This document shows, piece after piece, positions 1-64,000 of a DNA stretch of 64,000 bases. The DNA comes from Gemmatimonas sp. GTDB lineage: Bacteria; Gemmatimonadota; Gemmatimonadetes; Gemmatimonadales; Gemmatimonadaceae. Where the stretch lies: the NCBI GenBank assembly GCA_031414535.1, contig JANNVQ010000040.1:1-64000 (forward strand), read 5' to 3'. The position numbers and the translations under genes were made by a program. Each line of letters begins with the position of its first letter. The stretch's first letter is position 1. Under the pieces are notes generated by a model, which saw only the letters and a list, made by a program, of their open reading frames with translations, was not told where the DNA came from and ran no database searches.

Positions 1-99
1 GAACGGGGGGGCCGGTTTAATTTCTCCCGGCGGAGGGATGAGGTATGCCGGTTGACAAAAGCTTCGGTCTTCGGTCATCCGTCCACCATTCGTTCGCGC

Positions 100-2211
100 C
101 TACCTCACCCGCACAATTTCCAGCGGCACCCCAGCCGGCCCGAACTTGAGCAGGCGGTGCGGCGCCGCGGCCTCAATCCAATACGTCCCGGGCGCTTCTC
201 CGCCAGTGTACGACACGCGGAACGCCGCGAAGCTACCAGCGGGAACCGTCACCGACTCCTCGCCTTCCACTCGCAGAGTGCGGCGCTCCACTACTCCGCG
301 CCCCGAGGAGAACACGCCGACATCAATCGTCGCGCCGGGTTGCCAGTTGAAGAACGGCAATAGCGCGACGAGCACATTGTCGTCCACCGTGCCTTCGGGA
401 ATGGTCACGTCGGCGTAACGCACTTCCTGCATGCCACCTTGGCCTGGCGTGAGACCATCACCGGAGGCCTTGCCGTTGATGTAGCGCACATTGAGGCGCA
501 GGTCGCTGCCCTGGAACTTGCCCGTCTGTTCGGTGCGCAACATGCCCAGCGCTCGCGTGAACTCCACGCTTGTGGACTGCTGAATAATTGGCCCCAGCAC
601 GGAACGTTCACGGTAAGTCCAACCCTGCGCCGAGGGATCGAGCGTCATCACTTGATAGCCGAAGTTGTTGCCCTGTACCATCACGGCAAACGAATCGCTG
701 CTGGCACGCAACGCGGCCGGGTTGAGCGCCAGCGGAACAGCCTTCACTTCCAGAGCCGCAGCGGCCATTGGCTGACCATCAATATCCACCAGCGTCACCG
801 GCGCAATCTTCTCGAGACGCTCGCGCAACGCGAGACCATCGCCCACCACCACGATGAGCGCCGCCTCGCCTCGCATGCCCGAACGCGCAGCCGCCTGCAC
901 CTGCTCAGGCGTGAGCGCCGCGAGGCGCTGCCGATACGTCTGCACGTAATCGTTGGCGAGGCCGAGCAGTCGCGCCGTCGCAACCTGTGAAGCCACCTGC
1001 TGCGCGGTCTCAATCGTGAGCGGGAAGCGCCCGGTTAGCGTCTGCTGCTGGCGCTCAAACTCCGCGCGCGGCACGGTCTGGTTGCCCATGCGCCGCAGCT
1101 GCACGAGCAGCTCCACCAGCGCCGAGTCCGTGACGTCGGTGCGCACTTCAGCCGTTGCCGTGAAGGAGCCGAGGCCTCGCACCTTGTCCACGCCAGAGTA
1201 GGCGCCGTAGGTCCATCCCTTCTCCTCGCGCAGGATGCTGAACAGACGCGCATCGCTGGCGCCGCCAAGAATCTGATTGGCCAAGTCGAGTGCGTATCCG
1301 CGCGAGTCGGTGGGCAACCACGTGGTGTTGCCCACGACGATGTTGGACTGCACCGAGCCGGGGCGATGGACGAGCAGAATCTCCGTGCGTGCACGCTGCG
1401 GCGCCGGACGCGCCGGTGGCGGTGTAGCACCGCGGCCCGTCCACGCGGCAAAGCTCCGCTGCACGAGTCGGTGCGCCTCGGCGCTATCAATCGCGCCGGC
1501 CAACACCAACAAGGCCTGCGCGGGCCTCACACGATTCGCATGGAACTCAACCAGGTCATTACGCGTGATCGCGCGCACGCTGGTTTCATCGGCCCGACGT
1601 CCGTAGGGATGATCGCCGTAGATGCCCTTCGCAAACGTGCGGCCCGCGATGGCATCGGGCTGCGAACGGGCCAGAGCCAAGGCTGATAGCGTCTGCGTAC
1701 GCAGTAGATCGAGCTCGGAGGCCGGAAATTGCGGTCGGAGCAAGGCATCCGATAGCAATTCAAACGCCAGTTCACGGTCATCCGTCAGCACCGACGTCGC
1801 GACGCTCATAAAGTCCGAGCCGGCGTAGGCCGATAGCGTTCCACCGACGCGTTCAATGGCCGCCGACATCTCCTCGGCACTGCGCAGACCGGCGCCCTTG
1901 GTGAGCAAACCCGCCACCATGTCGGCAAGACCACTCTTGGTGGCCGGATCATAGAGCGTCCCTGCCATCACCGAGAGCTGCATCGAAAGCACTGGCTGTT
2001 TGGCGCTTGGCACGAGCACCACGCGCAGGCCGTTCTCGAGCTCGAACTCCACAAAGGCTGGGAACTGCGCCTCCGCCAATGGCAGTGGAGCCGGAGGGGA
2101 TTGGCGTTGCGGAGCGCCCGGTGCGGCTTGCGCTGGCCTCTGCTGCGCTTCAGCGCTCAGGCCGAGCATCACGACGCCCACCGACGCGGCAAGAAGTTGG
2201 TTCATGCGCAT
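100..2211 (-). CDS. M16 (pitrilysin) family protease, probably non-catalytic subunit, with extra C-terminal domain
   Basis: LENGLRV start of M16 fold, GLADMVAGLL instead of HxxEH, RLFSILREEKGWTYG (R/Y motif); signal peptide. Confidence 0.85.
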   Translation of the reverse strand: MRMNQLLAASVGVVMLGLSAEAQQRPAQAAPGAPQRQSPPAPLPLAEAQFPAFVEFELENGLRVVLVPSAKQPVLSMQLSVMAGTLYDPATKSGLADMVAGLLTKGAGLRSAEEMSAAIERVGGTLSAYAGSDFMSVATSVLTDDRELAFELLSDALLRPQFPASELDLLRTQTLSALALARSQPDAIAGRTFAKGIYGDHPYGRRADETSVRAITRNDLVEFHANRVRPAQALLVLAGAIDSAEAHRLVQRSFAAWTGRGATPPPARPAPQRARTEILLVHRPGSVQSNIVVGNTTWLPTDSRGYALDLANQILGGASDARLFSILREEKGWTYGAYSGVDKVRGLGSFTATAEVRTDVTDSALVELLVQLRRMGNQTVPRAEFERQQQTLTGRFPLTIETAQQVASQVATARLLGLANDYVQTYRQRLAALTPEQVQAAARSGMRGEAALIVVVGDGLALRERLEKIAPVTLVDIDGQPMAAAALEVKAVPLALNPAALRASSDSFAVMVQGNNFGYQVMTLDPSAQGWTYRERSVLGPIIQQSTSVEFTRALGMLRTEQTGKFQGSDLRLNVRYINGKASGDGLTPGQGGMQEVRYADVTIPEGTVDDNVLVALLPFFNWQPGATIDVGVFSSGRGVVERRTLRVEGEESVTVPAGSFAAFRVSYTGGEAPGTYWIEAAAPHRLLKFGPAGVPLEIVRVR

Positions 2212-2212
2212 G

Positions 2213-3619
2213 TTAGCGAGCCTCCGGCGCGATCAGCAGGGTAAGTGATCGCTCGGGGCGCAAATAGGTCCGCGCCACACGTCGCAAATCAGCCACGGTG
2301 ACCGCGGAGTAGCGCGCGGCCTCAGCGTTCAATGCCTCGGGCCCACCCAAGTACATGGCTGCGAAGTGAATGCCCTCCGCGAGCGCCTCGGCGCGCTGCC
2401 GTTCGAAGATGGTGTTGGAGCGCCAAGTGCTCTTCGCCTTCTCGAGCTCTTCGTTGGTGACGCGGTCCGCGAGTTCAAACAACTCCGACGCGAGCTCACG
2501 GCTCAAGGAGTCCACGCTCACTCCGGAGTTGGCAATCGCCAGCGCACCGAAGGTGCCGCTCGCCCGCATTGGCCCAAAGGGATCGTGCAGCGACTGCACC
2601 GCCACGGCAGAGCGCGTGCCACGCACCATGGTGCGGTTCAAGCGGCTGCTCTCGCCCGCTCCGAGAATTGTCGAGAGCAAGGCCAGCGCGGGGTAGTCAG
2701 CATGGGCGGGCGGAACCGCGCGCACCACAGTGATTACGGCAGGCAGCGTGGCGTTGTTGTCGGTGACCCGACGCACGACCGCAGCACCGGCACCCTGCGC
2801 CGCATCGCAGGTCACAGGATCACGGCGCGGCCCAGCGGGAATATTTCCAAAGTACTGCTGCGCGAGACGCATCAGCTGGGGCATACTTGCGTCGCCCACC
2901 ACGACCAAGGTCGCGTTACTCGGATTGTAGTAGGTGCGAAAGAATTCTTTCACATCGTCAACGCTGGCCGCGTCTAGGTCGGCCATGGACCCGATGATCG
3001 AGTGCGAGTACGCAAAGCAGCGCTGGGCATCCCAGAGCAGCGGCAGTGAATCTACGAGCGCTCCAGAATACGGCTGATTGTCCACGCGCAAGCGCCGCTC
3101 TTCCTTCACCGCCTGCCGCTGGTTCTCGAGGTTCTCGGCGGTCACTGCGAGCGAGCGCATACGGTCAGCCTCGAGCCAGAGCGCAAGGTTCAGCCGATTA
3201 GACGGCAACACCTGGTAGTAGTTGGTGCGGTCGGGCTGCGTGCTCCCGTTAAATGATCCGCCCGCGCGCTCCACGAGCTGGCCGTGTTCCATTTTTCCCA
3301 AGTTGGCCGAGCCTTGGAACATCATGTGCTCAAAGAGATGCGCGAAGCCAGTGCGGCCCGCGCGCTCGTTTCGTGAGCCCACGTCGTACCACACGTTGAC
3401 AGCCACGACCTGCGCGCTGTGGTCCTCCACCAAGTGCACCCGGAGTCCGTTGGCCAGCGTAAACGATTCCACCTTCACCGGCGTGGGGTCTTGGGCGGCA
3501 ACGGGCACCGCGAGGGGCGCCGCGAGAACCGAGGCCCGCAGTGCCGTCCGCAGTGCCGTCCGCATGGAGCTGGCCGCGCCACGCAGTCGAGAGAACCGTC
3601 TTGAGCGAAGTCTTGTCAT
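2213..3619 (-). CDS. M16 family zinc protease, catalytic subunit (start may be 3565)
   Basis: GFAHLFEHMMFQGS inverted zincin HxxEH, LWLEADRM, VKEERR. Confidence 0.9.
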   Translation of the reverse strand: MTRLRSRRFSRLRGAASSMRTALRTALRASVLAAPLAVPVAAQDPTPVKVESFTLANGLRVHLVEDHSAQVVAVNVWYDVGSRNERAGRTGFAHLFEHMMFQGSANLGKMEHGQLVERAGGSFNGSTQPDRTNYYQVLPSNRLNLALWLEADRMRSLAVTAENLENQRQAVKEERRLRVDNQPYSGALVDSLPLLWDAQRCFAYSHSIIGSMADLDAASVDDVKEFFRTYYNPSNATLVVVGDASMPQLMRLAQQYFGNIPAGPRRDPVTCDAAQGAGAAVVRRVTDNNATLPAVITVVRAVPPAHADYPALALLSTILGAGESSRLNRTMVRGTRSAVAVQSLHDPFGPMRASGTFGALAIANSGVSVDSLSRELASELFELADRVTNEELEKAKSTWRSNTIFERQRAEALAEGIHFAAMYLGGPEALNAEAARYSAVTVADLRRVARTYLRPERSLTLLIAPEAR

Positions 3620-3640
3620 CGCGAATGAAGGTGTGGGCGC

Positions 3641-4144
3641 TCAGCGCCCGGTGGAGCCGAATCCGCCCGCGCGTTCTGTACTGCGCGCCACCGATCCAGC
3701 CGCAAAGTCCAAGGTTTCGTACCGTGACAGCACCATCTGCGCGATGCGCTCGCCGTGCGTAATCACCAGCGGGGTTGTCCCCCCATTCTTCACCGGTACC
3801 ATCCACTCGTCCGGAAAGTCCGCATCAATGGTGCCCGGGGAGTTCACGATGACGAGGTCCGTCTTGAGCGAAGTCCCCGAGCGCGGCCGAACCTGCGCCT
3901 CGTACCCCACAGGCAGCCGCGCCCGAAATCCCAAGGGCACGAGCGCCTTTTCACCCGGGGCAAGGGTGATGCTCCTCACCGAACTGACGGTCACTACCGC
4001 CCGATCCTCGCGCTTGCCGTGAACAAAAACCGGAACCTGCCCGCCGACGAGACAGGCGGCAAGATCATGCCCAGCGCTCGCGGCGGTCGCTCGTTGCGGA
4101 GGCTGGACCCCCTCGTACAAGGCCTCGAAAATGATGGCTGTCAT
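3641..4144 (-). CDS. dut: dUTP diphosphatase
   Basis: SAGHDL, QVRPRSG, PGTIDAD, ERIAQ, RAGGFGSTG motifs. Confidence 0.95.
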   Translation of the reverse strand: MTAIIFEALYEGVQPPQRATAASAGHDLAACLVGGQVPVFVHGKREDRAVVTVSSVRSITLAPGEKALVPLGFRARLPVGYEAQVRPRSGTSLKTDLVIVNSPGTIDADFPDEWMVPVKNGGTTPLVITHGERIAQMVLSRYETLDFAAGSVARSTERAGGFGSTGR

Positions 4145-4190
4145 GCGGGAAAACTACAACCAGAAGGCGCCTGCGGGGTACATTGGATTC

Positions 4191-5945
4191 ATGCGCCTCA
4201 ACGCCGCCCTTCGCGCTCTCACGCCGCTGCTCCTTCTCCTCGCGTCCTCGCCCGCGCTCAGCGCGCAGGACGTCCCCGTAGACAGCGCTGCCAGCGGCGT
4301 GGACCCGCGCGAGCAGGCGCAACGCTCACAGGAGCGCTTCGAGAATTTTCGCCGCGCCAACCTGATGTCGTACAACGGCGGGAGCGCCGGCCAATGCCAA
4401 GAGCGCGTGGGACGCTTCTGCTACTGGTACGACGAGAAGTCCCCGCCTCCGCCGCCCGAACGTCCCATCGTGGTAGCAGCGCGCCTGCAATTCGTCCGCA
4501 CGCTCGACTCGCTCGCGCGCATTCTGCCCACCGACGAGTTCATCGCCGGGCAGCGCGTGCGCTACTCAATGGAAGCCGGCCTTGCCGAACCCGCGCTCGC
4601 CGCGGCGCTTGAGTGCCGCGCGTACGGATGGTGGTGCTCGGGCCTCAAGGGCCTGACCCTGCACAACCTTGGCCGCTACGCCGAAGCCGAGGTCGTGTGG
4701 GATTCCACGCTCGCCAAGATGTCCACACCCCAGCGATGCTCGTGGACGGACATCTCGCTGTACCTCGATGACGACACGCGACGGCAGTACTCGCGCAACG
4801 CCTGCGGGAGCGAACAGCGCGTCGCGTTCGAACGTCGCAGTTGGTGGCTCTCACGCGTGCGCTACGGCATGCGCGGCAACGACCTGCGCTCCGAACACTT
4901 TTCGCGCCTGACCTACGCTGAGATTCTGCGCGGCAGTACCACGCCATACGCGTTTGGCTTTGACGAGGACGAGCGCGAGTTGCTCCTACGCTTCGGATGG
5001 ACCCGCGCCTGGACCCGCGGCCCTGATACTCCCGCCAGACCCGGCCAACCGCGGCAGGAGAACATCATCGGCTATGAACCAGTGCCGGCGTATCGCTTCA
5101 TTCCGCCGTTTCACGTCCTGACGGCGCCGGTGACTTCCGACAGCACAGATTGGGCCGTGCAACTCCCGCCTGTGGTGGCGCGCTACCACCCGCCCTACGC
5201 CACCCGTCTGCTGATGCTTGAGCACCAACAGGGTCTCTTCCGCCGCGGCGACACCGCCCTCGTGGTGGTGGCCTACGACGTGCGCAAGATTGAGCGCATC
5301 GGCAACTCGCCGATCGAAGCCGCGCTCATCGCCACGCCCACAGGAACGCCGCAGCAGTTGGAGAACATTCAGCGCGGCGCGTCCAAGCGAGGCACGATGA
5401 TGGTGCGCGCGCCCTGGGGTCCGCTCCTGATGAGCGCCGAGATTGCGGTGCCAGCCGAGAGCACCTTGGTGCGGGCGCGCTACGGCATTCGTCCGCCATT
5501 GGCCACGGGTACCCGCGTCTCGCTCTCCGACTTGCTCTTCTACGAACCCTACGGACAGTTCCCCACGAGCATCGAGGAAGCCCTGCCGCACGCCATTCCC
5601 ACGCAGCGACTGAACAGTGGCCAGAAGCTCGGGGTGTTCTGGGAGTCTTACGGCACCAATCCCAGCGGCGAGGTGATCACGATCTCGCTCACGGTGGTTC
5701 CCGAGACCGAGGAGTCGAGCGCGATGTCTCGCGCGGCTCGCCGCCTGGGACTCGCGCGCGGTTCTGCCCCCGTCTCGCTCACGGTACAGGACGTTTCCAC
5801 GCGCGGCAGCTCCACCTCCGCCCGGGCGCTTGAGCTCGATATCTCCACGCTCCGACGGGGCGAGTACCTCGTCCAGCTTGAGGTCACCGTGGCCGGCCAG
5901 TACACCATCCGCACGGATCGCCGCATTGTCGTGACCGGTTCGTGA
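4191..5945 (+). CDS. Exported hypothetical protein, GWxTD-like central region
   Basis: Signal peptide from ATG 4191; NDLRSEHFSR...LLLRFGW resembles GWxTD-domain proteins; TACATT 6 nt upstream. Confidence 0.6.
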   Translation: MRLNAALRALTPLLLLLASSPALSAQDVPVDSAASGVDPREQAQRSQERFENFRRANLMSYNGGSAGQCQERVGRFCYWYDEKSPPPPPERPIVVAARLQFVRTLDSLARILPTDEFIAGQRVRYSMEAGLAEPALAAALECRAYGWWCSGLKGLTLHNLGRYAEAEVVWDSTLAKMSTPQRCSWTDISLYLDDDTRRQYSRNACGSEQRVAFERRSWWLSRVRYGMRGNDLRSEHFSRLTYAEILRGSTTPYAFGFDEDERELLLRFGWTRAWTRGPDTPARPGQPRQENIIGYEPVPAYRFIPPFHVLTAPVTSDSTDWAVQLPPVVARYHPPYATRLLMLEHQQGLFRRGDTALVVVAYDVRKIERIGNSPIEAALIATPTGTPQQLENIQRGASKRGTMMVRAPWGPLLMSAEIAVPAESTLVRARYGIRPPLATGTRVSLSDLLFYEPYGQFPTSIEEALPHAIPTQRLNSGQKLGVFWESYGTNPSGEVITISLTVVPETEESSAMSRAARRLGLARGSAPVSLTVQDVSTRGSSTSARALELDISTLRRGEYLVQLEVTVAGQYTIRTDRRIVVTGS

Positions 5946-6892
5946 TTATGTTTCGCGCGCCTATGCGCATCCCTACTCTTCTTGTTCTTACCGCCGCTGG
6001 CGCCCTCGTGGCCGCCGGTCAGCGCGACTCCGTAAAGACGGCCTCCGCGCAGTCCACCAACCCAGCATCCGCGGTTCCGGCGGCAGAGCCGATTCCCGGC
6101 GGCCGTCCGCTGCCCGGTGCCATTTTGCCGAGCCATCGCATCATTGCCTATTACGGCAATCCGCTCTCGCGGCGCATGGGTGTGATGGGCGAGTATCCGC
6201 CTGATCAAATGCTGGCGATGCTCGATGCCGAAGTCGCCGCGTGGGAAGCCGCGGATCCGAGCACGCCGGTGAAGCCAGCATTGCATCTGATTGCCGTGGT
6301 GGCGCGCGACAACCCCGGCCCCGACGGAAAGTATCGGGGGCGAATGGCCGACACCTTGATCGAGCGCGTGGCCAAGTGGGCCGAGACGCGTGATGCCTTG
6401 GTGTTTATTGATCTCCAGGTCGGGTTGTCCACGCTGCAGGAAGAACTGCCACGCCTCGCGCCATTTTTGCGGCGGCCCAACTTCCACCTCGGCATTGATC
6501 CCGAGTTCTCAATGAAGGACGGTGGCATCCCCGGGCGCCGCATTGGCACCTACGATGCCGCGGACATCAATTACGCCGTGCGTTTTCTCTCCGAATTGGC
6601 GAGGGCGAATCGCATTCCGCCCAAGGTGCTCGTGGTGCATCGCTTCACGCGCCGCGGCGTGACCAATGCCCAGAACATTCGCCTCGATCCGCACGTGCAA
6701 ATCGTAATGCACATGGATGGCTTCGGCCCGCCGACGCTCAAGCGTGGCACGTTCAACAACTTCATCCGCACAGAGCCGGTGCAGTTCGTGGGCTGGAAGC
6801 AGTTCTACAAGGCGAGGAACGATGACCCGCGCACGACCATCCGCGAGATTCTCGCGCTGAGACCGCGGGTGCTGTATGTGCAGTACCAGTAG
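5942..6892 (+). CDS. Exported conserved hypothetical protein
   Basis: GTG overlaps upstream stop; signal-like N-terminus; YYGNP, HLGIDPEF, HMDGFG, ends YVQYQ. Confidence 0.7.
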   Translation: MIMFRAPMRIPTLLVLTAAGALVAAGQRDSVKTASAQSTNPASAVPAAEPIPGGRPLPGAILPSHRIIAYYGNPLSRRMGVMGEYPPDQMLAMLDAEVAAWEAADPSTPVKPALHLIAVVARDNPGPDGKYRGRMADTLIERVAKWAETRDALVFIDLQVGLSTLQEELPRLAPFLRRPNFHLGIDPEFSMKDGGIPGRRIGTYDAADINYAVRFLSELARANRIPPKVLVVHRFTRRGVTNAQNIRLDPHVQIVMHMDGFGPPTLKRGTFNNFIRTEPVQFVGWKQFYKARNDDPRTTIREILALRPRVLYVQYQ

Positions 6893-6980
6893 AGGACGGA
6901 TGACGGAGGATGGATGATGGAAGGGGAGCGAGCCGATGAATTGGCGCGCTCCCCTTGTCGCTTCCATCATCCGTGTCCTC
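6892..6980. repeat. Intergenic palindrome built from GACGGAT-like heptamers between convergent genes
   Basis: GGATGATGGAAG...CTTCCATCATCC and AAGGGGAGCG/CGCTCCCCTT inverted arms. Confidence 0.7.
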
Positions 6981-7576
6981 TACCTAACCAGCACCACCCC
7001 GCGCACCCCATCCGCCTGCGCAAAGAGTTTCCCGTTGGGATTGTAGAAGTAGATGCGGCGCTTGCGCCCCTCGACAATCTCGTCGGCACTGGCGAATCGC
7101 TGCACCAGTGCGAGTTGGCCCGCTTCGAGCACGGGGAAAGTTGCCGCCGGGTAGCTGACGAAGACTTCGTCCTGTTGGATGTCCACGACGGCGGTTGCGC
7201 GCGTCTGCTTGATGACGGCGAGCGCTTCGTCGCGTTGGATGGGCGTGGCAATCACATCGGACTGGACCACGCCAGCTTCGAACTGCGGTTCCTCGCGCGT
7301 GGTGAACCAGAGGACGAGCACGAGCAGAATACCGCCCACCGTGTACTGCACCAGCGGCGTTTGCCGGCGGAAGGTCGCCCAGGCATCCCGACCACGCGCT
7401 TTGACGAGCGCTATGGCGTCCCCGATTGGCGACTTCTGGGCCGGTGCCTGGGTCGGAGACATTCGCGTGCTCAACCGCCGACCCGCCCCCGTGACCGGTT
7501 CGGTCGGGTAGGGCGTGTAGCAAAACGGGCACACACGGAGGTTTTTGCTTTCCTTATTGCAGACGGCGCATAGCAT
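6980..7576 (-). CDS. Hypothetical membrane protein with N-terminal zinc ribbon
   Basis: CxxC...CxxC at N-terminus, single TM helix. Confidence 0.7.
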   Translation of the reverse strand: MLCAVCNKESKNLRVCPFCYTPYPTEPVTGAGRRLSTRMSPTQAPAQKSPIGDAIALVKARGRDAWATFRRQTPLVQYTVGGILLVLVLWFTTREEPQFEAGVVQSDVIATPIQRDEALAVIKQTRATAVVDIQQDEVFVSYPAATFPVLEAGQLALVQRFASADEIVEGRKRRIYFYNPNGKLFAQADGVRGVVLVR

Positions 7577-7595
7577 CGTGCCTTAAAAGAAAGGG

Positions 7596-7627
7596 AGCCC
7601 GCACTCTCCTGCAATGGAGGGCGGGCT
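7596..7627 (-). terminator. Probable intrinsic terminator after rhodanese gene
   Basis: AGCCCGC/GCGGGCT stem with T-rich tail on minus strand. Confidence 0.5.
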
Positions 7628-7642
7628 TTTCCCCCGCACAAA

Positions 7643-7924
7643 TTAGGCGGCGCGGTAGTCTTGGCTCGCCTGCAACATCCCGCCGCCGTCCACCACCCGC
7701 GTGTAGCCCGCCTGCTTCAAGACCGCCGCCGCCTGTGCCGAACGGGCACCGCTGGCACAGTACACGAGGATGCGGCTCTGCTGGCTGAGGCCCAAACCAT
7801 CGAGCCCAACGGGCAACTTGTCGACGGACACATGCTTCGCCCCTTCGAGGTGGCCGAGCCAGAACTCTACGGTGCTGCGAACATCAATGACGACATCTAC
7901 GGGCGTCTTGCGATACGAAGGCAT
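7643..7924 (-). CDS. Rhodanese-like domain protein
   Basis: IDVR...GHLEGA...VYCASGARS. Confidence 0.9.
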   Translation of the reverse strand: MPSYRKTPVDVVIDVRSTVEFWLGHLEGAKHVSVDKLPVGLDGLGLSQQSRILVYCASGARSAQAAAVLKQAGYTRVVDGGGMLQASQDYRAA

Positions 7925-8006
7925 AAGCGGTCTGGTTAAGTGTGACTATTCAACTATTTAGTAGAATAACGACCCGAATCGGGTCCGTCAACTCCCCGTT
8001 CTCAGC

Positions 8007-8384
8007 TCAGTCCGGCAGGCGAGAGGCTGAGACCGCCAGCATCACCCAGCCGGCAATGAAGCACACCCCACCCAGCGGAGTGATGGCGCCCAAAGCACGG
8101 ACGCCGCTCAGGGCCATCGCGTAGAGCGAGCCTGAGAACAGCAGGGTCCCCGCCACAAACAACCAGCCGCTGGCCGACGCCATCCCCGCGCCACGGCCAC
8201 CCTGCCCCAGCAGCCAGGCGACCGCGAAGAGCCCCAGCGCGTGATACATCTGGTAGCGGGCGCCCGTCTCAAACACTTCAAGCATACGCGGCTCTAACCG
8301 CGCGCGAAGCGCGTGCGCGCCAAAGGCTCCAGCACCGACCGCAACGGCCGCCGAGAGCGCGCCGAGCATGGCAAAGAATCGCAT
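8007..8384 (-). CDS. DUF423 (YgdD/TMEM256) membrane protein
   Basis: GAFGAHAL, YQMYHAL, LFSGSLY, GAITPLGG; start MRFFAML at 8384. Confidence 0.9.
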   Translation of the reverse strand: MRFFAMLGALSAAVAVGAGAFGAHALRARLEPRMLEVFETGARYQMYHALGLFAVAWLLGQGGRGAGMASASGWLFVAGTLLFSGSLYAMALSGVRALGAITPLGGVCFIAGWVMLAVSASRLPD

Positions 8385-8386
8385 CG

Positions 8387-9058
8387 TTAGCTCAGGAGAT
8401 GGTACGAACCGACCGTGGCCAGGAATAGCCCCAACAACACGGTCATGACACTTAAGCCAAAGTACAGCCGATCCAGCGCACCGTATTTGTGTTGGTTGAT
8501 GGTCGAAAGTGTATGCAGTTGGTCCGTCAGTTCGGTGGTGAGGTTGTCCATCCGCAGATTGTCCCAAATCTCTCGATACCGCTGGCGGTCGCGGGCCACG
8601 GCATCGGCATGGAACAGCACCCGCATGCTCCGTCCGACCTCCACCGCGCTCGGCAACTCGCTCAGCGCTGGCGGGAGCACACCGCGGGGGCGCAACGCCG
8701 AGATGGCTTGGGCGATGTAGTACACGGTGACCACCACGTACACCCCCAGTTCCAGGCCGATGACGATGGCCCAAGGTCCGCGAGCGGGCAGCACGGCATC
8801 GCCTCCCCGCACCACCATCAGCACTGTCACCCCGTTCAGCACGCTCATGATGACGAGCGCGAAGCGCGCCTTCTTGTCGCCGAGTTCGATGAGATCTTGA
8901 GCCGCTTTGACGGCGTTGACGAGTGCGCGGTAACGATCCGCCGGGTCGAGCAAGCCCCGCTCGGCGTCGAGCTTGCGCAGAGCCTTCTCGGCTTTGTCCG
9001 CCTTCTCGGCAGCATCGCCCTTCACGGGCTTGGATGGCAGCGGCTCTTCCACCCGCAT
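8387..9058 (-). CDS. Pycsar transmembrane effector-like protein (DUF5706/PycTM type)
   Basis: IELGDKKA followed by 2 TM, LRPR, LFH, soluble helix, KY and final TM, matching the family pattern from memory. Confidence 0.7.
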   Translation of the reverse strand: MRVEEPLPSKPVKGDAAEKADKAEKALRKLDAERGLLDPADRYRALVNAVKAAQDLIELGDKKARFALVIMSVLNGVTVLMVVRGGDAVLPARGPWAIVIGLELGVYVVVTVYYIAQAISALRPRGVLPPALSELPSAVEVGRSMRVLFHADAVARDRQRYREIWDNLRMDNLTTELTDQLHTLSTINQHKYGALDRLYFGLSVMTVLLGLFLATVGSYHLLS

Positions 9059-9086
9059 AAGTTAGCGCGTGCCCAAGCGACCCGAC

Positions 9087-9665
9087 ATGCTAGGGATGTG
9101 GCTGCGGTTGCCCGCATTGTGCGTCGTTTTCGTCGCCTACGCCCCTCTCCCGACAATACCAGTGGATCAACCAGCGCCCGAATCACTTTTCGAGTTCGAC
9201 CTCGACCGCGACGTGGACTGGAGTGTCATGAACGACGGCGTGATGGGAGGTCGCTCGTCGGGGTTCGTCGCAATTGAGGCAGGCACCCTCCAATTCACGG
9301 GCACGCTGGTGACGCAGGGCGGCGGCTTCACCAGCGTACGAGCGCGACGCGACATTGACCTGAGCGGCATGGCCGGGCTTGAACTGCGGGTGCGTGGCAG
9401 TGGTCGTCAGTTTGAAATTGAGGTGGATGACGGCCAGCGTGCGTACGGGCGAAATGTGTCGCGGCGCGCGCCGTTTCCCACCACCGCCGAGTGGGTGGTG
9501 ATTCGTGTGCCATTCAGCGCGCTCAGGAGTACAATTTTCGGTCAACGCGTGGTTGCGCCGGACATCAATCTGGCGCGGACACGTGGCGTGGGGATTTTCC
9601 TCGCCGATCGGAAGGACGGCGCGTTTCGTCTCGAGGTGGATTACATCCGAGCCTACGCCGACTGA
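9087..9665 (+). CDS. CIA30/NDUFAF1 family protein
   Basis: WSVMNDGVMGGRS, GGFTSVR, FRLEVDYI. Confidence 0.88.
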   Translation: MLGMWLRLPALCVVFVAYAPLPTIPVDQPAPESLFEFDLDRDVDWSVMNDGVMGGRSSGFVAIEAGTLQFTGTLVTQGGGFTSVRARRDIDLSGMAGLELRVRGSGRQFEIEVDDGQRAYGRNVSRRAPFPTTAEWVVIRVPFSALRSTIFGQRVVAPDINLARTRGVGIFLADRKDGAFRLEVDYIRAYAD

Positions 9666-9684
9666 AGCGGCAATCGAACGACCC

Positions 9685-10233
9685 TCACTGAGGCGCGCGA
9701 GCAGCGCTCGGCGCCAAGGCGCTACGGAGTGCGGTGACTCCCGCCGCGTTCGCAGGCCCCGTCGTGCGGAAGGTCACGCGCCCGTCGCCGTCGAGTAGGA
9801 ACAGATGGATGGTCCCCTCGCTTGTAATGCCCAAGGTCTCCTTGAACGGCCCTTTGCGGATATAGAGCGTGACGGTGACTTCACGGACTTGCTGGTCCGT
9901 GATGCCGCGCGCCATGCCACCGTCAATCCATCCCCTTAGAGGCGTCCAGCCGCTCGAAAGCGTTGGGATCTCGTAGACCTGAAGCCCTTGGTTAGCCGCA
10001 CGGAGAGCCGTGAGCTCGGGCATCCACGTGTCCACTTCACGCTGTTGCCGTTGGCGAAAGGCGACGAGAACAATGGTGCGGCCGTTGCCGAAGTCGGCGG
10101 GAAGATTGAGCTGGCGGCCCTCGAGGTTGCGGCCCGTGACGTCGGGGAAGCGCATGCCGATGGCTTGGGCTGTCGCTCGTACGGGAGAGAGGGCTAGGGC
10201 GAAGATGACGAGAAGATGCGGGAGGCGAATCAT
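9685..10233 (-). CDS. Exported thioredoxin-fold hypothetical protein (ATP10-like)
   Basis: FPDVTGRNLEG...LP, VAF, QREVDTW, LFLLDGDGRV; no CxxC. Confidence 0.65.
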   Translation of the reverse strand: MIRLPHLLVIFALALSPVRATAQAIGMRFPDVTGRNLEGRQLNLPADFGNGRTIVLVAFRQRQQREVDTWMPELTALRAANQGLQVYEIPTLSSGWTPLRGWIDGGMARGITDQQVREVTVTLYIRKGPFKETLGITSEGTIHLFLLDGDGRVTFRTTGPANAAGVTALRSALAPSAARAPQ

Positions 10234-10346
10234 CTTTTGAAGCTAGTACTGGGTCCGCGCACGATTGGTACACGGGAAAACAACGCGGCGCAGTCACTCA
10301 GTGAGCGTCGGCGCCGCAGGTTGATTTGCCCGTAAGGCTTAGTAAG

Positions 10347-10391
10347 TCGGGACGGCGGATTCGAACCCGCCACCCCCTGAACCCCATTCAG
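10347..10391 (-). pseudogene. 3' half fragment of a tRNA-Pro(GGG), att-like relic
   Basis: CTGAATGGGGTTCAGGGGGTGGCGGGTTCGAATCCGCCGTCCCGA; no D arm or 5' acceptor strand. Confidence 0.75.
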
Positions 10392-10478
10392 CCTGCGTAC
10401 GGTGCAGAGCACCATCGGCCCAGCCCGCCAAACAGCAAACGGGGCCACCCCTAAAGAGTGACCCCGCCGCTATTTGTA

Positions 10479-10552
10479 TCGGGACGACAGGATTTGAACC
10501 TGCGACCCCTTCCACCCCAAGGAAGTGCGCTACCGGGCTGCGCCACGTCCCG
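10479..10552 (-). tRNA. tRNA-Pro(GGG)
   Basis: Cloverleaf; anticodon arm CTTCC-TTGGGGT-GGAAG. Confidence 0.95.
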
Positions 10553-10954
10553 TCCGCTCAACTGCTCGGACAGAACCTCAAAGCTAGTCGCCTACCACCC
10601 CCGCTGACAACCTCATCACACCGGCTCATCACGCAGAGTCTGAAACCACCCAGGGCCCGGCCCTTCTCGCTCAAGCGCCCACAACTCGCCCAGCCACGGT
10701 CGCATCCTCGACCCTGGCGACGGCCACGCCACGCAAGGCGACGGCGAACTGACAGGTGACGCGCTTGAGACGAGCCTAGACGTCACGTGCAGCGTGGATA
10801 CCCTGCGGTGGGGTTCCGCATCCAAGACTCGCGTCGAGGTAGCGGCGCTCGTGATGGGGACCGCGCTCAAAAGCGAATAGAACCTGGCGTGAATCGCCTT
10901 TCAACGCCGCGCGAGACACATTTACCCCCTGCCCATCCACGCGCACCCCCCGCA

Positions 10955-13636
10955 ATGAACAATCGCGTCCGCCGCCTAGCCATCGCCCTCCTTCTCGCCG
11001 CTGCCTGCGTGCTCCCGCCCTGCCTAGATGCGCAGTCGGCACCCCGGCCCCCAGCAGAGGTTGATCGCTCCGGTGTCCTGCGCTGGACCGCCACCGGACG
11101 AGAGGTCTCGCTCTTCGGTGTGAACTACGCGGCGCCCTTCGCCTACGACTACCAAGCTTTCAAGACGCTCAGTATCGACCCAAAGCGCGCAATCGATCAA
11201 GATGTCGCGCATCTCGCTCGACTCGGCATCGATGCCTATCGAATCCATGTCTGGGACCGCGAAGTCAGCGACAAGCAGGGCAACCTGCTTGCCAACGAAC
11301 ACCTCGACCTGCTCGACTACCTCATTGCTCAGCTCGCTGAGCGAGGCATCAAGACCCTACTAACCCCCATCGCCTGGTGGGGTCCTGGCTACCCTGCCCC
11401 AGACCATCCCTCACCGGGATTCTCCAACGACTACACCAAGCAGCAGATGGCGGTGGATACGATGGTGCGACGCGCGCAGGCAGAGTACGTCGCGCAGTTC
11501 GTGGCCCACGTGAATCCGTACACGCAGCTCAGCTATCGCGACGACCCAAACATCATCGCCTTCGAAATCTTCAACGAGCCGTGGCACGATCTCTCCCCTC
11601 CAGAAGAGACCACGCGCTACATCAACCTGCTCGTGGCCGCGATGCGAGGCACGGGCCTCCGTAAGCCTATCTTTTATAACATCAGCGAGCACTACACGCC
11701 CGCGCACGGGCGCGCGGTGTGTGCGGCGAATATCCAAGGCGTGAGCGCGCAATGGTATCCCACGGGACTGGTGCGCGGCGGCACGCTGCCAGGCAATCCT
11801 CTTCCCAACGTTGATCGCTATCCACTGCCGTGGACGGAGTTTCCCGACTGCGCCAACAAGGCGCGGATGGTCTACGAATTTGACGGCGCCGACGTCGCGA
11901 TGCCGGTGATGTATCCGGCGATGGCGCGCGCCTTCCGCGGCGCCGGTTTCCAGTGGGCCACGCAGTTCGCGTACGATCCGCTCGCCATTGCGCACACCAA
12001 CACTGAGTATCAGACGCATTTCCTGAATCTCGTCTACACGCCCGCTAAGGCCATCAGCTTTCTCATCGCCGGCGAAGTCTTCAGGCAGATTCCGCGCGGT
12101 TTCGATGCAGGTGTCTATCCGGCGAGTGAACGCTTCGGAGCATTTCGCACGAGTTACGCGGAACAGTTGAGTGAGTACGTGGGCGATTCTGTCTTTGCCC
12201 ACACGGGTCACACTGCGACCCCGCCCAAATCAGCGGGCGCACTACGACACGTGGCTGGTGTCGGTCACTCGCCGGTGGTGGCCTACGATGGAAGCGGCGC
12301 GTACTTCCTCGATCGACTCGCGCCGGGCGTGTGGAGACTGGAAGTGTTTCCCGATGCCGTACCGGTGGAAGATCCGCACTCGCGCGGCAACCTGCGACGC
12401 ACAGTCACTCGCGTGTACTGGCGCAGCCACGATATGCGCATCTCACTCCCAGACCTCGGCGCGGGCTTCAGTGTTGTACCACTGGACGCGGGGAATACGC
12501 ATCGTCCGCAGGTTTCGGCGGAAGTGGTCAGTCTGCGTCCGGGAGTGTATCTCCTGACGCGCTCCGGAATCTCGGCTGCAGGCTTTGACGCCGATCGCAT
12601 TATTGGCGCGCACAGGCTGGGAGAGTTTTATGCGCCTGCTACTTCAGAAGGCTCGACCGTGGTACGTCACGAAGCGCCGCCCAGCATCGGCACGGGAGAA
12701 TCGCTTCCACTGCGCTTCGACATCGCACAGGCCAGCGCCCCGGATTCCGTCTTGCTGTTCGCGCGCTACGCAGGTTGGCAGGGGTTCCGGCGCGGCGTGC
12801 GCCTCATCAGTGATGGGCCCTACTCGTATCGTGGCAACTTGCAGGCAGACACGGGGCGCACCGGACTGCTGGAGTACGCGCTAACGGTGTTCAATGACGG
12901 CGTTGCAACGAGCTATCCGGGCGCACAACCGGGGGTACCGAGCGCGTGGGACTACGCGGGCGCGCAGTCTTGGACCACGCAGGTTGACGCTCCCACCCAA
13001 GCCTTGGTGTTGTTCGATGCCGCTCGCGACCGTGCACAAACGGTCGGGCCCGGCTGGATGGACGGCATGCGACCGCTCGATGATTGGGTAGCGGGCTCGG
13101 CGCCGGAGCGCAGGGCCTGGGCGCTTGGTGTGGAACGCTTCGGGCCAAGCGTGCAGCACGTCGCCTTCCGCAGTGTGTTGCCGGCGGCGCTTCGGGCTCG
13201 TGTGCGTGAACGTGCTCGCGAGCCTGTTCGCGAGCCTGTTCTTCGCGCCGGCGCCGCTACACCGCGCGCGAGCGTATCGGGCGCTAGCCTCAGTGTTCGT
13301 GTTCGCTCGCGGTCCGCCGCGCCTAGTTCGATTGAGATTGCGCTTGTACTGAGCGATGGTAGCGCTTGGGGCACTACGCTCAACGTGAGCAGCGATTGGT
13401 CCGACCTCAGCATTCCACTCGATCAACTGCAACGTGTCCCGCTGGTGCTACTGCCGCGTCCGTTCCCGGGATTTCTGCCCTACGACCTGACGTCCCGCAG
13501 CACAGCCAATCAGCCATCGCTCGACAAGCTCGAAGCCATTCAGTGGGGCTTCAGGCGTGGAGCGAGCTCTACTGATAGCAGCGGTATGCACATCGAAATC
13601 GAACGCGTTGAGTTGCGTGTTCCGATGGCGAGGTAG
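10955..13636 (+). CDS. Secreted GH5-like (clan GH-A) glycoside hydrolase, multidomain
   Basis: Signal peptide at ATG 10955; GVNY, YRIH, FEIFNEP acid/base, MVYEFD nucleophile. Confidence 0.8.
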   Translation: MNNRVRRLAIALLLAAACVLPPCLDAQSAPRPPAEVDRSGVLRWTATGREVSLFGVNYAAPFAYDYQAFKTLSIDPKRAIDQDVAHLARLGIDAYRIHVWDREVSDKQGNLLANEHLDLLDYLIAQLAERGIKTLLTPIAWWGPGYPAPDHPSPGFSNDYTKQQMAVDTMVRRAQAEYVAQFVAHVNPYTQLSYRDDPNIIAFEIFNEPWHDLSPPEETTRYINLLVAAMRGTGLRKPIFYNISEHYTPAHGRAVCAANIQGVSAQWYPTGLVRGGTLPGNPLPNVDRYPLPWTEFPDCANKARMVYEFDGADVAMPVMYPAMARAFRGAGFQWATQFAYDPLAIAHTNTEYQTHFLNLVYTPAKAISFLIAGEVFRQIPRGFDAGVYPASERFGAFRTSYAEQLSEYVGDSVFAHTGHTATPPKSAGALRHVAGVGHSPVVAYDGSGAYFLDRLAPGVWRLEVFPDAVPVEDPHSRGNLRRTVTRVYWRSHDMRISLPDLGAGFSVVPLDAGNTHRPQVSAEVVSLRPGVYLLTRSGISAAGFDADRIIGAHRLGEFYAPATSEGSTVVRHEAPPSIGTGESLPLRFDIAQASAPDSVLLFARYAGWQGFRRGVRLISDGPYSYRGNLQADTGRTGLLEYALTVFNDGVATSYPGAQPGVPSAWDYAGAQSWTTQVDAPTQALVLFDAARDRAQTVGPGWMDGMRPLDDWVAGSAPERRAWALGVERFGPSVQHVAFRSVLPAALRARVRERAREPVREPVLRAGAATPRASVSGASLSVRVRSRSAAPSSIEIALVLSDGSAWGTTLNVSSDWSDLSIPLDQLQRVPLVLLPRPFPGFLPYDLTSRSTANQPSLDKLEAIQWGFRRGASSTDSSGMHIEIERVELRVPMAR

Positions 13637-13640
13637 GAAG

Positions 13641-16277
13641 ATGGATCGCAGGCACTTCGTGACTCGGGTCGCCGCAGGGAGTGGCGCGATTGCACTCGCC
13701 AGTTCCACGGCGCTCGATACCCTGACGGCTCTGGCCCCAGCGCCGCGGGGCGTGCAGGCGCTCAACGATACTTGGCGCTTCACTCGCGTCTCCAACGAAC
13801 CGGCTGACACTACAGCGGCTGACGTTGCAATGGCCTCGCCGGCATTTGACGACGCGCATTGGGATCGGGTGGCTCTCCCTCACACCGCGAGCATCGAGGC
13901 ACTCGTCACCGGCGCGCCTGGCTCTGAGACCGCGCAGTGGCAGGGCCTGTGTTGGTACCGCCGCAGTATCACGCTTGACTCCGCTGCCTCCGGCTCGCAG
14001 GTGTGGTTGCGATTCGGCGCTGCGATGAACGTCGCCGACGTTTGGCTCGATGGCCGCCCACTTGGACGCAACCTCGGGGGCTTCACACCCTTCGCGTTCG
14101 ACATCACGGATCGCATCACGGCGGGCGTCCCCGCACTGCTCGCCTTGCGGCTCGACAACCGCGATAACGCCACCACCGGCCCCAAGCCGCTCGCCGACCT
14201 CGACTTCAATATGTACGGCGGCCTCTACCGGCAGGTCGAGCTCGTGGTGAAGGATTCCCTGCACATCACGGATGCCATCCTTGCCGACCGCGTCGGGAGC
14301 GGTGGCCTGCTCGTGCAGATTCCCTCAGCCAACGCCGAGCGCGCAACGGTGCGGGTGCACGTGCATCTGCGCAATGCTGGCGAGCGCGAGCGTAATTGCC
14401 AGATCCAGTTCCGCCTCGAACGTCTGGGCGCGGAGGAGACAGTGGCTCGCGCATCGCGCTCAGTGCTAATGGCCGCCAACTCAGAGCGAGAAGTCGTGGT
14501 TGAGTTGGACGTGCTGCGCCCGGCACTCTGGTCGCCGCAGTCGCCCGCCTTGCACGTCTTGCGCACTGAGGTTGTGGAAGACGAGCGCGTGGTTGATAGC
14601 GAATCCACGCGCGTCGGCATCCGGCGCTTCGAACTCAGCGCGGCCGGCCTGCGCATCAACGGCGAGAAGCAGTTCCTGCGCGGCACCAACCGCCATCAGG
14701 AATATCCGTACGTCGGCTACGCGCTTTCCGACGATGCCCAGTACCGCGATGCTCGTCTCATCAAGGATGCTGGCTTCGATTACATCCGCCTCTCGCACTA
14801 CCTGCATGCGCCGGCCTTTATGGATGCCTGCGACGAACTCGGCATCCTCGTGATGAACTGCATTCCGGGCTGGCAGTACTTCAACAGGACTGATGAGCGG
14901 TTCACGGAGTTGCAGTACGAGAACATTCGGCGAATGATTCGTCGCGACCGCAATCACGCCTGCGTGCTGCTCTGGGAGACTTCGCTCAACGAAACCGCGA
15001 TGCCAGCGCCGTTCATTGAACGCTCGCAGGCCATTGGACACGAGGAACTCCCCGGCGACCAGACCTTCACCTGCGGCTGGTCCGATGGCTACGACGTGTT
15101 CATCCAAGCGAGACAGCACGGCGGCTGTACGAAGGAGACCAGTCGCCCCTGCGTGGTGAGCGAATACGGGGACTGGGAGTACTACGCGCAGAACGCAGGA
15201 CTCAATCAACAGGCGTGGGCCAATCTCGTGCCTGACCACGCCAACAGTAGGCAGTTGCGCTGGCACGGTGAAGCACGCTTGCTCCAGCAAGCAACCAACT
15301 TTCAGGAAGCGCACAACGACAATCGCAAGACTATCGCCTTTGCCGACGGGCTCTGGGTGATGTTCGACTACAACCGGGGATACGCGCCAGACGTCGAGTC
15401 CTCGGGTTGCGCCGATCTTTTTCGCGTTCCTAAGCTCTCGTACCACTTCTTTCGGTCACAGCGCGAGGCATCGGAGCGCAGCGCGAACAGTGCTGGCGGG
15501 CCGATGGTCTTTATCGCGAGCCAGTGGACCGCGTCATCATCGCTGGCGGTTCGTGTGTTTAGCAATGCGGAGGAGGTCGCTCTGTCGCTCAACGGACGGG
15601 CGTTAGCCCGTCAGCGGCCGGACGCAGATCGTCTCACGACTCATCTTGCGCATCCACCCTTTACGTTCCAAGTGCCGAGCTTCGTGCCTGGTACACTCAC
15701 GGCGACTGCCTTCATAGGCGGGCACGCAGTTGCGCGGCACGAGTTGCGCACGCCAGGTGCCATCGCGGGGCTGCAATTGCGTTTGGATGAGCAGGGACGG
15801 CCCTTTGGCGGCCGCGGCAAGGACCTGGCCTTCCTGCACGCGTCTTTGGTGGATGCCTCTGGCACGCTTGTCGTGGATGCCTGGGAGAACGTCGCCTTTG
15901 GGACCACCGGCCCGGTGCAACTCATCGGTGCCAATCCTTATTCCAGCGAAGGGGGCATCGCGAGCGTGCTACTCAGCACGGAAGCCTGGCGCCCACGCGG
16001 CGCCGCCTTCGCCCTCGCGATGATCCCTCGCGAGCATGTGATACAGCTTGTCTCCGCTTCGCTCGATGTCGGCGGCCGCGCTGCGCGTCATACCCTCCGC
16101 TACACCACCGATGGGTCAGACCCAGACGCCACATCGCCGGTGTACCGTCAGCCCATTGAGAACACGCAGTCCCTGAACGCTGCAGTGTTCGTGAACGGCC
16201 GCGCTGTCGCTCGACTCTCCTCTGCAGCTCCTAAGTTTCGCGTCGCCGGCAGCACCGCTCCTACTCCTGCACCCTAG
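13641..16277 (+). CDS. Tat-exported GH2 glycoside hydrolase (beta-galactosidase-like)
   Basis: MDRRHF Tat motif; YGGLYR, GTNRHQ, IRLSHY, RDRNH, LNE, VSEYG. Confidence 0.9.
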   Translation: MDRRHFVTRVAAGSGAIALASSTALDTLTALAPAPRGVQALNDTWRFTRVSNEPADTTAADVAMASPAFDDAHWDRVALPHTASIEALVTGAPGSETAQWQGLCWYRRSITLDSAASGSQVWLRFGAAMNVADVWLDGRPLGRNLGGFTPFAFDITDRITAGVPALLALRLDNRDNATTGPKPLADLDFNMYGGLYRQVELVVKDSLHITDAILADRVGSGGLLVQIPSANAERATVRVHVHLRNAGERERNCQIQFRLERLGAEETVARASRSVLMAANSEREVVVELDVLRPALWSPQSPALHVLRTEVVEDERVVDSESTRVGIRRFELSAAGLRINGEKQFLRGTNRHQEYPYVGYALSDDAQYRDARLIKDAGFDYIRLSHYLHAPAFMDACDELGILVMNCIPGWQYFNRTDERFTELQYENIRRMIRRDRNHACVLLWETSLNETAMPAPFIERSQAIGHEELPGDQTFTCGWSDGYDVFIQARQHGGCTKETSRPCVVSEYGDWEYYAQNAGLNQQAWANLVPDHANSRQLRWHGEARLLQQATNFQEAHNDNRKTIAFADGLWVMFDYNRGYAPDVESSGCADLFRVPKLSYHFFRSQREASERSANSAGGPMVFIASQWTASSSLAVRVFSNAEEVALSLNGRALARQRPDADRLTTHLAHPPFTFQVPSFVPGTLTATAFIGGHAVARHELRTPGAIAGLQLRLDEQGRPFGGRGKDLAFLHASLVDASGTLVVDAWENVAFGTTGPVQLIGANPYSSEGGIASVLLSTEAWRPRGAAFALAMIPREHVIQLVSASLDVGGRAARHTLRYTTDGSDPDATSPVYRQPIENTQSLNAAVFVNGRAVARLSSAAPKFRVAGSTAPTPAP

Positions 16278-17468
16278 ATGACTGAGTTCTCTTCATTGCC
16301 GGCTCCGGCGCGGGCCGTCCTCAACGACTTTACCGAGCAGCACGGCGTCTTACCTGAGTTCCTCGTACGGGCGCCTGGGCGCGTCAATCTGATTGGCGAG
16401 CACACGGACTACAACGATGGCTTCGTCCTCCCGCTAGCCATTGAGCGCGCAGTGTGGATTGCGCTCTCGGCAAATGGCACGCCACTCGTACAGGTTACCG
16501 CGCTCGACAAGCAGGAGTCGGGCACGATTGACCTCAAGGCCTTCGCACGCGGCGGTCCATCCTGGCTCGAGTATCTGCGTGGGTCAGCCTTCGCATTGCA
16601 TCACGCGGGGGGCGCACTTCAGGGTTGGACCGGCTCCGTGGCTGGTGACGTCCCACTTGGCGCTGGTCTCTCATCAAGCGCCGCCGTCGAGCTCGCGACC
16701 CTTCGCGCATTCGCGGCAGTAGGCAACATTCCCTGGGACGCACCCGCGATGGCACTCCTCGGCCAACGCGCCGAAAACGCTTGGGTGGGCGTGAACTGCG
16801 GCATTATGGATCAGATGATCTCCGCGACAGGCGCCGATGGGCACGCGGTACTCATTGATTGCCGCACACTCGGACTGTCAGCTGTCCCAATGCCGCGTGA
16901 TGTGGTGGTGGTCGTGATGGACACGTCCACGCGCCGTGGCTTGATGGACTCGGCGTACAACGAGCGCCGCGAGCAGTGTGAAGCCGCCGCTAAGCATTTT
17001 GGCGTTAATGCCCTCCGCGACGTCTCGCTCGGACGCTTCCAAGCTGAGGCCGGCGCACTCGATGAGCTCACACGCCGACGCGCTCGGCACGTAGTAACCG
17101 AGAACGCGCGCACCGTTGAAGCCGCGCAGGCCCTTCGCGCCGGAGACGCCAAGCGCGTCGGGGAACTGATGGACCAGAGCCACGAAAGCCTACGTGACGA
17201 TTTCGAGGTGTCATCTGCGGCGCTCAATGCCATCGTCTCCATCTCGCGGCCGCTGCCCGGCTGCCTCGGAGCGAGGATGACAGGAGCCGGCTTTGGCGGC
17301 TGCGCCGTGGCATTGGTGGAGAAGCAGCTGGCCACGGCGTTCTCGGCTCAGGTGTTGGCGGAGTACACGCGACAGACAGGAAGTACCGCCGAGTTGTACG
17401 TCACCACCGCCCAGCCTGGTGCCTCTGTGCTCGGGCGCGAGGAGCTCGCGCGGCTCGCCAGAGTATGA
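16278..17468 (+). CDS. galK: Galactokinase
   Basis: APGRVNLIGEHTDYN, PLGAGLSSSAA, CGIMDQ, GARMTGAGFGG. Confidence 0.97.
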   Translation: MTEFSSLPAPARAVLNDFTEQHGVLPEFLVRAPGRVNLIGEHTDYNDGFVLPLAIERAVWIALSANGTPLVQVTALDKQESGTIDLKAFARGGPSWLEYLRGSAFALHHAGGALQGWTGSVAGDVPLGAGLSSSAAVELATLRAFAAVGNIPWDAPAMALLGQRAENAWVGVNCGIMDQMISATGADGHAVLIDCRTLGLSAVPMPRDVVVVVMDTSTRRGLMDSAYNERREQCEAAAKHFGVNALRDVSLGRFQAEAGALDELTRRRARHVVTENARTVEAAQALRAGDAKRVGELMDQSHESLRDDFEVSSAALNAIVSISRPLPGCLGARMTGAGFGGCAVALVEKQLATAFSAQVLAEYTRQTGSTAELYVTTAQPGASVLGREELARLARV

Positions 17469-18523
17469 GCAACCCGAAGCTCGAATCGCTAGGCCGAGCC
17501 TCCGATGGAGAGGAGCTCTTCGCCTGCACCCTGATGGCAGACAACGGAATGCAAATGCGCGTGCTGAACCTCGGCGGCATCGTGCAGTCGCTACAGGTTC
17601 CCGATGCCACAGGCGCCCTCGCTGACGTCGTGCTCGGTTACGACAACGCCGCGGACTATCTCGACGATCGCTACTACTTCGGGGCGATTATCGGGCGCTA
17701 CGCCAACCGCATTGCCGGGGCGTCCTTCGTACTTGATGGCCGCACGATCAGGCTGACCGCGAATCAGGGACGCAACCATCTTCACGGTGGAAGGCGCGGT
17801 TTTAGCAACATGCGCTGGGCGATGACGCCGTTCACGAAGCCTTCTGCTCAGGGCGTGAGACTGCAATACATCAGCGTTGATGAGGAGGAGGGATTTCCAG
17901 GCAGGCTCACCACCACGGTGACATACACCCTCACCGACACGGGCGTCTGGGATGTTGAGTGCTCTGCCGCGGCTGTGGAGGCGACGGTGGTCAACCTCAC
18001 CCAGCACAGCTATTTCAATCTTGCTGGAGGTGGCAGTGCCGGCGAGCATCTGTTGAGCATCGCGAGCGACCGCTACCTGCCTCAGGACTCAGAACAGATT
18101 CCCACTGGCGCGATTGTCACGGTCGCCGACACGGGCTTCGACCTCCGCCGCCCGCGTCTCATTCGTGAGATCCAGAAGTCACCAGAGCTTTTGAGTAACG
18201 GACTTGATCACTCCTTCGTCCTTGCGCAGGCGCCCGACTCCTTGGTTGCTGCCGCAGAGCTGGTTCACGAAGGCAGCGGGCGCGTGCTCACGGTTTCCAC
18301 CACTGCGCCGAGCCTGCATTGCTACACCGCGCGTTACTTGGACGCTGTTCCCGGAAAGTTGGGGGCCCGTTACAATTCTTTCGATGCCGTATGCCTTGAG
18401 GCGCAGCATTTCCCCGACTCGCCACACCACGCGCACTTTCCGAGCACAATTGTGCGCCCCGGGCAACCGTATCAGTCGCGCACGCGTTTCGCCTTCACCA
18501 CGCGCAACCGAGCAGATACATGA
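17465..18523 (+). CDS. galM: Aldose 1-epimerase (galactose mutarotase)
   Basis: [31 protein letters not shown]. Confidence 0.95.
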
Positions 18524-19563
18524 GCGACAATCTTCTACTGACTCGCGTACACCGTCGCTACAACCCGCTTACCGATAGCTGGGTGCTGGTCTCCCCTCAT
18601 CGCGCGAGGCGCCCGTGGCAAGGCAAGACCGAGAGCCTGCCCGTAAGCGCGCGTCCCCCGCACGACCCCAACTGCTATCTCTGCGCTGGCAACACGCGAG
18701 CCAACGGCGAGTCGAATCCAGACTACAAGGGCACTTACGTGTTCGATAATGACTTCGCGGCGCTACAGATGGACGCACCCGCCGGAGATCTCGACGAACA
18801 GGGCCTCCTCCGCGCGAGCGCAGAAATCGGCATCTGCAAAGTCATTTGCTTCTCACCGCGGCACGATCACACGCTCGCCGATATGGACGTGACGGGGATT
18901 CGTCGCGTCGTGGACACCTGGGTGGACGAGACTCGTCGCCTAGGCGCGCTGGACGAGATCAAGCACGTGCAGATCTTCGAGAACAAGGGCGAGGTGATGG
19001 GATGCAGCAACCCGCACCCGCACGGACAGATCTGGGCCCAGGGCTCATTGCCGGAGGAGGTGGCCAAGGAAGCGCGTCAGCAGCAGCGGCACTTTGAGTC
19101 ACAGGGGCGCACGCTGCTCGGTGACTATCTCGCGCTTGAGGAAGAACGTGGTCAACGCATCGTGTGTGCCAATGCGCACTTCACGGTGCTTGTCCCCTTC
19201 TGGACCGTGTGGCCCTACGAGACGCTAGTCATTTCCCGGCGGCCAATGCCTTCACTGCTCGAGCTCACGGGCGAGGAGCGCGACGGCCTCGCCGACATCC
19301 TCAGGCGGCTCGCGCGACGCTACGACAATCTCTTCGGCGTCTCGTTTCCGTACTCCGCCGGCGTGCATCAGGCGCCAACTGATGGCGCCGCGCATCCGGA
19401 GTGGCACTTACACCTGCACTTCTATCCGCCCCTGCTACGCTCGGCCACCATCAAGAAGTTTATGGTCGGATACGAAATGCTCGGGATGCCTCAGCGCGAC
19501 ATCACTGCCGAAACCAGCGCCGACCAACTCCGAGCCTGCTCCGAAGAGCAGGCCCAGCGCTAA
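18520..19563 (+). CDS. galT: Galactose-1-phosphate uridylyltransferase
   Basis: [33 protein letters not shown]. Confidence 0.97.
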
Positions 19564-19567
19564 CCCG

Positions 19568-21604
19568 CTAGCGTGCAATTCCTAGTGGGCTGAACAGAGC
19601 GTATAAGGCCAACGTCAGCACCACGACCACGACGCCCGCGGTCCGCGCGCCGCGTGAGGGCTCTAACGAAATCTTCGTGGCTGAGGCGAAGCTCACCGGT
19701 TCGGCCATCGGCTTCACCAGCGTGAGCCCCAACATCACGAGAATGGAGACCGCGAAGCAGATTGCCATCCGGTTCAGGAACTGAATGTCCGGCGCCACGA
19801 CCTTAAGCAACGGATACGCGACGATGTTGGCCAGAAGACCAGCCACGCCGGAGATCCTCGGCGCCTTCTTCACGAGCAGGCCGAAGGCGAACACCGCCAG
19901 CACGCCGGGCGAGATGAAGCCTTGGCCTTCCTGAATGATTGTGAAGATGGAGTTAGAGATCGCAGGGTTCCCCAGCTGCGGGGCCAGCACAATGGCGATG
20001 ATGCCAAACACGAAGGTGGAGATGCGCCCCATCGACACGAGTTGCTTCTGCGTGGCGGCCGGGCGGAAGAGTCGCTGATAGAGGTCCATCGTGAAGATGG
20101 TAGAAGCGGCGTTCAACATGGCCGCAAGCGACGACACTACGGCCCCCAGCAGTGCCGCGATGATAAATCCAATCACGCCCACACCCTGCGGCAACACACC
20201 GCCCAGCAAGAGCGCGAGTGCGGTGTCGTACTTGTAGCCAATCACGGGGACGTTCGCAGTCGCGCGGCCGGCAGCCGACGCCGCACTTGCTTGCGTGGCA
20301 TTGAACGCTTGCATTTCTGCTGCGAGGCCGGGCGCCACGTGTTGGAACGCGAGGTCGTCGGACGTGAACACAGCGTGCGCGGGAGGCGTGGACTTCCGGT
20401 ATTCCTCGTTGGTCAGGTGCAGCACGAAGGGATTGCGCACTGCGACGGCCGCGCGCTTGGCCTCTTCCGTGCTGTGCACCGCCAGCACATAGCGCCCAGC
20501 AGGCCATTGCGCGAGCGAGACCGCTTCCGGGTTCTCGTGCATCTCCACGAACTGCGTGTTGGGATTTGCAAGACGATACTGCGCCATTGCGCTGGCGTTC
20601 GTGCTCCCGGCCTCGACCTGCATCTGCGCGGAATACAGGTTGAACGCAATTAAGCCCGGGATGACGATGCCAAGCGGGAGAACAAGCTTCATCACGGCTG
20701 CAAACACGATGCCGCGCTGCCCTTCGGCTAGCGAGGCTGAGCCTAAGGTGCGCTGCGTGATGTACTGATTGAGGCCCCAGTAATAGAGATTCGGAATCCA
20801 CAGGCCGAGCAGCAGAGCCGTCCAAGGCAGCACGCGATCGCTCGCGGGCAAAAACATATTGAGGCGATTCGCGTTGAGATCAAGGAAGCGCTCCATCGCG
20901 CCCGTGCCCTCAGCAAGCGGTACCGTCTCGATTGCGCCAGTCGCCACATCCACCACCCGTGCCGCCTCAGTCGCCGAGCCCAGCGCCATGAAGGCAAACC
21001 AAGTGATTAGCATACCCGCGACAATCAAGGCGCTACCTTGAATTAGGTCCGCCCACACTGCGGCCTTCAAACCGCCGATCGATACATAGAGCAGCGCGAC
21101 AATGCCAATCACCGCCGACGCGCGAAGCAGGTCCACTGAATAGCCCGCAAGTCCGGCAAGTGTCCCAATGGTGAGCGCACCGGAATATGTGACCGCGCCG
21201 AGCAAGAGCAGGTAGATGAACAGCGTGGTCGCAGCCATCAACGTCCGCGCAGAACTCGTAAAGCGCACCTCCAGAAACTCTGGCATCGTGTAGATGCCCG
21301 CCTTCAGGAAGTAGGGCAGAAAGGCAAAGGCCACGACGACGAGTGTGATGGCAGCCATCCATTCGTACGAGGCGATGGCGAGCCCCACGTGCGAAGCGGC
21401 GCTGCCGCTCATTCCCACGAACTGCTCCGTGGAGATGTTAGCGGCAATCAGCGAGAAGCCGATGAGCCACCACGGAAGGCCGCGGCCCGCAAGGAAGTAG
21501 TCCTGCCCGCTGTCTCCGGCGTTGCGGCTCCGGCTCAATCCCACGTAAAGGACGATGCCGACAAACACGAGGAAGATCAGGAGGTCGAGGGCGCCGAATG
21601 TCAT
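19568..21604 (-). CDS. Sodium:solute (sugar) symporter, vSGLT-like, with large loop insertion
   Basis: YFLAGRGLPWW, AANISTEQFVG, YYWGLNQYITQR, SSLAAMLN. Confidence 0.92.
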   Translation of the reverse strand: MTFGALDLLIFLVFVGIVLYVGLSRSRNAGDSGQDYFLAGRGLPWWLIGFSLIAANISTEQFVGMSGSAASHVGLAIASYEWMAAITLVVVAFAFLPYFLKAGIYTMPEFLEVRFTSSARTLMAATTLFIYLLLLGAVTYSGALTIGTLAGLAGYSVDLLRASAVIGIVALLYVSIGGLKAAVWADLIQGSALIVAGMLITWFAFMALGSATEAARVVDVATGAIETVPLAEGTGAMERFLDLNANRLNMFLPASDRVLPWTALLLGLWIPNLYYWGLNQYITQRTLGSASLAEGQRGIVFAAVMKLVLPLGIVIPGLIAFNLYSAQMQVEAGSTNASAMAQYRLANPNTQFVEMHENPEAVSLAQWPAGRYVLAVHSTEEAKRAAVAVRNPFVLHLTNEEYRKSTPPAHAVFTSDDLAFQHVAPGLAAEMQAFNATQASAASAAGRATANVPVIGYKYDTALALLLGGVLPQGVGVIGFIIAALLGAVVSSLAAMLNAASTIFTMDLYQRLFRPAATQKQLVSMGRISTFVFGIIAIVLAPQLGNPAISNSIFTIIQEGQGFISPGVLAVFAFGLLVKKAPRISGVAGLLANIVAYPLLKVVAPDIQFLNRMAICFAVSILVMLGLTLVKPMAEPVSFASATKISLEPSRGARTAGVVVVVLTLALYALFSPLGIAR

Positions 21605-21678
21605 CGCTGGGCTCGCGGGGGGAGTAGTAGTGTGGGGCCTGCCAGTAGAAACCCGCGCCGAAACCTACGGCAATTAGC

Positions 21679-23259
21679 CTAAAGGCGCGTGCTCAGGTCA
21701 ATCGCCACGGCCCGGTTGCTCAGCAAGCTGAGGGCGACCGTCCCGCCGGATACCACCAGCGCCGTCCCCACGCAGCCTCCGCCGAGCGCGCCGCCCGTGA
21801 TGAGATCGCAATAGGTCCCCGCGGGCAAAGTGGTTGGCACGGCCACATTCAACGTGCTGGTCTCACGGTTGATTGCTACGAACCCATCACTCCCACGCAT
21901 AAACGCAATCGCATTTGCGTCGTTATCCCACCACTGCGTGATCGGCAATCCCGCCATCCGCCGGCGGAAGCCAACCATCGCCCTGATGTGCGGGTCTCGG
22001 TGCTCGCAGACCCACTGTCCAGTCGTAGCGGTGGCCCAACTCGTGGCACAGGCCACGCGCGTCGTCCATCCTGCAGCATCGCGCGGCGGACCCTCACTAC
22101 GCTGGGCCGGGCAATCGAAGGCGAAACCCGAGAGCACGGACGGGTACCCGTATGGATGCGCGAGCATGAAGACGTTCGCCAAGCGGAACGCATCACCGTC
22201 CTTGTAGCCCATACCGCACTCGCGTTGCGTGTCGTGGTTCTGAAGAAACACCACAGCCTTGTCCGAAGGCAACATGTTCCACGCACTGGCGGAGAATTGT
22301 GCCCCTCCAGGACCGTTGGGATCAAGCTGGTGCAGCGACTGTCCGCCAAGCTTCGCGAACTTGTCCGCCACGCCCCGATACGTGAACTCCGTGATGTCGG
22401 AAGCACCACCAGACGAGTAGCCGACCCCGAGATAATCGCCCTGCCGTATGGCCTCACCGCTGCCGGCACTGATCTCGAGGAACACATACGGGATAGGCCT
22501 GCCCTCGGCCACCATCGTCGCGTTCAGCGTGTCAATGATGGCATCAAGGTCCACCTGTTGAATGTGCTTCGCGGCATCAATACGGAATCCCGCCACGCCT
22601 AAGCGTCCGAGTGCAATCAAGTAGTTGGAGAGCGTGCGCCGCACCTTGGGGCTCGCGGTGCGCAGGTCCGGCAGCGAGAACAACTCGCAGTCCTGCACCT
22701 GAGCGGCCACGCTGTAATCACTGATACCGCAGGGCACGTGGAAATCGGAAGCGTCGTAGATGCCCGGATAGCTGTACTTCGTGTAGCTCGTCCCCGCGCT
22801 GCCGACCCCAGGGCTGGGGAAGTTGGTCATGTGATTGATCACCGCGTCCACGTAGATGCCCACGCCCACGGCCTGACAGCGCTGCACCATCGCCACAAAC
22901 TCGGCCTCCGTACCCGAGCGACTGCGCGAGAGTGAGTACGTCACCGGTTGATAGCGCTGCGACCAATCCTGATTGGGCGTTCTACTATGCTCGTTGGGCG
23001 GCGAGACCTGCACGGCCTTGAAGCCGGCAGGTCCCAAGACGTTCTCGCACTCGTCGGCGATGTCGTCCCAGCGCCAATCGAAGAGATGTACGGCCGTAAA
23101 ACCAGCGGCACCGAGTCCCGTTGCCCGATAGTCTGTGGGCAAGGTCGGGCGCACCGTGGGCGGCGGGATGATGGGATCGGGCAACAAGGTGTCCTCCGTG
23201 CACCCGGACACAGCCAGAACCATTGCAAGGCACAACGAGAAGGGGCGAACGCGTCCCAA
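21679..23259 (-). CDS. Alpha-amylase GH13 (actinobacterial/animal-like type), probable lipoprotein
   Basis: HLFDW, VQVSPPNE, RYQPV, DAVINHM, GFRIDAAKH, FLQNHD, WVCEHR; LAVSGC lipobox. Confidence 0.92.
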   Translation of the reverse strand: MGRVRPFSLCLAMVLAVSGCTEDTLLPDPIIPPPTVRPTLPTDYRATGLGAAGFTAVHLFDWRWDDIADECENVLGPAGFKAVQVSPPNEHSRTPNQDWSQRYQPVTYSLSRSRSGTEAEFVAMVQRCQAVGVGIYVDAVINHMTNFPSPGVGSAGTSYTKYSYPGIYDASDFHVPCGISDYSVAAQVQDCELFSLPDLRTASPKVRRTLSNYLIALGRLGVAGFRIDAAKHIQQVDLDAIIDTLNATMVAEGRPIPYVFLEISAGSGEAIRQGDYLGVGYSSGGASDITEFTYRGVADKFAKLGGQSLHQLDPNGPGGAQFSASAWNMLPSDKAVVFLQNHDTQRECGMGYKDGDAFRLANVFMLAHPYGYPSVLSGFAFDCPAQRSEGPPRDAAGWTTRVACATSWATATTGQWVCEHRDPHIRAMVGFRRRMAGLPITQWWDNDANAIAFMRGSDGFVAINRETSTLNVAVPTTLPAGTYCDLITGGALGGGCVGTALVVSGGTVALSLLSNRAVAIDLSTRL

Positions 23260-23304
23260 GGCACGAACTCCGGCGTGGATGAGCTACCTAGGCACATTAC
23301 AGCG

Positions 23305-24795
23305 CTACGCGCGCCGCCGCGAGGACCTCGACCCATGCTTGCGCATCACCCGCTGTGCTTCCATCGCTGACGCCGACTGAACTCGCACCGCGTGCATGCG
23401 CTCCTTGGCCTCGCGGTACGCCGTCGCGTGATTAACGACGGGCAACGGGTAGTCGCGTCCCAGCTCCACTCCCGCCATCTGCAGCAAGAGCGATGGGGCC
23501 TCGTGCGGAGCGTGCAGGACATCCGTGGACAGGGCCGCGAGTTCAGGCACCCAACACCGCGTGAACTCACCCCGGGGGTCCTGCTCCATCCCCTGCTTGT
23601 ACGGATTGTAAATGCGAATAGTGTTGATGCCCGTGGTCCCCGACTGCATCTGAAACTGCGAGTAGTGAATGCCCGGCTCGTAGTCGAGGAAATGCGGAGC
23701 TAAGGCCACACTCGTGGCACGCCAATCCAGCCAGAGATGATACGACGCAAAACTGACCAGCATGGCGCGCATTCTGAAGTTGATCCAACCCTCGGCGCGC
23801 AAATACCTCATGCTCGCATCCACAAAGGGATACCCCGTACGCCCCTCAAGCCAAGCAGAGAGCCGATCCGGATCCGGCGCCTCGGGTCGTAGGCCGTCAT
23901 AGGCCCGGGCAAAGTTCTGGTATTCAATGGCCGGCTCATCCTCGAGCTTTTGAATGAAGTGATCGCGCCAGGCGAGTCGCGCGATAAAGCTCGTCACGGA
24001 TGCCTGCCAGCGCGGATCAGCACCCGGCGCAGACTGCAGCAGCTCACGCCTTCTTACCGCGGCCTGAAATGCTTGGCGCACGGAGATGGTACCCCACGCC
24101 AAATGGGCACTCAGGCGCGAACACGCTGTCGCGCCAGTCAACGGCGATGACATCGCCCGGCGGTAATCCACACCGCGTTCCTCCAAGAAGCTTTGCAGCG
24201 TCTCCTGTGCCGCACGTTCACCGCCCACCACACGGTGCTGCCGAGTGGCGTGACTGCGTACGCCGAGGGCGCTAGCGTCGAGGCGATTCCCACGCTCGAG
24301 CAAAGGTGGAGTCGCAGTTTGTCGCGGAGGAACAGCCACCGGCGCACGCATAAGGCTCTCGAATCGCTTCGCCCACGCGTCGCGGGTGTTCAAGCGGCGC
24401 ACTACTCCAGAGCCGGCGATCTCATGCATGTGCACACCCACGCGCTTAGCCCAGGCTCGCACACGGCGGTCTCGCGCGTAGCTCAGCGCATTGCCCGTCT
24501 CCTCGTGTGCCCACAGCGCGGCGAGTGGTAACTCTGCTCGCAGCCGGTCCAGCACATCCAGCATCTCACCCTGACGGTAGATGAGCGGAATCCCACGGCG
24601 CGCGAGCCGCTCCTCAAGTTCAGCCAGCGAGGAGTTGATGAATGAGAGATGCTGCGCGTCAAAATCCGGGGCCTGCACGATTGACGGTTCGTACACATAC
24701 AAAGCGAGCGTGGGCCCCGCACGCACGGCCGCGCGCAAGGGCGCGTGGTCGTGCGCACGGAGATCACGCTTGTACCACACAAGCTGTACGCTCAC
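23305..24795 (-). CDS. Photolyase/cryptochrome family flavoprotein
   Basis: VWYKRDLRAHDH, SRLSAHLAWG, GRTGYPFVDASMR, FLDYE. Confidence 0.92.
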   Translation of the reverse strand: MSVQLVWYKRDLRAHDHAPLRAAVRAGPTLALYVYEPSIVQAPDFDAQHLSFINSSLAELEERLARRGIPLIYRQGEMLDVLDRLRAELPLAALWAHEETGNALSYARDRRVRAWAKRVGVHMHEIAGSGVVRRLNTRDAWAKRFESLMRAPVAVPPRQTATPPLLERGNRLDASALGVRSHATRQHRVVGGERAAQETLQSFLEERGVDYRRAMSSPLTGATACSRLSAHLAWGTISVRQAFQAAVRRRELLQSAPGADPRWQASVTSFIARLAWRDHFIQKLEDEPAIEYQNFARAYDGLRPEAPDPDRLSAWLEGRTGYPFVDASMRYLRAEGWINFRMRAMLVSFASYHLWLDWRATSVALAPHFLDYEPGIHYSQFQMQSGTTGINTIRIYNPYKQGMEQDPRGEFTRCWVPELAALSTDVLHAPHEAPSLLLQMAGVELGRDYPLPVVNHATAYREAKERMHAVRVQSASAMEAQRVMRKHGSRSSRRRA

Positions 24796-24841
24796 GCGCT
24801 ACTCTCGCGAAGCTCGTACGCAAATCACTGACGCCAATCGC

Positions 24842-25771
24842 TTACGTGCTTGGGAACAGCCCTTCGATTGAGAGATAGCGCTCGCCCGTGTCGTAGCAGA
24901 ACGTGAGCACGCGGCTCCCAGCCTTCATCTCCGGAATCCTTTTGGCCACGGCCGCGAGCGAGGCGCCAGACGAAATCCCAATGAAGATTCCCTCCTCCTT
25001 GGCTGCACGCTGGGCGAACAGGAAGGCTTCTTCCTCCGTCACGGCAACCGTCCCGTCGATGGACGATTGATCGAGATTGGCCGGAATGAAGCCTGGGCTG
25101 ATGCCCTGAATCTTGTGCGGCGTGTGCGTACCACCCGCGATGACCGCAGACTTGGCCGCCTCTACCGCAAAGGTCTTCACGTTGGGCATCGTCTTCTTCA
25201 ACACGTGGCTGACGCCAGTGAGGTGACCGCCCGTGCCCACACCCGTGATTACGTAATCCAGACCCTCGGGAAAGTCGGCGACAATCTCCGCCGCGGTCGT
25301 CGTCTCGTGAATGGCCGGATTGGCCGGATTTTCAAACTGCTGCGGCACCCAGGCGTTGCCAATCTCCGCCTTGATCTCCATGGCCTTCGCAATCGAACCC
25401 TTGATGCCCACCTCGCGCGGTGTCAGCACGAGCTCGGCGCCATACGCCGTCATAATCCGCCGGCGCTCGACGCTCATGGACTCAGGCATCACGAGAATGA
25501 GTCGGTAGCCCTTGGCGGCCGCGGTGAGCGCCAGGCCGATGCCCGTGTTGCCAGACGTTGGCTCTACGATGGTCATGCCGGGCTTCAGTGTTCCGCTTCG
25601 CTCGGCGTCCTCAATCATCGCTTTCCCGATTCGGTCTTTGATGCTACCGCCGGGGTTGGCGCGTTCAAGTTTCATCCAGACTTCCACCGTGGGTGCGAGG
25701 TCTGCATACAGGCGGTTCAGCCGCACGTGCGGCGTGTTACCGATGGTCTCGAGAATGTTGTCGTATCGCAT
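24842..25771 (-). CDS. cysK: Cysteine synthase A
   Basis: [12 protein letters not shown] lysine, [31 protein letters not shown]. Confidence 0.95.
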
Positions 25772-25832
25772 GTCGAATCAATCCAGAAGAATGGGTTTGA
25801 GTGCCGTCTTACCTCAAAGACCCTGTCCACCG

Positions 25833-25862
25833 TTGACAGAGGCCCGCTTACCAGAGTAGCAT
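25833..25862 (+). promoter_or_regulatory. Sigma70-type promoter for the phhA leader
   Basis: TTGACA (25833-38), 18 nt, TAGCAT (25857-62). Confidence 0.7.
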
Positions 25863-25871
25863 GCAAGCACG

Positions 25872-25958
25872 ATGCAAAGGAACTGCCTCCGCCCCGCCCC
25901 CTACTATTACTACGCGCCCCGGATCCCGGGACGTGGTGGCCGAGCTTTGCGAGACTAA
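25872..25958 (+). CDS. Putative Tyr-rich attenuator leader peptide MQRNCLRPAPYYYYAPRIPGRGGRALRD
   Basis: ATG 25872, TAC TAT TAC TAC at 25902-25913, TAA 25956-58; lies between promoter and terminator upstream of phhA. Confidence 0.8.
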   Translation: MQRNCLRPAPYYYYAPRIPGRGGRALRD

Positions 25959-25981
25959 GCGCAAGAATTGCTCAACCCCCT

Positions 25982-26015
25982 GCGACCCGTGGAGCTCTCC
26001 ACGGGTCGCTTTTTT
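25982..26015 (+). terminator. Intrinsic terminator (attenuator) 5' of phhA
   Basis: Perfect 12-bp stem GCGACCCGTGGA-GCTC-TCCACGGGTCGC followed by TTTTTT. Confidence 0.9.
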
Positions 26016-26040
26016 GTGTTCACTACTTTCGAGGTCAAGT

Positions 26041-26826
26041 ATGTCGCAGGCCCACGCGCACCACCATCACCATCATCTCCATGACGACGTATCGCCCGTA
26101 GAGGCGGAGCTTCCGGCATTCCGTGCGCAGGACTACTCGCGCTACACTGAGGAGTCGCACGAGGTGTGGTCCCTACTCTTTAGCCGACGCATCAGGGCCC
26201 TCGAGCAGACGGCGAGCCAGGTCTTCCTTGAGGGAATGGAGCGCATTGGCCTTGCTCCCGACCGTGCACCGGACCTCGCCGATGTAAACCGCCGTCTCGA
26301 CGCGTCCACAGGCTGGAACGCCGTCGGCGTGGATGGCTTCATCCCCGCTGCACAGTTCTTTCGCTGCCTCTCCCGCCGCCGCTTTCCCACCACGCTGGGC
26401 GTACGCCCGCGGGCCCAACTCGACTACCTCCCTGAGCCCGACATCTTCCACGACGTGTTTGGCCACGTGCCGCTGCACGCCGACCCCATCTTTGCGGACT
26501 TTCTGCAGCGCTTTGGTGCGCTCGCGGCTGGTGCGCGCACAGAACTGGAAACAGCGCAGATGGCGCGCCTCTTCTGGTTCACGGTGGAGTTCGGCCTCAT
26601 TCGCGAGAGGAACGAAGTGCGCATTTACGGCAGCGGGCTCATCTCGTCGCACGGAGACGCCGCCAACGCACTCAGCGACCGCTGCGAACGCTTACCGTTC
26701 AAGCTCGATGACGTAATCGCGCAGGACTTTGCGATTGATGACCTGCAGCCGCGACTCTTCGTGGTGGAATCGTTCGACCAACTGTTTGAAGCAGTAGAAA
26801 CGCTGGGGGCGAAACGGGCAGCCTAA
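26041..26826 (+). CDS. phhA: Phenylalanine 4-monooxygenase (pterin-dependent)
   Basis: DYLPEPDIFHDVFGHVP and WFTVEFGL (2-His-1-Glu Fe site), YGSGLISS; GAGGT RBS at 26031. Confidence 0.92.
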   Translation: MSQAHAHHHHHHLHDDVSPVEAELPAFRAQDYSRYTEESHEVWSLLFSRRIRALEQTASQVFLEGMERIGLAPDRAPDLADVNRRLDASTGWNAVGVDGFIPAAQFFRCLSRRRFPTTLGVRPRAQLDYLPEPDIFHDVFGHVPLHADPIFADFLQRFGALAAGARTELETAQMARLFWFTVEFGLIRERNEVRIYGSGLISSHGDAANALSDRCERLPFKLDDVIAQDFAIDDLQPRLFVVESFDQLFEAVETLGAKRAA

Positions 26827-26842
26827 GCCACTTGCGCGAGCT

Positions 26843-28162
26843 TCACGTGCCGGGGCGCCGTTCCACGAGCGCCTCGCGCACGCCTCGTCCGCGCAGCGTG
26901 AGCACTTCGATGCGCGCTTCCTCATACTCCACCACATCGCCCACCTTGGGCGGCCGGCCAAGAATCGCGAGCACCAAGCCGCTCACCGACTCCACGTCGG
27001 GGTGCTCGATGTAAGCGCCAATGGCCTCAGCGGCGTCGGAGATTCGTACCGTACCCGCCACGACCAGTTTGCCATCGCCGCGCGGACGAATCTCCGCCGT
27101 GGCAGACGCGTTTTCCGTGAGCTCACCCACGACCTCTTCAATCAAGTCCTCGAGCGTGATGATGCCGGCGGTGCCGCCGTGCTCATCCATCACCACCACA
27201 AGTTGCGAGCGCTGCGCACGCATAGCGGCCAACACTTGATCGGCCGTGGTGCTCTCAGGCACGAAAGGCACCGGGCGAATCTGCAGTGAACTAATCTTGG
27301 CCCCAAGCGCCAAGCCACCGAGCAGATCCTTCACGTGCAGCATGCCGACGATGTTGTCGGGATCGCCGTCCATCACGGGGTAGCGCGAGTGCGGCGAGTC
27401 CTTCAGGATGGCATCCACTTCGGCAGCACCATCGTGCACATCAAGGCCCACGAGCTTCACGCGTGGCACCATCACCTGCGCCGCTGTGAGATCGCCAAAC
27501 TCGAGCAGTTCCTGCACCACGTTCGCGGACTGCTTCTTGAGCAAGCCGCCCGCCGAGCTCTCACGCACGATGTAGGCGAGTTCGTCTGGCGTGCGCACCG
27601 ACTCCGAGTTGGATTCCTGACGCCGTACGCCGAACAGGGCCAAGGTGGCGTTGCCAATGCCATTGAGTCCCACCACAAAGGGGAACAAGGCCAACTGAAC
27701 CACGCGCATGAACGGCGCAATCCACAGAATCGCGCGATCTGCCTTGGCCAAAGCGATGCTCTTGGGCACCATCTCGCCAATCACGATGTGCAGGTAGGTC
27801 AGCACCGCGATGGCCAGCACGGAACCCAGCGTGTGGGCCGCCACCCAACGGCCAGCACCTAGCGCATCGAGCTTCACCGCCAGCCATTCAGCGAGCAGAT
27901 GCTCACCGTACATGCCAAGCCCCAACGAGGCCAGCGTGATGCCCAGCTGTGCCGTGGCAATAAAGCGATCCACCTCACGCGGATCATTCATCACGCGACG
28001 CACGAGCCGCGCCGCACTGTTGCCCGCATTGGCGAGACGATCAATCGTCGCCTTAGGCGCGCCGACGATGGCGAATTCCGCCGCCACGAAGAGCGCGTTG
28101 GCCAGCACGAGGCCAATGACAATCAACGTAGGTGTAAGCGCGGCCGTGAATGACTCAGTCAT
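26843..28162 (-). CDS. HlyC/CorC family (CNNM-CBS-CorC) membrane protein
   Basis: FVAAEFA, QLGIT, GEMVPK, VMVPR, DEHGGTAGIITLEDL. Confidence 0.92.
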   Translation of the reverse strand: MTESFTAALTPTLIVIGLVLANALFVAAEFAIVGAPKATIDRLANAGNSAARLVRRVMNDPREVDRFIATAQLGITLASLGLGMYGEHLLAEWLAVKLDALGAGRWVAAHTLGSVLAIAVLTYLHIVIGEMVPKSIALAKADRAILWIAPFMRVVQLALFPFVVGLNGIGNATLALFGVRRQESNSESVRTPDELAYIVRESSAGGLLKKQSANVVQELLEFGDLTAAQVMVPRVKLVGLDVHDGAAEVDAILKDSPHSRYPVMDGDPDNIVGMLHVKDLLGGLALGAKISSLQIRPVPFVPESTTADQVLAAMRAQRSQLVVVMDEHGGTAGIITLEDLIEEVVGELTENASATAEIRPRGDGKLVVAGTVRISDAAEAIGAYIEHPDVESVSGLVLAILGRPPKVGDVVEYEEARIEVLTLRGRGVREALVERRPGT

Positions 28163-29471
28163 CGCCGCCCTCCGCCGGGCGCGGCTTCACGAGCAAGCTC
28201 TCCACTGCACGTCCCCTGAGCTTCTCCACTTCTACCATCGCGCCATCGATGTTGAGCGTGTCGCCCACCACGGGGAGGCGGCCTAACCGCTCCATCACCA
28301 AACCGCCCACCGTGTACGCATCGGCTTCCCAGTGCACACCCACCCAAGGCGTGGCCTCGTCCAAACGCAGGCCACCGGGCAGGCGCACGCGGCCGTCAGC
28401 CTGGCGCTGCACGCTCGACTCCTTGGGCTTGAACTCATCGCCGGTCTCGCCGAGCAGTTCGTCGAGCAAGTCGCCCACGGTGATGAGGCCCGCGGTGCCC
28501 CCGAATTCATCCGCGACGATGGCCAGCGCCTTGCGCTCGCTGCGCAGGCGCTCGAGCAAGCGGTCCACGGTCATCGTCTCGGGCACCACGAGCACGGGCG
28601 TGAGCACATCGCGCAGCGATTCCGGCGCCCCCGCGCCGGCCATCAGCGGACGCACCACGTCACGCACGTGCAGCACGCCAATGACGTGGTCGAGCGTGTC
28701 TTCATACACGGGCAAGCGCGAGTACGGCGTGCGGCGCAAGAGCTCCACCACCTCAGGCCAAGGCGTGCCTTCGCGCACGCCCACGACGCGCGTGCGCGGA
28801 ATCATCAACTCGCCCACGCTCCGCATCCCCAAGCGCAGGGCCTCGCGCAAACGCTGTGATTCCGTAGGGTCCAACTGGCCGCCCGCTCGACTCTCGGCGA
28901 TCAGATACTCGATTTCTGTGGGCGAGTGAATGTGTGCGTGGCCGTGGGCCGGCATGCGCAGTAGCCGCAGGATGGCGGCGCCGTTGCCGTTTAGAAACGA
29001 GATGGGCCACTTCAAGAAGCGCAGCGACACCACCAACGGCAGCACGGTGTAGCGTGCCGTGGCCGTTGGGAACTGTAGGGCGAGCGACTTGGGCACGAGT
29101 TCGCCGAGCACCATCATCAGAATGGTGATGACCACGAGCACCACAATGGCCGCCACGCTCTGCGCAGTGTCTATCTGCATGCCCGCCCAGCGAGCGAGCA
29201 TCGGTGCGAGGTCTACGGCCACCGTGGCCTGCGCGTAGGCGCCAAGGCCAAGCGAGGCCAGCGTGATGCCCACCTGGCAGGCCGCGATGTACCGATCCAG
29301 CGCCACGCCATCGTTGACGATGGCGAGCATCCGGGCCGCGAGACGGTCGCCTTCCTCGGCCATCTGCTGCAAACGGCTACGGCGCACGCTCACCGCCGCG
29401 AACTCGGCAGCGACGTAGAGCGCTGTAACAAGGATCAGTGCGACGATGACCGTCGCGGAGATCGGACTCAT
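28155..29471 (-). CDS. HlyC/CorC family membrane protein (tandem paralog)
   Basis: YVAAEFA, QVGIT, GELVPK, YSRLPV, DEFGGTAG; start 29471 because the longer ORF runs into the tRNA. Confidence 0.9.
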   Translation of the reverse strand: MSPISATVIVALILVTALYVAAEFAAVSVRRSRLQQMAEEGDRLAARMLAIVNDGVALDRYIAACQVGITLASLGLGAYAQATVAVDLAPMLARWAGMQIDTAQSVAAIVVLVVITILMMVLGELVPKSLALQFPTATARYTVLPLVVSLRFLKWPISFLNGNGAAILRLLRMPAHGHAHIHSPTEIEYLIAESRAGGQLDPTESQRLREALRLGMRSVGELMIPRTRVVGVREGTPWPEVVELLRRTPYSRLPVYEDTLDHVIGVLHVRDVVRPLMAGAGAPESLRDVLTPVLVVPETMTVDRLLERLRSERKALAIVADEFGGTAGLITVGDLLDELLGETGDEFKPKESSVQRQADGRVRLPGGLRLDEATPWVGVHWEADAYTVGGLVMERLGRLPVVGDTLNIDGAMVEVEKLRGRAVESLLVKPRPAEGGDD

Positions 29472-29533
29472 ACCGGAGGGAAATGAGAAGGTCCCTTGGC
29501 CGCCGGCCAGAGGGACCCAATCAGGAACAGCAG

Positions 29534-29606
29534 AGCGGGCGATGGGGTTCGAACCCACGACATCCAGCTTGGGAAGCTGGCGCTCTACCAACTGAGCTAC
29601 GCCCGC
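29534..29606 (-). tRNA. tRNA-Gly(CCC)
   Basis: Cloverleaf; CCAGC-TTCCCAA-GCTGG; upstream TTGATG-17-TATGAT. Confidence 0.95.
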
Positions 29607-29698
29607 GTGAGAGGAATCATACCGCGAGGTCCGGTTCCCATCAAGGCGCAGGCCGCGTCGCGTAGCGCAACTCGTTGCAGGCGTTAGACTTTCAGCCT

Positions 29699-30982
29699 AT
29701 GACAAGTGCCCGCAAATCCACCGCGCCAGAGCCCCAAACCCCCGACGAGGCCGTCTCCCATATCCGCTCCGGCATGCGCGTCTTTGTGCAGGGCTCTGCG
29801 GCCACGCCGCACCCCCTGCTGCAAGCGCTCTGCCGCCGCACGGACTTGGAGAACGTCACGCTCTACCATCTCCACACCGATGGCGCGGCCCCGTGGATGG
29901 CCCCAGAGATGGCCGGACGTTTTCGCGGCGTCTCCTTGTTTGTTGGACCATCACAGCGCGAGCCGGTGAATGCCGGGCGGGCGGATTACGTCCCGGTGTT
30001 CTTGTCGGACGTGCCTGGTTTGTTTCGCAACGGCATCATCCCGCTCGACGCCGCGCTCGTACAGCTCTCACCACCTGACCGCCACGGACTCTGCTCCTTG
30101 GGCACGGCCGTGGACGCCGCGCGCGCGGCCGTGGACTCCGCGAAGCTGGTCATCGCCGAAGTTAACGCGAGGATGCCGCGCACCCACGGCGACACCGCGG
30201 TATCACTGAACGTACTGTCCGCATATACCGTCACGGATCGCCCACTTCCCTCGCATCCACCAGAGCCCGAGACGCCAGAGATCGCACGCATCGGCGAACT
30301 CGTCGCTGGTCTCGTGGAAGACGGCGCCACACTGCAGATGGGCATCGGTGCAATTCCCGACGCCGTCCTCACGCGCCTTACCAGTCGCCACGACCTCGGC
30401 GTGCACACGGAAATGTTCTCCGACCGGCTGGTGGACCTCTACGAGTCGGGCGCTATCACCAACAGCAAGAAGGCCTTCGCCAGGGGCCGCATCGTCACCT
30501 CCTTCGTGCTCGGCTCCCAGCGCGTGTTCGACTTCGTGAACGACAACCCCGGTGTGCAGTTCGAAGGCTGCGATTATACCAACGACACAGCCCGTATCGG
30601 CCGGAACCCGATGGTAGTCGCCATTAACTCGGCGCTGCAGATAGACCTCACGGGCCAAGTCTGCGCCGACTCCATCGGCACGCGCATCTACAGCGGCATC
30701 GGTGGGCAGATGGATTTCATCCGCGGTGCCGCACGCTCGGCGGGTGGCAAGCCAATCATTGCCCTCCCCAGTACCGCCGCCAAAGGCACGATCTCGCGCA
30801 TCTCAACTGTGCTCGATGAAGGCGCCGGCGTCGTCACCACGAGAGGCCACGTGCACTGGGTCGTCACAGAGTACGGCGCGGTAAACCTCCACGGACGCTC
30901 CCTCCGGGAACGGCGAGAGATGCTCATTGGCATCGCACACCCAGAGCATAGAAATGAATTGAAGAGAATGAAGAGCGAATAG
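29699..30982 (+). CDS. Acetyl-CoA hydrolase/transferase family (4-hydroxybutyrate CoA-transferase-like)
   Basis: TLQMGIGAIP, LGVHTEM, GIGGQMDF, VVTEYG. Confidence 0.9.
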   Translation: MTSARKSTAPEPQTPDEAVSHIRSGMRVFVQGSAATPHPLLQALCRRTDLENVTLYHLHTDGAAPWMAPEMAGRFRGVSLFVGPSQREPVNAGRADYVPVFLSDVPGLFRNGIIPLDAALVQLSPPDRHGLCSLGTAVDAARAAVDSAKLVIAEVNARMPRTHGDTAVSLNVLSAYTVTDRPLPSHPPEPETPEIARIGELVAGLVEDGATLQMGIGAIPDAVLTRLTSRHDLGVHTEMFSDRLVDLYESGAITNSKKAFARGRIVTSFVLGSQRVFDFVNDNPGVQFEGCDYTNDTARIGRNPMVVAINSALQIDLTGQVCADSIGTRIYSGIGGQMDFIRGAARSAGGKPIIALPSTAAKGTISRISTVLDEGAGVVTTRGHVHWVVTEYGAVNLHGRSLRERREMLIGIAHPEHRNELKRMKSE

Positions 30983-31135
30983 CGACAACAGAAAAGCGAA
31001 GTAAGAGAAGAGCGAGGCAAGGAGGCACGAAGGGATGAAATGGAAGACTCTTCCCCTTCATCCCTTGGACCCTTCTCCCCTCGCTCTTCTGGTACTTCGC
31101 TTTTCCCTTGTCGCTCTTCGCTCCTCGCTCCTCGC
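30971..31135. repeat. Long imperfect palindromic intergenic element, copy 1
   Basis: Purine-rich left arm and complementary pyrimidine-rich right arm; homologous to 57310-57465. Confidence 0.75.
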
Positions 31136-31146
31136 CGTCTCGGGTC

Positions 31147-31194
31147 TTGACATCCGCGGCCAACCGCACCAGTGTACTGGCACACCAATACACT
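31147..31194 (+). promoter_or_regulatory. -35 TTGACA and YtrA-type operator
   Basis: AGTGTA-N12-TACACT inverted repeat at 31171-31194 just upstream of the GntR gene. Confidence 0.75.
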
Positions 31195-31205
31195 CGTAGG
31201 CCTCG

Positions 31206-31583
31206 ATGTTCTCCCGAATAGACCCCCGCAGCCCGACGCCTATCTACGCCCAGATTGCCGAGCGCATTCGCGTGGCGCTGGCGGCAGGTGACTTAAAGGA
31301 GGGTGACGCCCTGCCCTCCGTGCGCAGCCTGGCCACCTCGCTGCGCGTGAATCCCGCCACCGTCGTGCAGGCGTACCGCGACCTCGAGCGCGATGGCTTG
31401 GTGGAGATGCGCCAAGGCGCGGGGACGTTCATCGCGGCCGTCGGAACGGAAACGCGAGCCCGCGAACGCAGTGCCGCTGCTCGCCGCCTCGTGCGGCAGA
31501 TGATGGCCGAGGCCGCGCGCCTCGGGGTGCCAACCAACGAACTACGTGCAGCAGTGGACCGTGAACTCTCGGAGGAGAAGTGA
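31206..31583 (+). CDS. GntR family regulator, YtrA subfamily
   Basis: PIYAQI, LPSVRSLA, VNPATV...AY, GAGTF; short C-terminus. Confidence 0.92.
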   Translation: MFSRIDPRSPTPIYAQIAERIRVALAAGDLKEGDALPSVRSLATSLRVNPATVVQAYRDLERDGLVEMRQGAGTFIAAVGTETRARERSAAARRLVRQMMAEAARLGVPTNELRAAVDRELSEEK

Positions 31584-32497
31584 CCGACGCCATCCGCATC
31601 CGCGACCTCACTTGGAAGGCCGGACGCGATTTCGCCATTCGTGATCTCTCGATGCGCGTGCCTACGGGCGCCATCTACGGATTCCTTGGACCCAACGGCA
31701 GCGGCAAGACCAGCACAGTCCGCCTCTTGCTTGGTATGATGCCAGCAGATTCAGGCAGCATCGAAGTGCTTGGGCACGCCGTGCCTGACCAGACCCCACG
31801 CGCACTCGCGCGCTTGGGCTACGTGCCCGAGCGCCTACATCTCTACGGCCGCCTCTCCGTGGAAGAGAGCATTCGCTATCACGCCGCGTTCTTTGCTGGC
31901 TTTGATGTGGCGGAGGCCGAGCGCCTGCGCCGACGCTTCAACCTGCGCGAGGGCCAGAAGGTGAGCGCGCTCTCCAAGGGTGAGGCAGGAAAGTTGATGA
32001 TGCTGCTCGCGCTTTCGCAGCGGCCCGACCTGCTCGTGCTCGACGAGCCCACTGATGGTTTGGATCCCGTCGTGCGTCGCGACGTGCTCTCGGCGCTCGT
32101 GGAGTTCGTGGACTCGCAGAAGGCCACCGTGCTCATCTCCTCGCATTTGGTGCACGAGCAGGAGCGCATCTGCGACTGGGTGGGTGTGATGGATGCTGGC
32201 CGTCTGGTCGCGGAGCTACCAATGCAGGAGTTCCGCTCGGGGATTAAGCGCTTGCGCGTGCACCGTGCGCCGCTGGCGGCCGATGCGCTGCCTTGCGCGC
32301 TGCTCAACCGCTCGACGAGCGGGCCCGACACCGAGACGTGGGTCGTGCGTGGCTGGCAGCCGGAGATGAAGGAGTGGTTCACGCGCGCGGGCGCTGAGCT
32401 GCGCGACGTTGAGGATCTCGACCTGGAAGAGAGCTTCGTAGAAATGCTGAGCGGCGCCCGTGCCGCCAGCTCGGGCCCGCTCGTGGAGGGACGCTGA
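31580..32497 (+). CDS. ABC transporter ATP-binding protein (YtrB-like)
   Basis: GPNGSGKT, LSKGE, LVLDEPTDGLD, SSH. Confidence 0.93.
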   Translation: MTDAIRIRDLTWKAGRDFAIRDLSMRVPTGAIYGFLGPNGSGKTSTVRLLLGMMPADSGSIEVLGHAVPDQTPRALARLGYVPERLHLYGRLSVEESIRYHAAFFAGFDVAEAERLRRRFNLREGQKVSALSKGEAGKLMMLLALSQRPDLLVLDEPTDGLDPVVRRDVLSALVEFVDSQKATVLISSHLVHEQERICDWVGVMDAGRLVAELPMQEFRSGIKRLRVHRAPLAADALPCALLNRSTSGPDTETWVVRGWQPEMKEWFTRAGAELRDVEDLDLEESFVEMLSGARAASSGPLVEGR

Positions 32498-33150
32498 TGT
32501 TTGCGATGGTGCTTCGTACCCAATGGAATTGGACGCGCGCTGCGGTGATTGGCTTTGCGGCGCTGGCCTTTGTGTTCCCCGCCTTGGCCTGGCGTCTCGC
32601 CAGCGTCGCGTCGAACGGGCCGGACTCCCTGCAGGTCATGGATGGCTTTGCCGCACTCGGACCCATGCTTGGCTTCCTCTCCCTACTTGGCCCCTTCGTG
32701 CTCTCCGCGCTGCCTTGGGGCATCGATCACGAGACTAAGCACGTGTATCCGCTCTCGCTGCCCATCACATGGACTCGCTGGGTGGCGATGCGCTTCGCGG
32801 CCGGCGCGCTCACGCTGCTGCTACCGGCCTTGGCTTTGTACTTGGGATCGCGGCTGACACTTAGCATGCTTGAGCTGCCGCCACTGCTGCGCGGCTATGC
32901 AGGGGCCTTGGCGTTCCGCTTCTTGCTCGCCTGCTTGGTGGCTTACGGGCTCACGTTTGCGCTCCAGTACTTGGCCGGCAAGCGTGCGGCGGTCGTCGCG
33001 CTCGTCCTTCTGTTGATTCTTTCAGCGCTGCTGATGGGGCTGGCAGTGCTCGGCATGAGCGACGTCGCGGAGTCCATTGGACGCGCGATATTCGAATGGC
33101 CCGGACCGCTCGCTATCTTCGTTGAGCCGTGGACCTTGATCGATGTCTGA
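32497..33150 (+). CDS. Putative ABC permease
   Basis: About 6 hydrophobic helices; translationally coupled. Confidence 0.75.
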   Translation: MFAMVLRTQWNWTRAAVIGFAALAFVFPALAWRLASVASNGPDSLQVMDGFAALGPMLGFLSLLGPFVLSALPWGIDHETKHVYPLSLPITWTRWVAMRFAAGALTLLLPALALYLGSRLTLSMLELPPLLRGYAGALAFRFLLACLVAYGLTFALQYLAGKRAAVVALVLLLILSALLMGLAVLGMSDVAESIGRAIFEWPGPLAIFVEPWTLIDV

Positions 33151-34150
33151 GTTCCGTTTCTTCCGTCGCGCTGCATCGGCCCTGGCGCTCGCACTTTGCG
33201 CCGCCTTGCCAGCGTCCGCGCAGTCGTCTGCCGAGCTGGCGCTGCGCCGCGATTCCCTCGACCTGCGGTACAAGGCCGCTCGCGCTCGACTCGACACCGC
33301 GCAGAACTTGGCCCGTGCCGTACCGGACGATTCCTTGCTGCTGCATGGCGCCATCCTGCGCTTCAATAGCGCGAATCTCGACGAGCGCGAGCGGCGTAGC
33401 CTCACGCGCGCCTTCGACGTGGCCGCGGCAGATTTGCAGTCGCTCTTCGGCCCGGACGGCACGTCCCTGTTGGAAGGGCAGATCTGGTTCGTGACGGTTA
33501 CGGGACCGTTCACCGGGCGTAGTAAGGCGCAGCTTGGACTTGAGACGCTGGAGAACGGCCGTCGCACCACAGAGTCCTTGAACCTGCCCATTCGCACTGA
33601 AGGAGTCGTGGACATTGTGCGCCGGCGATCTGGGCGCCAGTTGGTGTCCACGCAACCGCGCATTCGCGACTGGACTGCGGGATTCAGATTGGATGAAGAA
33701 CCAACGACGACGCACTACTTCGCGCACCGGCATCTCGCCTTGCACCAATCGGGCCCTGCGCGTCGCTGCGCTCGGGGAAGCATCGATGCCTGCGCCGACA
33801 TCTTTGATCCCTCCGTTCGAGATCGCTGGTTTGATCCCACGGACATCGTAAACGTGGATCGCGACCCCACGAGCGGTGCCGTGCGCGAGTCCGTGCTGCG
33901 CTACGCGGTGGAGCTCGACGGTCCGGGAGTGCTGCGCGCGTTCCAATCGCCAGCCGACAGCACGCGTGATCGTATTGACTTCATCGCCGCCGCGGTCAAC
34001 CAGGAGCCCGACGAGTTTCTCCGAGGCTGGCAGGCTCGCCTCGCGGAGGCCGGTGCGGTGCGAGTGCGCGCAACGCCAGGCAGCGTCGTAGCCGCACTGG
34101 GATGGTTTGCACTCTGCGGGATTGTCGCCACGCGCCGGAGGCCCAAGTGA
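33143..34150 (+). CDS. Exported, C-terminally anchored hypothetical protein
   Basis: Signal peptide, C-terminal TM plus basic tail, CARGSIDAC. Confidence 0.7.
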   Translation: MSEFRFFRRAASALALALCAALPASAQSSAELALRRDSLDLRYKAARARLDTAQNLARAVPDDSLLLHGAILRFNSANLDERERRSLTRAFDVAAADLQSLFGPDGTSLLEGQIWFVTVTGPFTGRSKAQLGLETLENGRRTTESLNLPIRTEGVVDIVRRRSGRQLVSTQPRIRDWTAGFRLDEEPTTTHYFAHRHLALHQSGPARRCARGSIDACADIFDPSVRDRWFDPTDIVNVDRDPTSGAVRESVLRYAVELDGPGVLRAFQSPADSTRDRIDFIAAAVNQEPDEFLRGWQARLAEAGAVRVRATPGSVVAALGWFALCGIVATRRRPK

Positions 34151-35229
34151 TCCGCCGATTCCTCACGCTCGCGGCCGTCCCCGCGACGGTCTTCGCGTTC
34201 TATACCATCGCCCCCAAGCCAGGCGAGCGCCAGTCGCTCCGGCTCAGCGTATTTGATCGTCTGCCAGCGGTCTCCTCTGCGTACGTGGAGCAAAGCCGCT
34301 TAGCAGACACGTTACGGGCCGTGACCTTTGCCTTGCAGCGAACCGTGGCTTGGGAAGTCGCGCGCGCCGTACCCGCGGGGCCCTCGCTCACGGACGTCGT
34401 GGTGTTGCCGGGCGTTCCATCGGACGTTGCCCAACACTTTGCGAAGCGAGCGCGCGAACAGTTCGCGCGCTACGCCCAACCGCGCGTGCCGCTTCGCGTC
34501 GTCATCTCGGCAAACGACCAAGCGCTGGGATACCGCAAATACACCGTGTTGCCACAGACCCAGGCCCAGCCCTGCGTTGTCGTCATCCAGATTTCTCCCA
34601 AAGTACGCGGACTCCCCCCCGCCGATGGCGATGGGCTCATCGGTGCCTGCGGCTTCTACGCAAAGTTTGGTCGCCCTGGAAGCGGCATGCTGGAGTGGCT
34701 CAAGAATTCGCGCGGCATCGCTGCGGCAATCGACACGAGCGCAGGGATGAGTCCGCGCCGGCAAACGCGGGAGAAACTTGCCGGTGCAGAAATCGGATTC
34801 TCGGCGTTCGAGGCAGCCTGTCTTGCCGGCCGCGATGATGGCTGCGTGGCGGCCGTACTCGATCCTCTTGGCGCGCAACAATCGCGCCCAATCATCGTGC
34901 CCACGGAGCAGACCATTGGCGTGTTTTCCTCAGGCCCAAGCTCGGGACAGTATGTGCCTGGCAACACCTTGGCCAACCTTCGCGCCCACGTCGGCGATGC
35001 GCGCTTCCAGGACATCTGGTCCTCGTCCGAGCGCGTGGACCAAGCGTATGAAACGGCAACGGGCGAACACATCGCTGTGTTCGCCCGCAAACTCCTACTC
35101 CTCGATACTTACCCGCACAAACCCGGCCCGCTGCGCGGCGGTCTCCCGCTGCTTTTGGGCCTGAGCATCGGCCTCACCGCAGCGGCGTGGGCCATTGCAC
35201 ACACGCGCCGCGAGCGCAGTGGAACCTGA
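34147..35229 (+). CDS. Membrane-anchored hypothetical protein
   Basis: GTG overlapping upstream stop; N- and C-terminal TM; CLAGRDDGC. Confidence 0.7.
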   Translation: MIRRFLTLAAVPATVFAFYTIAPKPGERQSLRLSVFDRLPAVSSAYVEQSRLADTLRAVTFALQRTVAWEVARAVPAGPSLTDVVVLPGVPSDVAQHFAKRAREQFARYAQPRVPLRVVISANDQALGYRKYTVLPQTQAQPCVVVIQISPKVRGLPPADGDGLIGACGFYAKFGRPGSGMLEWLKNSRGIAAAIDTSAGMSPRRQTREKLAGAEIGFSAFEAACLAGRDDGCVAAVLDPLGAQQSRPIIVPTEQTIGVFSSGPSSGQYVPGNTLANLRAHVGDARFQDIWSSSERVDQAYETATGEHIAVFARKLLLLDTYPHKPGPLRGGLPLLLGLSIGLTAAAWAIAHTRRERSGT

Positions 35230-35235
35230 TACTGA

Positions 35236-35814
35236 TCAGGGTTGCGCGGTCATCGCCGCAACCTTGGTCTGTACCATGTCTCTGATGCGAATCTCGAGAT
35301 CGCCCATGGACACGCACCGCACGTCCTGCGTGCTTGACGTCACGGGATTGCGACCGGTCGCCTGAATGGTGGTCCCCACCACGGCACCGCCACTCGGGTT
35401 GGCGGTCACGTTCGTCATGATGGTCATCGTGATGGAATAGGTCTCGGCGTTCTCGATGGTCCCCGAGCGGCCGCAGTCGATGTAGCGCTGCATGGGAATG
35501 CGTCCGATCTGGCGACGCGTGCGCCAGCCATCATTGCCGAGCAGCTTGCGTCCATCGTCCTTCATCGTGAGCGGGATGCCGAGCTCCTCGTAAACCTGAG
35601 GCAGCACGGACCAGACCTGCGCGGCGGTGCCGGTCGAGAGCAAGCGGATGTTGTTGTCCACGTTGGCCGTGTTGAGCGAGACGCCGCCGCCACCAGAAGA
35701 CGTGACGACGCGTTCGGTGCGCACGGTTGGCGCGCCGACGGGCGCGGGCCCAGACGATGCACCGCTACAGGCGGCGGTTACGAGCACAACGGCTGCGAAG
35801 AGCGGGCGACGCAT
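35236..35814 (-). CDS. Hypothetical lipoprotein
   Basis: VTAAC lipobox. Confidence 0.75.
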   Translation of the reverse strand: MRRPLFAAVVLVTAACSGASSGPAPVGAPTVRTERVVTSSGGGGVSLNTANVDNNIRLLSTGTAAQVWSVLPQVYEELGIPLTMKDDGRKLLGNDGWRTRRQIGRIPMQRYIDCGRSGTIENAETYSITMTIMTNVTANPSGGAVVGTTIQATGRNPVTSSTQDVRCVSMGDLEIRIRDMVQTKVAAMTAQP

Positions 35815-35826
35815 GGGAGACCTCGG

Positions 35827-35894
35827 GCGAGTGTTGGCGAGAGTTGGCGAGAGTTTGCGAGAGCTTGCGAGAGCTTGCGAGAGCTTGCAAGAGC
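35827..35894. repeat. 10-bp tandem repeat (GCGAGAGYTK), about 7 copies
   Basis: Directly visible, intergenic. Confidence 0.9.
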
Positions 35895-35938
35895 CTTCAG
35901 AGGCGCTACCCCAGTCAGACAGGGCACTTGCCGAGAAG

Positions 35939-37234
35939 TTAACGCTCTGGACTGGCGGTCCGCACTTCCCTCAAGAGCTCGGCTCTGAAGCGGTGGTAAT
36001 CCACCTCGGTGGAGTGCCGTGGCCCTGCCTCCCAGTTGTAGTGCGGGCTCGCGAGTTCGGCGGCGATGGAGGCACTCAGGTTCAGGGGGCGGCGGTAGCG
36101 TCCCTTGATCTCCAAGCAGGCCAGCCGGGCCTGATGATCCGCCAAGGGCCAGATGCAGCCCAATGGCTGAAACAGCCCAATGAAATACAGCGTGGGATAG
36201 TCCCCGTGAAACATCTTCCGCCACAGCGGCACCTGCTCCGCGTCTTCGAAGTTGGCGATGGCGGCGTCAAAGAATGGGAACGTGATCTTGAATCCCGTGG
36301 CGGCAACTACGACGTCGTATTGCTCGCGAGAGCCATCGGTGAATTGCACCCCATCGCCATCCCAACTCTTGATGCCAGGCTTCGGGACGATGCGCCCGTG
36401 GCGAATCACATCGAGCAGGTCCGAGTTCACCGTGGGGTGGTGATTCATCACCGGCTGCGTGTTCTCGGGGAGTCCGATGTCGGCGTAGCGGCCTTGCACT
36501 AGGCGCATGAGCCGCGTGAGGCCGACCTGACGCAGCACGCGCGGGAGCCACGTGGAGCGCGAGGCGAGGACGTCCGCAGGCAAGCCGAAGAGGTACTTGG
36601 GAATGAACCACTGCGGGCGGCGCATAGACAGATGCACGGAGGCCGCAACGCGCGCGGCTTCCACGGCCACGTCGCAGGCCGAGTTGCCGGCGCCGATCAC
36701 CAGAATGCGCTGGTCGCGCCACGAATCATCTACGCGCTTGAAGTCGTGCGAGTGCAGATACTTGCCCGTGAACTCGCCGGGATAGCTGGGGTGACGCGGA
36801 TTCCAGTGATGGCCATTGGCGACCATCAGATGGGTGTAGCGCGCGGTGGTATCCGCTCCAGCGGCGTTGCGCACGCTCACATCCCACTGATCACCCTGCA
36901 CCGGAGTGGCATTGAGCACCTGATGATGGAACTGCACGCGCTCGAGCACGCCAAACTGCCGCGCGTAGGACTCGAAGTAGGCCTGCACCTGGCGATGATT
37001 CGGATAATCCGGGTACGTGGCGGGCATCGGGAAATCCTCGTACGACGACAGCGTCTTGGACGAGATGATGTGCGTGTTTTCGTAGACGCTCGAGTGCCCG
37101 GTGGCGTCGTCGAAGACCCAATTGCCCCCAACGGCCCCCGAGCGCTCGAAGTGGTCGTACGGGATGCCCGCTTCGAGGCAATTCTTGGCGGCGGTAAGGC
37201 CTGAGGGCCCGGCTCCAATGATGCAGACTCGCAT
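35939..37234 (-). CDS. Flavin-containing monooxygenase (class B)
   Basis: IIGAGPSG, FTGKYLHSHDFK, VIGAGNSA, ATGF. Confidence 0.92.
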   Translation of the reverse strand: MRVCIIGAGPSGLTAAKNCLEAGIPYDHFERSGAVGGNWVFDDATGHSSVYENTHIISSKTLSSYEDFPMPATYPDYPNHRQVQAYFESYARQFGVLERVQFHHQVLNATPVQGDQWDVSVRNAAGADTTARYTHLMVANGHHWNPRHPSYPGEFTGKYLHSHDFKRVDDSWRDQRILVIGAGNSACDVAVEAARVAASVHLSMRRPQWFIPKYLFGLPADVLASRSTWLPRVLRQVGLTRLMRLVQGRYADIGLPENTQPVMNHHPTVNSDLLDVIRHGRIVPKPGIKSWDGDGVQFTDGSREQYDVVVAATGFKITFPFFDAAIANFEDAEQVPLWRKMFHGDYPTLYFIGLFQPLGCIWPLADHQARLACLEIKGRYRRPLNLSASIAAELASPHYNWEAGPRHSTEVDYHRFRAELLREVRTASPER

Positions 37235-37269
37235 GGCGTGAAATTAGGCCGCGTCGCGTAAGAACGCGA

Positions 37270-37303
37270 CGAAGCCCCGCAGACGGAGGTCGGCGGGGCT
37301 TCG
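37270..37303 (-). terminator. Hairpin at end of tRNA operon
   Basis: CGAAGCCCCGC...GCGGGGCTTCG; weak U-tract. Confidence 0.55.
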
Positions 37304-37320
37304 AGAATTTTACATGTCAG

Positions 37321-37392
37321 AGCCACAGGTGGGAATTGAACCCACGACCGCTCGATTACGAATCGAGTGCTCTACCCCTGAGCTACTGTGGC
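37321..37392 (-). tRNA. tRNA-Thr(CGT)
   Basis: CTCGA-TTCGTAA-TCGAG. Confidence 0.95.
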
Positions 37393-37427
37393 GGGGAGAG
37401 GATCCCACCTGCAACCTGCACTGCAAA

Positions 37428-37509
37428 TGCCCTGGCGCGGACTCGAACCGCGACGCCTTGCGGCACCACCCCCTCAAGATGGCGTGTCTACCAATTTCAC
37501 CACCAGGGC
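37428..37509 (-). tRNA. tRNA-Leu(GAG)
   Basis: CCATC-TTGAGGG-GGTGG, long variable arm. Confidence 0.95.
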
Positions 37510-37573
37510 GAACTCGGACGGAAGACGGATGACGGATGCTAACAGCTACCGTCATGCGTTATCCATCTTCCAA

Positions 37574-37648
37574 CGGGAGCGACGGGGCTCGAACCCGCGA
37601 CCTCTCGAGTGACAGTCGAGTGCTCTAACCAAACTGAGCTACGCCCCC
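37574..37648 (-). tRNA. tRNA-Asp(GTC)
   Basis: CTCGA-CTGTCAC-TCGAG. Confidence 0.95.
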
Positions 37649-37737
37649 AAACACATTCCTTCCGTGCTACCGACGGGCGTGGCGCGCTGTGTACTCGCGT
37701 CCATCGTCCGTCTTCCGTCCGCCCGTTAGGGCGAAAG

Positions 37738-37809
37738 TAGCCCCAACGGGAATCGAACCCGTCTCTGCACCTTGAAAGGGTGCCGTCCTAACCGATAGAC
37801 GATGGGGCC
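37738..37809 (-). tRNA. tRNA-Glu(TTC)
   Basis: GCACC-CTTTCAA-GGTGC. Confidence 0.95.
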
Positions 37810-37841
37810 GACGAACTACTGACCTGCACCTGCAAACCACA

Positions 37842-37914
37842 TAGCGGTAACGGGATTCGAACCCGTGTTCCAGCCTTGAGAGGGCCGTGTCCTAGTCCCC
37901 TAGACGATACCGCC
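37842..37914 (-). tRNA. tRNA-Glu(CTC)
   Basis: CGGCC-CTCTCAA-GGCTG. Confidence 0.95.
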
Positions 37915-38007
37915 GTAGATGCTGCATGACGGATGACGGATGCTTCACGCAGCGACCGTATCCGACATTCCTGCGCCCTGCTTCCGTCATCCGTCTTCCG
38001 TCAGAAA

Positions 38008-38080
38008 CAGGCCCGGCGGGAATCGAACCCCCAACCGCCGGTTTTGGAGACCGGTGCTCTACCAATTGAGCTACGGACCT
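38008..38080 (-). tRNA. tRNA-Trp(CCA)
   Basis: CCGGT-CTCCAAA-ACCGG. Confidence 0.95.
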
Positions 38081-38093
38081 AAGACCCACGAGG

Positions 38094-38168
38094 GGTGGCT
38101 GACGGGAATCGAACCCGCGACCCTCGGAACCACAATCCGATGCTCTAACCGACTGAGCTACAGCCACC
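38094..38168 (-). tRNA. tRNA-His(GTG)
   Basis: TCGGA-TTGTGGT-TCCGA; G-1 and C73. Confidence 0.95.
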
Positions 38169-38198
38169 ATAGCCCGGTTCAAAAACCGGGAGACACGG

Positions 38199-38227
38199 AA
38201 ACTAGTGGAGCACTCGATGCTTATCAA
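38199..38227 (-). promoter_or_regulatory. Promoter of tRNA operon
   Basis: TTGATA-17 nt-TAGTTT. Confidence 0.65.
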
Positions 38228-38288
38228 CCCGGACGGATGACGAATGACGGACGCTTCGAGCATCCGTCGTCCGTCATCCGTCTTCAAC

Positions 38289-38855
38289 TCAGTCCTTCGC
38301 CCTATCCATATACTCGCCGGTGTTCGGATTCACGCGAACCCGCTCGCCCGAGGCGATGAACTCCGGCACATTGATCGTCACGCCATTCTCGAGGACCGCC
38401 GGCTTGGTGCTCGCCGTCTTCGTCGCCGTCTTCATCACAGGCGCCGTGTCCACAATCTCAAAGTTCAAGAACTGCGGAAGCTGCACCGACATCGGCTTCC
38501 CGTTATAAAACTCCACCATCACCATCATGTTGTCCTGCATCCACTGCGCGTTGTCGCCCAGTGTCTCGTCGTCCATCTCCATCTGCTCGTAGTTGTCCGT
38601 GTTCATGAAGTGGTACGCGTCACCACCCTTGTACAAGAACTGCAGCTCCTGCGTCTCCATGTCCGCCTTGTGGATCTGGTCGTCGGCGCGGAACCGGTGC
38701 TCGAAGTTGTTGCCTGAGCGCAGGTTCTTGAGCTTGGCCTGCACCATCGCGCGCAGATTGCCCGGCGTGTGGTGACGGAACTCGATGATACGGCAGGGAT
38801 CGTTTTCAAACACGATCACCATCCCGCGACGGATCTGGGTAGCCGGAAGAGCCAT
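38289..38855 (-). CDS. efp: Elongation factor P
   Basis: HHTPGN loop, QFLY, FMNTDNYEQ, KPAVLENG, VPEFI, TGEY. Confidence 0.95.
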   Translation of the reverse strand: MALPATQIRRGMVIVFENDPCRIIEFRHHTPGNLRAMVQAKLKNLRSGNNFEHRFRADDQIHKADMETQELQFLYKGGDAYHFMNTDNYEQMEMDDETLGDNAQWMQDNMMVMVEFYNGKPMSVQLPQFLNFEIVDTAPVMKTATKTASTKPAVLENGVTINVPEFIASGERVRVNPNTGEYMDRAKD

Positions 38856-39022
38856 TGGTCAGGCCAAAAAGAACGAGGTGAATCAGGACGTAAACGTAGA
38901 CAGCCTAGAAGTTTAACCCCGATTCACCCCGTTGGTCAACGGAGCTCGGCCAAGTGCCTAGATACCGGCCCGGGTGCCGGCCAACCGGACATTCCCCGGC
39001 TTGGCATGGGGGAGACTGCACC

Positions 39023-39748
39023 TCAGCGGGTCACCGCCCTGGGCACTTCGCGCAGAAGAGGCGAGAGCGTCAGCCACATATTGCGCGCGGCAATGCGTGC
39101 GCCCTCCTCTGTGGGATGAATGCCGTCGGGCTGATTGAGTTTAGACACGCCGGCGACTCCGTCGAGGAAGAACGGAATGAGGGTCACGCCCTGATCGGCC
39201 GCAACCGTCATAAAGAGATCGTGAAAGCGTCGCGTGTACGCCTGCCCAAGATTGGGTGGCGCTTCCATCTGCGCGAGCAGGATGCGCACCTGCGGGTTCA
39301 TGGCGCGCACTTTGAGGACGATTCCAACGATATTGGCCGCGGTCGTGTCGGGCTCCAAGCCGCGCAGGCCGTCATTGGCGCCGGTCTCAATGACCACCAC
39401 ATCGGGCTTGTCGCGTAACAGCCAATCGACGCGCCGCAGAGCGCCCGCCGAGGTCTCCCCGGAGAGTCCCGCATTCACCACTTGGATAGCCAGCCCGTTG
39501 GAATCGGCGAGCTGCTGGATCACCGCGGGGTAGGACGAGTCAGGATCGAGCCCCAGCCCGGCCGTGAGCGACGTGCCCACAAAGAGCACTCTGACACGTC
39601 CGTCCGTTGCCTGCGTAGGGACCACGGTAGTTGATTCCACCGGAACCTGCGCTACTGCGGCAGGCTTCGTCTCTGAGCCGCCGCAGGCCGTGAGCACTAG
39701 GCTCGCAGCCGCGCAGCTCCCTCGTACCATCAGTCCACTCAATCGCAT
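39023..39748 (-). CDS. SGNH arylesterase/acyl-CoA thioesterase (TesA-like), lipoprotein
   Basis: GTSLTAG, NAGLSGETS, GANDGLRG, DGIHP; LTAC lipobox. Confidence 0.9.
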   Translation of the reverse strand: MRLSGLMVRGSCAAASLVLTACGGSETKPAAVAQVPVESTTVVPTQATDGRVRVLFVGTSLTAGLGLDPDSSYPAVIQQLADSNGLAIQVVNAGLSGETSAGALRRVDWLLRDKPDVVVIETGANDGLRGLEPDTTAANIVGIVLKVRAMNPQVRILLAQMEAPPNLGQAYTRRFHDLFMTVAADQGVTLIPFFLDGVAGVSKLNQPDGIHPTEEGARIAARNMWLTLSPLLREVPRAVTR

Positions 39749-40453
39749 ATGCTCGTCGCTCGCGCTTTGACGAAGGAATACCGCAGCGGCACTGCCGCAT
39801 TGGCCGTGCTGCGTGATGTGTCGTTCGAGATTCCCAAAGGGGCCTTCGTCGCCATCGTAGGGCCCTCTGGCAGCGGCAAGACGACGCTCCTCGGCCTGCT
39901 TGCAGGACTCGACCAGCCGTCCCGCGGTGCCGTTGTTCTAGACGGATCAGACATGACGAAGCTCGACGAAGATGCTCGTGCGCGGCTCCGTGGGGAGAAA
40001 GTTGGGTTCATTTTCCAATCCTTTCAACTCATTCCTACACTTACGGCCCAAGAAAACGTCCAGGTCCCTCTGGAACTTCAGGGCCGTGCCGATGCCTCCG
40101 AGCGCGCGCGAGACCTCCTCGGCCGCGTTGGCCTGGGCGACCGCTTGGACCACTTCCCTACCCAGCTCTCCGGTGGTGAACAGCAGCGCGTCGCCATTGC
40201 GCGAGCCTTCGCCAATGAACCGCGCATCCTCTTTGCCGACGAACCCACCGGCAACCTCGATGGTGCCACGGGTGCGAAAATCGTCGCGCTGCTCGATCAG
40301 CTCAACCGCGAGTCCGGTGCCACGGTGGTGATTGTCACGCACGACCTCGGGCTCGCCGAGCATGCGCAGCGCGTGATTCGCCTGCGCGACGGGGTGGTGG
40401 TGGAAGATCGCCCCGGGGCGGGTGCCGCCATGCCGGTGGAGAAGGGCGCGTGA
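39749..40453 (+). CDS. ABC ATP-binding protein (YbbA-like)
   Basis: [25 protein letters not shown]. Confidence 0.93.
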
Positions 40454-42996
40454 AGGCTCCCATCTCTACGCTCTTCCGCCTCGCGTGGCGGGAGAGCCGC
40501 ACCGCGCGCAAGCGCCTGTTGCTCTACATGAGCAGCATCTCGCTGGGCGTCGCGGCACTCGTCGCCATCGATTCGTTCGCGGCCAATGTGCAGCGCTCAA
40601 TCAAAGAGCAGTCGCGCACGCTGATGGGTGGTGACGTCAATCTGCGCGCGCGGCAGTTCTTTAGTCCGGCAGCGGATTCCCTCCTCGACTCGCTCGCGAC
40701 GGCAGGCTTCCCCTACGCCAAGGTAACGAGCTTCGCTTCGATGGCGAGCGCGCAACCCAGCGGCAACACGCGGCTCACGCAGGTGCGCGCAGTGACGGAA
40801 GGCTTCCCGTTTTACGGGGAAGTGCTCACCGAGCCGGCGAATCAGTGGAAGGACCTGCACGTGGGCAATGCGGTGATGGTGGACCCCTCGCTGCTCATCG
40901 GTCTCGATGCGCGCGTTGGTGATTCGCTCCAGATCGGCTACGCACGCTTCGAGATTCGTGCGTCCATCACCAACATTCCCGGCGATCCCGGCATCGCGGC
41001 CACGATTGGGCCTCGCGTATTCATCTCTGCCAAGAACCTCGCCGCGACCGGCCTGCTCGGGCTCGGCGCTCGCGCCGAGTACGAGGCGGTACTCAAGTTG
41101 CCCGAGGGCACGCGCACGCCCATTTGGGTAGCGCCACTGCGACCCAAGTTCGAAAAGGCCAACATTCGGCTGCGCACGGTCGAAGAACGTGAAGGAGATC
41201 TCACGGAAGCCATCGAGCAGTTAGCACGCTTCCTTTCGGTAGTGGGACTCATTGCCCTGTTGCTCGGTGGCATTGGCGTGGCCAGCGGCGTCAACGCGTT
41301 CGTACAACGAAAAATTGATACCGTCGCGGTGCTGCGATGCTTAGGCGCATCAAGCGCACAGGTCCTCACGATCTATCTCGTGCAGGCTGCCGTGATGGGC
41401 TTTGTGGGCGCTGCGGCGGGAGTCGTGTTGGGTGTCGGTATTCAGTTCGGGCTACCGGTGTTGCTCGGCGATTTCCTGCCTGTGGACGTGACGGTGGCCT
41501 TAGTGCCCAATGCAATCCTGCTGGGTCTTGGCATCGGCGTGTGGGTGGCCGTCGTGTTCGCGCTGCGTCCGCTGCTCGTGCTGCGACGCGTGTCGCCGCT
41601 ACAGGCCATCCGGCGCGACGATGACGCGCTGGATGAATCACGCCGCAGAGACTCACTGACGCAGATCACCAACCTCGCACTCGTTGCGAGTGTGTTTGGC
41701 TTGGCTATCAACCGCGCCGAGACGCTCGAGCAGGGTGTGTTCTTCGCCCTCGGTGTGTTCTTGTCTATCGGCCTGCTGTGGTTCAGCGCGGTGATGCTCT
41801 CGAAACTGACGCGCCGTTTGATTTCGCCGCGTTGGCCTTACGTGCTGCGCCAGGGTGTGGCCAACTTGCATCGTCCGGCGGCGCAGACGCAGGCGGTGGT
41901 CTTGGCACTGGGATTTGGCTCCTTCCTCGTGACGACCATTATCCTCGTGCAGGCGAACCTGCTCAAGGCGTTTGATCTCACGGCCGCGAACTCGCGCGGC
42001 AATCTCGTGTTCTTCGACGTGCAGAACGATCAACGCGAAGGCCTCTCGACACTCGTCACGTCCAACGGGCATGCCTTGGTGAGCGAAACGCCGATCGTGA
42101 CTATGCGATTCGCGGGCGGTAATGGACTGAACGCCGAGGATTGGGCCGAGAAGGTAGGCATCCCGGCGCGCAACTGGGCCATTCGCCGCGAGTATCGCTC
42201 CACCTATCGCGATTCCACGGTGGAGACGGAGACCCTACTCAGCGGCAAATGGTTTGGGGACCGCGAGTTGGCACCGGGCCTCTATGAGGTCTCGCTCGAA
42301 CGCGACATCACCGCCGAACTGAAGGCAACTGTGGGCGACACGCTGGTGTGGGACGTGCAGGGCGTGCAAATCCGCACGATTCTCACCAGCACACGCGAAG
42401 TGGACTGGGGTCGCTTTGAACCCAACTTCTTTGCGGTCTTCCCGACGGCCGCGTTGAAGGGAGCGCCAGCGCAGTTCGTCACCATCGCCGCCGTCGCAAG
42501 CGACACCGCGGTTGCGCGCTTGCAGCGCGAGGCCGTGCGCAGCTATCCGAACGTGTCGAGCATTGACCTCTCACTCGTGCGTGGCACCATCACACAGATC
42601 GTGAGCAAGGTCACGCTGACGGTGCGATTCCTCGCGCTGTTCTCGCTAGCGATGGGCATCCCGGTGCTCTTCTCCGCCGTGGCGGCCACGCGACGCGATC
42701 GTTTGCGCGAGGGCGTGTTGCTCAAGACGCTCGGCGCAACGCGCGCACAGATTGGGCGCATCCTGCTCGCGGAATACGCGGTACTTGGCGTGCTTGGAAG
42801 TCTCACGGGTATGGTCTTGGCCGTTGGCGGCGCTTGGGGTCTGGTTACCTTTGTGTTCCAAGGCACCTTCGCCTTCGCGGCATTGCCCGCGTTTGGGATT
42901 GCCGCGGCGATGACGGGACTCGCGATATCCATTGGCCTGCTCACCGGGCGCGACGTGTTCCGCGAAACCCCGATGGCCGCGTTGCGCGAGAACTAG
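40450..42996 (+). CDS. ABC permease (YbbP-like, FtsX family)
   Basis: LAWRESR, two FtsX-like TM blocks, LRCLGAS and LKTLGAT. Confidence 0.9.
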   Translation: MKAPISTLFRLAWRESRTARKRLLLYMSSISLGVAALVAIDSFAANVQRSIKEQSRTLMGGDVNLRARQFFSPAADSLLDSLATAGFPYAKVTSFASMASAQPSGNTRLTQVRAVTEGFPFYGEVLTEPANQWKDLHVGNAVMVDPSLLIGLDARVGDSLQIGYARFEIRASITNIPGDPGIAATIGPRVFISAKNLAATGLLGLGARAEYEAVLKLPEGTRTPIWVAPLRPKFEKANIRLRTVEEREGDLTEAIEQLARFLSVVGLIALLLGGIGVASGVNAFVQRKIDTVAVLRCLGASSAQVLTIYLVQAAVMGFVGAAAGVVLGVGIQFGLPVLLGDFLPVDVTVALVPNAILLGLGIGVWVAVVFALRPLLVLRRVSPLQAIRRDDDALDESRRRDSLTQITNLALVASVFGLAINRAETLEQGVFFALGVFLSIGLLWFSAVMLSKLTRRLISPRWPYVLRQGVANLHRPAAQTQAVVLALGFGSFLVTTIILVQANLLKAFDLTAANSRGNLVFFDVQNDQREGLSTLVTSNGHALVSETPIVTMRFAGGNGLNAEDWAEKVGIPARNWAIRREYRSTYRDSTVETETLLSGKWFGDRELAPGLYEVSLERDITAELKATVGDTLVWDVQGVQIRTILTSTREVDWGRFEPNFFAVFPTAALKGAPAQFVTIAAVASDTAVARLQREAVRSYPNVSSIDLSLVRGTITQIVSKVTLTVRFLALFSLAMGIPVLFSAVAATRRDRLREGVLLKTLGATRAQIGRILLAEYAVLGVLGSLTGMVLAVGGAWGLVTFVFQGTFAFAALPAFGIAAAMTGLAISIGLLTGRDVFRETPMAALREN

Positions 42997-43024
42997 GCGC
43001 GCAGCCGCCGCGCAGCCGCTACGC

Positions 43025-45544
43025 TCAGTTGACGCGGAGGATGGCGAGGCGCGCCGTGCTGGGAGGCGGCGCGCCGTTCGTTGCACTCAAGCTGATAAAG
43101 CGCCGCGTGCCGGCCGCGCCCGGCGTGACTCTGACGAGTTGAAATCCGCCGGGTGCGAGCTCCGATACCGTAAGCGTAAAGTTTCCGACCGGCGCGAGTG
43201 CCTGCAGCGGATGCGCACGCGAGTAGCGTGTGTCGGTGGCGATCGCGGTGCCGCAAGGACCGAGGTCCCCGCACAGGCCAGCAAAAATGCTGCTCAGATT
43301 CCACGAGGGGAACCGCAGTGTCGGATCCGCGCTTGTGGTCGCGGCGCGTCCATCCGTGGCCAGCGCCAGCGACCAACGGCCGAGCATCTGCTCCCAGGTG
43401 CGGCCCGCGCGAGCTTCCAGATTGGCGACGCCGGACTGTGGATTCACCGTCAACTGCTGCGTGAATGTCGCCTCGGCAGTGGCGCTATGGTCCATGGCCC
43501 AGCGCAGCAAAGACCATCCGCTGCCGTAGTACGAGAAGTCGCCACCGGTGAGGGCGCCCAAGGGAGAGCGCGCGCTCGGTGCGCTCAGGAAATCCCAGAG
43601 GCCATCGAAAGTCGGCTTCATGAGCGCTGGGGTGTCGGCGCAGGTCCCATCGCCGCGGGCGGCGAGAATCTCACAGCGAATCGTGGCGTACTCTGTGTCG
43701 CCAGTGGCGCTGGCAGAGGTTAGGGCCCGCGTGAACAATTCCTCCGCGTGCTGTGCGGTGGCTTCCTCGAGCCATGACTCCTCAAGCGGAAGGTTGCGCA
43801 CGATGCGTTCGGCGAAGCTGACGACGTGTTTGAGTTCATGGGCGACCGTTCCGCGCACGGTATGCCGCCAACGCCTGATGGCCACGGCTGCATCCAGATC
43901 GCCGGAGAGTGTTGGGACCTGCAGGTAGAGCATCTCCCCGAAGTTGCTAGCGGCAAACTGTGAGCGGGCAAAGAAATCACAGGTTACGACGGCGCCAAAC
44001 ACCGCTCCGCCGCGCATCGCGTTCAGTTCCGGCGTCAGCGCGATGACGATGCGGTTGTTTCCATCGAGCCTGCCGTCCATCACCAAGGGATCGCCGAAGC
44101 GCGTAATGATGGGCCAGACGAGGTTGTCTATCTCTGCGCCAAGGCGTTGGATGGCGACGTCCATCTGCCCCGCGAGCAACGGTGTGGAGCCGAGGCGTGT
44201 GGCGGTATCCTCCACGATGTACACACGGCTTCCGGCGTATACGGTGCGCGCTTGAATGCTGCGGTACGTGGTGCAGATGTTGGCTGCGTCGAGATTCGGG
44301 ACGCGCACCGCGGTGAGCTCTCCGATGGGAGCGACTTGGAGTTCCGACATCACCGACGCTGAAATGCGCTCAGCGAGGGCTTTGCGCGAGGCCTCCATAA
44401 TTGCGAGGTGCGCGTCGCTGACTCTCGGCGTAGCGGAAGACGCTACCGCTTGAATGCTCAGCGGTGTGGCAATCCCAGCTCTCGCCTCGAAGCTGAGGTT
44501 CAGCGACCCTGCGCCCAGCGCACGCGCCGTGTTCAGGATGGATACCAGGTACTCGCCTTCGCCGGGAAGCTCGAGGCAACGCAGATCGCCAGCGCCCGTG
44601 AGTACAAGCGCCTCACCGACGGCGGGAGCGCGTTGCGGTGCGAGTTCGAGCCCCGCGCTAATCGCCGCAACGCCACCGAGTGCGGTGACCTGTACCGCGA
44701 CGGTTGCGGTGGGGAGGCAGGGGAGCGTAGTCGTATTGAGCCGCGCCGTGATGAGCGAATCGTTCACCGTGAGTAGCTGCGCCGGCCGACCGTCGACGTA
44801 TACCGAGGTCCCGGTCCCCGTGGGCTGCAATTGCGAACCGCGGATGGTGAATGTTGTACCCGGACCAATCAGCGCGGGCGAAATAGACGCAATCATGGGC
44901 GCTGTGGCGCTCGGAGCCGGCGCCACGCGCACGATGACATCGCGCGACGCGCCATCTGCAAACACGCGAATAACGGCTCGCCCCACCGCCACTGGAGTCA
45001 CAACTCCGAGTGCGTTGACGGACGCGATGCGCGGCGCGTCACTGGTCCACACGAGTGGCGCGCCGATGATTTCCTGACCGGATGCGTCAAACGGCGTTGC
45101 CGAGAGCTGTGCAGTTGAGCCCGGCAGAATCAAGGAGACTGAGTCCGTACTTGGCACGAGCGTCACAGCCGGTGGATTCACCAACTGCAACTCGCGCTCA
45201 GCGACGACGCGCCCCACTGAGGCACGCACGACGCCCACGCCAGGGGCAAGCGCGAGGAGTCCACCTGCGGCATCCACAGAAAGCTTTGTCGGCGTGAGCG
45301 ACTTCCATTTCACGGGCCCAGCAGATGGATCATCGACGACTTCGCCCGCGCCATTGACCACGACGGCCAGAGCTTGAAGCAACACACCTGGGCGCAGGGT
45401 GTCGGAATAGAGCACAATGGCAACACGCCGCACATCACCTGGCGCGATGGCCGACTCGCACCCCAAGAGCGACGCGAGCAGCGTCAGCCCAAAGAGCCAC
45501 TTCGCGGGCACAAGACCCGCGCCGGGAGCGGGGAATCGGCGCAT
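43025..45544 (-). CDS. Lipoprotein with Ig-like and IPT/TIG domains plus zinc metallopeptidase domain
   Basis: LLGC lipobox; WTSDAPRIASV (Big_2-like); VAHELKH...WLEEATA. Confidence 0.75.
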   Translation of the reverse strand: MRRFPAPGAGLVPAKWLFGLTLLASLLGCESAIAPGDVRRVAIVLYSDTLRPGVLLQALAVVVNGAGEVVDDPSAGPVKWKSLTPTKLSVDAAGGLLALAPGVGVVRASVGRVVAERELQLVNPPAVTLVPSTDSVSLILPGSTAQLSATPFDASGQEIIGAPLVWTSDAPRIASVNALGVVTPVAVGRAVIRVFADGASRDVIVRVAPAPSATAPMIASISPALIGPGTTFTIRGSQLQPTGTGTSVYVDGRPAQLLTVNDSLITARLNTTTLPCLPTATVAVQVTALGGVAAISAGLELAPQRAPAVGEALVLTGAGDLRCLELPGEGEYLVSILNTARALGAGSLNLSFEARAGIATPLSIQAVASSATPRVSDAHLAIMEASRKALAERISASVMSELQVAPIGELTAVRVPNLDAANICTTYRSIQARTVYAGSRVYIVEDTATRLGSTPLLAGQMDVAIQRLGAEIDNLVWPIITRFGDPLVMDGRLDGNNRIVIALTPELNAMRGGAVFGAVVTCDFFARSQFAASNFGEMLYLQVPTLSGDLDAAVAIRRWRHTVRGTVAHELKHVVSFAERIVRNLPLEESWLEEATAQHAEELFTRALTSASATGDTEYATIRCEILAARGDGTCADTPALMKPTFDGLWDFLSAPSARSPLGALTGGDFSYYGSGWSLLRWAMDHSATAEATFTQQLTVNPQSGVANLEARAGRTWEQMLGRWSLALATDGRAATTSADPTLRFPSWNLSSIFAGLCGDLGPCGTAIATDTRYSRAHPLQALAPVGNFTLTVSELAPGGFQLVRVTPGAAGTRRFISLSATNGAPPPSTARLAILRVN

Positions 45545-45610
45545 TGTGATGTTCTTACCTTATGCAAACCCCAACTCCCGCGCCACCGTTCCGCGCGTAG
45601 ATTCTCGACT

Positions 45611-46168
45611 ATGCGCATCTCGCCCAGAGAGTGGTCGGCCGGTCGGAGCTGGCAATGGCGCGCGCCGCTGTTCGTGCTGCTGCTCTGGCAGGCCACCAAA
45701 CCCCTACGCGAGGCGGGCCCCAGCCTCTTTGGCGGCATCACGTTTGGCGCCCACGAGTTCGGCCACCTGTTCTTCGCATTCTTCGGCGAGTGGATGGGCA
45801 TCGCAGGCGGTTCCCTGATGCAATTGCTTATCCCCATCGGCGCCGCGGCCGTAGTACTCCGCTCGCGCGACTGGTTCGGCGCAGCAGTCTGCGGTCTCTT
45901 TCTCGCGTCCAGCCTCGGTGATCTTTCGTGGTACGTAGCCGATGCGCGTGCGCTAGAGCTGGACCTCGTGAGCTTCTCGCCAGATGGCGGCGAGCACGAC
46001 TGGCAATATCTGCTGAGTCACGCGGGTCTTCTCAAGCACGATCAAACGCTCGCCCGCCTCGCCCGACTCCTTGGCTGGATGTTGGTCTTCACATCCAGCC
46101 TGTTTGCCGCACGTCTGTTTTATTGGATGGCGACGGAGAAGCCTACGCCTAGCGAGTCCGACACCTAG
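45611..46168 (+). CDS. Membrane protein with HExxH motif (M50-like)
   Basis: AHEFGH, GGSLMQL, YVADA, HDW. Confidence 0.7.
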   Translation: MRISPREWSAGRSWQWRAPLFVLLLWQATKPLREAGPSLFGGITFGAHEFGHLFFAFFGEWMGIAGGSLMQLLIPIGAAAVVLRSRDWFGAAVCGLFLASSLGDLSWYVADARALELDLVSFSPDGGEHDWQYLLSHAGLLKHDQTLARLARLLGWMLVFTSSLFAARLFYWMATEKPTPSESDT

Positions 46169-46418
46169 GCCGCTCCGGCGGGCGGCCAGCGCACTGAATG
46201 CTTTCCGCCATGCCGGCAGAGATTGTTCCGCACGCCGTGTTGACCGCCGTCTTCAAGGCCTCGGCCTCATCCACGCCTGACGCGCTCGCGCAGTTCGTCT
46301 TGCCGTTGAAGGTCACGCAGGCATCGCACTCCACCTGCTGCGCACTCAGCGTGGAATACAGCAACAGGCCGGCGAAGCCGACCGCGATAATAATCGTGAT
46401 GATCGTGCTCTTTTTCAT
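46149..46418 (-). CDS. Small Cys-rich exported/membrane-anchored protein
   Basis: N-terminal hydrophobic helix, 6 Cys. Confidence 0.65.
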   Translation of the reverse strand: MKKSTIITIIIAVGFAGLLLYSTLSAQQVECDACVTFNGKTNCASASGVDEAEALKTAVNTACGTISAGMAESIQCAGRPPERPRCRTR

Positions 46419-47594
46419 CTACTGGGAACCGGTGGGATTGATGCGCATCGAACCTGGGAGGGCGTCGAGCAACGGCCGCAAGTCGGTTGCGCGGTCCAGC
46501 GAAGTGACGAAGGTTAGTCCATCAAGTGTGACGACGAGCATTCGCGACACGCCATACACAACGACGGTCCCACGCTCGGCGTGGACCACGTTGCAATCGG
46601 CCTCGACAAAGTGGACGTTGCCCACGGCTCCGTTGCCGTCGTCGTCCAGATCCCGCGCCCGGCGCAGCGAGGCCCAGGTACCGACGTCGTCCCAGCCAAA
46701 CTCGCCTTGAATGACGAGCAGGCGCTGAGTGCGCTCGAGAAGTCCACGCTCCAACGACGTAGCACGCACCATGCCGACGAAGGAGGGAAGGTTCCCGTGT
46801 TGCAGTGAATCGAGTCCGCCGCTGACTTCGGGCGTGTGGGCACGTAACTCGCTGAGGATGGTCTCAGCGGCACCCACGAGGATTCCCGAGTGCCAACGCG
46901 CGCCGGACTTGATGAGCCGCTCCGCCTCGTGCTCGCTCGGCTTCTCCGTGTAGGCAAGCGTCGTGGCCACCCCGCCCCGCGCGAGCGGAGTATCGAGGTC
47001 GAGTGCAGGGCCTGGCATCACATAGCCAAAACCCGTTTCGGGGCGCGACGGCTGAATGCCAATGGACACCAGCGCGCCCTCGCGGGCCGCGTACGCGCCA
47101 GCGCGACGCAGCGTCTGACGAAACTCCTGAGCAAAATCCACGGCGAGATCGGCGTGAATGGCAACGCACATAGCCGAGGGGCCCGCTCGACGCGACAACT
47201 CCTGCGCCCCCCAAGCCAGCGCGGCCGCCGTGCCCAACGGGTGCGGCTCCACAAGCACATTCTCATCAGGAACGTCCTTCGTCACCGAACGAATGGCCGG
47301 CGCGATGTCGCGACTCGTGAGAATCAAGACGCGCTCGGGCGGAATGGCCGGCTGCAGGCGTCCCACCGTTTCCTCAATCAGTGTCTGCTCGGACACCAGC
47401 GCGAGCAGCGGCTTGGGACGCGCTGGCGTAGACAGCGGCCAAAAGCGAGAGCCGATGCCGCCAGCGAAGACGATGGCCCACAGCGTGACGTCCGTCTCCG
47501 GTTCACTGAATGCGACGGGTTGTTCGGCGGGCATAGTGCCCACTGCTGACGCGCTGGACGAGCTGACGCTGGGCTTGTTACCGGGAATCGACAT
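46419..47594 (-). CDS. Mannose-1-phosphate guanylyltransferase
   Basis: AGGIGSRFWPLS...PK, PETGFGY, EKP, WDDVGTW. Confidence 0.88.
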   Translation of the reverse strand: MSIPGNKPSVSSSSASAVGTMPAEQPVAFSEPETDVTLWAIVFAGGIGSRFWPLSTPARPKPLLALVSEQTLIEETVGRLQPAIPPERVLILTSRDIAPAIRSVTKDVPDENVLVEPHPLGTAAALAWGAQELSRRAGPSAMCVAIHADLAVDFAQEFRQTLRRAGAYAAREGALVSIGIQPSRPETGFGYVMPGPALDLDTPLARGGVATTLAYTEKPSEHEAERLIKSGARWHSGILVGAAETILSELRAHTPEVSGGLDSLQHGNLPSFVGMVRATSLERGLLERTQRLLVIQGEFGWDDVGTWASLRRARDLDDDGNGAVGNVHFVEADCNVVHAERGTVVVYGVSRMLVVTLDGLTFVTSLDRATDLRPLLDALPGSMRINPTGSQ

Positions 47595-47643
47595 ATCTCA
47601 AAAACCTAGAAGGGGCTCAGCGTCATCGCCACGGCTCGGCCAA

Positions 47644-48963
47644 TTAACCGAGCACGAGAATGCCAACCGCGGCCACTGCCCACACTAGCAGCATGCCCGG
47701 TATCGCGAACTTGAGCCAACGGCCGTACGAGACTTTGGCATTCAACAGCATAGCGAAGAGCGCGCCGTTTGTAGGATTCACCGCATCCGTGAACACGCCA
47801 CCGGCGGAAAATGCCAATACCGCCGCATCGCGCGTGAATCCCAGAAGATCAGCCAGTGGTGCCATGATGGGCATGGTCAAAATCGCTTGGCCGCTGGTGG
47901 AGGGCACGCCGATGTGAATGAGCGCGTGCGCGGGGATCATCAGAATGGCCGCCGCCTCTCCAGGCACGGCCTGCAGTGGGAGCACGATGCCCGCAATGAT
48001 GGTGTCAATCACCTTTCCATCCGTGAGCACCAAGCTGATGCCGCGCGCGACGCCAATAAGCACTGCGGCGCCCACCATGCCTTCCATGCCCTTGATGAAC
48101 CCAACGGCCGTCTCGGCGAGGCTGAGCCGTTGCAAGGCGCCCACGACGAACGCGCCCACGATGAATAGGGCCGAGAGCTCATTGATGCCCCAGCCCCAGC
48201 GCAGCACGCCGATAGCATAGCAGATGATGGGAATCACCAGTGCCACAAGCGAGAGGCCGTCGCGCCAGGTCGGCGGCTCCAGCGCTGGCGCGGCCACGTC
48301 CGCCAGCGCGTCGTCCTTCTTGGCTAGCGAGAGCGTGTAGGTCAGCCATACGGCCAGCGCGACCAGCAATACCGTGATGCGCAGCGGTGCCGCAGAGAGC
48401 GGCGTCAGCTCGGCGGCCTTGAGTGCCGCACCGGTGCCGAAGGGATTCGTTGGCCCGAACGCTGCGCCCACCATCGCGGAGCCCATGCTCATTGCGAGCG
48501 CCGTGATGGCACCAAAGCCGAGCCCTCGTGAGAGCACCACTAGCACGGGAATCAACGCGATGAACTCTTCATGCATCTGCTCGGCCGCGCCCAAGCTCGC
48601 GAAGATGAGGCCCAGCACCACCACGAGCACTCGAGGCCGCCGCGTGCGTCCGATCAGTGCGCCGAGGAGCCGAGCCAGAGCGCCGGTGGCATCGAGCAAC
48701 GTAAAGGCCGCCCCGGCCGCGAAGATGGTGAAGATCACCTCGGCGCCGTTCGCGAAGCCCCGTGGCACGGCCACCAGGGCGTCGAAGATGCCAACCGGCG
48801 CGGATGTGACCGTGGCGTAGGTGCCTGGCACTACGACGGCGGCTCCCGTGACGGCATCAATCCGCCGCTCGTACGAGCCAGCCGGCAGCCACCAGGTCAA
48901 CAGGGCCGCAAAAGCCACGCCCCCCAGCAGCAAGACGAGCGGGTGCGGCGCGCGAAGCGTCAC
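47644..48963 (-). CDS. YfcC/DcuC-like transporter
   Basis: PHP...LTWWLPAGSY, NPFG, PSTSGQA, MPIMAPLADL. Confidence 0.85.
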   Translation of the reverse strand: MTLRAPHPLVLLLGGVAFAALLTWWLPAGSYERRIDAVTGAAVVVPGTYATVTSAPVGIFDALVAVPRGFANGAEVIFTIFAAGAAFTLLDATGALARLLGALIGRTRRPRVLVVVLGLIFASLGAAEQMHEEFIALIPVLVVLSRGLGFGAITALAMSMGSAMVGAAFGPTNPFGTGAALKAAELTPLSAAPLRITVLLVALAVWLTYTLSLAKKDDALADVAAPALEPPTWRDGLSLVALVIPIICYAIGVLRWGWGINELSALFIVGAFVVGALQRLSLAETAVGFIKGMEGMVGAAVLIGVARGISLVLTDGKVIDTIIAGIVLPLQAVPGEAAAILMIPAHALIHIGVPSTSGQAILTMPIMAPLADLLGFTRDAAVLAFSAGGVFTDAVNPTNGALFAMLLNAKVSYGRWLKFAIPGMLLVWAVAAVGILVLG

Positions 48964-49817
48964 GACTGCGTCGGTACGTGAGACGCTGCGGGAGGACGCG
49001 TGGGCTGCGGCTTTGGGCGGAACGGCATCGTGAGCAAAGCCGCGATGCTGCTGTGCTCCTTCGGGTCCATGTGCGTATCAATGCCGTATACGAGTTGCGC
49101 CCGATCAATCGTGCGGAAGGTGCCGAACATCCGGTCCCAGATTGAGAAGATGTTGCCGTAGTTGGAATCGGTGTGTGGCAGCACAAAGTGGTGATGCACC
49201 TTGTGCATGTTCGGCGAGACGATGACCCAACTGAGTGCGCGATCGAGCGCGGCAGGAATCGTGATATTGGCGTGGTTGAACTGGCTGAGCACCACGCTCA
49301 TCGCCTGATAGAGGAAGACCATCCACAGCGGCGCACCCACGATGACCACGGCGAGCGCCGTGAAGGCGAAACGCACCACGCTTTCACCCGGGTGATGACG
49401 ATTGGCCGTCGTGGTGTCTACGTGCGTATCGCTGTGATGCACGAGATGCAGCTTCCACAGCGGCGGCGTGTGATGCGAGACCCAGTGCGCGAGCCAGGCG
49501 GAAATGAGATCAAGCACCAGCAAGGCAACGAGCGTAGAGACCAACAGTGGCATGGCCGGCAACAGGAAAAGCAGGCCGAACTCTCGCGCGATGGCCCATT
49601 CCGACGCGCGTAGGAGCAGGAATGCCAACGCGAAATTGACGACGATGGTCGTGGCGGTGAAGAAGAAGTTCACCAAGGCGTGCGGCCACTTCCGGTACTG
49701 AAAGCGGAAGAGCGGCAACGCGGATTCCCAAATCCAGAAGCTGGCGATGCCGCCGGCGAGGATCAATGCGCGGTGCGACGAGGGGATGGTCGCGAAATAG
49801 TCTGCGATGGCATTCAT
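48960..49817 (-). CDS. Sterol desaturase/fatty acid hydroxylase family
   Basis: His boxes HWVSH, HLVHH, HKVHH; SNYG, WDRMFGT. Confidence 0.9.
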   Translation of the reverse strand: MNAIADYFATIPSSHRALILAGGIASFWIWESALPLFRFQYRKWPHALVNFFFTATTIVVNFALAFLLLRASEWAIAREFGLLFLLPAMPLLVSTLVALLVLDLISAWLAHWVSHHTPPLWKLHLVHHSDTHVDTTTANRHHPGESVVRFAFTALAVVIVGAPLWMVFLYQAMSVVLSQFNHANITIPAALDRALSWVIVSPNMHKVHHHFVLPHTDSNYGNIFSIWDRMFGTFRTIDRAQLVYGIDTHMDPKEHSSIAALLTMPFRPKPQPTRPPAASHVPTQS

Positions 49818-49875
49818 AAGGAGAGCAATCTAGGTCGCCGGATGCACGGACCGCAGGACCGGGCAGCATCTGAAC

Positions 49876-49903
49876 TTGACAATAAGTTAGGACATCCTAA
49901 ATT
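49876..49903 (+). promoter_or_regulatory. Leaderless promoter with DtxR/MntR-like operator
   Basis: TTGACA-16-TAAATT-6-ATG; palindrome TTAGGACATCCTAA at 49887-49900. Confidence 0.7.
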
Positions 49904-49909
49904 GACAGC

Positions 49910-50731
49910 ATGACTGGAATTCTCGAGTTCTTTGGCCGCACCGATCCCGTGATCGGCGCGCTGATTGCGACGACGTTCACTTGGCTGGTGACGGCAGCGG
50001 GCGCGTCGGTGGTGCTCTTCGTGCCCAACATGAGTCGGCAGTGGCTCGATGCCATGCTCGGCTTCACGGGCGGAGTTATGGTGGCGGCGAGCTTTTGGTC
50101 CCTGCTCGCCCCGGCCATCGAGATGAGCGAACGCATGGGCGTGCCCGGTTGGCTGCCCGCGGCCGTGGGATTCGGGGCCGGCGCAATGTTCATCTATGCG
50201 CTCGATAAAATCCTGCCGCATCTGCACCTCAACTTCGATACGTCCAAAACCGAGGGCGTGCAGACACCCTGGCATCGCACCACGCTACTCGTGCTAGCCA
50301 TCACGCTACACAACATCCCTGAAGGTCTCGCCGTCGGCGTGCTGTTTGGCGGTGTGGCGGCCGGCATGCCGGAGGCCACGATTGGCGGTGCGGTGGCACT
50401 CGCGATTGGCATTGGCTTGCAGAACTTTCCCGAGGGCATCGCCGTGTCCATGCCGCTGCGCCGGGCCGGCTTGGGCAAGTGGAAGAGCTTTGGCTTCGGT
50501 CAGGCCTCGGCGATGGTCGAGCCAGTGGCCGGAGTGGTAGGTGCTGCCGCGGTACTCTTTATGCAGCCCATCCTGCCCTATGCCTTGGCCTTCGCCGCTG
50601 GCGCCATGATTTACGTGGTCGTGGAGGAAGTGATTCCTGAGACCCAGCAAGCCGACAACACCGACATCGCCACGCTTGGCTTCATCGGCGGCTTCATCAT
50701 CATGATGATTCTGGACGTTGCGCTGGGCTGA
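49910..50731 (+). CDS. ZIP family metal transporter (GufA/ZupT-like)
   Basis: LHNIPEGLAVG, QNFPEG, VEP, FAAGAM. Confidence 0.93.
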   Translation: MTGILEFFGRTDPVIGALIATTFTWLVTAAGASVVLFVPNMSRQWLDAMLGFTGGVMVAASFWSLLAPAIEMSERMGVPGWLPAAVGFGAGAMFIYALDKILPHLHLNFDTSKTEGVQTPWHRTTLLVLAITLHNIPEGLAVGVLFGGVAAGMPEATIGGAVALAIGIGLQNFPEGIAVSMPLRRAGLGKWKSFGFGQASAMVEPVAGVVGAAAVLFMQPILPYALAFAAGAMIYVVVEEVIPETQQADNTDIATLGFIGGFIIMMILDVALG

Positions 50732-50748
50732 GCCAGCGCAACGGTCAG

Positions 50749-51258
50749 TCAGGTCACGCGCTCGCGCACCATTACGACTGCGCTCGCGGGGCAAGCAGAG
50801 GTGAACTCGACGTTCGCCTTGATCTCCGCAGGCACCGCATCACGCGCGATGGGCTTGAAGCCAAAAGACGGGAAGTAGTGCTCCGCCGTCGTCGTCAGCA
50901 AATACAGGGCGTGGGCCCCGCGCGACTCGGCATCGCGGATGACGCGTGTGACGAGCGCACGACCCAGTCCCTTGCCCTTCCACGACTCGGCCACGGCGAC
51001 CGAGCGCAGCAGTGCGTGCTCGTCCGCACCGCAATGCTCAATACCTGCCACACCCACGAGCCTGCCTCCCTGCTCTGCCACCACAAAGGAGTCCAGCGCC
51101 TGCGCCACGCCATCAAGTGGAAGCTTGCTCTCCGTGAGCAAGGCCTCGACTGCGGCAAGATCCGAGCGTTGCGCGCCGCGCAGAATTACCGGCGCGCTCA
51201 GCTCTGCAGACGGGGAGAGCGAGGTGGCCTGCGGTATGTGATCAACCCTAATGCTCAT
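50749..51258 (-). CDS. arsN: Arsenic-operon GNAT acetyltransferase (ArsN2-like)
   Basis: LLRSVAV, GKGLG, LYLLTTTA, EFTSACPASA; in ars operon. Confidence 0.85.
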   Translation of the reverse strand: MSIRVDHIPQATSLSPSAELSAPVILRGAQRSDLAAVEALLTESKLPLDGVAQALDSFVVAEQGGRLVGVAGIEHCGADEHALLRSVAVAESWKGKGLGRALVTRVIRDAESRGAHALYLLTTTAEHYFPSFGFKPIARDAVPAEIKANVEFTSACPASAVVMVRERVT

Positions 51259-52139
51259 TGTGCCTCCGGCTTCGTGGCCCGTACGAATCCACTCAAGAAC
51301 TTACCCTCCATCTGGGCGGCAAACGCAACTGAATCGAGGCCCGTGTTCTCCAACAGCGTGGCGGCGTCCTCGGCCGTATAGATGCGCGTCGGCTCGATGC
51401 TCGGATTCTCGAAGCCCACCTCGCGTAGCAGGCTCAGAAACTCCTGCTCCTCGAGTGCACCAGCGATGCAGCCCATCCACAACTCCGCGTTACGACGCAA
51501 GTCCGCATGCACCTCGCCCCGCACCATCACATCACTGACCGCAAAGCGGCCGCCCGGCTTGAGGACGCGAAAGGCCTCCGAAAGCGTCTTGCGCTTGTCG
51601 CCGGAAAGGTTGATCACGCAGTTGGAGATGATGACATCTACGGTGGCACTGGGCAGCGGAATCTCTTCGATGTGGCCTTTGAGGAACTCCACGTTCGTCG
51701 CGCCCGCCGCCACCTTGTTGGCGTTCGCGATGGCGAGCATCTCATCCGTCATATCGAGCCCGTAAGCCTTGCCCGTCGGTCCGACGCGCTTGGCCGAGAG
51801 CAGCACGTCAATGCCACCGCCCGAGCCAAGGTCGAGTACGGTCTCGCCTGCGCGGAGGTCGGCGAGCGCCGTGGGATTCCCACAGCCGAGTGATGCAAGC
51901 AGTGCGTTGGCGGGAATGCCCGCGGCCTGGCCTTCGTCGTAGAGGTCCGAGGTGATGGGATCCCAAGATGCCGTGGAGCTCCCGCAGCAGCCGCTGGAGC
52001 CCTCAGCGGGAGACCCGCAAGTCGCTGCGGTCTCGCCCTCGATGACGCGGCGTGCCGCATCGCCGTAGCGATCACGCACGGCGTCGCGGAGGGTGTTGAC
52101 GGGTTCTGCAGCGGCGGGGCGGCGCTTGAGCTGTTCCAT
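51255..52139 (-). CDS. arsM: Arsenite S-adenosylmethionine methyltransferase
   Basis: [34 protein letters not shown]. Confidence 0.93.
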
Positions 52140-52187
52140 CGGAACTACCTCACCAATAAAATTTGATACGTCAGAATAAAAAAAGGA

Positions 52188-52508
52188 TCAGCAGCAGGAC
52201 GAGGCGATGCGGCGCCCCGAAGGGCGGAGCGCAATGAGGAGGCGTTCCGCCTCCTGAAATGGTTCACGCTCGAGCGCGTAGTGCGACCAGCGGCCCTCGC
52301 GACGATCGGAGACGAGGCCAGCATCCTTCAACACTTTCAGGTGATACGAGAGCCTCGACTGCGCGATGTCGAGGTGCTCCATCAGGTCGCACACGCAGTG
52401 CTCGCCGTCGAGCAGGATCTGGATGATTTGCAACCGAGCCTCGTCGGACAGCGCGTGGAAGAGCTGCGCGGTCCGTGCGGCGTTGGCGGGGCGGGCTGCG
52501 ACGGTCAT
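52188..52508 (-). CDS. arsR: ArsR/SmtB family repressor
   Basis: ALSDEARL, CVCDL, SYHLKVL; C-terminal CC. Confidence 0.92.
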   Translation of the reverse strand: MTVAARPANAARTAQLFHALSDEARLQIIQILLDGEHCVCDLMEHLDIAQSRLSYHLKVLKDAGLVSDRREGRWSHYALEREPFQEAERLLIALRPSGRRIASSCC

Positions 52509-52514
52509 ACGGGG

Positions 52515-52542
52515 ATTATATCAGATTTACTTGATATGTCAA
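52515..52542 (-). promoter_or_regulatory. Consensus leaderless promoter with ArsR operator
   Basis: TTGACA-16-TATAAT-6-ATG; inverted repeat ATATCA-N8-TGATAT at 52518-52537. Confidence 0.85.
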
Positions 52543-52549
52543 TTCCCTG

Positions 52550-53119
52550 CTAGAGCGCTTCGTCGAGCGCCTCGCGAAAAATGGCCGGCAAATCGATACT
52601 GAGCGCGGGGCCACCGAATACGGGAGTCCAAGCGAGTGACCCAGAAATCAGCTCGGCCCGTTCATCGCTGGGACGCCAGCGTTCCACGAGGCGCGCGTCC
52701 GGATCTACAATCCAGTACTCCGCCACCGCTTGGGACTGATAGATGAGCCGCTTCTTGTGCCGGTCGGCACGGGCGCTGCCGGGCGAGAGCACCTCAACCG
52801 CGAGGATGAGGTCGCGGCTTTCGCTCCAGATGCGCGGAGGGCGGCTGCGCCAAGGGATAGCGAAGAGGTCCGGCTGCAGCACGCGCTTGCTGGAGAACTC
52901 GATGTCCGCGGGCGAGAGGCGCACGCGAGCCGTTCGCGTGGACTTTGCCCACGGACTCATCAGGAGATGCAGCTCTTCCAGCACCGCGTTGTGCGGCGGG
53001 GTTGGCGCGGGGCTCACGTAGAGCTCGCCGTCGAGCACTTCGTAGCGCTTGCCATCGTCCGGGAGCGCGCGCCAGCGCTCAGCGGTCCATTCGGATTCGA
53101 GTAAGGCGGCCATACCCAT
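52550..53119 (-). CDS. Uma2 (DUF820) family endonuclease-like protein
   Basis: RYEVLDGEL, QPDL, AVEVLSP, EYWIVDP. Confidence 0.9.
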   Translation of the reverse strand: MGMAALLESEWTAERWRALPDDGKRYEVLDGELYVSPAPTPPHNAVLEELHLLMSPWAKSTRTARVRLSPADIEFSSKRVLQPDLFAIPWRSRPPRIWSESRDLILAVEVLSPGSARADRHKKRLIYQSQAVAEYWIVDPDARLVERWRPSDERAELISGSLAWTPVFGGPALSIDLPAIFREALDEAL

Positions 53120-53225
53120 AGCTACGCTCGGCTCGGCGGTTTGTGCAATAGTGCATTCGCGAAGCTGCCGAGGAGGCGCTCTCGACTCGGCATCACGGCA
53201 TTGCGGGTAGCTACCGGACACGACA

Positions 53226-53257
53226 ACGCCCCTCCGCCAGAAATGGCGAAGGGGCGT
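53226..53257 (-). terminator. Terminator after tRNA-Ile
   Basis: ACGCCCCT.CGCCA-GAAA-TGGCG.AGGGGCGT stem-loop. Confidence 0.65.
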
Positions 53258-53269
53258 CAGTTGCCGGAG

Positions 53270-53343
<74 letters not shown>

Positions 53344-53510
53344 GGCGAGCCTCGAAATAAAGCGGATTATGAGTCTAGGGTCAACCGCAGGCCAACCGAT
53401 TCCTCTCTCGTGAGCTGGGCGAGAGGTCCCACCAACGCGGGACCCTCCCGACTTGCGCCCAGCCCCATCCCAGAGCCACACTCGCAGTACTCTCTAGCCT
53501 CCCTACCGCG

Positions 53511-55070
53511 ATGTTCGAATCCGCCGAACAAGGCCTCACGCTCTCCGACTCCGCCTACGAGCGCCGCCTTCGTAGCCTACGCCCTGCCCTACTCAAGGCG
53601 CACTTTGCGCTGGAGCGTACCAATCGACAAGTGATTGTCATCGTCTCGGGCGGCAATGCCAGTGGTAAAGGCGAACTGGTGCATCGCCTGAACGAATGGC
53701 TGGACCCACGCGGCGTCACCACCACGGCATTTTGGGACCCGTCCAGCGAGGAGGAGGAACGACCGCACATGTGGCGATTCTGGCGCGCGATGCCAGGGGC
53801 CGGCAAGATCGGTGTGTTCTTTGGGTCTTGGTACACGCGCCCCATCATCGAGCGGGTCACGAAGACGCGGCGGAAGCGCGAGTTCTTGCCTGAGCTCGAC
53901 CGCATCGTCAGGATGGAGCGCATGCTCACCGATGCCGGCATCCATCTTGTGAAGCTCTGGCTTCACCTTCCCAAATCGAGCCAGCACGCGCGCCTCAAAG
54001 GGTTGGAGAAGGAGGGGCGACTCGCTCCCACCGATTGGGAGCACTTCGAGCAGTACAATCGGTTTCGACGCGTGTCGGAACATGCGATTGAACACACCCA
54101 TCAGCCGAATGCCCCGTGGAACGTCATTGATGCCGGTGATCGCCGACATCGGGAAGTTGCCGCGGGGCGGCTCCTGCTCAGTTCACTTGAAGCCGCGGTA
54201 GCCGAGTGCGAGGAGCAGCGAGCGGCAGCGCCGGCAGCGAGAAATACCGCGACCAATACCGCGACCAATACCGCGACCAATCCCGCGACCAATACCGCGA
54301 CCAATACCGCGACCAATCCCGCGGTATCGCGCGCCTATGTGGCGGGTCCATCTGTGCTCGACCAAACGGACCTCGCGCAGCGCCTGACGGTTTCGGCATA
54401 CGAAGAGCAGCTGCGGGAGCTCCAGGGCCAGTTGGCGCGGTTGGTATGGCGCGCGCGCGCGGCTCACGTGCCTGCCGTGCTCGCGTTTGAGGGCTGGGAC
54501 GCCGCCGGCAAGGGCTCGGCGATTCGCCGCGTCACGCAGGCCATGGACCCCCGCCTCTACCGGGTGGTGGGCGTGGCTGCCCCATCCGACGAGGAACGGG
54601 CCCAACACTACCTCTGGCGTTTCTGGCGTCAGCTTCCGCGTGATGGCCGCATCACGATTTTCGACCGCACCTGGTATGGCCGGGTGCTCGTGGAGCGCGT
54701 CGAGGGATTTGCCCCAGTGGCGGATTGGGACCGGGCGTTCTTCGAGATCAACGCCTTCGAGCGCCAGTTAACCGAACACGGCACTGCGCTGGCGAAGTTC
54801 TGGATTCACATCAGTCCGGACGAACAGCTCAAGCGCTTCAAGGAGCGCGAGCGGGTGGCGTGGAAGCGACACAAGATCACCGACGAAGACTGGCGCAACC
54901 GAAAGAAGATGCCGGCGTATCGGGAAGCGGTGGAAGAGATGCTCACGCGTTGCAGTCCGCCTGAAGCGCCGTTCACGGTGGTGGCGGGCAACGACAAGCG
55001 ATTCGCCCGGGTGCAGATTCTCCGAACCATCGTGCAGCGCCTCAGCGCGGTCGTGGACGCGGCGAGTTAG
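53511..55070 (+). CDS. Two-domain polyphosphate kinase 2 (polyP:AMP phosphotransferase, class II)
   Basis: Two PPK2 domains; EGWDAAGKG, FDRTWYGRVLVERVE, KITDEDWRNR. Confidence 0.92.
   Translation: MFESAEQGLTLSDSAYERRLRSLRPALLKAHFALERTNRQVIVIVSGGNASGKGELVHRLNEWLDPRGVTTTAFWDPSSEEEERPHMWRFWRAMPGAGKIGVFFGSWYTRPIIERVTKTRRKREFLPELDRIVRMERMLTDAGIHLVKLWLHLPKSSQHARLKGLEKEGRLAPTDWEHFEQYNRFRRVSEHAIEHTHQPNAPWNVIDAGDRRHREVAAGRLLLSSLEAAVAECEEQRAAAPAARNTATNTATNTATNPATNTATNTATNPAVSRAYVAGPSVLDQTDLAQRLTVSAYEEQLRELQGQLARLVWRARAAHVPAVLAFEGWDAAGKGSAIRRVTQAMDPRLYRVVGVAAPSDEERAQHYLWRFWRQLPRDGRITIFDRTWYGRVLVERVEGFAPVADWDRAFFEINAFERQLTEHGTALAKFWIHISPDEQLKRFKERERVAWKRHKITDEDWRNRKKMPAYREAVEEMLTRCSPPEAPFTVVAGNDKRFARVQILRTIVQRLSAVVDAAS
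54243..54323 (+). repeat. 12-bp coding tandem repeat AATMCCGCGACC, about 6.75 copies
   Basis: Encodes NTAT/NPAT in the PPK2 interdomain linker. Confidence 0.95.
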
Positions 55071-55103
55071 ATCGCTCGCGCTCGCGCGTCAACTGACATG
55101 AAA

Positions 55104-55131
55104 GCGGGGGGCGCCAATTGGCGCCCCCCGC
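55104..55131. terminator. Terminator between convergent genes
   Basis: GCGGGGGGCGCC-AATT-GGCGCCCCCCGC, TTT on minus strand. Confidence 0.8.
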
Positions 55132-55159
55132 ATCGCATCACTGCCTTCAGCGGCCCAAC

Positions 55160-55449
55160 TCACTCGTCGAAGCGCCCAGGATGGGGCTTCTCCTCGTCGT
55201 CCGCATCAAACTCGTCGTCGAGATCAATCAGGTCGTCGTCGAGATCATCATCATCGTCGTCGTCATCATCGTCATCGTCGAGGTCGTCCTCATCCTCGTC
55301 GAGATCATCTTCATCGTCGAATTCGCCGTCCTCGTCGAGGTCAGCGTCGAATCCATCCATGTTCTCTTCGTCTTCGGTCGCCAACCGCCACGGCGCCGCC
55401 ACGCTACCAACCATCGTCCGCGTTCTCCCTGAAAGTGATCCTGCAAACA

Positions 55450-55450
<1 letters not shown>
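55160..55450 (-). CDS. Small highly acidic protein
   Basis: ATG overlaps typA stop (TAATG); long D/E tract with mixed GAT/GAC codons. Confidence 0.6.
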
Positions 55451-57288
<1,838 letters not shown>

Positions 57289-57309
57289 AGCACGGAAAGA
57301 TAACAGGAA

Positions 57310-57465
57310 CGAGGAGCGAAGAGCGAAAGAGAAAAGCGAAAATCGAGGCCGGAGGCGGAAAGGTTACAAGGCGGGAGGGGGAAGGCCTTCCCCTTCCTGC
57401 CTTGGACCCTCCCTAGTTCGCTCTTCAGCGACTTCGATGTTCCGCTGTCGCTCTTCGCTCCTCGC
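57310..57465. repeat. Long imperfect palindromic intergenic element, copy 2
   Basis: GAGGAGCGAAGAGCGA...TCGCTCTTCGCTCCTC; homologous to 30971-31135. Confidence 0.75.
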
Positions 57466-59036
57466 TATTTCTTCCCGCCCATCTTGGGCGGAGCCGCCCC
57501 GGGCTTGACCGAGGCCGCCTCGTCACCGTCCATAAAGCTGGTATCGATGTTTTTGGCCTTGAGCTGGTTCACGAAGGACGTCTTGTCCACCGACTTCATA
57601 TAGGCCTCCTTCGGCTCCACCAGCTTCTTCTCCACGAGGTCCAAGAGGGTGTCGTTCATGGTAATCATGCCGAGCCGCTTGGAGGTCTGCATGATGGAGG
57701 GGATCTGGAAGGTCTTGCCCTCACGAATGAGGTTGGACACCGCCGAGGTCACCAGCAGGATTTCGCGGGCCGCCACGCGGCCGCCGCCAATCTTCTTGCA
57801 GAGCACCTGTGAGACCACGCCCTTGAGCGACTCGGAGAGCATGGTGCGCACCTGCTCTTGACGGTCGGCCGGAAACTGGTCAATCAGTCGGTCAATGGTG
57901 CTGGCCGCCGTGGTGGTATGCAGGGTGCCGAACACCAAGTGGCCCGTTTCGGCCGTCTCAATGGCGATGGCCACCGTCTCGAGGTCGCGGAGTTCGCCCA
58001 CGAGGATGATGTCGGGGTCCTCGCGAAGGGCCGCGCGCAGGGCAGACTTGAAGCTGCCCGTGTGCACGCCCACCTGACGCTGCGTCATGATGCAGTTCTT
58101 GTTCTCATGCACGAATTCAATGGGGTCTTCAATCGTGATCACGTGGTCGGAACGTGAACGGTTCACGAGGTCTACGAGGCCCGAGAGCGTGGTGGACTTA
58201 CCCGAGCCCGTGGGGCCGGTGACCAACACGAGGCCCTTGGTGAGATAGCAGAGGTTCTGCACCTCTTGGGAGAGGCCCAGTTGATCGGCCGTAATAATGG
58301 TGTTGGGAATGACGCGGAAGACCGCGGCCACACCCTTGCGATCGCGTAGCACGTTAGCCCGGAAGCGTGCCACACCGGTGATCTCGTACGCAAAGTCGGA
58401 GTCGTTGGTCTTGTCGAACTCTTCCTTGTTGCGGTCCGGCATGATGGAACGCAGTAAGGACTCCATCGTGGCGGGGTCAATCTTGGGCTGCCCCTCGACG
58501 CGGTGCATTTCGCCGCTCTTGCGAAGGATCGGCGGCTCACCGACGCGCATATGCAGGTCAGACGCACCTTGGTCAACCAGCATCCGAAGGAGCTGCTCCA
58601 TGGCTGCCCGTGCCTGCTCAGGGTCAGCAGCGGCCTCCTTCACATTGGGCATCGCGGCGGAAGCGCTCGGCGCTTCCGCATCCGCTGGCACGACAACCCG
58701 AGTGAACATGCCGGTGGCGCGCTTGAACTCGCCGTCGGCGTCCACCTGGATGCGAACAGACAGTTTTCCATCGCCCAGCACCATGGCCCGAACGGCAAAG
58801 ACCGAATCTTCGCTCGAGTACTGGAATTTGGTCGGTTGCTTGGCGTCGAGGGCCGCGTGCGCCGGAGCGGGCGCAATCTCCTTGAGGAGCGCCACAATCT
58901 GCGGGGCGGCCAGCGGCTTCGTCACGGGCTTTTCCGCCCCTTCCGAGAGCAGGACGACGGCATTCCCCTCCGTGAGCACCAGTTCGTCGGCGCGGTTGGA
59001 GATCATCACGGAGAGCAACTTGTCGAGTTGAGCCAT
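57465..59036 (-). CDS. pilT: PilT/PilU family type IV pilus ATPase with N-terminal extension
   Basis: ASDLH, GPTGSGKST, TIEDPIE, LREDPD, AVSNLIRE. Confidence 0.88.
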   Translation of the reverse strand: MAQLDKLLSVMISNRADELVLTEGNAVVLLSEGAEKPVTKPLAAPQIVALLKEIAPAPAHAALDAKQPTKFQYSSEDSVFAVRAMVLGDGKLSVRIQVDADGEFKRATGMFTRVVVPADAEAPSASAAMPNVKEAAADPEQARAAMEQLLRMLVDQGASDLHMRVGEPPILRKSGEMHRVEGQPKIDPATMESLLRSIMPDRNKEEFDKTNDSDFAYEITGVARFRANVLRDRKGVAAVFRVIPNTIITADQLGLSQEVQNLCYLTKGLVLVTGPTGSGKSTTLSGLVDLVNRSRSDHVITIEDPIEFVHENKNCIMTQRQVGVHTGSFKSALRAALREDPDIILVGELRDLETVAIAIETAETGHLVFGTLHTTTAASTIDRLIDQFPADRQEQVRTMLSESLKGVVSQVLCKKIGGGRVAAREILLVTSAVSNLIREGKTFQIPSIMQTSKRLGMITMNDTLLDLVEKKLVEPKEAYMKSVDKTSFVNQLKAKNIDTSFMDGDEAASVKPGAAPPKMGGKK

Positions 59037-60085
59037 CAGTGGAGTGCCGGAGTGAGGGAAGACGAAGTGAGTTCGCCGCAGCAGGCCGCGAGCGGTTCAC
59101 CTTCGAGTTGAATCGTAGTGTGATGAATACCAAAGCGCGCGACCGCTTCATGAAGGTCCGCGAGCACGCGCGGATGCTCCGTGACCGCCGGCGCAATGGC
59201 GTGCGCGCTCATGGCCACCACGCCGGAGGTAAGCGTCCACACGTGCAGGTCGTGCACGGCCCCGACGCCGCGTACCTCGGACATCGCCCTGCGCAGCGAT
59301 TCGGCGTCAATGTGCGCGGGGGTGTTCTCGAGCAGCACGTCCACTGCGTCCTTCACGAGGCGCCAGGCGCCTCGCATGATGAGCAAGGTAACGGCGATTG
59401 ACGCGATGGGGTCGGCGAGGGTCCAGCCAACGGTTTGCACTGCAACGGCGGCAATGATGACCGCCACCGAACCCAAGAGGTCCGACACCACGTGCAGGTA
59501 GGCACCGCGAAGATTTAGCGACTGATCTTGGTGCGCGTGCAGCAACCACGCACTCAATCCATTTGCAATCAGCCCCGCGATGGCCACGCCGAGCATCACG
59601 CTACCGCCCACGGGCTCGGGGGCGCGCAGCCGGGCGAAGGACTCCACGAGAATCCACGCCGAGAGCAGCAGGAGCGCCGCGCCATTCAAGAAGGCCGCGA
59701 GAATCTCCCAACGCAAATGCCCGTATGTGCGCTGCGGCGTCGCGGGTCGGCGGCTGAACCCCGCGACGAAGAGGGAGAGGCCCAAGGCACCGGCGTCGGT
59801 AAGCATGTGCCCAGCGTCCGCCAACAGGGCCATCGAGTTGGAGAGCAGTCCCCCAACGACCTCGGCCACGAGTAGCAACGACGTGACACCGAGCGCGATC
59901 GCGAGGCGCTTCGTGGACGCTCCGTGATGATGAGGTCCCGCGTGATCGTGGCCGTGCTCAAGTTCGTGCGCGTGCACGTGTGCGTGCACGTGTGCGTCCG
60001 GAGGGCCGGAGGCGCGGGCGCCCGTTGGGCGCTGCGCCTGACAGTCCTCAAACGACGGTGTGTTGGGCTCGCGGGACGTCGGCAT
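59036..60085 (-). CDS. Cation diffusion facilitator (ZitB/CzcD-like)
   Basis: His-rich N-terminus, ADAGHMLTD, YLHVVSD, HDLHVW, HTTIQLE. Confidence 0.92.
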   Translation of the reverse strand: MPTSREPNTPSFEDCQAQRPTGARASGPPDAHVHAHVHAHELEHGHDHAGPHHHGASTKRLAIALGVTSLLLVAEVVGGLLSNSMALLADAGHMLTDAGALGLSLFVAGFSRRPATPQRTYGHLRWEILAAFLNGAALLLLSAWILVESFARLRAPEPVGGSVMLGVAIAGLIANGLSAWLLHAHQDQSLNLRGAYLHVVSDLLGSVAVIIAAVAVQTVGWTLADPIASIAVTLLIMRGAWRLVKDAVDVLLENTPAHIDAESLRRAMSEVRGVGAVHDLHVWTLTSGVVAMSAHAIAPAVTEHPRVLADLHEAVARFGIHHTTIQLEGEPLAACCGELTSSSLTPALH

Positions 60086-60122
60086 ACCTACGGGGTAATC
60101 TCACGCGCGGACGCGCTCAGGG

Positions 60123-61034
60123 CTAGACGGAACGGCCCAGGCGTTTGGCAATGGCGGCCGCAGTCAAAATCGCCTGAATCATCGAATTGGGGTCGGCCTT
60201 CCCCTGCCCCGCAATATCCAAGGCCGTACCGTGATCAGGCGAGGTGCGCGGAAACGGAAGGCCCAGCGTCACGTTCACGCCCTCGCCGAAGCTGGCCACC
60301 TTGATGGCCGTCATTCCCACATCGTGGTAGGGGGCGATGACGGCGTCGAACTCGCCGCGCATGGCCCGCACGAACACGGTGTCGGCAGGAAATGGCCCAG
60401 CCGCGCCACATTCGCGCGCCGCCGGAGCGAGAATGCGCTCGTCTTCATCACCGAAACGCCCACCGTCGCCGGCGTGCGGATTCATAGCGCAGAGAGCCAA
60501 TCGAGGCTCCGCAATGCCAAACCACTCTTGCAAGCCTTGCCGCGTAATCCGCGCCGCACGTACCACAGCGGCCTGCGTGAGCTGCTGCGGCACGTCCCGC
60601 AACGCGATGTGCGCAGTCGCGAGCACCACGCGCAGCTTCGGCGAGGCGAGCATCATAGCAGTGGGCGCGCCGGTGAGCCGCTCGAGCATCTCTGTGTGGC
60701 CCGGATCGCTGTAGCCGGCATCAGCGAGTGCGAGCTTATCAATCGGCGCCGTCACGATACCCTGCACCGCTCCCTGCCGCGCTAGCTCCACGGCCCGCTC
60801 AATGGCCTTCGCGGCGAGTCCACCCGCCACCGCAGCAATCTCGTGCGTGGACTTGCCAGGGCGGCCGTGCCATTCGCCGACAGACTCCTCCACCGCCACG
60901 CCAGCGCCCGTGGGACCCACCACAATGCAGTGCGCGGCGTCCGCGACCTCGGGGGTCGCGAGCGCCGCGCGCACAATCTCCGCGCCGATGCCGCGCGGGT
61001 CGCCAAGAGTGACCGCGAGCGTCGGACGCGTCAC
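60123..61034 (-). CDS. pdxA: 4-hydroxythreonine-4-phosphate dehydrogenase
   Basis: GDPRGIG, GHTE, NPHAG, YHD, RTSPDHGTA. Confidence 0.95.
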   Translation of the reverse strand: MTRPTLAVTLGDPRGIGAEIVRAALATPEVADAAHCIVVGPTGAGVAVEESVGEWHGRPGKSTHEIAAVAGGLAAKAIERAVELARQGAVQGIVTAPIDKLALADAGYSDPGHTEMLERLTGAPTAMMLASPKLRVVLATAHIALRDVPQQLTQAAVVRAARITRQGLQEWFGIAEPRLALCAMNPHAGDGGRFGDEDERILAPAARECGAAGPFPADTVFVRAMRGEFDAVIAPYHDVGMTAIKVASFGEGVNVTLGLPFPRTSPDHGTALDIAGQGKADPNSMIQAILTAAAIAKRLGRSV

Positions 61035-62362
61035 AATCGCAAGGAGACGTAGTACTCGCGCCGTAGAATATCTAACGTGCGGCGCGTGGAGCGCTCCTCA
61101 CGCAGTTGCTGGCGCACGCGCTCCTGATATTCGTCAAGGGTCCACTGGCCCGCCGCCTTGGCGGTAGTGACCTGCGCGAAGATGTATTTCCGCAGGTTGG
61201 TGCTCGGATCAGGGATTGGGAAGACCTCCGAGAAGGCCCCGACGCCAAGCTGGCGCAACGCCAAACGATACTCGGGCGGTAACGAGTCAATCGGCACGCC
61301 ATCGGGAATGCTGCGTTCCTCAGACCGATCGTGGAACTTGGCCACGACCGTGTCATAGGGCATGCCGGCCTTCCACAAAGCGAGCGCCGAATCCGCGCGG
61401 GCCTTGGCAACCGTGGCGTCCGCTTCGTCCATGGTGGGGCGAATCAGAATGTGGCGCGCGCGCACTTCACCCGCGCGCACACGGTCCACACGCATCACGT
61501 GGAAGCCGAACTCAGTCTCGACCACCGGACTGATACGACCCGGCAGCAAGGCGAACATCATGTTGTCGAAGGCCTGCACCATGACGCCGCGACGATTCCA
61601 ACCGAGGTCACCGCCTTGTGTTGCCGAACCATCCATCGACACAGCGCGCGCGAGAGAGTCGAAGTCCGCTCCGGCCTCGAGTTGCGCACGGATTGAGTCA
61701 ATGCGCGCCCGTGCCTTGGCCATATTCTCAGCACGTGGCCGCGGAGAAATCACAATCTGTCGGAACGCGACCATCGCTGGGCGGGGTCCCAAGCGCGCCT
61801 TCAAGCGCTCGAAGGCCTCCGCCACATCGCGCTCCGTAACGTTGACCGGCGCCAAGCGGCCGAGTGCACGCAAGGTATCGAGCGCCTTTCGCTGACGCTC
61901 GTCACGCTGCGCCTGTTCAATCGTACGCTTGCGATACTCCTCAGGCGTACCAAATCCCTCACGGCGCAACGCCTCTCGGAACTCCGCCTCCGTGGCAAAC
62001 TGGCCACGAATCTGATCCATCTGCTGCTCGACCTTGGCCGACACTTCTGTTTCGGGAACCTCGAGCTTGTAGTCCGTCGCAACGGCGACAAGCACTTCCT
62101 CATCCACGAGCTGCTCAAGCATCTGGCGCGCGAAGGCGTACTGCCCCGCCGAGTCAGGAGGCAACTGCATCCCGTTGGCACGCGCGGCGTTGATGCGCTC
62201 CAGCACCTCACTCCAGAGAATGGGCTTGCTGGCCACAACCGCGACCACCCGATCAATGGGGATGATCCGCATGCCCGACATCGACTCCTGCGCCGCCACG
62301 GGGGCGGCGCAGAGGCCGAGGCCGACGAGGGCCGAGAGCGCGCGGAGAAAACGCTTCATCAC
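61031..62362 (-). CDS. surA: SurA-like parvulin peptidyl-prolyl isomerase
   Basis: IDRVVAVV, GGDLGW, ETEFGFH, RARHILI; upstream of pdxA. Confidence 0.8.
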   Translation of the reverse strand: MMKRFLRALSALVGLGLCAAPVAAQESMSGMRIIPIDRVVAVVASKPILWSEVLERINAARANGMQLPPDSAGQYAFARQMLEQLVDEEVLVAVATDYKLEVPETEVSAKVEQQMDQIRGQFATEAEFREALRREGFGTPEEYRKRTIEQAQRDERQRKALDTLRALGRLAPVNVTERDVAEAFERLKARLGPRPAMVAFRQIVISPRPRAENMAKARARIDSIRAQLEAGADFDSLARAVSMDGSATQGGDLGWNRRGVMVQAFDNMMFALLPGRISPVVETEFGFHVMRVDRVRAGEVRARHILIRPTMDEADATVAKARADSALALWKAGMPYDTVVAKFHDRSEERSIPDGVPIDSLPPEYRLALRQLGVGAFSEVFPIPDPSTNLRKYIFAQVTTAKAAGQWTLDEYQERVRQQLREERSTRRTLDILRREYYVSLRL

Positions 62363-63789
62363 GGGTTGGGTGTTGGCATCGGCACGGCAGACGGCGGCTG
62401 GGTGCTACCCGCCGTCGAATCAGCGACCGCGCGCAGGCGCGTGGCCTCTGCGAGCGCACGCTCCAAGCCAGCCGGCACCACGCGCCACTCAAAGCGATCG
62501 CGCAACACGAGCGCAACCTGCTCGGGAACTTCAATGAAGCCCGCCTCGCCCTTCACCAGCGAGCGGAGGTAGGCGTTGGCACGGTTGGCGGCCAGCGCTT
62601 CACGCGCCGACTCGTTGTCCGTGGTGTCGCCGAGCTGCGTCGGCGAGAGGTTGAGCTGCGTCATCGAACCCGTAACGGCACCCCAAAACGCGTTGCGCGC
62701 TTCGCGCATCGTGTTCGAGTCCGGCTCCACGCCCAGCGAGTCCGCACGCTTCAACAACAACTCGTTGCGCATGATGTTCATGACAAACTGCGGAATCAGC
62801 GAATCTGGCGCTTCCATCAACTGCGGGCGAATCTGCGACTGCGCCGGGAAGGCGGCCATCCACTGCGCCATACGGCCAGCGGTGAGGTCAACTTTGCGCG
62901 AGGTCGCGATGGTCGTGCGGTCATCGCGGTAGGCGTCAATGTCCTCAGCCATTGCCTTCACCAAGCGCGCGGCGTTGGACTTCACCTGCACATTCTGGCC
63001 GACTTCGGCGCTGGCGAAGAAGGTGCTCTCCGCCTTCTGGGTCAGACGGGCCGCGTACTGCTCGCCAAACTGGGTCTTCACTTCATCCCAAGTGCTGCGG
63101 CGAATGATGTGGTAGCCGAACTGGGTCTCGACCACGCCCGTGATGGCACCTGGCGCGACGCTGAGAATGCCCTTCTCGAACTCCGGCACCATGGTGCCCG
63201 GTGGGAACACACCGTAATCACCGCCGCGGTCCTTGGAGCCCGGATCGGTGGAGCGGGTGCGAGCCACACGGCCAAAGGTCGCTGAGGTAACGGTGCGAGC
63301 GATACCTTCGGCCTCGCGACGTAGGGAATCATTTGCCGCCGTGCCCAGCCCTTCGGGCTGCTTGGAGATCAAGATGTGCGCGGCGCCGAGGAGTTCACCG
63401 GCCTCGTAGGCCGCCTTGAACTTGGCGCTATCGGGCGTCGCGGCGGCGCGGGAGTACTCCTCGTAGAGCTTCGTGAGCCGCATCTGCTCGATGGTGGACC
63501 ACATGCCTTGGTTGGCCAACTCGACGGTGCCGAGCGTGTCACCCTTCGAGGAGGCGAGGCCGAGGAGCTGGTAGTTCACCCACATTTGAGCGATGGTGCG
63601 GACAACGTCGGCTCGGAGGGGAACCTGTGGTGCAGCGGCCATCATGTCGGCCAGCTGCGTGACGGTCAGTTCCTGGCTTCCGGCGCGCGCGACGACGTCC
63701 ACATGGGAAGTCATGGCGTCCTTAATGGCACCGCAGGCAGTGGCGGCCGTGAGCACAACGGCGAGCAGGGAGAGGCGAAGGCGAGTCAT
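62359..63789 (-). CDS. Parvulin-type PPIase lipoprotein
   Basis: AATAC lipobox, AAHILI, DPGSKDRGGD, MVPEFE, ETQFGYHII. Confidence 0.88.
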   Translation of the reverse strand: MTRLRLSLLAVVLTAATACGAIKDAMTSHVDVVARAGSQELTVTQLADMMAAAPQVPLRADVVRTIAQMWVNYQLLGLASSKGDTLGTVELANQGMWSTIEQMRLTKLYEEYSRAAATPDSAKFKAAYEAGELLGAAHILISKQPEGLGTAANDSLRREAEGIARTVTSATFGRVARTRSTDPGSKDRGGDYGVFPPGTMVPEFEKGILSVAPGAITGVVETQFGYHIIRRSTWDEVKTQFGEQYAARLTQKAESTFFASAEVGQNVQVKSNAARLVKAMAEDIDAYRDDRTTIATSRKVDLTAGRMAQWMAAFPAQSQIRPQLMEAPDSLIPQFVMNIMRNELLLKRADSLGVEPDSNTMREARNAFWGAVTGSMTQLNLSPTQLGDTTDNESAREALAANRANAYLRSLVKGEAGFIEVPEQVALVLRDRFEWRVVPAGLERALAEATRLRAVADSTAGSTQPPSAVPMPTPNP

Positions 63790-63823
63790 TGGTGCCGAAA
63801 AGAGGAAAATGAGATGAACACTG

Positions 63824-64000
63824 TTACCGCAAATCGGGCTCGATGGTCCTCAGCGCCCGGACAATACCTTCCAAAAGAGATGAGCCGCCGAGTCGCGTAA
63901 GCCTGAGCGACAACGGTTGGACCCGGGCCACGTCCACCTGGAACTGCACCTCCCGGAACGCGGCCGCGAGCGGCTTTAGACGCGGAACGGCGTCAGCCCT
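63824..64000 (-). CDS. 3' end of a gene truncated by the window edge, probably Mfd
   Basis: Open frame RADAVPRLKPLAAAFREVQFQ...LRTIEPDLR*; identity inferred from mfd-PPIase-surA-pdxA synteny. Confidence 0.5.
   Translation of the reverse strand, partial: RADAVPRLKPLAAAFREVQFQVDVARVQPLSLRLTRLGGSSLLEGIVRALRTIEPDLR

Follow-up and report, generated by a model that had tools for sequence, protein, structure and literature searches.

A conserved tyrosine-codon leader ahead of phhA in Gemmatimonas, a predicted transcription attenuator of phenylalanine hydroxylase

In the genome of Gemmatimonas sp. (assembly GCA_031414535.1), the predicted phenylalanine hydroxylase gene phhA is preceded by a short open reading frame (ORF) with a run of Tyr codons and by an intrinsic terminator. 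The question raised by this arrangement is whether phhA is switched by a ribosome that reads the leader and, if so, in answer to which signal. The locus lies in contig JANNVQ010000040.1, of which positions 1 to 64,000 of the forward strand (64,000 nucleotides, here called the window) were analysed, following up an earlier note that had proposed a Tyr-sensing attenuator. We consider it very likely that phhA is under classical transcription attenuation, in which a ribosome translating the leader senses how far tRNA-Tyr is charged, and that a shortage of Tyr turns the gene on. The phhA leader is a real, conserved element that on this reading is new in the amino acid sensed, in its target and in its scaffold family; the class of mechanism, which we infer here, is a textbook one.

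Layout of the phhA leader and the proposed switch

The promoter, the 28-residue ORF with four consecutive Tyr codons and the 12-bp terminator followed by U6 that had been described in the earlier note are all present (Table 1); the T tract ends 25 nt ahead of the phhA ATG, and every base pair listed in that note is complementary (34/34). The TTGACA-18-TAGCAT promoter is the sole such site between positions 25000 and 27500 (shuffle expectation 0.3), and transcription is predicted to start at ~25869-25872. On the opposite strand, cysK diverges from position 25771. A longer PhhA, read from a 321-aa ORF that begins at 25861, was considered and rejected, as its ATG overlaps the -10 box and the starts in relatives lie near the equivalent of 26041. 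Across the genome, 13 of 31,311 short ATG-started ORFs (12-45 aa) hold at least three Tyr within five residues, and in just one of these 13, the phhA leader, is the ORF followed by a perfect hairpin with a T tract; the scan requires a perfect stem, so that imperfect terminators, such as that of the His leader described below, are missed. The unconstrained fold of the leader region has a z-score of -2.2, and no second copy of the Tyr element was found in the genome. When compared with Rfam, the leader gave only two weak, unrelated matches at E values up to 10 and, within the same limit, no match to a T-box (stem I, specifier loop, T-box bulge), whilst four related loci gave nothing at the gathering score. 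The leader peptide found no match in NCBIfam, nor did the leader match any of the leader families described in Rfam or NCBIfam (trp, his, phe, leu, thr).

Table 1. Features of the phhA locus, with positions in the window
Feature	Position	Strand	Detail or basis
Sigma-70-type promoter TTGACA-18-TAGCAT	25833-25862	+	-35 at 25833-38, -10 at 25857-62
Leader ORF, 28 aa	25872-25958	+	ATG start; stop at 25956-58
Four Tyr control codons (residues 11-14)	25902-25913	+	ORF translation
1:2 hairpin (anti-antiterminator, possible pause hairpin)	25913-25935	+	25913-22 with 25926-35; pausing is a prediction
Antiterminator 2:3	25925-25991	+	Core 25925-36 with 25980-91
Intrinsic terminator 3:4	25982-26015	+	12-bp hairpin 25982-26009, then T6
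Shine-Dalgarno-like word of phhA	26031-26035	+	Read from sequence
phhA, monomeric phenylalanine 4-monooxygenase, 261 aa	26041-26826	+	Homology; ATG at 26041

In the mechanism that we propose, RNA polymerase would start 0-3 nt before the leader AUG and a ribosome would load on the leaderless message. When Tyr-tRNA is plentiful, the ribosome would reach the stop codon (25956-58) and cover segment 2, upon which the 12-bp terminator would form and phhA would not be transcribed. When Tyr-tRNA is short, the ribosome would stall at the control codons (25902-13) and cover segment 1, and segment 2 would then pair with the 5' arm of the terminator before the 3' arm is made, resulting in read-through; PhhA would then supply Tyr from Phe in a genome in which no intact tyrA was found. 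The anatomy of the locus, its conservation, the covariation of two helices and the agreement between control codons and target gene can be read from the sequences; translation of the leader, stalling, pausing, the direction and size of the response and the activity of the enzyme are what we infer. Attenuation at the enterobacterial trpL, pheL-pheA, pheM-pheST and hisL leaders is summarised in passages of two papers (PMC11802643; PMC2659441). Like these leaders, the phhA leader has a promoter, control codons clustered in a short ORF, 1:2 and 3:4 helices that each overlap with a predicted 2:3 helix, and an intrinsic terminator before a biosynthetic gene; unlike them, it has Tyr control codons, phenylalanine hydroxylase as its target and a leader ORF that is probably leaderless.

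Conservation of the leader and its RNA structure

A phhA match was found in 30 of 61 related genomes, comprising 23 loci from a close clade (three families) and 7 from a divergent clade at 43-51% identity (a second, divergent copy in G048 was left out). An ATG-started ORF with two to five Tyr codons and the same terminator precedes phhA at all 23 close-clade loci, and at none of the 7 divergent-clade loci was a Tyr leader with a terminator found. Over the 23 leaders, 79 of 642 residues are Tyr, 2 are Phe and 4 are Trp, and the stop codon ends 45 nt after the last Tyr codon in 16/23 loci and 42-51 nt after it in 22/23. A -35-like word lies 35-42 nt upstream of the leader ATG in 22/23 loci, a -10-like word ends 6-10 nt upstream of it in 21/23, and a Shine-Dalgarno-like word is found ahead of it in just 2/23. 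With the -10-like word ending so close to the ATG and Shine-Dalgarno-like words so rare, leaderless translation is suggested, and the mRNA from which the leader ORF is read probably has little or no sequence ahead of the AUG.

The leader was also sought beyond these loci. Within the genus, 17 of 26 genomes gave a match, and the eight new loci retrieved were found to comprise four Tyr leaders ahead of phhA, two Phe/Tyr leaders ahead of aroF-like genes, one His leader ahead of a hisG-like gene and one plain terminator. A wider set was made up of the best 80 of at least 450 named phhA loci, three of which were excluded because their upstream DNA was missing. Among the rest of these best 80, full-length matches to the leader model were found at 24/31 loci from Gemmatimonadota, 3/18 from Acidobacteriota and 0/28 from Planctomycetota and others, and a model-free scan of the same loci for a Tyr ORF plus terminator found 22, 3 and 0, respectively; at least two of the loci duplicate earlier ones, and kin are not independent. 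The leader passed the main test set by the earlier note, conservation of the Tyr run in relatives, the run being kept in 23/23 clade loci and in out-of-sample loci. A Tyr-rich leader with a terminator was seen at three Acidobacteriota phhA loci (L132, L169 and L179); the remaining 15 Acidobacteriota phhA loci examined gave no model match.

Covariation was assessed in the 23-row leader alignment, using 500 shuffles and slid registers as controls. The terminator is paired in 99% of cells and has 8 cells changed on both sides, which was reached by 0/500 shuffles. The 1:2 hairpin is paired in 81% of cells (as high in 1/500 shuffles; slid controls 29-50%) and has 4 pairs with changes on both sides (14/500 shuffles), figures that are biased in its favour as the register was picked by eye from the alignment. 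The antiterminator core is 80% paired, against 34-49% in slid registers, and 5 of its 12 pairs are invariant; its covariation showed no excess over shuffles (197/500), with 2 double changes in the 23 rows. The antiterminator strands are nearly invariant because each of them serves a second helix too. Of the covarying stems that the earlier note had suggested looking for, the terminator and the 1:2 hairpin were thus found, whereas the antiterminator does not covary beyond shuffles. The pairings drawn in that note needed some revision: its outer 1:2 register (25907-14/25932-39) can pair in this genome, yet mismatches interrupt it in many relatives, and the form that is conserved is a shifted, nearly continuous helix (25913-22/25926-35). 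The core 2:3 complementarity is conserved, but two of the helices that the note had included in 2:3 (25942-45/25970-73 and 25947-51/25960-64) miss the terminator and sit in a poorly conserved part of the alignment.

In the codons that follow the Tyr run, third positions are frozen and amino acids vary; with synonymous positions fixed while the amino acids change, the conserved entity is probably the RNA and not the peptide. This pattern bears on a TnaC-like mode of induction, which we judge to be very improbable, in which the nascent peptide in the exit tunnel would bind either of the free amino acids, Tyr or Phe, and stall the ribosome, so that phhA would be on when aromatics are abundant, for catabolism. 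Several residues after the Tyr run do recur in most leaders, as might be expected of such a peptide; the post-run codons are, however, fixed and variable at just those positions that RNA pairing predicts, and the leaders do not show the TnaC-type signature of a conserved peptide with free synonymous sites.

The geometry of the leader is that required for attenuation by Tyr-tRNA, in that a ribosome stalled at the Tyr codons frees segment 2 and a ribosome at the stop codon covers it. In constrained folding of a transcript that ends in the terminator loop, with a ribosome sitting on a Tyr codon, an antiterminator core pair has a probability of 0.99-1.0, against 0.45-0.67 for naked RNA; the ribosome footprint was assumed to be 12 nt, and the zero value with the ribosome at the stop is a consequence of masking. 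In full-length RNA the terminator wins in every constrained fold, which means that the switch must be kinetic. Stalling raised the pairing between terminator arm and coding region by more than 0.05 in 15/23 loci, and the median pairing was 0.78 for real against 0.58 for shuffled sequences, with a median of 6 of 30 shuffles matching the real one; pairing in naked RNA already exceeded 0.5 in 13/23 loci. As shuffled coding segments and naked RNA pair well, folding alone is weak evidence. These controls, together with the lack of excess covariation in the 2:3 helix, would be compatible with a real, conserved terminator that simply sets a fixed or translation-independent level of read-through (a leaky terminator, or a switch driven by a protein or ligand), the Tyr codons mattering little, for which actinobacterial precedents are found in passages of two papers (PMC1262725; PMC11802643); in the former, codon changes in the Streptomyces coelicolor ilvB leader had no effect, indicating that leader codons can be inert. 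We nevertheless hold this to be very unlikely here, since the Tyr codons are in frame with the ATG and at a set distance from the stop in 23/23 loci, the leader matches no Rfam family and, as set out below, other control codons are used where the gene that follows belongs to another pathway.

The same scaffold ahead of other genes

In a scan of the phylum, the leader model matched 29 of 151 genomes and 29 loci were retrieved. Seven of these lie ahead of phhA (two being training loci), 12 ahead of an aroF-type DAHP synthase gene, one ahead of a chorismate mutase-prephenate dehydrogenase gene (tyrA), four ahead of hisG with His runs and one ahead of a longer DAHP-synthase fusion with a Phe run, the other four being plain terminators (E 8e-6 or weaker). 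Six second matches were made up of one phhA, one chorismate mutase and two hisG leaders and two plain terminators. An automatic tally counted 33 Tyr against 1 Phe in 10 phhA leaders and 14 Tyr against 1 Phe in the 4 leaders of tyrA or mutase genes, whereas 14 aroF leaders hold 43 Tyr along with 24 Phe, and 8 hisG leaders hold 45 His and 1 Tyr; the wrong ORF was taken for L065, L070 and L082, whose correct peptides fit the same pattern. The control codons thus match the pathway that each leader stands before, and we see the phhA leader as one member of a leader family of Gemmatimonadota that puts one RNA scaffold to use ahead of phhA, tyrA, aroF and hisG. As Tyr codons were part of its training set, the model favours Tyr leaders, and the His and Phe leaders were matched by the scaffold alone. 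One aroF locus (L061), from a genome marked unpublished (G143), forms one row of this set, and no claim hangs on it alone. In two genomes (G002 and G019) both tyrA and phhA carry a Tyr leader; the model found no match at the CM-tyrA loci of G011 and G033 or at the tyrA locus retrieved from G032. That the same Tyr leader precedes the biosynthetic genes tyrA and aroF in relatives backs the direction in which phhA would be on when Tyr is short; the same observation, and the use of His codons before hisG, speak against TnaC-like induction.

The genome studied here has no leader match at its own aroF, pheA, aroC and pterin dehydratase loci, and a 12.6-bit match inside its aro locus was dismissed as noise. 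It does have an ORF with a His run and a hairpin before hisG (L091:1316-1399, G000:C49), in a layout like that of the Tyr leader. The consensus scan called no promoter and no terminator for this His leader, and its folding z-score is -0.83; we regard it as a candidate His attenuator. The Phe-run leader, which comes from another genome (L078, G191), shares the scaffold too; the protein encoded behind it is at least 499 aa long and has a DAHP synthase at its C-terminus, while its N-terminal part resembles a prephenate dehydratase (by eye only).

Taken further, these loci may represent a phylum-wide, previously undescribed family of leaderless leader-peptide attenuators, found in Gemmatimonadota and some Acidobacteriota, in which one scaffold would have been copied between operons and retuned by its control codons alone (Tyr, Phe/Tyr or His). 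Such a family would include a Tyr-only attenuator defining a Tyr regulon of phhA, tyrA and aroF, and would mark lineages that replace tyrA by oxygen-dependent hydroxylation of Phe; we see the chances for and against this wider proposal as evenly balanced. The shared scaffold with its swapped codons is a natural experiment on the evolution of attenuators and on attenuation in leaderless mRNAs.

Comparative surveys have reportedly been made by Vitreschak in 2004 and Lopatovskaya in 2010. In a full-text literature search, mostly of journals outside subscription, neither a Tyr leader peptide ahead of phhA nor any attenuator from Gemmatimonadota was found (the supplements of PMC4833913 and PMC2659441 might list Tyr leaders). 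The earlier note, which knew of no Tyr-codon attenuator described on phhA, is in agreement with this search. A close counterpart is known from the Bacillus cereus group, where computation predicts that phhA is preceded by a Tyr T-box (PMC2494555). The T-box shares with the phhA leader its target, its signal (uncharged tRNA-Tyr) and the reading of PhhA as a Tyr source, but it binds the tRNA directly and without translation, whilst the element described here is predicted to depend on translation of its leader. T-box and leader are convergent devices, and in view of the T-box prediction the Tyr-tRNA logic on phhA was already known, the device was not. In Corynebacterium glutamicum, the aroR leader before aroF has Phe-Tyr-Phe codons and, according to passages of a review (PMC11802643), responds to Phe and not to Tyr. 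The phhA leader resembles aroR, which has been experimentally tested, in having a leader peptide with aromatic control codons that include Tyr; aroR has a DAHP synthase gene as its target, whereas the phhA leaders are nearly free of Phe (2/642 residues). Attenuation by aromatic aminoacyl-tRNA has likewise been proposed for aroF of Shewanella and Acholeplasma, in neither case on phhA: for Shewanella aroF, Table 3 of PMC2659441 has the entry 'attenuator sensing tyr-tRNA' with reference to an E. coli paper of 1980, and the portion of its text that was examined gives no Tyr leader peptide, and part of PMC8632094 describes an Acholeplasma aroF uORF motif with Phe codons. If the attenuator proposed here is true, Tyr, for which no clean example was found in the literature searched, would join the amino acids sensed by classical attenuation, and what is predicted of the B. 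cereus T-box would be achieved at phhA by a different route, with the ribosome as the sensor. The leader would also be a 150-nt candidate Tyr sensor.

PhhA and the supply of tyrosine

PhhA scores 301 bits with NCBIfam PRK11913 (cut-off 247) and 254 with TIGR01267, slightly below the cut-off of 264.75, and among proteins of solved structure its nearest relative is phenylalanine hydroxylase of the Chromobacterium type (E 2.5e-57). Residues H137, H142 and E183 align with the Chromobacterium enzyme, and we take them to be the iron ligands (His-His-Glu). The residue aligned with Chromobacterium L101, a position that presumably affects the use of Trp, is Phe, and that aligned with W180, to which we assume a functional role can be ascribed, is Trp. 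On these grounds PhhA would turn Phe into Tyr.

The genome, which is 98.4% complete, was found to contain DAHP synthase, chorismate synthase (aroC), an AroH-type chorismate mutase, prephenate dehydratase and pterin dehydratase; a type II chorismate mutase was not found in it. No PDH_N domain scored above the cut-off (controls 14/14 positive), a weak PDH_N match proving to be a 6-phosphogluconate-dehydrogenase-type NAD-binding protein, and a search of the genome with a relative's TyrA gave nothing. What was found is a 3' remnant at G000:C5:16837-17034 (L094:3323-3553, minus strand), mid-contig and ~160 nt behind a tRNA-Gln gene; its 66 residues share 53% identity with a relative's CM-TyrA and match PDH_C only, as would be expected of a tyrA that has decayed or lost part of its length. 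The earlier note had asked whether tyrA is lacking, and indeed no intact copy was found, only this 3' remnant, but the absence is not specific to genomes with the leader. PDH_N is above the cut-off in 5/23 leader genomes and in none of the other 18/23, and in family f2 it is present in 11/12 genomes, the exception being a genome with a leader-type phhA; among genomes without a phhA match, however, 22/31 also have no PDH_N, many of them being incomplete or without a prephenate dehydratase. The absence of tyrA is therefore unspecific, given these 22/31 and the 5/23 leader genomes that have it. In a second genome of the same genus (G028, 99% complete), a prephenate dehydratase is present, and tyrA and phhA are unmatched.

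Another contig carries an hppD gene with an hmgA-like gene behind it (L092, G000:C39:35973-38275), unlinked to phhA on C40. The hmgA-like gene was missed by PF04209, by which hmgA had appeared absent (a false negative), is far below the cut-off in TIGR01015 and was detected by HgmA_N. Tyr and Phe can thus probably be degraded in this organism. These two genes would suit TnaC-like induction for catabolism, against which stands the separation of phhA from hppD. Because hppD and the hmgA-like gene are present, PhhA can feed catabolism also, and what the leader predicts is confined to the conditions under which phhA is on. The earlier view of PhhA as a product-repressed, Tyr-biosynthetic enzyme is supported, in that the Tyr leader also precedes tyrA and aroF, and has to be qualified, as the two degradative genes allow catabolism. 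A Tyr-sensing attenuator might also serve an enzyme that is not mainly a Tyr source, acting instead in Trp or Tyr hydroxylation, in catabolism or in pigment synthesis. Such a job would be compatible with an activity that is assigned by homology, with the Phe aligned to L101 and with the promiscuity that bacterial hydroxylases can show (passages of PMC9048412), whereas the Trp aligned to W180, the score above the phenylalanine 4-monooxygenase cut-off, the failure to find an intact tyrA and induction by Tyr shortage, which fits Tyr supply only, make it very improbable. Attenuation in the service of Tyr supply would, if true, lend support to an anabolic function of the bacterial enzyme in genomes that have lost tyrA. 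It may be set against phhABC of Pseudomonas aeruginosa, which is catabolic and is transcribed from a sigma-54 promoter with the PhhR activator (as described in part of PMC1173090): the enzyme family is the same, but here a sigma-70-type promoter is combined with a predicted RNA switch that would answer a lack of product.

Two further features of the region were observed. On the minus strand, two tandem hemolysin-family CBS-domain (CNNM/CorC-like) genes, of which the domain scan covered the first only, lie at 26843-29591 and are convergent with phhA. The N-terminus of PhhA itself (26053-26079 of the window) is His-rich, as it is in several close relatives, and may have a role in metal binding or as a His-sensitive slow start.
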